Virus record (IMG/VR): IMGVR_UViG_3300012663_000645
Span: 1 to 29,444 of that record
Length of the DNA stretch: 29,444 nucleotides
Reading direction: 5' to 3' (one strand)
Source: a virus
Lineage: Duplodnaviria; Caudoviricetes
How positions within the stretch are numbered: the first letter of the stretch is position 1; every line of letters begins with the position of its first letter. This document shows positions 1-29,444 of the stretch, one piece after another. The translations under genes and the position numbers were made by a program. Under the pieces are notes generated by a model. It saw nothing but the letters and a program-made list of their open reading frames with translations, was not told the origin of the DNA and searched no databases.

Positions 1-1714
1 TTTTCTTGGAGACTTTATCAGCCTTACCAATCTTTTCTGAACGGCAGTAGTAAAGTGTTTTCAATCCTTTTTTCCATGCCATAAAGTGAATGGCATGAAT
101 ATACTTAATGTGTGCATCTGGTCGGAAGAACAAATTTAATGATTGTGCTTGGTCAATGTATTGTTGACGGTCACTAGCAAGTTCAATTACCCAGCGCTGG
201 TCAATTTCCATAGATGTTTTGAATACTGCACGTTCATTATCATCCAACCATTCCAAATGTTGGACTGAACCATCATTTGCCATGATACTACTCCACACCT
301 CATCTGCCCATCCTTCTGGATGAATCTCTGCATGTTTCTGTATAATCTTATCTAACCAACGATTTTTATTTAAATGTGATCCCGATAAAGTGTCCTGACG
401 GTAAGCATTAGCACGATAAGGCTCGACACTAGGGCTAGTATTTCCCAAGATGATAGACGAAGAAGCATTTGGAGCAATAGCCATAAGATGACTAAAACGC
501 TGGCCGGTGCCGACAGCATCAGGAGCTTCGCCCCGTTCTTTACCCAAAACTTGGTTTGCCTCATCTAGTCCCTCTCTTATAGATTTGAAGATTTTGTTAT
601 TTGTAACTTTGGCCATAACACCTTCAAAAGCAATACCATTACGCTGAAGGTAAGCGTGAAACCCGAGAGCACCAACACCAATACTTCTCTCACGTGCAGC
701 AGAGTATTTTGCTCTTGCGATAACATCAGGAGCATTATCAATGAAATACTGCAAAACATTATCGAGCATTTCTGCCACATCTTTAAGGAAAAGTTTATTG
801 TCTTTCCATTCATCATAAGTCTCCAAATTCAAACTAGACAAACAACATACAGCAGTACGTTCTTCATTTGTAGGTAAAATAATTTCAGAACAAAGATTTG
901 ATTGATGTACTTTTAAACCTAAGTCTTTTAAGTGTTTTGGTAGTTCACGATTGCTTGTGTCGATGTAATGAATGTATGGTTCACCTGTATGCATACGCAA
1001 CTCTAAGATTTGCTGCCATAGATGTTTGGCTGATACAGTCTCTCTTACTTCACCTGTGTGTGGGTCTTTCAATTCCCAATTATCATTTGTTTCGGAATCC
1101 AACATGCATTTTTCAATGATGTTCATAAAGTCATCCGAGATATTAATACCATGGTGCAAGTTCAGGCAACGCACATTGGGGTCACCTGTTGGTTTACGCA
1201 TTTCTAGGAAAGCAATAATGTCAGGATGGCTAATGTCAAGATAAGCGGCATAAGAACCACGGCGAGTACGGCCTTGCCTGTAAGCCAGAGAACTCGCATC
1301 ATAGATTTTGAGGTGCGGCATGACTCCGGTGGACTTATCATCAGCGGACCTAATACCAAACCCAATGCCCACACCCCCACCAAACATGGACAACCAATTC
1401 GTTTCAGATAAGTTATCAACTAGACCCTCCGCTGTGTCTTCAATAAAGTTAAGAAAGCATGAAATGGGTAACCCACGCTTAGAACGACCAAAAGAAAGAA
1501 TTGGAGTACTATAACTGAGCCAATGATTAGAGGCGTAATCGTAAAGGCGCTGAGCGTGTTCAGGATTAGTTCCAAACTGTTTTGAAACAAAGGCGAATCG
1601 GTGCTGAGGTGAAGTTTCTTCTTCTCGCATGTATGATTCTTGTAATCGCTTGATTCCGAGTTCATCAAATAATCCATCTCTTTCTAAATCTATTTTTATA
1701 CCTAGGTATTCCAT
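1..1714 (-). CDS. nrdA: Class I ribonucleotide reductase alpha subunit, short form without ATP-cone; 3' end runs off the window
   Basis: Not in the ORF track. Manual translation from ATG at 1714 (MEYLGIKIDLERD...) is open to base 1 and contains GLPISCF, RQGRTRRGSYAAY, QSNLCSEI (radical Cys), TAVCCLSSLN, AIAPNASSS, IDQAQSLN and GLKTLYYCRS. Confidence 0.97.
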   Translation of the reverse strand, partial: MEYLGIKIDLERDGLFDELGIKRLQESYMREEETSPQHRFAFVSKQFGTNPEHAQRLYDYASNHWLSYSTPILSFGRSKRGLPISCFLNFIEDTAEGLVDNLSETNWLSMFGGGVGIGFGIRSADDKSTGVMPHLKIYDASSLAYRQGRTRRGSYAAYLDISHPDIIAFLEMRKPTGDPNVRCLNLHHGINISDDFMNIIEKCMLDSETNDNWELKDPHTGEVRETVSAKHLWQQILELRMHTGEPYIHYIDTSNRELPKHLKDLGLKVHQSNLCSEIILPTNEERTAVCCLSSLNLETYDEWKDNKLFLKDVAEMLDNVLQYFIDNAPDVIARAKYSAARERSIGVGALGFHAYLQRNGIAFEGVMAKVTNNKIFKSIREGLDEANQVLGKERGEAPDAVGTGQRFSHLMAIAPNASSSIILGNTSPSVEPYRANAYRQDTLSGSHLNKNRWLDKIIQKHAEIHPEGWADEVWSSIMANDGSVQHLEWLDDNERAVFKTSMEIDQRWVIELASDRQQYIDQAQSLNLFFRPDAHIKYIHAIHFMAWKKGLKTLYYCRSEKIGKADKVSKK

Positions 1715-1729
1715 TATTCTGCCTTATTA

Positions 1730-2086
1730 TTATTTTAAAATTGACTTGATATCAGGAGGTGTCCAACCTTCTGGTTTCAACACCTTTCCATCTTCACGTT
1801 TTTCTACTTTGCCACTTGGGCTAATTTTTGCAAGATTGCTACGAGCAACCTCGTCCCATACTGCCTGTTGTGGAATTTCTAATGTGTGTTCTAGTCCTTC
1901 AATCACCCATTTTAAATCCGCACATGCGTCTGCGATTTCTACCATATCTCGATTGGCAAAAGCCATAATTAATTCTTTATATTCCTCCATAACGAGACTC
2001 ATATAAAGATTTGCTTGAGCACCAAAATCATTTGCGTTTTGGTTACAAGCATCCATGAAAGTTCTTACATCAGTGCGACTGTCCAT
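1730..2086 (-). CDS. MazG-like/PRA-PH family nucleoside triphosphate pyrophosphohydrolase (dUTPase-like)
   Basis: EEYKEL...EIADACADL...EVARSNLAK...REDGKVLKPEGW motifs; AAGGAG RBS; lies between thyX and nrdA. Confidence 0.88.
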   Translation of the reverse strand: MDSRTDVRTFMDACNQNANDFGAQANLYMSLVMEEYKELIMAFANRDMVEIADACADLKWVIEGLEHTLEIPQQAVWDEVARSNLAKISPSGKVEKREDGKVLKPEGWTPPDIKSILK

Positions 2087-2726
2087 TGATAAACTCCTTA
2101 ATCATTGGGAAAATAGGTTCGATGGCTGCAGCACAATCAATAGCAATTTGTTGGTGTTCTTTTTGTGTGCCGTTTGCGCTGCGGAGTTGTATGTAGTGAA
2201 CCCAGGAACGAAGTGTTCCGTTCATGTACATGCGTGATTTGGTGATACCTTCTGGTAGCACTGCACGTGCTTGTTCTTTGGCAATACCTTTTTCTAGTGC
2301 AAATTGATATGCATCAGAACATTTCTTAATCACTTCATTCTGATAATTTTCCCACCAAGCGGCGAGTGCATGGTTATCAGTCTCAATAGAATTTTGACGA
2401 TTCTTGGTATCTTGCAATCGTGCTTCACGTGTTACGAAACCTAGTTGTGATGCATCAGCATAACGTTGAGAAAACTCTTGGAAAGAGAATGAACGGTGAC
2501 GGAGAATCTGTCGTGCAATGTCTCGTGTGGTATCAATCTCCAAACAAACGGAGACCATCTCCAACGGAGACCAATGCTGATTCTTAATCAGATATCGAAC
2601 AAGTTTATCGGCCGTTTCGGTGTTGTTTTGGTTCGCTGGATTTGATACACGTGCAGCAAATGCAACCTGTTCCAGTAAATTCATGCCCTCAGGACTTTGC
2701 GAATAATTAATTAATTTTACACTCAT
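2070..2726 (-). CDS. thyX: FAD-dependent thymidylate synthase
   Basis: HWSPLE, RQILRHRSFSFQEFSQRY, EQARAVLP and TQKEH motifs. Start moved to ATG 2726 (or 2729) behind GGAG at 2732-2735. Confidence 0.97.
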   Translation of the reverse strand: MSVKLINYSQSPEGMNLLEQVAFAARVSNPANQNNTETADKLVRYLIKNQHWSPLEMVSVCLEIDTTRDIARQILRHRSFSFQEFSQRYADASQLGFVTREARLQDTKNRQNSIETDNHALAAWWENYQNEVIKKCSDAYQFALEKGIAKEQARAVLPEGITKSRMYMNGTLRSWVHYIQLRSANGTQKEHQQIAIDCAAAIEPIFPMIKEFINGQSH

Positions 2727-2736
2727 CATAACTCCA

Positions 2737-3750
2737 TTATGTTTTCTTCCAGTTAACAAATTCCATCTTTGCTCGTAAATTAACAAAGGTATTTTTACTT
2801 ATGATATCTTGTATTTCGTCCGGTGAGAAACCATTCAAAACCATATCATTCACATCTTTTTCTTCAATCATTTCAGGCCAGATTACCACATTGTAGTGTT
2901 CCTCAATAGCCTTCTCCATCTGCTTATGTAGTTCTTTATTACGTGGTTCGTTGTCATATACCAGAACTAATTTTTCTTTGTCGTAATGTTTTGCGGCAGC
3001 CATCAAGTTTGAATCGGCAGTCGCAATGGCATTCACCAAAAACATGGAGTCAATAGGACCTTCTACGACATAAACCATTTCTTCCTTGTCGATCCGGTCA
3101 GTGCCAAACATCTTGTGGTTTTCACTGTCAGTCTTAACGGTGATATATCTTAGTTTAGATTCACCTAATGCACGACCTTGAAATGCTACCAGATTTTTAT
3201 CTTCATCATAGAATGGTATGACCAATCGTGGGTCATCTTCTTTCAAACCATCCTTCTCTATTTTTAGACTTTCGACAAAGCCTTTAAAGTCTTGTGCAAA
3301 ATAAAGGTCTTCATGGAACGACTCTGGTATTTTGCGTGATTGGACATACACCTTAGCAAAATGTTCTTCTGGTAACGATTGCACCGTTGGTATATCGAAT
3401 TTAGTACGAAACTTCGGGGTTTCAGATTTGAATTCCTCGAAATCTGGTTTAACGTAATTGTTATTTCCATGTTCGCCATTTTTATATCTTTCCAATGCGT
3501 ACTCTTTTACCAGAGTTGCGTCCACTTTTTCTAGGAAATTGTAGAACGATGTGGATGCACCACAGTTGTGGCACATATAAAGGTAATCGTTCTTTTTGCG
3601 GTAAACATAACCACGGGCTTTGGTTTTGTTTTTGCTTGAATCGCCACAGAGAGGACACCTGAAATTATACAGGTCTTCCTTCTTCTGCGTGAATTTTTGA
3701 AGCTTAGGGGATACCCTCAGCAGGAACTGTCTATCAATGAATACACTCAT
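2737..3750 (-). CDS. 61: T4 gp61-like DNA primase
   Basis: Zn finger FRCPLCGDS...YMCHNCG, RLVIPF, FQGRAL, TOPRIM VVEGPIDSMF, YDNEPRN, KDVNDM. Confidence 0.96.
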   Translation of the reverse strand: MSVFIDRQFLLRVSPKLQKFTQKKEDLYNFRCPLCGDSSKNKTKARGYVYRKKNDYLYMCHNCGASTSFYNFLEKVDATLVKEYALERYKNGEHGNNNYVKPDFEEFKSETPKFRTKFDIPTVQSLPEEHFAKVYVQSRKIPESFHEDLYFAQDFKGFVESLKIEKDGLKEDDPRLVIPFYDEDKNLVAFQGRALGESKLRYITVKTDSENHKMFGTDRIDKEEMVYVVEGPIDSMFLVNAIATADSNLMAAAKHYDKEKLVLVYDNEPRNKELHKQMEKAIEEHYNVVIWPEMIEEKDVNDMVLNGFSPDEIQDIISKNTFVNLRAKMEFVNWKKT

Positions 3751-3765
3751 AACGAAAATAACGGT

Positions 3766-4203
3766 TTAGTTTAGTAGTCTCGTTATTGTATCAAATTTTA
3801 CGTGAGAAAGCAACCATACCAAGACAACAATGCCACCTGCAGCTGCCCACTTCCACTCCATGATTTTTTGGAGTTCGGCATCTTCTTTTTTATTGTGTTC
3901 GGTAATATCTTTTTTCAAGGATTTTATTTCATCCATAATTCTGCGTTCGGTAAGTTCCAACTTATCGGATAAGTTCCTATCTACCGTTGTAATTCTGGAA
4001 TGTAATTCTTTAATGTCGGCCACGGTGTCTTGCTTTCTTCTGTCCATGTCATCATAGATTTGGTTGACCATATGGTCGTGGTTATCGACTAATTTCTCGA
4101 TTACTTGATCCATTTTGTTGCACAGTTGAGCAATGCTGGAGACCTGAGTTTTCAGGACTCCAACATCTACCTTCATGTCTACCAAATCGTCTGAGCTTGA
4201 CAT
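3766..4203 (-). CDS. Coiled-coil protein with a single C-terminal transmembrane segment (possibly lysis-associated)
   Basis: Heptad-rich body followed by WKWAAAGGIVVLVWLLS; adjacent to holin and endolysin genes. Confidence 0.6.
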   Translation of the reverse strand: MSSSDDLVDMKVDVGVLKTQVSSIAQLCNKMDQVIEKLVDNHDHMVNQIYDDMDRRKQDTVADIKELHSRITTVDRNLSDKLELTERRIMDEIKSLKKDITEHNKKEDAELQKIMEWKWAAAGGIVVLVWLLSHVKFDTITRLLN

Positions 4204-4206
4204 GAG

Positions 4207-4416
4207 TTACTTCTTTGTAGGTTCGACTTCTAATTTCTTGTGAACTTTCATTGTTTTACAAATCTGTTTCACTTTACCTTTGGCATCTTTAACTTCTTTG
4301 CCATTCTTGTCTTTCTGGTCAACACAAACCTTTGTGGTTTCAGCATAGGCTGCATTATTGATTGAAAGGAAGGAAACGGATGCAACTACGCATAGAATCC
4401 AAAATAAATTTTTCAT
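4207..4416 (-). CDS. Small exported Lys-rich protein with two Cys in the mature part
   Basis: Signal peptide MKNLFWILCVVASVSFLSINNAAYA, then KVC...QICK; AAGGA RBS; TATAAATA 84 nt upstream. Confidence 0.7.
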   Translation of the reverse strand: MKNLFWILCVVASVSFLSINNAAYAETTKVCVDQKDKNGKEVKDAKGKVKQICKTMKVHKKLEVEPTKK

Positions 4417-4425
4417 GTTAATTCC

Positions 4426-4854
4426 TTAAATTTCAGGTTGTGGCGCAGGAGCGGGAGCAGGTTTTCCACCAAAGCCAGTTACAACTTGTGAGGTTGGTAT
4501 ATTTATAACAGGCGCTGGCGCAGAAATTGATACTGGTGTTGACGTAGGCACTGGTGGTGCAATAGGTGCACCAGTAACAGGCACGTTAGTTGCTGTTCCT
4601 GCTAACTTCTCTTGTGTGCGACCAAACGCAGCAATACCCAATACAGCACCCATTGCCAAGTGGAACAAACCAGCACCTTGTAGTGTTAGTGGTTGCCATT
4701 GAGTGATAGTTTGGTGTTGTAAAGTTTGTAGAATACTCCATGCCACTGGGAATACACCCATATCAAGTGTACAGATAAGCATGTACATCCAACCCATCGC
4801 TGGACGCCACTTCTTTTGCATCCAGTCTTCGTCTTTTTTAACTTCTTCTGCCAT
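4426..4854 (-). CDS. Holin-like membrane protein (3TM/GTA-type holin family) with Pro-rich tail
   Basis: KWRPAMGWMY...hydrophobic helices...MGAVLGIAAFGRTQEK resembles the WRP..GW / LG....R..EK signature of 3TM holins; two genes downstream of the endolysin. Confidence 0.75.
   Translation of the reverse strand: MAEEVKKDEDWMQKKWRPAMGWMYMLICTLDMGVFPVAWSILQTLQHQTITQWQPLTLQGAGLFHLAMGAVLGIAAFGRTQEKLAGTATNVPVTGAPIAPPVPTSTPVSISAPAPVINIPTSQVVTGFGGKPAPAPAPQPEI
4500..4507 (-). promoter_or_regulatory. T4-type late promoter TATAAATA
   Basis: Perfect gp55 consensus inside the 3' end of the holin gene, upstream of the 4416 start. Confidence 0.7.
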
Positions 4855-4856
4855 TT

Positions 4857-5195
4857 TTATTCCTTCATTGAACCAATTTTTTTCATACCCATTCTGTCTT
4901 CCATGACAGCAATGTGTTGACGGTTTTCCATGATTGCATCACGGTTCTTTTGAATTTCTTTTTCTAAGTCTTGGCGTAGTTTTTCACGAGCCAACTCAGC
5001 GCCACTATTGCTTGCTTGTTTGTTATCTGTCGTTACCACTAAACTTACTTTCTGATTTAGGATTGTAACGTCATGTTGTAAAGAACCTAATGCTTGAATT
5101 AGATAACCAGTGCTACCAATTAATAATGGCAATAGAGCAAATAACAATTTTTCAATAAATGCGCCTTTTGCACTTTCTTTATTTTCTTCGGCCAT
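4857..5195 (-). CDS. Membrane-anchored coiled-coil hypothetical protein
   Basis: Start moved to ATG 5195 (MAEENK...), behind GGAG and 1 nt after the endolysin stop; N-terminal TM LLFALLPLLIGSTGYLI then a coiled coil. Confidence 0.7.
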   Translation of the reverse strand: MAEENKESAKGAFIEKLLFALLPLLIGSTGYLIQALGSLQHDVTILNQKVSLVVTTDNKQASNSGAELAREKLRQDLEKEIQKNRDAIMENRQHIAVMEDRMGMKKIGSMKE

Positions 5196-5196
5196 G

Positions 5197-5820
5197 TTAT
5201 ACTCCAAACACATGCAATGCATGTTCGTAATGTTTAATTCTGTCTTCCAGACCAATAGTACCACCGTTGATGCGTTTTGTCATCGTAACGATATCACCAC
5301 TGTCGGCATATTGATTTAGGTTGTTTGTTTCCCAGAACCAGCAAGCAGACTGTGCAGCACCTTCAAATGTGTGCATATATTCTGATGCTTCTTCTACGGA
5401 GATTTCTAATGAACCTGCAAAGAATGTATAGTTGTCTTTACCGGTCAATTGAATCAATCCACGACCTTTGTATCTGTAACCATCACCAGAATGTTCATCA
5501 CCATTACCCATGCGGCTAGCATAGATGCGGTTAGCAATAGCTTGTTGTTTATTTGGCATCGAGCAATATGCTGCTGCCAATTCATCTGTTGGAAAATACT
5601 TACCAAATAACTTACGTAGTGATGGTGCTTTGTAATTTAAGTTTTCTTCAAGCACCATAAAAGAACCAGACTCGTGAGCGCACTGAGCAATAAATGCTGC
5701 CATGCGTTGTGGAGTATTAATTTCATAATCTGGTAGTAACTGTACTAATACAGCATGCCAGTGGTCAATGTAGGGGTTTTTAGGAAGTAATTGTTTTAGT
5801 TGTTCTTTTGTTAGTTCCAT
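5197..5820 (-). CDS. Glycoside hydrolase family 19 endolysin
   Basis: AAFIAQCAHES, ENLNY, YASRMGNG, DGYRYKGRGLIQLTGKDNY, SACWFW, TKRINGGTIGLEDR. Confidence 0.95.
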   Translation of the reverse strand: MELTKEQLKQLLPKNPYIDHWHAVLVQLLPDYEINTPQRMAAFIAQCAHESGSFMVLEENLNYKAPSLRKLFGKYFPTDELAAAYCSMPNKQQAIANRIYASRMGNGDEHSGDGYRYKGRGLIQLTGKDNYTFFAGSLEISVEEASEYMHTFEGAAQSACWFWETNNLNQYADSGDIVTMTKRINGGTIGLEDRIKHYEHALHVFGV

Positions 5821-5828
5821 AGTGTCCT

Positions 5829-6152
5829 CTAAACAGTAAAGCTACTACCACACCCGCAGGTGTGTTTAGCATTCGGATTTGTTATAACGAATTCTTTTCT
5901 CATTAATTCATTTTTATAATCAATACTAGCGCCTTGTAAGTATTGCATACTCACAGAATCAACTAATACTTTAAATTCACCTAGTGACACTTCAAAATCA
6001 TCTTCGTTTTTAACTTCATCTAATGTAAAACCATAATTAAAACCAGAACATCCACCACCTTGAACATAAGTTCTGAGTGACATGTTAGGATTATTTTCTT
6101 CCGCTAATATGTCTAAAATTTTAGACTTTGCAGCACTTGTTATTGTAATCAT
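5829..6152 (-). CDS. erpA: A-type Fe-S cluster carrier (HesB/IscA family, ErpA-like)
   Basis: GGGCSGFNYGF, VDSVSMQYLQGASIDY, NPNAKHTCGCGSSF; all three Cys intact. The family call is firm; erpA versus iscA is less certain. Confidence 0.88.
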   Translation of the reverse strand: MITITSAAKSKILDILAEENNPNMSLRTYVQGGGCSGFNYGFTLDEVKNEDDFEVSLGEFKVLVDSVSMQYLQGASIDYKNELMRKEFVITNPNAKHTCGCGSSFTV

Positions 6153-6504
6153 TTATAGCGGCCTTTATAGCATCTTCTGCAAGTATTGAACAGTGTATCT
6201 TAACTGGTGGTAGTGCTAGTTCTTCGGCAATTTGTGAGTTTTTGAGTTTAGCAGCATCATTAATATGCATACCCTTAACCCACTCTGTAACCAAGCTCGA
6301 ACTGGCGATTGCTGAACCGCATCCATATGTCTTGAAACAAGCATCTCTAATAACACCATCTTGACCTACCTTTATTTGTAGTCTCATAACATCACCACAA
6401 GCTGGTGCACCAACCATACCTGTACCAACAGTATCATCTATATCAAACTTACCTACATTTCGTGGGTTTTCATAATGGTCAATTACTTTATCCGAATATG
6501 CCAT
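6121..6504 (-). CDS. iscU: Fe-S cluster scaffold IscU
   Basis: MAYSDKVIDHYENPRNVG, GAPACGDVMRLQI, FKTYGCGSAIASSS, LPPVKIHCSILAEDA (HscA-binding LPPVK). Confidence 0.98.
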   Translation of the reverse strand: MAYSDKVIDHYENPRNVGKFDIDDTVGTGMVGAPACGDVMRLQIKVGQDGVIRDACFKTYGCGSAIASSSLVTEWVKGMHINDAAKLKNSQIAEELALPPVKIHCSILAEDAIKAAINDYNNKCCKV

Positions 6505-6788
6505 TATTTTACACTTTCAAAAATGTGTTTCTGAATTTGATACCATTCAATCCATGCATCATTTTTCACAGCACATTCATAGTAAGATGTATAATTAATA
6601 GTAACCGATTTGGCCACATCACTCAACTTTGCTTCGTCATTTAACTTTTCTAAATTAGGACACTTAACCAGTAATTGATTAGGTAACTCAGGGAATTTAG
6701 CAGTAACTGGTACAGTTGTGGAACATCCAGTCAATACAAAGAGTGACAGAATAAAAAACAACAATATGTACAGTCTAGTAATAATCAT
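6504..6788 (-). CDS. o-spanin (Rz1-like outer-membrane lipoprotein)
   Basis: Lipobox VLTG-C, Pro-rich segment, C...YYECAVK...IEW; ATGA overlap with the upstream i-spanin-like gene. Confidence 0.85.
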   Translation of the reverse strand: MIITRLYILLFFILSLFVLTGCSTTVPVTAKFPELPNQLLVKCPNLEKLNDEAKLSDVAKSVTINYTSYYECAVKNDAWIEWYQIQKHIFESVK

Positions 6789-7240
6789 TTTGGTGGCTCC
6801 GCTGCATCATTAATTGCTTTGATGAATTCTTTTGGTAGTTCACATTGACCACCAGGAGCAAACTTTGTATCATACTTAACTATTTCACGGTCAACATACT
6901 TAACAATATCTTCTCCACGAGTTCTCACAACTTGTGTTTTTGTAACTACCTTAGTGACAATCTTAACATTTTCTTTTTTAGATTCTTGTTCAGCTGCAGC
7001 AACTTTTTCTTCCATCTCTTTTACTCTAGCCAACCATGATTCGTTGTCATGTATTGCACCAGACATAAAAGTTCCAATAGCAATAAGAGCTATTGAAATT
7101 AATTGAATTGGATTCTTATAAACATATATGAAAGGAATGAATGATAAGAATCGGATGAAATAGGTCGAAATTAGTCCAATAATACCAGCAAGTAGTACTG
7201 CGTAGAAGAACCAATTAGGAAGAAAGTTTAGAATCCACAT
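6785..7240 (-). CDS. i-spanin (Rz-like inner-membrane protein)
   Basis: N-terminal hydrophobic segments, coiled coil, IVKYVDREIVKYD, C-terminal CELPKEFIKAINDAA; directly precedes the lipoprotein gene. Confidence 0.8.
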   Translation of the reverse strand: MWILNFLPNWFFYAVLLAGIIGLISTYFIRFLSFIPFIYVYKNPIQLISIALIAIGTFMSGAIHDNESWLARVKEMEEKVAAAEQESKKENVKIVTKVVTKTQVVRTRGEDIVKYVDREIVKYDTKFAPGGQCELPKEFIKAINDAAEPPK

Positions 7241-7435
7241 TTAGGCCATCTTTGGTGGATTACGTTTGAACATTGATTTGATTACGACTTTGCGTTTCTT
7301 ACCAGTGTCTACTCCGGGTTCACCAGCTTGGCCACCAGTACCAGAAATCTTACCATCACCTACATTGTTTGTGGCGACACCGACTGCACCAGCGCCCATG
7401 CCATCTTCTTTTACAAACTCTTTAAACGATTTCAT
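7241..7435 (-). CDS. Small Gly/Lys-rich probable internal head protein
   Basis: Start at ATG 7435 (TGATG overlap) gives MKSFKEFVKE, resembling the T4 internal-protein capsid-targeting sequence. Confidence 0.7.
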   Translation of the reverse strand: MKSFKEFVKEDGMGAGAVGVATNNVGDGKISGTGGQAGEPGVDTGKKRKVVIKSMFKRNPPKMA

Positions 7436-7944
7436 CAGCAGTTCCACTTTCTCAGTGCCAACGCTTTGCGTGTTGGTTCACCATTAGGTTTCTTCATAGC
7501 ACCTTCCATGCCGCCCATGCGAGCACAGAATGATTTTCTACGATTTGCTGCTTTGGAACCAGGTTTTAATTTAGATGGTTTTGTTGTGACTGCCATAGAC
7601 AGTTTGGATCCAGGATTTTCTCTACGATATGAAGCAATACCTTTACGGTTCAATCCACCTTTGGGGTCTTTGCCTGCTTTTCTTTGCCATGCGGCAGATT
7701 CTTCAATTAATTCTTCATCAGTCATACAGTCGAGGTCTTCCCAAACTGATTCTGAGTCAATATTAAATTGAGAAGCAAAGTCTTCTATCATTTCTTCAAT
7801 CACATCGAAAAGTTGTTCGAAATCTTCTGATACCTTTTCACAACTTCCTGGTGAATATGGTGCTTTGCCTTTTACAGGTTTGTAACCAGTCCAGCAACGA
7901 CCTTTTTTTTCTTCGGCAACTACAAATTGTTTAAATGATTTCAT
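7435..7944 (-). CDS. Probable internal head protein with a CWxGY module and a DUF6321-like basic domain
   Basis: MKSFKQFVVAEE leader; RCWTGY...GSC; AWQRKAGKDPKGGLN...RRKSFCARM...LRKWNC, recalled from T4-like cyanophages. Confidence 0.75.
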   Translation of the reverse strand: MKSFKQFVVAEEKKGRCWTGYKPVKGKAPYSPGSCEKVSEDFEQLFDVIEEMIEDFASQFNIDSESVWEDLDCMTDEELIEESAAWQRKAGKDPKGGLNRKGIASYRRENPGSKLSMAVTTKPSKLKPGSKAANRRKSFCARMGGMEGAMKKPNGEPTRKALALRKWNC

Positions 7945-8327
7945 ATCTTATCCAATATCTCTGCGACATTTATATCTACTGGTATTTCCGATGATGATAT
8001 AGTTTTACCATTAATACCGTAAATAAAATCAGGCATGATGTTTAGATACAATAAAAAGGTTTTCAGTATATCATAATCTCGTTCATCAATTTTAAAGAAT
8101 AATATTCTAGCAGTGTGTTCTCTACCAAAAACATTATTCAATAGTATAATATGATTAATTATTAAACGTTCTTTTAATGATTTGGTGACCTTATATCTAC
8201 GAAACAACCTTTTAAGGTACTTCGTCCTTTTAATGTCACCCTCAAATTCAGACATAATGCAGTGAGGTGATGTATATGCTTTCGCAGCATACATCATAAA
8301 ATTATCTTCATTCAAATCATCGAACAT
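7941..8327 (-). CDS. Conserved T4-like phage hypothetical protein
   Basis: LNEDNF..YA.K.Y..P.C, KYLKRLF, LKERLIINHII.L.NVFG pattern. Start moved to ATG 8327 because the upstream GTG lies inside a terminator. Confidence 0.8.
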   Translation of the reverse strand: MFDDLNEDNFMMYAAKAYTSPHCIMSEFEGDIKRTKYLKRLFRRYKVTKSLKERLIINHIILLNNVFGREHTARILFFKIDERDYDILKTFLLYLNIMPDFIYGINGKTISSSEIPVDINVAEILDKI

Positions 8328-8330
8328 ATT

Positions 8331-8358
8331 AAAAAACCTTGCGGTTGCCCACAAGGTT
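8331..8358 (-). terminator. Rho-independent terminator
   Basis: Minus strand AACCTTGTGG-GCAA-CCGCAAGGTT-TTTT: 10-bp stem, GNRA loop and U tract, 8 nt after the 8367 stop. Confidence 0.85.
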
Positions 8359-8366
8359 ATATTAGA

Positions 8367-9023
8367 TTATAGGCCAGCAAAAACTGCGTTTGCGCTAGTG
8401 TTTGCGGATTGTGTGTTAGCAGCAGTTGGATTAGCAAGTGCAACTAATGTTTCTTTTAAGAAACGAACTGTACCATCGTTGTTGATTTTACGTGTAATAC
8501 GATTCCAACCAGCATTCACATTACCTATTTTTGTGTTAGCAACGTTTGAACCACCACCAAAAGCAGTACCTTGTGTGTTGGCCATACGTGATGCAGTTAC
8601 TAGAACCACATCGTTTGCTGCACCAAAACCAAATCCGCCAGCAGATGCTTGCCATGGAAGTGAATTACCAACAACAACAACTTGACCTGCAGCTAATGTA
8701 CCCATAACGTTATTTGTTAAACGAATTGTGGCGTTTGCTGTGTCAATTTGAGTGATAGTGTTGTTTGACTTCCAGAAGGCACTTTCGTTACCATCTAAAA
8801 TAGACAAATCTTTATTACTGCGTGCTACCGAATTGTTTGCATCAGCAGAATAAACAAAAAATCCTGAAGCCAAGACTGAAAAGTTGGTGTTCGAGGTGAA
8901 CACAATAGTGTTACCTGCGGTTGTTGCGTTAGCGGTGACAAATGAACCAACGGGTACAACTTCTCTCAAATATGAAAAGTGTGGTTTATTGTTGGAACTG
9001 TCGGTGTTTCCCCATAGTGACAT
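8367..9023 (-). CDS. Probable virion structural protein (MSLWG N-terminus)
   Basis: A/N/T/G-rich; MSLWGNTD...KP start and GW...R.LKETLVA end, typical of T4-like structural proteins; has its own promoter, AAGGAG RBS and terminator. Confidence 0.7.
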   Translation of the reverse strand: MSLWGNTDSSNNKPHFSYLREVVPVGSFVTANATTAGNTIVFTSNTNFSVLASGFFVYSADANNSVARSNKDLSILDGNESAFWKSNNTITQIDTANATIRLTNNVMGTLAAGQVVVVGNSLPWQASAGGFGFGAANDVVLVTASRMANTQGTAFGGGSNVANTKIGNVNAGWNRITRKINNDGTVRFLKETLVALANPTAANTQSANTSANAVFAGL

Positions 9024-9058
9024 TTTATTCTCCTTAGAATTCTTATGAATTAATTACC

Positions 9059-9065
9059 TATTTAT
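9059..9065 (-). promoter_or_regulatory. Late promoter variant ATAAATA
   Basis: Overlaps the TAA of the upstream gene, 36 nt before the 9023 start. Confidence 0.7.
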
Positions 9066-10174
9066 CGTTTCTGCGGCGTTGCCTTGGTGGGGTCAGGTTG
9101 ACCTGGACGAAGCCTCATTGCTGGATCAATCTCGACTGTATCCCTTGTGGTACCAGTCATCGTTTTACCACCTTTAAGAACCGCAGCTGCAGGTTCTCTA
9201 TCATCATTTTTCTTTCCCAAACTTTTTACGGACTTATCTTCTTTTTCGTGGTCATATAATTCTTCCGATACCACTTCCTCTTTTACACCTTGTCTCTTGT
9301 AGATAGACTTAATGATACGAGCAGATTTAGAACGTTGTGCTTTGGTGTCATCAGTGTTGTTTCCACCATCAAATACTGTTTGTGTTGCTGCTTGTGGATC
9401 CTGATATACATCTTCTTTGTTCAAAGACTTTTTAATACTGGCAGTTGTCTTTTCAATCTGTTTACCAGTGGCCTTCATAATATTCATCCAACGGTCAGTT
9501 GATTTTTTATGTTTGCCTTGTGCAGTTAAATCATCAGCAGATTTCTTAGCACCAGTTTTGTAACGGTCGAGTAATTCTGAACTAACTTCCGAAACAACTT
9601 CTTCATTTTTGCTGGACAAATAATTGCCAACAGTATCAACATAATCTGTTGCCAGTGTTATCTTGGACTGAACCCATGCAGGCAGTTGTTTCTCATAGTC
9701 TTTACCAATATGTGTGCGAATCATTGTAACAGCACGTTCTAATTGATCCATCTGACTGAGTACCATACTACCTTCATCATCAAGCATTTTGCCCATAGCG
9801 ATTGCAATATGACTCTCTTTAATGTTAGCAATAGTATTGTAATCATCCATGGTCAATACACCTTTATTGCGTATTGAGATTAGTTTCTCAACCACACGGT
9901 GCAAATCCATATCTGTTTTAATATCTTCTCTGGCCAATTCTAATACTCGAATCAACAATGGAATGTCAAGTATAACTGTGTCTTTCTTGTCCACTGATTC
10001 GTTTACGTGGTCGGCTTTCCACTTAATGAAATCACCAGATTTTGCATGTGAAACTTTTGTGTCTTTTGTCACATGCAAAGGATTGATACCCCTTGACATG
10101 AGGTATTTGTCTAACATTTTGTCTTCGGTAATGCTACCTTTGACTATATTTTTTAATAGATTGGATCTACTCAT
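9062..10174 (-). CDS. Modular probable internal virion protein
   Basis: Small charged modules (DIPLLIRVLELARED; QLPAWVQSKITLATDY; EVSSELLDRYK) separated by (I/V/L)-x-E sites. Confidence 0.7.
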   Translation of the reverse strand: MSRSNLLKNIVKGSITEDKMLDKYLMSRGINPLHVTKDTKVSHAKSGDFIKWKADHVNESVDKKDTVILDIPLLIRVLELAREDIKTDMDLHRVVEKLISIRNKGVLTMDDYNTIANIKESHIAIAMGKMLDDEGSMVLSQMDQLERAVTMIRTHIGKDYEKQLPAWVQSKITLATDYVDTVGNYLSSKNEEVVSEVSSELLDRYKTGAKKSADDLTAQGKHKKSTDRWMNIMKATGKQIEKTTASIKKSLNKEDVYQDPQAATQTVFDGGNNTDDTKAQRSKSARIIKSIYKRQGVKEEVVSEELYDHEKEDKSVKSLGKKNDDREPAAAVLKGGKTMTGTTRDTVEIDPAMRLRPGQPDPTKATPQKR

Positions 10175-10183
10175 TTTTATACC

Positions 10184-10342
10184 TTATTTAACTGACAAAT
10201 CACTTTTAATCTTTTTCATTGCTGTTGTTGCAAGATGCTTTGCATATTTTGCCGGAGTTATTTTTGAACTTGTATCTGTTGCAAAATCAGTTGCGGATCC
10301 TACGCCGGCGTCCATTGCAGGATCTTTAGCTTCACTCACTTT
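10184..10342 (-). CDS. 52-codon -1-frame extension of the upstream gene (or a separate 43-aa ORF from ATG 10315)
   Basis: Open frame KVSEAKDPAMDAGVGS...KIKSDLSVK* begins in the A10 run and fills the otherwise empty 10175-10335 gap. Confidence 0.6.
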   Translation of the reverse strand, partial: KVSEAKDPAMDAGVGSATDFATDTSSKITPAKYAKHLATTAMKKIKSDLSVK

Positions 10343-10965
10343 TTTTTTTCGTCTTCTTCTGGTTCTTCTTTTTGTTTTGAACCACCGTAACGAGTACCTT
10401 GTTTCTTGCCTGCGCCACCATTAGGTTGTGGTCCTCTCTTGGTGAAACTCTTCCAATCAAAAGCATTTGGTTTCTTTTCTTCTTCTGCTTTCAATTCGAC
10501 CTTAGCACTTGTGTGTTCATTCTCATGTTCACCAGCAACTTTTTGTGGACCAGCCAAGGTGTCGATTGTCTTTTTCTTTGCGTTGAGTTTTTCATCCAAC
10601 ACTCTACGGAAACCTCTTAAAGTAAGTTCTTTTTCTTCTTTTTGAGTACCGTCAGATTTTTTGTGTGACTGATAACCTTTATTCTTCATTGACCAAGCCA
10701 ATGCAAAAGGATTATCAATGTCTTTGTGTTTCTTCATTGCTTTCACAGTACCTTCAAAACCAGGAGGTGCAACTTCATCAACAGTTTCTTCGTTTTTCTG
10801 ACCACGGAGAATTTTGAAATCTTGACTATCAATCTTGTTGTTCTTGTTCTTGTCAAGTTTGTGTTGATTGCCTTTTAAGGCTTCATCTAATTCTTTTTCA
10901 CTCGTTTCAACAACACCTTTAACGGCTGTGGCAATAGAATCATATTTTAATTTATTTGTGAACAT
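10336..10965 (-). CDS. Lys/Glu-rich modular probable internal virion protein
   Basis: AGGAG RBS; EF-hand-like DKNKNNKIDSQDF; APPGFEGTVKAMKK...NPFALAWSMK module; LDE/VDE sites; ends at a slippery sequence. Confidence 0.8.
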   Translation of the reverse strand: MFTNKLKYDSIATAVKGVVETSEKELDEALKGNQHKLDKNKNNKIDSQDFKILRGQKNEETVDEVAPPGFEGTVKAMKKHKDIDNPFALAWSMKNKGYQSHKKSDGTQKEEKELTLRGFRRVLDEKLNAKKKTIDTLAGPQKVAGEHENEHTSAKVELKAEEEKKPNAFDWKSFTKRGPQPNGGAGKKQGTRYGGSKQKEEPEEDEKKK

Positions 10966-11437
10966 TTTTGTCTCCTGATTTAACCTTTTTTATTTTTGCA
11001 CCCGTGCGGTCTTGGTCTCTGTAAGTCTGCATTGGTTCTTTATTGGTTGCGCCGCCAGCAGTACCATAAACACCCATATCGTTTGCACCTGGATCGTCTA
11101 TCGCTTCTCTGAATTTGGTGAATGATTTGCCGGTACGCTCTGTGGTCCCCATTTGATATTTATCTACCTTTGGTTCCATACTTTCCCTATATGTGATATC
11201 ACCCAAACCAGATGCTGTGCCTACCGGTCTTGTGTTCCACTCTTGACCCACACCTGGACTATTAATTTTGGTGGAGTTTGGTGTATCACTAAATCTTTTC
11301 TTCTTTGCAGTTTCTTTATCTTTATTGAAATTTGACATTCTAGGCATAGGTTTGGTAACTAATGACGGTTGTTCGTCTAGTTCCATTTTATTCTTAACCT
11401 TTATCAGATTTTCAATATAATTGACTGATTGTAACAT
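10952..11437 (-). CDS. Hydrophilic hypothetical protein, possibly the detached C-terminus of the 18655-20529 gene
   Basis: GGAG RBS 5 nt before the ATG; low complexity; internal KSFTKFREA motif. Confidence 0.7.
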   Translation of the reverse strand: MLQSVNYIENLIKVKNKMELDEQPSLVTKPMPRMSNFNKDKETAKKKRFSDTPNSTKINSPGVGQEWNTRPVGTASGLGDITYRESMEPKVDKYQMGTTERTGKSFTKFREAIDDPGANDMGVYGTAGGATNKEPMQTYRDQDRTGAKIKKVKSGDKNVHK

Positions 11438-11448
11438 TTAAACTCCGA

Positions 11449-14400
11449 TTAAAACAGTTCACTATCTAACTCATCTTGCAGAGGATCCAGATTTGTTAGT
11501 GAACCATTTAATAACATTTCATCTTCCATGAGAATTCTCTGTCTAATTCTATTTATGGCAATACTATTGGCATCCATTTCGGACATTGCGTTCATACTTC
11601 TAATGAACTCAACCTGTGTATTGCCTTTTACATTTACTGCACCAGTACTATTATTGCTTGTTGTTCTTGGATCCAGACCAAAAGTCTTCAATATGAAGCG
11701 TGATGGTGTGCTTGATACCTCGATAACAGATTTTACTGGTTCTTTCTTCGCAAAGTTTAGATACTTGGCTGCAGCGCCTGTACCTGTGATTGTTCCAATA
11801 GTACCAGAAGATTCAATATCCCATACGAATGGTTTAGGTTTCTTGTTCCAGAATGAGAACGCACGTGGATTGTTGTAACCGCCGCCACCAAGGTTTGCAT
11901 CTATGAAACGTTGTAAGTCGCCTTGTGGACTTAGGAACTCGGCCTCTGTTGAAGAACCGGTTGTAACCAAAGTACCAAAACTGTTTTCAAAGTACTTTTC
12001 TGTCTTGAAGAACAGTATTAGTGAACCAGTACTTTCAAAATTACGTATTGTTGTGTATGGTGTATCTTGTGAACTGATGACTTCGGTGGTTGTGGAGTTT
12101 ACACCCCATACTTTGTCAACACGACCAGCTGCGCCAGTTACATATACGAGACCACTACTCTGTTCACCCTTAGCAATGTTGTATACAGCATTTGTACCTA
12201 CAATCAGGAAAGTACCAGAAGATTCCACTCGCTTTGCAAAAACAGCAACTGAACTACCAGATAAGTAAATCTGACCAGCATTTCCTTCTACCGGAATCAC
12301 TAAACCAGCAGAACCAGTAATAGTCAAATAACCACGTGACTTATTACCAATAATTGTTATATCGGTGTTACCAGTTGTTACCAGTGTAACATCACTTGCT
12401 GGACGTAATACGAAATTGTATTCCGATACGGTATTCAAATAAATTGTACTATCCGAACTGGCACCGTAAATTGATCCAGAAAGTCGTGCATCTGGACCAT
12501 AGAACGTTATGGTGCCAGTAGATTCCGCAGTTAATGTTTGTTCAAATTGCGATTGTGTGGTTAACTTTAAATTACCAACAGAAATTTGATCCAGTGCAGG
12601 TTTGGTTACAACAGTTTGAACTCTATTGTAACCAAATCCGCCTGCGATTGAAAGTTGTGCAAGTGAAGAACCAGCAATTGCACTAGATGAACCAATTGAA
12701 TTTTCACCGTAAGGGAACAGTTTCAGACTACCACTAGATGTTTCATGTAGTGTTAGATTATTGAAAATTGTATTAACTTGGCTGTAACGGTTATTTGAAC
12801 CCGCAGCAATTGGTACACCAGCTAATGTCTCAGTAGAAATGCCGCCGGTTTTGGCCAGACCAACACGCTCAGGGAAACTAACTGTTAAGTAACCACGTGA
12901 TGGATGTGTATATGATAGTAATTGTAATCCAGGTACAAGTACAACACCACCAGTTGATTCTTCGTTGTAAGCTTTCTGTACAAATGTATCAACAGATATA
13001 CTCAACGAACCGGAAGATGTGAATATATTATCTTTATACTCTACTTCATTCAATCTGTATGAAACAGTTGTTACGGAACGAGTTGTTATATCACCAACAA
13101 TTGGTGTTGATGCGATTGGAGAACCTGCAATTGCAGAATCTAGGAACCTCAATTCACCATATGGTACCAACGACAAATTGGCAATATCTGAATTTTGTAT
13201 TACTGCTTTGTTTGTTACAGAATCGGTTGTTAATAACAAATCGACAGAACTTGAATTCTGTGTCTTAAATTCGGTTGCAGTGGTGCTGGTCAAATTCAAT
13301 TGACCAGTTGAAATTGCACCAAGTTCTAATAATGGTAAGTCAACACCATTCAACCACAAGTAACCAACAGAATCAATATTCTGTAATGTTCTGATTGTTG
13401 AACGTTGTGTAAGTTCTGCTTCACCCGAAATAGGTGTGGATGCTAACGGAGCACCAGAAATACCATTAATTGAATTTGGTTTTTCTGTGATGTAATAGGT
13501 GTATAGACTTCCTGTTGATAGGAAATCAAGCGTCTTATTAAATTCAGAGACTGTCGTTAGTACAGTTTCACCAGATGTTGCTCTATTGTATGTGTCACTG
13601 TATAGACTTACAGAACTCAACAACAATGTGCCGGTTGAAATAATATTCAATCGGTCACGGTAGGCATCGGTATTAATTAATGTAGTATAACCAATACTGT
13701 TTTCGGTTCTAATACTATTTGTTACTAAACTAGATGTTAGTTTTAATTGACCAGATGTGTTTTCATTTCTTAGTCCATTTGTTACTAATGATGAATTTAA
13801 TAATATTTGGCCTGAACTTGACACCAAATATTTTTGAGCAGAAGAACTCGATTCACTGGATATCAGTAATGAACCAGAAGAATTAATTATGCGTACATCA
13901 ACATAATTCGTTTGACCGTTACCCAAGAAGACTTCAATTCCGGAACCACCGGAAACAGGCAATGAAGAAATTGCAGAACCAGCTAATCCAGATGCGTTAC
14001 CAAAATAGTTATCACCTTTTGTGGCAAATTTTAATGTGCTAGTGGATTGTTCATTGCGTATGGAATTCGTTACATACGATTTTGTTAATGTTAATTCACC
14101 ACTAGACAGCGCCGTTTGATTGAATTTCTGTGTTGTGGAACCATTATGTACTAATTGACCAACAGAAGTAATTTGAACAATTTCACGATAAGAATCTGTA
14201 TTGACTAACGTGAAACTTCCTGAACTTATTTCAGTACGAATACTTCTTGTTACTAAACTAGATGTTAGTTGTAGTTGAACAGAAGAATCACCATTTCTTA
14301 AACTATCAGTCAATAGTTCAGAACTCAATACCAAGTCACCAGAACTTAATATGAGGTTCAATGAACCTTGGCCTGTTGCACCAGCAACAAGGTTTAATGT

Positions 14401-16134
14401 TCCAGTAGAAACAACGGTACGAGTTTGATTGGTTCGTGTCTGACCATCATTGATGTATTCTATTACACCACTATTACCACCCAATGGCAAACCTGCAATT
14501 GCAGAACCAGCAATTGAACCAACGTCAGTTAAATGACTTACACCATAATTTGTTGTGACCAGTTGTACATCGGACAAATGGTTGATTGTCTTTTCCCATG
14601 CAACAACAGATGTTAGTTCCAATAAATCTGAACTGAGTTGATTTATTGTTTTACGGAATACTGAAACGTTTGTTGTTACTAATTGTCCAGAAGACAATAC
14701 GAGTAATATTTGTGTTGGTAATTGGAATGAACCAACTATGTTTAAAACACCAGATGATGTAATGTTACGTATAGAAGCAAACTTCGAAACTGCACTATCA
14801 TATTCACCAGAAAGGGTCAACGAAGCAAGAGGTGCGCCGGCAAGAACACCGGATTCTGTAATAGAATTTTGACCAACGTTAGTTACAACCAAATCACCAG
14901 TGGATGTTGGATGTATCTTGCGTTCATAAACCCAATTAGTTGACAACAATAATTGGTCGTCAGAATTTACATTGAGTTTTGTTTCTGTATTCGAAACAGT
15001 TGATAAAAGTAAATTACCAGAAGATTCTTCAACGTAGTTTACCGCAGTTCCAAGAGCAACAAATGTGATATTGCCAGAAGACTGGAATTGTCTTACACTT
15101 GCATATTCAGATGGACGATATTGAGTGTCTTGTGATGAAATTGCCTGTGAAGCAAGTGCATCACCAGACAGTGTGCCGGATTCTGTTATTCTACGTACAA
15201 ATTCACCAACTGGTTGTATTACCAGATTACCAGTACTCGCAACACTACCCAGGAACGTTACGGTTGTTACAAGTTGACTTAAATCTAGTGGAGAACCAGC
15301 AACAGGAACAGTCGCCAGTGGAGTGGTGAATAGACCACTTCCTGGTGTACCACCTTGTCGTTTATTGACAAAAGGTAGTACCGTAGCAGAATATATGGAC
15401 GGTTTGAATTCGGTTGTGTAAACTGTGGTTAGTTCCATTGAACCAACAGCGGTTCTGTTCCAAATTCGTGTTCTTACTGATTCACCAGTTGTTACTAATT
15501 GTACTGTACTGCTATTATTTGACAGTATTCTATAAGCAACATTTGTTGAAATTACAAGGTCAACAGAACTATCTTCTAAACGTAGTGAACTATTGAGTGT
15601 TGTCGGAACAAATTTTAATTCGCCGTTACTATCTTCTAAACGTAACGATTGTTGTACAACTGTGCCGGTTAGATTTAATGCACCAGTAAGGGATGTAACT
15701 CCATAAGAAATAATGCCTACACTATTTCCTGTGAAACTCAATGTACCAGTACTGGTTATTACACCCTTAGGTGCATTGATTTTCTGTATTATTGTTTGTA
15801 CGTATGTGGTGACAGTACCTGATTGCGGTAATTCTGCAAGTGCAGAACCAGCAATACCACTACCTGCATCAACCTTGTATGTGGTTAATTTTATTGTACC
15901 TGATGAAGAACTTTCATATGTTCTGGCTACAGGTATAAAAGTTCCGGTTAGTGGTACTTGGCCAATAGCCGATACTGAGATACCACCAACAGTAGAAACT
16001 CTAAATGATATTAGTTTTATTGTACCTGATGAGGAACGTTCATATGTTCGGGCTACAGGCGTAAACGAGCCGGCGAGTGGTACTTCACCAATCGCTGATA
16101 CTGAGATACCACTGATTAAGTTTGCGGTAGCCAA
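11449..16134 (-). CDS. 1561-aa Ser/Thr/Gly-rich repetitive structural protein (candidate fibre scaffold/ruler)
   Basis: 4.7 kb uninterrupted ORF; TTG start 9 nt after GGAG; about 50 copies of a ~20-aa S[ST]GxLxL unit and 12 copies of a GxxLAxxPIxG-like motif; charged C-terminus RIRQRILMEDEMLL. Confidence 0.8.
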   Translation of the reverse strand: MATANLISGISVSAIGEVPLAGSFTPVARTYERSSSGTIKLISFRVSTVGGISVSAIGQVPLTGTFIPVARTYESSSSGTIKLTTYKVDAGSGIAGSALAELPQSGTVTTYVQTIIQKINAPKGVITSTGTLSFTGNSVGIISYGVTSLTGALNLTGTVVQQSLRLEDSNGELKFVPTTLNSSLRLEDSSVDLVISTNVAYRILSNNSSTVQLVTTGESVRTRIWNRTAVGSMELTTVYTTEFKPSIYSATVLPFVNKRQGGTPGSGLFTTPLATVPVAGSPLDLSQLVTTVTFLGSVASTGNLVIQPVGEFVRRITESGTLSGDALASQAISSQDTQYRPSEYASVRQFQSSGNITFVALGTAVNYVEESSGNLLLSTVSNTETKLNVNSDDQLLLSTNWVYERKIHPTSTGDLVVTNVGQNSITESGVLAGAPLASLTLSGEYDSAVSKFASIRNITSSGVLNIVGSFQLPTQILLVLSSGQLVTTNVSVFRKTINQLSSDLLELTSVVAWEKTINHLSDVQLVTTNYGVSHLTDVGSIAGSAIAGLPLGGNSGVIEYINDGQTRTNQTRTVVSTGTLNLVAGATGQGSLNLILSSGDLVLSSELLTDSLRNGDSSVQLQLTSSLVTRSIRTEISSGSFTLVNTDSYREIVQITSVGQLVHNGSTTQKFNQTALSSGELTLTKSYVTNSIRNEQSTSTLKFATKGDNYFGNASGLAGSAISSLPVSGGSGIEVFLGNGQTNYVDVRIINSSGSLLISSESSSSAQKYLVSSSGQILLNSSLVTNGLRNENTSGQLKLTSSLVTNSIRTENSIGYTTLINTDAYRDRLNIISTGTLLLSSVSLYSDTYNRATSGETVLTTVSEFNKTLDFLSTGSLYTYYITEKPNSINGISGAPLASTPISGEAELTQRSTIRTLQNIDSVGYLWLNGVDLPLLELGAISTGQLNLTSTTATEFKTQNSSSVDLLLTTDSVTNKAVIQNSDIANLSLVPYGELRFLDSAIAGSPIASTPIVGDITTRSVTTVSYRLNEVEYKDNIFTSSGSLSISVDTFVQKAYNEESTGGVVLVPGLQLLSYTHPSRGYLTVSFPERVGLAKTGGISTETLAGVPIAAGSNNRYSQVNTIFNNLTLHETSSGSLKLFPYGENSIGSSSAIAGSSLAQLSIAGGFGYNRVQTVVTKPALDQISVGNLKLTTQSQFEQTLTAESTGTITFYGPDARLSGSIYGASSDSTIYLNTVSEYNFVLRPASDVTLVTTGNTDITIIGNKSRGYLTITGSAGLVIPVEGNAGQIYLSGSSVAVFAKRVESSGTFLIVGTNAVYNIAKGEQSSGLVYVTGAAGRVDKVWGVNSTTTEVISSQDTPYTTIRNFESTGSLILFFKTEKYFENSFGTLVTTGSSTEAEFLSPQGDLQRFIDANLGGGGYNNPRAFSFWNKKPKPFVWDIESSGTIGTITGTGAAAKYLNFAKKEPVKSVIEVSSTPSRFILKTFGLDPRTTSNNSTGAVNVKGNTQVEFIRSMNAMSEMDANSIAINRIRQRILMEDEMLLNGSLTNLDPLQDELDSELF
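11550..11556 (-). promoter_or_regulatory. Possible late promoter ATAAATA
   Basis: Inside the end of the 1561-aa gene, about 110 nt upstream of 11437; it would restart transcription after the weakly expressed large gene. Confidence 0.45.
15888..16112. repeat. Recent intragenic tandem duplication, 126-nt (42-aa) period
   Basis: ttttattgtacctgatga..aac.ttcatatgttc.ggctacagg and gatactgagataccac each recur 126 nt apart (15895/16021; 15971/16097). Confidence 0.9.
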
Positions 16135-16158
16135 CGAACTGTTCTCCGGCTTTTACAT

Positions 16159-16196
16159 AAAAAAAAGGACACGGCTCAAAGAGCCAGTGTCCTTTT
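16159..16196 (-). terminator. Strong Rho-independent terminator
   Basis: Minus strand AAAA-GGACAC-T-GGCTC-TTT-GAGCC-GTGTCC-TTTTTTTT: 11-bp stem with one bulge and a U8 tail. Confidence 0.92.
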
Positions 16197-16223
16197 GGTG
16201 CTCCTTAAACCCTACGTACAGGG

Positions 16224-16230
16224 TATTTAG
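16224..16230 (-). promoter_or_regulatory. Possible late promoter variant CTAAATA
   Basis: Same heptamer as at 16899 and 19344; intergenic, but upstream of the terminator. Confidence 0.45.
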
Positions 16231-16236
16231 AAGTGA

Positions 16237-16878
16237 TTAATATGCTGCTGTTTCAAACCATTCGATACCAATAATGATGTTACCAACACCAGTAGCACCC
16301 ATAAGAATTTGATTGGTGATTACGAGTCCTTCGTTGTTTGCCAGAACGATTGGATAGTCGTTAGCATCGTAAGAAATCAAATCAGTTTGAGTTAATGAAG
16401 TACCAACGCCAGGAACCCAGAAATATGTCGTACCAAGTGGGTTTGCATCAAGTGTTCTAGTACCAGCAGTAATTGCAGCAGTACCTGAAACACGCACATC
16501 AGTCATTGCTGAACCAGCAAGTGAAGTACGATACTTATTGTTGTTACCGGTTAAAACAACTGCGGTTTGGCCGGAATCTGAACCGCTAAATGAACGGGCA
16601 GCATAAACACCAAGACCCATTTGTTGTGCAGCACCGAAAGCGGTAGTACACACAAAACCAACAGAGATACGTTTCACCACGCATACTGCACCAGTACCTG
16701 GAGCCCATCTAAATGAAAAGACAGGAGCACCAGCTGCAAGAGTGGTTACAGCACCAGTTGGAACAGATAATTGAAATGCACCAGTTAGTTCGTCTGGTTT
16801 AATAACCACACGAGCCGCCTTCATTGTTGGGTCAACTGTTAGAAGTGTAGAATCTACACCAGATTGAATTAATGCCAT
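16237..16878 (-). CDS. Beta-rich structural protein, paralog B (probably high copy)
   Basis: Collinear with 16902-17561 (PVFSFRWAPGTG, FVCTT, TAGTRTLD, YPI.L.NNEG, EWFET); own promoter, AAGGA RBS and downstream terminator. Confidence 0.8.
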   Translation of the reverse strand: MALIQSGVDSTLLTVDPTMKAARVVIKPDELTGAFQLSVPTGAVTTLAAGAPVFSFRWAPGTGAVCVVKRISVGFVCTTAFGAAQQMGLGVYAARSFSGSDSGQTAVVLTGNNNKYRTSLAGSAMTDVRVSGTAAITAGTRTLDANPLGTTYFWVPGVGTSLTQTDLISYDANDYPIVLANNEGLVITNQILMGATGVGNIIIGIEWFETAAY

Positions 16879-16898
16879 TTTGTTTTTCCTTAAATTAT

Positions 16899-16905
16899 TA
16901 TTTAG
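16899..16905 (-). promoter_or_regulatory. Late promoter variant CTAAATA
   Basis: Overlaps the upstream TAA, 21 nt before the 16878 start. Confidence 0.6.
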
Positions 16906-17561
16906 TTTTCTTTAAAACCGTCAGTTTCAAACCACTCAACTTTTACAGTAAGTGTACCGACACCAGCAGCACCCATAGCAACTGCATTTGTTACGACAAA
17001 CCCCTCGTTATTTTGCAAAATAATAGGATAATCATCCAAACTATATGATAACAAATTTGTATTTGTTAACAATGTACCAGCTGTGGTTGTTGGTGCATAA
17101 AAATAGGTTGAACCCATTGCATTTACATCAAGTGTTCTGGTACCAGCAGTCAATGCAGCTGCAGCAGAAATACGCACATCTGTAACTGCGGAATTATACA
17201 AAGATGTTCGGTTTTTATTGTTTTGAGTATAACCAACTGCAATACCGGTGCCGACAGTATCACTTGCTAAAAAGTTTCTTGCCAAAACTAAGTTATAACC
17301 CATTGATTGACCAGCAGTAAAACCTGTTGTGCAAACAAAGTTAACAGCAATACGTCTGATAGCACACAAGTGGCCAGTACCAGGGGCCCAACGGAATGAA
17401 AATACTGGAGCGTTAGCAGCAATACCCGTTAATGCACCTGATGCAGCAGTAATGTTAAAACTACCCAATATTTCATCCGGTTTAATTACTGTTCTAACTG
17501 TTTTTAGTGTTGTATCAACAGTTGCCAACGCAGATGTGTATGGACTTTGTATTTGTGCCAT
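16902..17561 (-). CDS. Beta-rich structural protein, paralog A
   Basis: Full-length paralog of 16237-16878; A/T/G/V-rich. Confidence 0.8.
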   Translation of the reverse strand: MAQIQSPYTSALATVDTTLKTVRTVIKPDEILGSFNITAASGALTGIAANAPVFSFRWAPGTGHLCAIRRIAVNFVCTTGFTAGQSMGYNLVLARNFLASDTVGTGIAVGYTQNNKNRTSLYNSAVTDVRISAAAALTAGTRTLDVNAMGSTYFYAPTTTAGTLLTNTNLLSYSLDDYPIILQNNEGFVVTNAVAMGAAGVGTLTVKVEWFETDGFKEN

Positions 17562-17562
17562 G

Positions 17563-18177
17563 TTATAGAGCTCCCGATCCTATGATATAATTGAAATTGC
17601 GTTTACCTTGCATAGGACCCGGTTGAGGTATAACATGCACTGTAATCACACCGTCAGTTGTACAACGTGCGGATGCAGTAAAGTTATCCATTTCCAATTC
17701 ATCACCACCAAATGCGGATGTTGCGTTTGCGCTAGGTACAACAACAATTCTACTTGTTGTGACAGCAGCAGCATCAGAAATAGTGAAGGTGTTTGAATAC
17801 TGCGGAATTGTGTTACCGAAATCTATGATAGCTGTTCTAACAACGTTCAACGCACCAGTGTTATCTTCATAGACAAGATTTGTTGCTGTCGGTGTAATAA
17901 AGATTTCTTTATCACCCGATGCAAAGTCTACCAAGTTATCACTATTGCTACTCTTTTGCACACTACGTGCAACGGTACCAGTACCACTATTGTATGTACC
18001 AATACCAGTTTCCCAACTACCATCAGTTAGGTGAACTAAAGCGTAATGAAATTTGTCGCCAGTCGCAGCTACCGCAGAAAAGCTTTGAAAACCAGTAACG
18101 CTGGAACCAAGCGTAATTGTGCCGGTGCCAGACGAGGTGGTCTTTTGTTTTACTCTGTCAGCTACTACATAAGCCAT
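17563..18177 (-). CDS. Two-domain fibre/adaptor-like structural protein
   Basis: N-terminal ADRVK.....GTGTITL.....GFQSF...WETGIGTY...SSNS...VDF..G.KEIF domain, recalled from fibre proteins of aquatic phages; second domain IDFG...DELEMD. Confidence 0.7.
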   Translation of the reverse strand: MAYVVADRVKQKTTSSGTGTITLGSSVTGFQSFSAVAATGDKFHYALVHLTDGSWETGIGTYNSGTGTVARSVQKSSNSDNLVDFASGDKEIFITPTATNLVYEDNTGALNVVRTAIIDFGNTIPQYSNTFTISDAAAVTTSRIVVVPSANATSAFGGDELEMDNFTASARCTTDGVITVHVIPQPGPMQGKRNFNYIIGSGAL

Positions 18178-18188
18178 GTTTTATCCTA

Positions 18189-18626
18189 TTACTCAGTTGA
18201 GTTGTTTAGACCAATTGTCAATGTGGTGATACGAATTTCGTCACCGTTGTTGGCAATGATAATCGGTGCGTTAGTGAATCGGTCAGCAAACATCAACTTA
18301 CCGGCATTAGGGCCAGAACGTGCGGTTGCATAATAACCATACACATAACCTGCGTTAGATGTTGGTGCACCAGTAAACAAGAAACTGATGGTGTTACCAT
18401 AAGTTGCTGTCGTTGGGTTTGTACCAGTGATGTTCCAGTTTACAGCAGTCAAGTTGTTGGCAGTATAACCACCACCAGTGACTTCATTGTAATCCACTTC
18501 GGTATTGGCAGCACCTGGTGTCAGGTTATTACCATATAATCGAATGTCGAGGTCTTCACCGGTTTGTTTTCTTAACGAATTGTTAAGAAAGATTGCTTCA
18601 GCTTGGTTAGCTACTACTAAGGCCAT
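18189..18626 (-). CDS. Small beta-rich structural/fibre subunit
   Basis: IRLY....P....YNEVTGGGY....W....ATY....F....VYGYY....LMFADRF....NGDEIRIT pattern; own promoter and AAAGGAGA RBS. Confidence 0.75.
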   Translation of the reverse strand: MALVVANQAEAIFLNNSLRKQTGEDLDIRLYGNNLTPGAANTEVDYNEVTGGGYTANNLTAVNWNITGTNPTTATYGNTISFLFTGAPTSNAGYVYGYYATARSGPNAGKLMFADRFTNAPIIIANNGDEIRITTLTIGLNNSTE

Positions 18627-18651
18627 TATAAATCTCCTTTGATATTATTCA

Positions 18652-18658
18652 TATTTAT
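18652..18658 (-). promoter_or_regulatory. Late promoter variant ATAAATA
   Basis: Overlaps the upstream TAA, 26 nt before the 18626 start. Confidence 0.7.
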
Positions 18659-20529
18659 GAATCCTTGGTTAATGTGTCGTCAGTTTCTTCTGTTATCTTG
18701 GTAATTAAACCATCAGAATTTCGGTCAACCGTTTTTACCACCTTTTTTTGTTCCGATAGTGATACGTTGACTACTGGAGCCGGAACATTAATAATAGGTG
18801 CGGGTATATTTATTTCTTTTGAATAAATCTTATCCAATTTGTCGGAAGTCTCTTGCATTACAGTTTTTAAACTTTCTTGTACTGCATTATTTGTTTCCGC
18901 TATCACGTTATCAACTGTTTCAAATTTCTTGTTGATAATTTCATTTTGTAATTTGATTGTGTTTGACAACTCACCAACCATCTCATTCATTTTCAATTCC
19001 AACATAAAGTTGGATTCACGAATGTTTATTTCGTCTTTTTCTTTGGTGCTCTTGGCAACTTCGGTGTTGACTTCGCTGGTGTAGACTTCTTCACTGGTGG
19101 TTTCTTCGGTGTAGGTTGCTCCTGAACCACCGGTGTAACCACCTCGTTTTTTGTTTCCGTCCCACTTGATGTTATCGGCATTTGATTCACCTGCTCGATT
19201 GTCTGCTGAGATTTTACCTCCGGCATTGGGGTCGAACTTGAAGAAGTGCTTGTAATCTCGTTTGAGGTTGATTTTTGGAACAAACCCAGTATTTTTCTTA
19301 ACATTTTCATCTTCCTTAAAAAGAAATTTTACAGAATCATTTATATTTAGCTTACCATGGTTTTCTAACCATGCACATGAAGTTTCATTGAGATTTTTAG
19401 TATCAATGAATTTATTCAATGTATTGTACGTATCTGTGATGTTTTGTTCCACCAACTCTAACGAAACACTATTATCAAAGTTGATAAATTTGTTAAAATT
19501 CTGGACGTAAGCTTCTTTGTTGGTCTGTGCCAATTGCCACTTCTCTTTTCTCACCGATTCGGAAACCATCTTTGTCAACTTTTCATTTCGTTCTTTACTG
19601 GTTTCGTTTGATGTTTCAACGAATACCATAACGGTTTCATAACCAAGTTCTTCTAATTCTTCTTTAATTGTGATGATTCTTGTATGGTCATCAGCAGGTC
19701 CATTAATAATCAATGGACCACGATTACGAATTGCTTCTCTACGCAAATCATTTGACTTCTCAGATAATTTTTGCTTATCCATTAGGTAGTCGAATGCTTG
19801 CACAGAATTGATTTCTACTGCCTTGTTTTCCGCAATTGCTTCACGGATAACGATATCTTTACCAGAACCAGGTCCACCAGTGATGAAAATGGCTTTGAAT
19901 AAACCACGGTCAATGTTTTCATTCAGTCCCATACCCTTACGTGTATCACGCATCAATTCTCTTGCGTGGTGGTCAGGAACGTGTTCCGGAACACCTTGTC
20001 TGAAAGAATGAAAGTCATTATTGGAAGCATGTTCACGCATTTTGGTACCGGACATACCTTCTGCACCTTCGGCATCAGGGTCACGGTGACCAGCAGAAAC
20101 TACCGAAATCTTTTTAAAGTTGTACAATGCACCTTTGTGTGTACCATTATATTGGTGCAATTTGTCATGCATTTCTTTTACACGGTCAGAACCAGCCACA
20201 TAAATCAAGTGGTCGTGGCCAGCAGCATTTAATTTTGCAGCATGGTGTAAGAAAGTTGGATGTTCTTTTGAAGATGTTTCAAAATGTGTACCAGGTGAAT
20301 AACGTTGTAGGTGTTTAACCTTCTGTTCACCAGTTAAAGGATTCTTTTTAGAATCTTGTGAGTGTGAAGCAATAACTGTATGTGCAGCACGATGTTTGGC
20401 TGCCAGCTCTCTTACTTTGTCGATAAGTTTCAGGTGGCCGCTGGTCGGTGGATTCATACGTCCAAAGGCCATCACCACAGGCTTGTGTGTCTTATCTTGT
20501 TCTTCTACTAATTGGAGAAATGATTTCAT
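18655..20529 (-). CDS. Multidomain protein: cytidyltransferase-like (HIGH superfamily) domain, degenerate P-loop domain, and coiled-coil/Pro-rich tail
   Basis: MKSFLQLVEE leader; FGRMNPPTSGH, KKNPL, VAGSDRV, RDPDAEGAEGMSGTKMR; FITGGPGSGKD; C-terminal INVPAPVVNV...KTVDRNSDGLITKI. Confidence 0.85.
   Translation of the reverse strand: MKSFLQLVEEQDKTHKPVVMAFGRMNPPTSGHLKLIDKVRELAAKHRAAHTVIASHSQDSKKNPLTGEQKVKHLQRYSPGTHFETSSKEHPTFLHHAAKLNAAGHDHLIYVAGSDRVKEMHDKLHQYNGTHKGALYNFKKISVVSAGHRDPDAEGAEGMSGTKMREHASNNDFHSFRQGVPEHVPDHHARELMRDTRKGMGLNENIDRGLFKAIFITGGPGSGKDIVIREAIAENKAVEINSVQAFDYLMDKQKLSEKSNDLRREAIRNRGPLIINGPADDHTRIITIKEELEELGYETVMVFVETSNETSKERNEKLTKMVSESVRKEKWQLAQTNKEAYVQNFNKFINFDNSVSLELVEQNITDTYNTLNKFIDTKNLNETSCAWLENHGKLNINDSVKFLFKEDENVKKNTGFVPKINLKRDYKHFFKFDPNAGGKISADNRAGESNADNIKWDGNKKRGGYTGGSGATYTEETTSEEVYTSEVNTEVAKSTKEKDEINIRESNFMLELKMNEMVGELSNTIKLQNEIINKKFETVDNVIAETNNAVQESLKTVMQETSDKLDKIYSKEINIPAPIINVPAPVVNVSLSEQKKVVKTVDRNSDGLITKITEETDDTLTKDS
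19026..19304 (-). CDS. Nested out-of-frame gene: 92-aa protein with an amphipathic N-terminus and a Pro/Lys-rich tail
   Basis: AAGGAAG RBS 6 nt before ATG 19304; CTAAATATAAAT promoter-like element 35 nt upstream; MLRKILGLFQK...PKKPPVKKSTPAKSTPKLPRAPKKKTK. Confidence 0.65.
   Translation of the reverse strand: MLRKILGLFQKSTSNEITSTSSSSTPMPEVKSQQTIEQVNQMPITSSGTETKNEVVTPVVQEQPTPKKPPVKKSTPAKSTPKLPRAPKKKTK
19339..19350 (-). promoter_or_regulatory. Intragenic late promoter (overlapping CTAAATA and TATAAAT)
   Basis: Minus strand CTAAATATAAAT just upstream of the nested ORF's RBS. Confidence 0.6.
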
Positions 20530-21710
20530 TTTCTTACTTTTAACAAATTAGCTTTTGCGAATTCTTTACGGTTGACCAACTTAGTTGGTTCACCACCGTG
20601 ATTTACAACGAAACCTTCCGGACCAGTTGCCTTGTTATCAATATGATGTTCTAAACCGCCTGTGTGTTGTTCCAATGTGTTCACTAATACATCTTTCGCT
20701 TTTTGAAGATGATTGTGCATCTTCAACAAATTATTATAATGTTCTTTATGTTTCTCAATATGGTCAGTATGTGGTTTCAATTCCTGCATTTTTCTGGATT
20801 GTCCAGCAGGAGTCTTTAATTTTGCAGAAGCCTTTTCATACTTACCCGCAATATGTTTACTCAAACCAGCAGCAGTAGGTTCTTCATCTGTTCTGACCGT
20901 ATGGTTTATATATGTCTCTAAGTGGCCGCCTTCTCCTTGGTGTGCCTCAGTGTGTTTGTACATTCCATTCTTCTTACCTTCATCATGGAGTTTCTTTGCT
21001 GCGTCCATGTGTTCTTGGAATTTGTTCTGGTCGTCCTCAGAATAGTGTACTTGTTTGGTGTCCATGTTTGGAGATTTCTGCCAAACATCAGGATGTTGTT
21101 TGAAATTGTGTAGGTCAGGATGCGGATCCGCACTCATTGACGATATTGAATCTCCGTGGTATTGTGTATGTGTAACAACACCCATTTGCGAGTTCTTGGC
21201 CTTTGTTGCTTCATCACCTTTGGCAGTATAGGTGATAGTGTTAGGTGTAAAAGAAACTTTTCCACCCTTCTTCTGTTTCAAATCATCTTTGGTGAACATT
21301 AAGTCACCTTGATATACACCAGTCGATGGTGCAACTTTTTTCAGATGATTCAGAGAAGCGTGTAGTTTATCCATTAGACCAGGAGCATGTCCGTGGTTCT
21401 TTTGAATATCATCGTGTGTATAATTTAGTTTAGGATTCTTGTTGAATGCTGACTTTGAAGCAACAAAGAACTTACCATTTTCTGGATTGTGACCATATAC
21501 GATAGCGGGCGAACCATCATATTTCATTGTCATATGGGAACTAGAACCACCAGATTTGATGTGTTCATGTGAGTATTTCAAGGCTTGATACGCCTTATCA
21601 AAACCCTTTGGACCTTCCTGTAAAGGACGATCCTCAGCATGTGTGATATGCTTTAGCTTCGCACCTTCTTCTTCGGCCTGTTCTTTTAGAAATGCTAGGA
21701 AAAGTCCCAT
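20526..21710 (-). CDS. DUF6267-like protein with ATP-dependent RNA ligase/capping-enzyme motifs
   Basis: H.ED, MKYDGSPA (motif I KxDG), FFVASKS, VYQGDL (III), PEGFVV (IV), TKLVNR.EF (V); AGAGGT RBS. Confidence 0.78.
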   Translation of the reverse strand: MGLFLAFLKEQAEEEGAKLKHITHAEDRPLQEGPKGFDKAYQALKYSHEHIKSGGSSSHMTMKYDGSPAIVYGHNPENGKFFVASKSAFNKNPKLNYTHDDIQKNHGHAPGLMDKLHASLNHLKKVAPSTGVYQGDLMFTKDDLKQKKGGKVSFTPNTITYTAKGDEATKAKNSQMGVVTHTQYHGDSISSMSADPHPDLHNFKQHPDVWQKSPNMDTKQVHYSEDDQNKFQEHMDAAKKLHDEGKKNGMYKHTEAHQGEGGHLETYINHTVRTDEEPTAAGLSKHIAGKYEKASAKLKTPAGQSRKMQELKPHTDHIEKHKEHYNNLLKMHNHLQKAKDVLVNTLEQHTGGLEHHIDNKATGPEGFVVNHGGEPTKLVNRKEFAKANLLKVRK

Positions 21711-21752
21711 TGATACCTCTTAAAATGCAACACACTTTGGTTGCCATGAAGT

Positions 21753-21760
21753 TATTTATA
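21753..21760 (-). promoter_or_regulatory. T4-type late promoter TATAAATA
   Basis: Perfect consensus, intergenic, 43 nt upstream of 21710. Confidence 0.88.
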
Positions 21761-21765
21761 ACACA

Positions 21766-21784
21766 TTGCAACTCGAAGCCGCAA
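21766..21784 (-). terminator. Hairpin after the glycosyltransferase block (weak terminator or stabiliser)
   Basis: TTGCGGCT-TCG-AGTTGCAA, 8-bp stem with two G-U pairs; poor U tract. Confidence 0.35.
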
Positions 21785-21817
21785 AACTTTCAAATGTTGG
21801 GTTCGATATATAGCGAA

Positions 21818-22522
21818 TTATTCCCAGGTCGTACCTTCAAAATTCATCCAATACGTCAACATTTTACCTTTTCCACTCAAAAGATGAAACGGTGTAGTAT
21901 GTAGTAACGCACGGCTGGAGTAAAAATACATGAGATTTGGTGGTGGTCGGTCTAAAACTGATGCAAATATTGAGGTTCCAGTCTCACCACCAAAGAATGA
22001 ATGACAATCCATAATGTGATGAATATTGTCCATGAAGTCTGTACTAAGTGTAAAACCTTTCAGGTCAATACCTGGAGGTAATTCCTTGGCACAAATGATT
22101 CTTTCAAAACTCTCGTCCTGATTGTCATCAATAATTTTTTGCAAAAGTGTTGGAGACCAATTGCGATATGTGTTATACGGTGCATCAAATACAGGAAAGA
22201 CAACAATTTTCTGTTGTACAGGCATTGCATTTGGTATTGTAATCAAGTCACCAGAGATATCACGGTAGTCCCATAAATTGATTTTGTTCCAAGGAAGAAT
22301 GTTTCCCGATGGTTCATCCGCAAAGTAATCAGTTGCTTCTTTTAGAAATTCAAAGAACTTGACACAATAATCGGCTTCGTTGATTGTTCCAGGCATCATG
22401 TAGAAGGTCAATTCTTGGTCAGTATTTTGTCTACGTAGATGTTCAAATACATTCAATAATGCAATCATATCACCATTACGCATTGGACCACCAAAAGTTC
22501 CAGGTTTAATATCAATAATCAT
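21818..22522 (-). CDS. GT-B (GT9/heptosyltransferase-like) glycosyltransferase
   Basis: N-terminal RNGDMI and C-terminal CHSFFGGETGTSIFASVL resemble the GT9 GD and FIG.DTG..H.A motifs. Confidence 0.55.
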   Translation of the reverse strand: MIIDIKPGTFGGPMRNGDMIALLNVFEHLRRQNTDQELTFYMMPGTINEADYCVKFFEFLKEATDYFADEPSGNILPWNKINLWDYRDISGDLITIPNAMPVQQKIVVFPVFDAPYNTYRNWSPTLLQKIIDDNQDESFERIICAKELPPGIDLKGFTLSTDFMDNIHHIMDCHSFFGGETGTSIFASVLDRPPPNLMYFYSSRALLHTTPFHLLSGKGKMLTYWMNFEGTTWE

Positions 22523-23154
22523 ATTCTTGTTCCAATAACAGTCAAAATATTTGGTAAGTTGGATGCTGGTGTCCGAATTTTATCTTCTGGATTACCAACA
22601 TATACAATTTTACAACCTACTTCCAATAACAATCCAATCAAACCATGCACATCAAAGTGGTGTATATGTTCATTTGGTCTACGGTGTTTCCAATTTTCAA
22701 ACCAATCTGTGCCTTGCGATTCATGGTACCAAGGTACTGAAATACAAAAGTGTTTGGCCTTTTTCTGTCTCAGGAAAGTGGTCAAATCTTCATCCAAGAT
22801 GTGTTCCATGGAATCAAAGAACGTCATAACATCTACATGAACGTTGTCTAGGTCGTCTACCCTAGTGGTTCTTGGTGGTACAGGATAGTCTGAAATGTCA
22901 TAACCATAGGTAATAATCTTCTGGTCTTCACAATATCTCAGAAATGAACCATTACCATAACCAAAATCACACACAGAGGAGAAATCACCAATGGCAGAAC
23001 GAATTGTATCAAATCTGATTTTAGAAATTGCGTCATTGGTTTTGTAAGTATCATATCTCTCTTTTGAATAAATCGAACTATAATCCGGTACAGTACCAGT
23101 TAGACTTTTTTGGTACAGATGACCAAGTCGTATTTGTTTGTATTTTTCATTCAT
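22519..23154 (-). CDS. Class I SAM-dependent methyltransferase
   Basis: VCDFGYGNGSF, GYDIS, DVMTFFDSMEHI, ISVP, EHIHHF. Confidence 0.9.
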   Translation of the reverse strand: MNEKYKQIRLGHLYQKSLTGTVPDYSSIYSKERYDTYKTNDAISKIRFDTIRSAIGDFSSVCDFGYGNGSFLRYCEDQKIITYGYDISDYPVPPRTTRVDDLDNVHVDVMTFFDSMEHILDEDLTTFLRQKKAKHFCISVPWYHESQGTDWFENWKHRRPNEHIHHFDVHGLIGLLLEVGCKIVYVGNPEDKIRTPASNLPNILTVIGTRI

Positions 23155-23891
23155 AGTAAACTTTGCAAATCTTTTGCGTGTACCAATTTGGCTTTACGGT
23201 TCAGATAGAAATGCTTTTCAAAAATCTTGTTAATATCTTTACCATTATCCCAACTGATATTATCACCGACACGGAACTCTGGTTTCCAATCTTCTGCTTT
23301 CCAAACCACATAACATTCTTTATTCAACAAATCGGCAATCATGCCAATGCCTGTGAAGTTGGTAATAAATGGTTTGGTAGATTTTCTGATGATGTAACAG
23401 TTTAACAGTAAGTCATTATTATAATCTAAAAACTCATACTTGTCAAGGTGTGATAGAATATTTGTTTCTCGGCGTGCGTCAATATCACCACGGTTCCAAC
23501 GGTCACCAACGTAATAAGTATCTTTCACTTCAACATCATATTCTGGTGTTTTAATAACAAAGTCATCATCAACCCGAAAGTCTAATCTATAATTGTCTCT
23601 CATCCAATTTTCATAACGACAAGTTTCGATGGGACGGTTAGGATCACCTTTATCTTCTCTTGTCCATGAACTGATTGTATATACTTCACCATAAATGAAA
23701 ACATCATCTTCAAAAAATACAGTTTGAAATATATCTTGGTACATTAAGAACTCAATGATACCTTTGAATTTTCTCATTTCTTTTTTAATGATGAAATCAA
23801 TTTTCCCATACTTCTTGGAAATACCAGACAATACTGGTAATGCTTGTACAAAGTCACCTAAGTTTGCGGTAGAATTAAGATAGATTTTCAT
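23151..23891 (-). CDS. GT-B (GT9-like) glycosyltransferase
   Basis: NLGDFVQALPVL and FITNFTGIGMIADLL; start moved to ATG 23891 (MKIYL). Confidence 0.6.
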   Translation of the reverse strand: MKIYLNSTANLGDFVQALPVLSGISKKYGKIDFIIKKEMRKFKGIIEFLMYQDIFQTVFFEDDVFIYGEVYTISSWTREDKGDPNRPIETCRYENWMRDNYRLDFRVDDDFVIKTPEYDVEVKDTYYVGDRWNRGDIDARRETNILSHLDKYEFLDYNNDLLLNCYIIRKSTKPFITNFTGIGMIADLLNKECYVVWKAEDWKPEFRVGDNISWDNGKDINKIFEKHFYLNRKAKLVHAKDLQSLL

Positions 23892-24678
23892 TGAATTCCT
23901 TAAATGCAACAAACCAATCTGATGGTGATACTGGATGCAATTCAAATAATTCTGGTGCAGTCAAGTATGACATTAACAATAATGTCTGGTCATCATCAAT
24001 CAAATTATTCTTCAACAATTCTTTGGCATTATTATGCACCAATTGTTCAAGTATATTCCATTTCTCTTTCGAGGCTACAATACATGGACCTGTAATGTGT
24101 ACATCATTGTTGAAAATGATATCACTGATATATGTACCTTCTTTATAATCTTTGATATTAAAGAAATGAATCTTATCTTGGTCAAATGGATACTGCCAAG
24201 TCTTAACACCATTGAGTGTAGATTCATCACGGCAATATCCAAAATCTAACCATGCAACCATTTCGTTATCAATTTGATTCATGGCAATTGCTCTACGAAC
24301 AAAAGAAGCCTTCATCATATTCACCAAAACATAATCTGCATTCCAATATTCTGGATTCTTAACTTGTGATGGGTTGATATGTTTTTGAAAATCTGGATTC
24401 TGTTGAGTTTTCTCAATCATAGAACGTAAATCGGTAAAGTTTGATTTGAAATCAATCACGTTAATGGTTGTTTCTTTACCATATCTCAGAGTATGCACGA
24501 GTGGTGCCAATTCTTCTGAGGTAAATACGATAATTTCATTGTCTAGTTTTGCTAGATGTGAAAAACGTTCCAAATATGTTTCATTGGTTCTGTGTAGGTA
24601 ATGTGGTAGACCTTTTTCTGGTGTCCAATCACCACGACCAATATCAAAAAATGCGGTTACAATACTAATGTCATTCAT
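23875..24678 (-). CDS. HtrL/YibB (WlaTC) family glycosyltransferase-like protein
   Basis: IVTAFFDIGRGDW, YLERF..LA.L.N, NPEYW.ADYVLV...K, AWLDFGYCR, DDDQTLLL, WF..F. Confidence 0.88.
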   Translation of the reverse strand: MNDISIVTAFFDIGRGDWTPEKGLPHYLHRTNETYLERFSHLAKLDNEIIVFTSEELAPLVHTLRYGKETTINVIDFKSNFTDLRSMIEKTQQNPDFQKHINPSQVKNPEYWNADYVLVNMMKASFVRRAIAMNQIDNEMVAWLDFGYCRDESTLNGVKTWQYPFDQDKIHFFNIKDYKEGTYISDIIFNNDVHITGPCIVASKEKWNILEQLVHNNAKELLKNNLIDDDQTLLLMSYLTAPELFELHPVSPSDWFVAFKEFNENLS

Positions 24679-25417
24679 AATAATACTTTTTGTAGTTGTT
24701 GATAATCTGAATCTGCTCAGGTAACTTACTTATAAAGCTTTCATAATCGAAACCTGGTTGATGGTTGTGTGTGTCTGTCAAATACGGGTTGGTTGTATAA
24801 TCTTTACCACACAGTAGATAGTATACTACCATAAAACAATCAATCCAACCTAGTGTTGGATATATTTCTCGCAATACGTATCTGGTGTGTGCTTTGAACC
24901 ACCGATGAACTTTATCATAGTTTTCCAAGAAGGTGTGTATTTTAAAAATAGAACCACCGCCAGCACCATATTCAACCTTAATTGGTTGTTTGTGTGAGAA
25001 CACCATAATCATATTAATTATAGCTTCTGGTATTATATTACCACCTTTAATATCATGACAAGCCATTTCCCAATCAGATTCAACTGTAACTGGTTTAACT
25101 AGAATCACATCATCTTCGGCCATCATAATATGAGTGGCACCTTTCGATTGAGCAATGAAACATGCAATCCGGAATCTACTGAGAAATTCCAAAACATTTT
25201 CTACATCATATCCAAAAGGTTGAACTGGACCACCAAGCTTTTTGTCACAGTGAATATAATCTGTTTTGTATTTGGCGGCCAACTGTCTGAAATCAAATGC
25301 ATTATCAGACATTAGTATATACGGTGCATCTGGATGAAATGACCGTATATTTTTTACCACATAATCTGTTGCCTTTGGTTTGTTTGAACCAATATGAAAA
25401 AATGCAATATTAGACAC
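24671..25417 (-). CDS. GT-A fold glycosyltransferase-like protein
   Basis: IRSFHPDAPYILMSDN, MMAEDDV (DxD-like), YGAGGGSIF, GWIDC. Confidence 0.7.
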   Translation of the reverse strand: MSNIAFFHIGSNKPKATDYVVKNIRSFHPDAPYILMSDNAFDFRQLAAKYKTDYIHCDKKLGGPVQPFGYDVENVLEFLSRFRIACFIAQSKGATHIMMAEDDVILVKPVTVESDWEMACHDIKGGNIIPEAIINMIMVFSHKQPIKVEYGAGGGSIFKIHTFLENYDKVHRWFKAHTRYVLREIYPTLGWIDCFMVVYYLLCGKDYTTNPYLTDTHNHQPGFDYESFISKLPEQIQIINNYKKYYYE

Positions 25418-25949
25418 GTTTTAAAATCGTAAGACCATTATTATTGGTGCGGCGTTCAATCATTTGCCACTCCGGATGAGTATCAATGAATTCTTGTACT
25501 GCTGGCCAAATGCCTTTGCCACCGAATTCACCATTCACTGCATATGTTGTTGTGTCGTGGAAACCAATATACTTTTTGGCTTTGTCTGCATGTAGTTCCA
25601 ATTCAGTCTTAACTTGTTCATAAACGTGTAGACTGTCAACAAACAACATATCACATTCTGGAATCACCACCTGTCTTGTATCTGCAACATGTAGTGTTAC
25701 TCTACGACCATTTTGTTTGGCGTGTTCAAAGAATTCTGGAACACCTGGAAGTGGTGCATACTCATAACTATGCAACTCAATATCGTTACGTAGAAAACCA
25801 CGAGTACTCTGAGCCCAACCAACACCCAATTCAACCACAACTTCACACTCTGATGATAGCTGCGCCAACAAAGGCAAGTGTTCGTGTATGTCTGTATCAG
25901 CGGCACAAGCCTGTTGATAAACCTGTTCGAAATCCATTTTTAAATCCAT
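25410..25949 (-). CDS. Class I SAM-dependent methyltransferase (Methyltransf_24-like)
   Basis: VVELGV...ST, DMLFVDSLH.YE, YIGFHDT, GIWPAVQEF, NNNGLTIL. Confidence 0.88.
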   Translation of the reverse strand: MDLKMDFEQVYQQACAADTDIHEHLPLLAQLSSECEVVVELGVGWAQSTRGFLRNDIELHSYEYAPLPGVPEFFEHAKQNGRRVTLHVADTRQVVIPECDMLFVDSLHVYEQVKTELELHADKAKKYIGFHDTTTYAVNGEFGGKGIWPAVQEFIDTHPEWQMIERRTNNNGLTILKRV

Positions 25950-25958
25950 TTTGTTTCC

Positions 25959-26819
25959 TTAGATTGTTCTGTATGTAAAGAAGTTATCTGGATTTTCTTG
26001 GCCAAATTTCTTCATAACCAGTTCACGCCATAGTGGTATGCGGTCGTATTGATGAACAATACAATGTTGTTTTCCACTTGTTGTAGTAATTACACCTTTT
26101 TCATAATCAAGAATTGGTTCTGGTTCAGTCAAATGTGGTCGGAAAGTATCCATCTTAGATGGGTCACCAGTAGTACCAAGTTGAATTGCCCAACCTTCTT
26201 CGTGGTCAGCAAAATGAATTGCATCTTTGAATGGATGTGTATTGATTAGAACGTTATATACGGCTTGGTCAACGATAGGAATAGGTCTGTTGACTGCGTT
26301 TGTGAAGATGTTGAAACACATGTCAGCAACATATTCAACTTCACCACCGATGGTTCCAACGTTGTAAATCTTGTTGTCTTTGAAAATGTTGTGTACGTAT
26401 GGACCATAACATTGCATTAGGTTATCATCACCCCAACTTTCGTCTTTGTATCTGATAGATTCAGATGCGGCAATCAAGTGTTTGTTACCCAAAGCACCAA
26501 GTACCCATTCACACGGGTCTTTTTGGAAGTAAACGTCTTTAACGTCTGTGGTTACCACAATATCATACTTGTCTTTGTTTTGACTTAGGTAATCATAGAT
26601 ATACATGAATCTAGCCACATGAATTGGTAGATTGATTGGTTGCATATCAACCAAAGTGAAACCACGTTTGATTAATTCAGCTCTCGTTTCCACTGATGAT
26701 TGACCGATAACCATAACCTTGTCGCCTTTGAAGCCACAAGAATCAATAGATTCAACCCAAGGTTTAAGTTGATTGTAGTTGTAATTGGTAAATGCACCAA
26801 TAATTAGATTTTTTGCCAT
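25959..26819 (-). CDS. GT-A fold nucleotide-sugar transferase
   Basis: RF..IYDYL, TTDVKDVYFQ.DP, YNVGTIGG, DQAVYN, IVHQYDR. Confidence 0.8.
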   Translation of the reverse strand: MAKNLIIGAFTNYNYNQLKPWVESIDSCGFKGDKVMVIGQSSVETRAELIKRGFTLVDMQPINLPIHVARFMYIYDYLSQNKDKYDIVVTTDVKDVYFQKDPCEWVLGALGNKHLIAASESIRYKDESWGDDNLMQCYGPYVHNIFKDNKIYNVGTIGGEVEYVADMCFNIFTNAVNRPIPIVDQAVYNVLINTHPFKDAIHFADHEEGWAIQLGTTGDPSKMDTFRPHLTEPEPILDYEKGVITTTSGKQHCIVHQYDRIPLWRELVMKKFGQENPDNFFTYRTI

Positions 26820-27514
26820 GGGTAAACTCCATTATATTTTTGTTTCATAACTGCATTGCCGTTGTGGAAGAAGTCTGCGTTAACAGAACCTGCATTGCCA
26901 TCGACCCTATAATTCACAGAATAAATTCCTGTACAATCAAATTTTGGAAAGTGTTGTGATAACGCTTGCAACCAAACTCTGTCTTGTCCCCAACCGCCAT
27001 GCCAGACTTGTGCTAATTTTATCGCAACTTCTGTTTTAAGGCAATAGCAATTCGTATCAATATGGTGTACACCATGATAAGTCTGCCATTTACCAAGTGA
27101 TTCGCAGTCATCATTGACTACAAAGTTACCTTCTTTGTCACATATTCTTCTGAGTGAATATGACCAATCAAGGTTCTTTTCTTTCATTGTTTTGATACAC
27201 GTTTCAACGTGTTCTGGTTCCATCCAACAATCTTGGTCCAAATACAATACGTATTCAGTATCAATCAGGTGTGTGAAAGCAGCATAGACTCGGTGGCCAT
27301 AGAATCCGTTGGCACCGACATTGATGGGTAGATAACAACGTTCCAGATTTTTTCTGGAAAGAAAGTCATCGGTAATGATTCTGGTTCTCGAATGGTTTTG
27401 TACACCATCCGCAACAACATAACATTTTGTTTCATAGGTTTGTTCGAGTACGGATCGAACGGCACCTTTCAACTCTGGCGCACCAGTAGTTGGTATAATC
27501 ACAGTAGCACTCAT
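26804..27514 (-). CDS. Glycosyltransferase family 2
   Basis: TVIIPT, AVRSVLEQTY, VVADG, YVLYLDQDCW.EPEHV, IDTNCY, GQDR. Confidence 0.92.
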   Translation of the reverse strand: MSATVIIPTTGAPELKGAVRSVLEQTYETKCYVVADGVQNHSRTRIITDDFLSRKNLERCYLPINVGANGFYGHRVYAAFTHLIDTEYVLYLDQDCWMEPEHVETCIKTMKEKNLDWSYSLRRICDKEGNFVVNDDCESLGKWQTYHGVHHIDTNCYCLKTEVAIKLAQVWHGGWGQDRVWLQALSQHFPKFDCTGIYSVNYRVDGNAGSVNADFFHNGNAVMKQKYNGVYPWQKI

Positions 27515-27516
27515 AA

Positions 27517-27798
27517 TTAACCTCTTGTCAGTTTTAGTATCTTCTCTATTTGTTTTTCAATTAATGGTTTGCGGTTAGGCCAATGAATATATTCTTTGTC
27601 GCCTGTACTATGTAGTTTGTTTAGGAAAGGGATAATCATCTTCTCAACTTCTGCAAGTCTCTGTTTATAATCATCCGCTGTCTCAGCAGTCTTATTGACC
27701 ACTGCATTGTATTCTTCTTCGGATACAGCAGAGAAACCAAAATCATCATCCTGATTCTGGTATTCTTTCATAATTTTATCAAATTCTGATAGTGCCAT
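27517..27798 (-). CDS. Conserved phage hypothetical protein
   Basis: DDDFGFSAV...MIIPFL.KL...KEYIHWPNR; TAATG coupling to the upstream gene. Confidence 0.8.
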   Translation of the reverse strand: MALSEFDKIMKEYQNQDDDFGFSAVSEEEYNAVVNKTAETADDYKQRLAEVEKMIIPFLNKLHSTGDKEYIHWPNRKPLIEKQIEKILKLTRG

Positions 27799-28874
27799 TA
27801 TTTGTATGAGTAGTCACACATCATACGAGTGGGATAACCATCACCACCTTGCGTATCACGTATGTTGAGTTTAAGAATGTAATGACCTGTTTCTATTTCC
27901 ATGTCAATACGCTTACCTGTACCTGACTTACCACCATAGTACACATTACAAGAAGTTGGTGTTGCAGCTTCTGTCATGTACTTCTTATCAATCTCATAGA
28001 CCTCGGTCTTACCGGTCAATTTATGAACGATAGTATAACCGTGACCTACGCCTGAAATTAGGAAGTTTTTCAGTTCAGTTTTTTGTTTCTGTGACATTGT
28101 TTTCCACACATCTTCAACGTAACCTTTTTTAAGATTGCCATTATAGATATCACAGAACAGTGCATCGTTGATATTAAACATATCTAAGATTTTCAAACCA
28201 TCTTTGTTGGTAATTCGTCCAGATTTAATTTCGGCCGGAGAGAGTACTGTACGAATACCAGAATTGAAGAATGTAACTGTACCACCAGTCTTCAAACTAA
28301 GATAGATTTCTTTTTTATCACAGACTAATGTAATATCGGTAACAACGGGCCCCAGATTGTTATCGTGTACAGGAATCTTAGATGAAATGAGAACTTGTGG
28401 AGAGAAAATGAATGGACGTTTGTTGTTCAATTCACCAACCATTTTCACTTCTAGTTTTTTGACCTTGTCTAGTTTATGTAATTTGACAACATCATCAACT
28501 GCTTGTGCTAGTTTAGGGTCGGCAATCTTTTTGCCTGACCACCATTCTGTAATCGCTTCTGCTAATTGTCCTTCGTATGCATTACCTTTGTTTTGCACAC
28601 CTCTACCACCAGAAGAACCAGAACCAAATTTCATAGTCACCTTCGAAGCTTTGGTTGCTCGTTTGATATCAGCAAGTTCAACGTCACCTTGCAAATCTCT
28701 GGTCACGTTAATCTTACTGATGGAAGCAGGATCAATGTTGATTGGTGATTCGACCTTCTTAAACTTACCTTTCAGGAAAGCAAAAATATTGATTATCTCA
28801 TCTATCTTTGCTTTATCACCTTTCAAGGTTTGCTTAATCTCAATCGCAGTCTTTGGGAAAAATGTATAAGCCAT
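27798..28874 (-). CDS. PD-(D/E)XK restriction-endonuclease-like protein
   Basis: NKGNAYE ... VTDITL ... IYLSLK spacing fits an E...D...(S)xK variant; Lys-rich. Confidence 0.55.
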   Translation of the reverse strand: MAYTFFPKTAIEIKQTLKGDKAKIDEIINIFAFLKGKFKKVESPINIDPASISKINVTRDLQGDVELADIKRATKASKVTMKFGSGSSGGRGVQNKGNAYEGQLAEAITEWWSGKKIADPKLAQAVDDVVKLHKLDKVKKLEVKMVGELNNKRPFIFSPQVLISSKIPVHDNNLGPVVTDITLVCDKKEIYLSLKTGGTVTFFNSGIRTVLSPAEIKSGRITNKDGLKILDMFNINDALFCDIYNGNLKKGYVEDVWKTMSQKQKTELKNFLISGVGHGYTIVHKLTGKTEVYEIDKKYMTEAATPTSCNVYYGGKSGTGKRIDMEIETGHYILKLNIRDTQGGDGYPTRMMCDYSYK

Positions 28875-28893
28875 AAGTCACTTTCAAAGAAAG

Positions 28894-28900
28894 TATTTAT
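28894..28900 (-). promoter_or_regulatory. Late promoter variant ATAAATA
   Basis: Overlaps the upstream TAA, 20 nt before the 28874 start; heads a gapless run of genes to 21818. Confidence 0.65.
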
Positions 28901-29444
28901 CTTATGATTTGGATCTCCTTTCCAGAAGTCCAAATCTCCAATTCTGTTTTCAAACGAGACTCATTATACAAGGTTTCATATCTCTGGCAAGCTTTCTTTC
29001 TCCACCATTCAATCAAGTTTGCCACTTTATGTTTTTCATAGTTTTCACCAGGAATAAGCACGTCCGTCTTACAGTTTACATAGTCTACCATGTTCTTGAA
29101 ACCATAGTCACTGATGTAATATCTTTTCTGCTCTGTCAACCCTTTAGCCTTCTCAATCGTTGCTTGGAATGTAGCCCCATCAGGAGTACCTTTAAGAGCA
29201 GCCTTAGTAAGAGAAATAATCTTCATGGAGATTTTAAGTTTCTTACTCGAAGCATCATCCTCAACCAAAGGACCAGTCCTTGCTTGGACATAATCACGGA
29301 GTTCCGAATAAGGTTTGCCGTGCATCATCGGTAGAAAATCAGAATCAGTTAGACCTTTGTATCTGATATATGGTTTCATACCATCATATTGTGAAACAGT
29401 CTTTGAACTACCATACAAACTGGTAGTCTCAAACAGACATAGAT
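28897..29444 (-). CDS. Conserved T4-like phage protein (DUF4338/DruA-like); 5' end outside the window
   Basis: Frame open to the window edge: LCLFETTSLYGSSKTVSQYDGMKPY.R..GLT.S.F.P ... KRYYISDYG ... WWRKKA..RY. The family assignment is from memory. Confidence 0.65.
   Translation of the reverse strand, partial: LCLFETTSLYGSSKTVSQYDGMKPYIRYKGLTDSDFLPMMHGKPYSELRDYVQARTGPLVEDDASSKKLKISMKIISLTKAALKGTPDGATFQATIEKAKGLTEQKRYYISDYGFKNMVDYVNCKTDVLIPGENYEKHKVANLIEWWRKKACQRYETLYNESRLKTELEIWTSGKEIQIIR

Follow-up and report, generated by a model that had tools for sequence, protein, structure and literature searches.

The Locus and Its Features

The window, by which we mean the whole stretch of viral DNA that was analyzed (29,444 nucleotides), is a fragment of a T4-like phage. 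Its own contig is a 29-kb fragment, and the gp55 homologue was read from complete relatives; gp23, the prohead protease, and gp55 are found in 5/5 complete relative genomes. On the minus strand, a long gene (the host gene) encodes an enzyme fusion, and a second ORF of 92 codons, which begins with an ATG at 19304 and ends with a TAA at 19028-19026, is nested within it in the +1 frame. An earlier note on this DNA had named a promoter core, a ribosome-binding site (RBS), the ATG, the 92 codons, and the shifted frame, and all of these were found in place. The features are as follows.

18655..20529, minus strand: host ORF, 624 aa (Pfam, PHROGs, model, and alignment)
19344..19350, minus strand: putative T4-type late promoter core, CTAAATA, in the host codons for Leu-Asn-Ile (from the sequence)
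19311..19317, minus strand: RBS, AAGGAAG, in the host codons for Lys-Glu-Asp (from codon choice across loci)
19026..19304, minus strand: nested 92-aa gene, +1 relative to the host ORF 20529-18655 (translation and homologue alignment)
10952..11386, minus strand: C-terminal part of the host protein of relatives, displaced in the window and now a separate ORF (24.1 bits with the host-tail profile)

The host protein consists of a cytidylyltransferase-like domain (residues 21-165), a P-loop kinase (about 212-390), a linker (396-525), and a C-terminus which, in the alignment, is missing from most relatives. Its two folded domains find their best fold match in NadR, which joins an NMN adenylyltransferase to a kinase (E 1.5e-7, with a low TM-score), and on this modeled resemblance a role in NAD salvage is possible for the phage protein (19350-20529, minus strand). 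The linker is modeled at pLDDT under 50 and is predicted to be disordered; the nested gene corresponds to host residues 409-501 inside it. The consensus of the T4 capsid-targeting sequence is of the form M-K-S-F-x-x-x-V-x-E, and the N-terminus of the host ORF (starting at 20529) resembles it, with LVEE at residue 9. So do the N-termini of the window ORFs starting at 21710, 7944, and near 7432, which suggests a cluster of putatively head-packaged proteins. L/I-x-E motifs are found in the host protein at residues 9, 204, 382, and 505, among 13 in total. In T4, L/I-x-E is the motif of the prohead protease gp21, and proteins are packaged by a 10-residue N-terminal signal (PMC9026906); cytidyltransferases and kinases have been reported from proteome analyses of cyanophage virions (PMC10665884). 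In one relative, L097, the host frame is shifted inside the kinase with the nested ORF intact; this is possibly an assembly error, because L097 is nearly identical to L098.

The nested product has three parts: an amphipathic, cationic N-terminus (residues 1-11), a linker of Ser, Thr, Pro, Glu, and Gln, and a tail rich in Lys and Pro. The hydrophobic moment of residues 1-11 is 0.70 (clade mean 0.64, versus 0.21 elsewhere), and the clade means of the net charge along the chain are +2.6, then -1.8, then +9.2. The predicted structure is coil apart from a helix at residues 2-6 (pTM 0.15). The product has no transmembrane segment, signal peptide, or Cys/lipobox, and the Cys content across 57 nested products is 0.0%. 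The earlier note had likened the tail to histone H1. Its composition agrees, and [ST]P[KR][KR] motifs occur at 0.46 per sequence, but no linker-histone or H1-like profile in Pfam was matched at E 0.1, so that the likeness is one of composition only.

No Pfam family was matched by the nested protein; in PHROGs there was a single weak match (E 0.028), and in the Atlas it met clusters of viral hypothetical proteins at 0.89, under the 0.9 mark. Single-sequence searches returned 0/10 candidates and no record from a cultured phage. As the earlier note expected, gene callers drop this gene: among 5790 candidates there were 8 called proteins, most of them on short contigs. Because it is kept in essentially every member examined and almost never called, it is a near-core gene missing from annotations, in a large lineage of uncultured T4-like phages.

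Conservation of the Nested Gene

The loci examined number 160 and came from two scans with host-frame queries; 12 of them were too short. In one host-frame scan, 80 of 553 matched relatives were kept. The judged set contains 92 loci, namely 89 distinct full loci and three without the anchor motif. In every one of the 92, the nested ATG is followed by an open frame with a Lys-rich tail (86 scored by regular expression, the three anchor-less loci, and L138, L150, and L171 read by eye). A canonical RBS (AGGA, GGAG, or GAGG) is present in 90/92; that of L191 precedes its first ATG, L146 has AGGGA, and L189 has none. Of the features that the earlier note proposed to look for in homologues, the RBS, the ATG, and the open frame are thus conserved; these loci are related rather than independent draws. 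When loci from nested-frame queries were added, the ORF was present in 101/101 (92 by regular expression, nine by eye). In the window, the gap between AAGGAAG and the ATG at 19304 is 6 nt. Another in-frame ATG, at 19310, adjoins the RBS, and the homologues keep the one at 19304. A chimera produced by a frameshift was ruled out, because the ATG and its spacing from the RBS (8 nt in 88/92 loci) are conserved.

The median identity to the window is 66% in the kinase, 37% in the host frame of the overlap, and 36% in the nested product, and the identity of the host linker among relatives drops to 20-50%. In other words, the nested design survives a heavy turnover of both sequences.

Selection and the Role of Chance

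Because an open +1 frame comes more easily over a linker with few Leu, Ile, Val, and Met residues, a resampling null was applied. When the host codons of the window were resampled synonymously, the nested frame stayed open in 1.4% of 2000 draws, and across 52 loci the mean chance was 0.13. In 19 diverged loci, 37.6 stops were expected in the +1 frame and none was seen. Codon choices that would make a stop number 0/313 in the overlap (a zero partly by construction), versus 1011/2576 upstream and 356/680 downstream. Given the host residues, the chance of an ATG is about 0.72 per locus and is weak evidence alone. The host codon that holds the ATG is NAT in 100/100 loci (background 76%) and encodes a variable host residue: N in 84, H in 9, Y in 6, and D in 1. 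The host codons under the RBS are AAG-GAA in 92 and GAG-GAA in 4 of 100 related loci, whereas at other Lys-Glu pairs of the host gene, Lys is AAG in only 51/673 cases.

In 31 disjoint pairs, the pNN/pNS of the nested frame was 0.53 (0.42-0.65) versus 0.80 (0.72-0.88) upstream; downstream, the control gave 0.75 (0.60-0.96), an interval that overlaps the nested one. For the host frame in the overlap, the same number of disjoint pairs gave 0.30, and the two values together indicate that both frames are under purifying selection. The suppressed synonymous variation that the earlier note proposed as a check was seen clearly against the upstream region (host-synonymous divergence 0.17 versus 0.36) and slightly against the downstream region, whose value of only 0.20 weakens this test. 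Between the window and its relative L001, third positions differ in 5/92 codons of the overlap versus 38/200 upstream.

The host codons of the overlap also shift toward C-ending forms, as the earlier note saw. In the window, the C-ending fraction of fourfold codons is 0.385 versus 0.11 upstream and 0.14 downstream, and that of twofold pyrimidine codons is 0.67 versus 0.45 and 0.38, respectively. Because the third position of the host codon is the second position of the nested codon, this shift follows from the Thr, Ser, Pro, and Ala of the nested product taken together, and not from Pro alone as had been supposed. The RNA folding of the overlap is not unusual (z = -1.0).

The start, the RBS, and the frame are held beyond the level that the host residues impose, and the nested frame is under purifying selection, as a conserved and selected gene would require. 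From these comparisons, the nested ORF is very likely a conserved, selected gene with its own RBS, and that it is a real gene at all we regard as nearly certain. The RNA run X1, which shares 7% of words, gave contigs of relatives without start or strand information.

A Probable Late Promoter Inside the Host Gene

T4 late promoters carry TATAAATA at -13 to -6, and those of the phage Aeh1 carry CTAAATA beginning at -12 (PMC1524935); from the latter position, the transcription start is predicted at about 19338. TAAATA occurs 33-57 nt upstream in 30/57 non-redundant loci, where 0.018 is expected per interval searched; it is missing from the other 27, and two loci keep the motif in another register. 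Host codons for Leu-Asn followed by a codon starting with A spell TAAATA 28/31 times at this site versus 7/25 elsewhere. Its presence is scattered on the kinase tree (nine changes). CTAAATA is not over-represented in the window (three seen, 4.9 expected). TAAATA is strand-biased there (13 minus, two plus), and 6/12 of the other minus-strand copies sit 16-48 nt upstream of an ORF start. A scan for sigma-70 promoters and terminators gave matches at chance level.

The late promoter claimed by the earlier note is thus present and enriched at its site but far from universal, and it is likely to be real in the window yet dispensable; its activity in the window is probable. The gp55 sigma factor would start a late mRNA near 19338, and in loci without TAAATA the nested gene would ride on the host mRNA.

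A Second Clade and Free-Standing Look-Alikes

A similar nested +1 ORF is present in 38/39 distinct loci of a second NTase-kinase clade (36 complete, two cut by the contig end; absent in L376), in which the kinase identity is 39-45% (five tested). There it lies 336-517 residues after the P-loop, behind other domains, versus 191 in the first clade, and TAAATA is absent from 25/25 non-redundant loci.

In large T4-like phages, free-standing late genes (L227 and L384-L436) are like the nested gene in their three-part design, length, RBS, and TAAATA promoter, which lies 22-45 nt upstream in 41/42 distinct genes. Their -1 frame is closed by 4-23 stops (33 genes). They differ from the nested gene in being rich in Ala rather than Ser/Thr, and in a promoter-ATG distance of mostly 22-29 nt rather than 33-45 nt. 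For the members tested, Pfam, PHROGs, and the Atlas gave no named family. It should be mentioned that these genes were found by N-terminal patterns, and their N-terminal likeness is therefore by construction. The cross-profile medians were 5.5-20.7 bits for real sequences versus 2.9-16.6 when the first 11 residues were kept and the rest was shuffled. As the first 11 residues and the overall composition account for most of this similarity, the nested and free-standing forms are no more than candidate homologues.

A free-standing profile, which recovered 4/5 positive controls, found nothing in six genomes of the first clade and only the nested ORF in 2/4 genomes of the second. With the first-clade nested profile, the free-standing gene was the only hit in a 352-kb genome, and four further genomes gave none. 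Two complete genomes with the free-standing gene lack the host gene. This pattern fits a possible substitution of the two forms for each other. Three of the 42 look-alikes carry an HeH/Rho_N-like terminal module (to E 9e-7 in PHROGs, below the cut-off in Pfam). Extra small modules, placed between the helix and the basic tail or following them, were noted in L390 and L413 (EF-hand-like) and in L406, L421, and L423 (HeH/Rho_N-like). In L298, a shorter kinase-like gene is followed after 1 nt by a free-standing ORF of 52 aa, whose start is amphipathic and whose tail is rich in Lys.

Which Frame Came First?

The earlier note called the nested gene overprinted, which would make its frame the younger of the two. 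Comparison among relatives leans instead toward the opposite order, which may be the true one. Among distant kinases, 64/80 stop 198-205 residues after the P-loop, a few residues past the Trp that precedes the promoter. Capture by read-through is favored because these kinases end where the promoter begins, and also because the stretch that follows reads like an intergenic region: promoter, RBS, ATG. The longer gene would have extended past its old stop codon and engulfed a small late gene. We slightly favor such an engulfment of an older late gene over de novo overprinting. The linker and the nested ORF co-occur in the first clade. The codon usage of the nested and host frames gives an RSCU correlation of 0.33 versus 0.12 and a log-likelihood of -0.147 versus -0.121, values that set no age order between them.

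The strongest alternative is that a real gene was overprinted de novo within an existing disordered host linker and converged on the architecture of the free-standing genes. Purifying selection on the host frame and conserved motifs in the overlap are consistent with it, as are the fairly frequent opening of the +1 frame by the composition of the linker, the mainly N-terminal similarity in the cross-profiles, and the failure to find a free-standing intermediate beside an NTase-kinase; no genome was found in which the kinase ends in a stop and a free-standing copy follows. However, the same design of helix, linker, and basic tail would have had to arise twice, at two positions in two clades, and to match a free-standing family with the same type of promoter. 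The ends of the distant kinases also argue against it, and the host motif K-E-x-x-N-V is what the -1 reading of RBS, spacer, and ATG gives in some free-standing genes. We regard this alternative as possible but somewhat improbable. The broadest form of the capture idea is doubtful. In it, an unrecognized, widespread family of late membrane-to-DNA tethers of T4-like phages would have been taken up, together with promoter and RBS, on two or more occasions by cleavable linkers of head-packaged polyproteins. If capture is true, overlapping genes can be made by read-through of an older gene and remain invisible to annotation. The free-standing, nested, uncoupled, and lost states offer natural controls for the origin and dissolution of an overlap and for the order of its frames.

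A Possible Function

The whole account, a late gene nested in the +1 frame whose product is a membrane-DNA tether and which was engulfed by a longer gene, has in our estimate a probability of about 0.5. The tether itself is proposed tentatively, from the three-part design. The 92-aa product would be a disordered tether with residues 1-11 on the anionic (inner) membrane; its neutral-to-acidic spacer would separate this helix from the tail, and the +9 tail would hold DNA without sequence specificity, close to where heads are assembled at the membrane. In T4, head assembly takes place on the inner membrane (PMC9026906). The host would be a head-packaged polyprotein whose loosely constrained linker is probably excised by the prohead protease, which may be why it tolerates a passenger gene. 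If the tether reading is true, the product is a candidate for holding DNA at the membrane in late infection.

Late timing and the +9 tail are also compatible with a histone-like protein that condenses DNA inside the virion, the helix binding the prohead core or the host polyprotein and not the membrane, and the short N-terminal packaging signal of T4 (PMC9026906) offers a precedent. The nested N-terminus, however, has no L/I-x-E near residue 10, where the host protein has one, which makes this reading unlikely. Its cationic amphipathic pattern resembles that of membrane-targeting helices, which we take to be a further argument against a virion-internal role.

The cationic N-terminus and the late promoter would also suit an accessory protein that acts on the membrane, in exclusion, the timing of lysis, or envelope stress, and whose tail binds anionic lipid or cell-wall polymers and not DNA; a cluster of Lys is able to bind lipid as well as DNA, as in TubY (PMC7762940). 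Against this stand the lack of a transmembrane segment, signal peptide, and Cys/lipobox and the HeH/Rho_N-like tails of a few look-alikes, which point to nucleic acid; we consider it quite unlikely. A spanin or holin was rejected, given no Cys and no transmembrane segment.

Comparison with Known Systems

Nested +1 genes are known in phages, and the gene nested in the NTase-kinase matches no family tested. In T4, gene 30.3' in gene 30.3 (NC_000866, NP_049817.1) encodes 75 aa on the same strand, in the +1 frame, wholly nested and translated internally. Its host gene is unrelated to the NTase-kinase, its product by inspection lacks the design of amphipathic helix, linker, and Lys tail, and the annotation of the T4 stretch consulted shows no late promoter inside it. 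The o-spanin Rz1 of lambda is a Pro-rich, small late gene nested in the +1 frame of Rz with its own RBS. The present product differs from it in lacking a lipoprotein signal and Cys, and its host is an enzyme fusion. An Rz1-type o-spanin was thus rejected, the host being an NTase-kinase and not an i-spanin.

Short cationic helices such as the membrane-targeting helix of MinD, and the p16.7 protein of phi29, are analogues for attachment to membrane and DNA. A short cationic helix with a high hydrophobic moment, which characterizes the MinD type, is what the nested N-terminus has. The C-terminal tail of TubY combines a membrane-binding amphipathic helix with basic, non-specific DNA binding (PMC7762940). 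The analogy is functional. TubY is a folded tetramer in which a single C-terminal tail has both activities, and no sequence relationship of the nested product to TubY, MinD, or p16.7 was found.

For the hepatitis B virus, it has been hypothesized that the polymerase spacer was born over the older pre-S region and joined the flanking domains (PMC8227390), which is the same history as that proposed for the host linker. Hepatitis B virus is an animal virus with unrelated proteins, and the unit engulfed in the phages would, in contrast, include a promoter and an RBS, at two positions in two clades. In the part of the literature covered by the searches, no paper on the nested gene was found.

The Displaced C-Terminal Module and Released Overlaps

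In the window, the C-terminal part of the relatives' host protein has become a separate ORF (11386-10952) about 7.6 kb downstream of the host gene, and its start matches the relatives' host frame in the last third of the overlap. The displaced fragment contains two +1 stops, which 0/88 relatives have, and its C-ending codons have fallen to 3/15 versus 14/16 at the nested locus (1150/1518 in the relatives). At the nested locus itself, the host frame has lost the match to the relatives' host-tail profile (1.5 bits), and the C bias is retained. In the last 28 codons, the window and L001 show nine host differences versus five nested ones. The last 27 nested residues of the window score -5 bits with the relatives' tail profile and are unrecognized, so that the nested tail keeps its composition but not demonstrably its sequence. 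In the second clade, L376 (host, about 2620-2800) has no nested ATG and has +1 stops, and it represents either a loss of the nested gene or an un-nested state. In both cases, where the overlap is undone, +1 stops appear.

It is very improbable that there is no second protein and that the open frame is a by-product of linker composition, RNA structure, or a frameshift signal: the host linker is indeed poor in codons that make +1 stops, but stop-making choices abound on both sides of the overlap, the RBS and ATG are kept although they fall on synonymous and variable sites, the RNA folding is ordinary, and stops return once the two frames come apart.

When metagenomes were scanned for close relatives carrying the C-terminus that the host protein has in the window, 15 ordinary relatives were all that came back. 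This coiled-coil C-terminus (18655-19025, minus strand) is common to L001, P0003, and P0004; at the DNA level, the arrangement was read from the window and L001. The junction lies near the end of the nested gene, and the approximately 7.6 kb that part the host gene from the C-terminal module of its relatives (11449-18626, minus strand) include a repeat-rich ORF of 1561 aa. Elsewhere in the window (5829-6504, minus strand), two adjoining ORFs resemble, by eye, IscA- and IscU-type iron-sulfur cluster genes.
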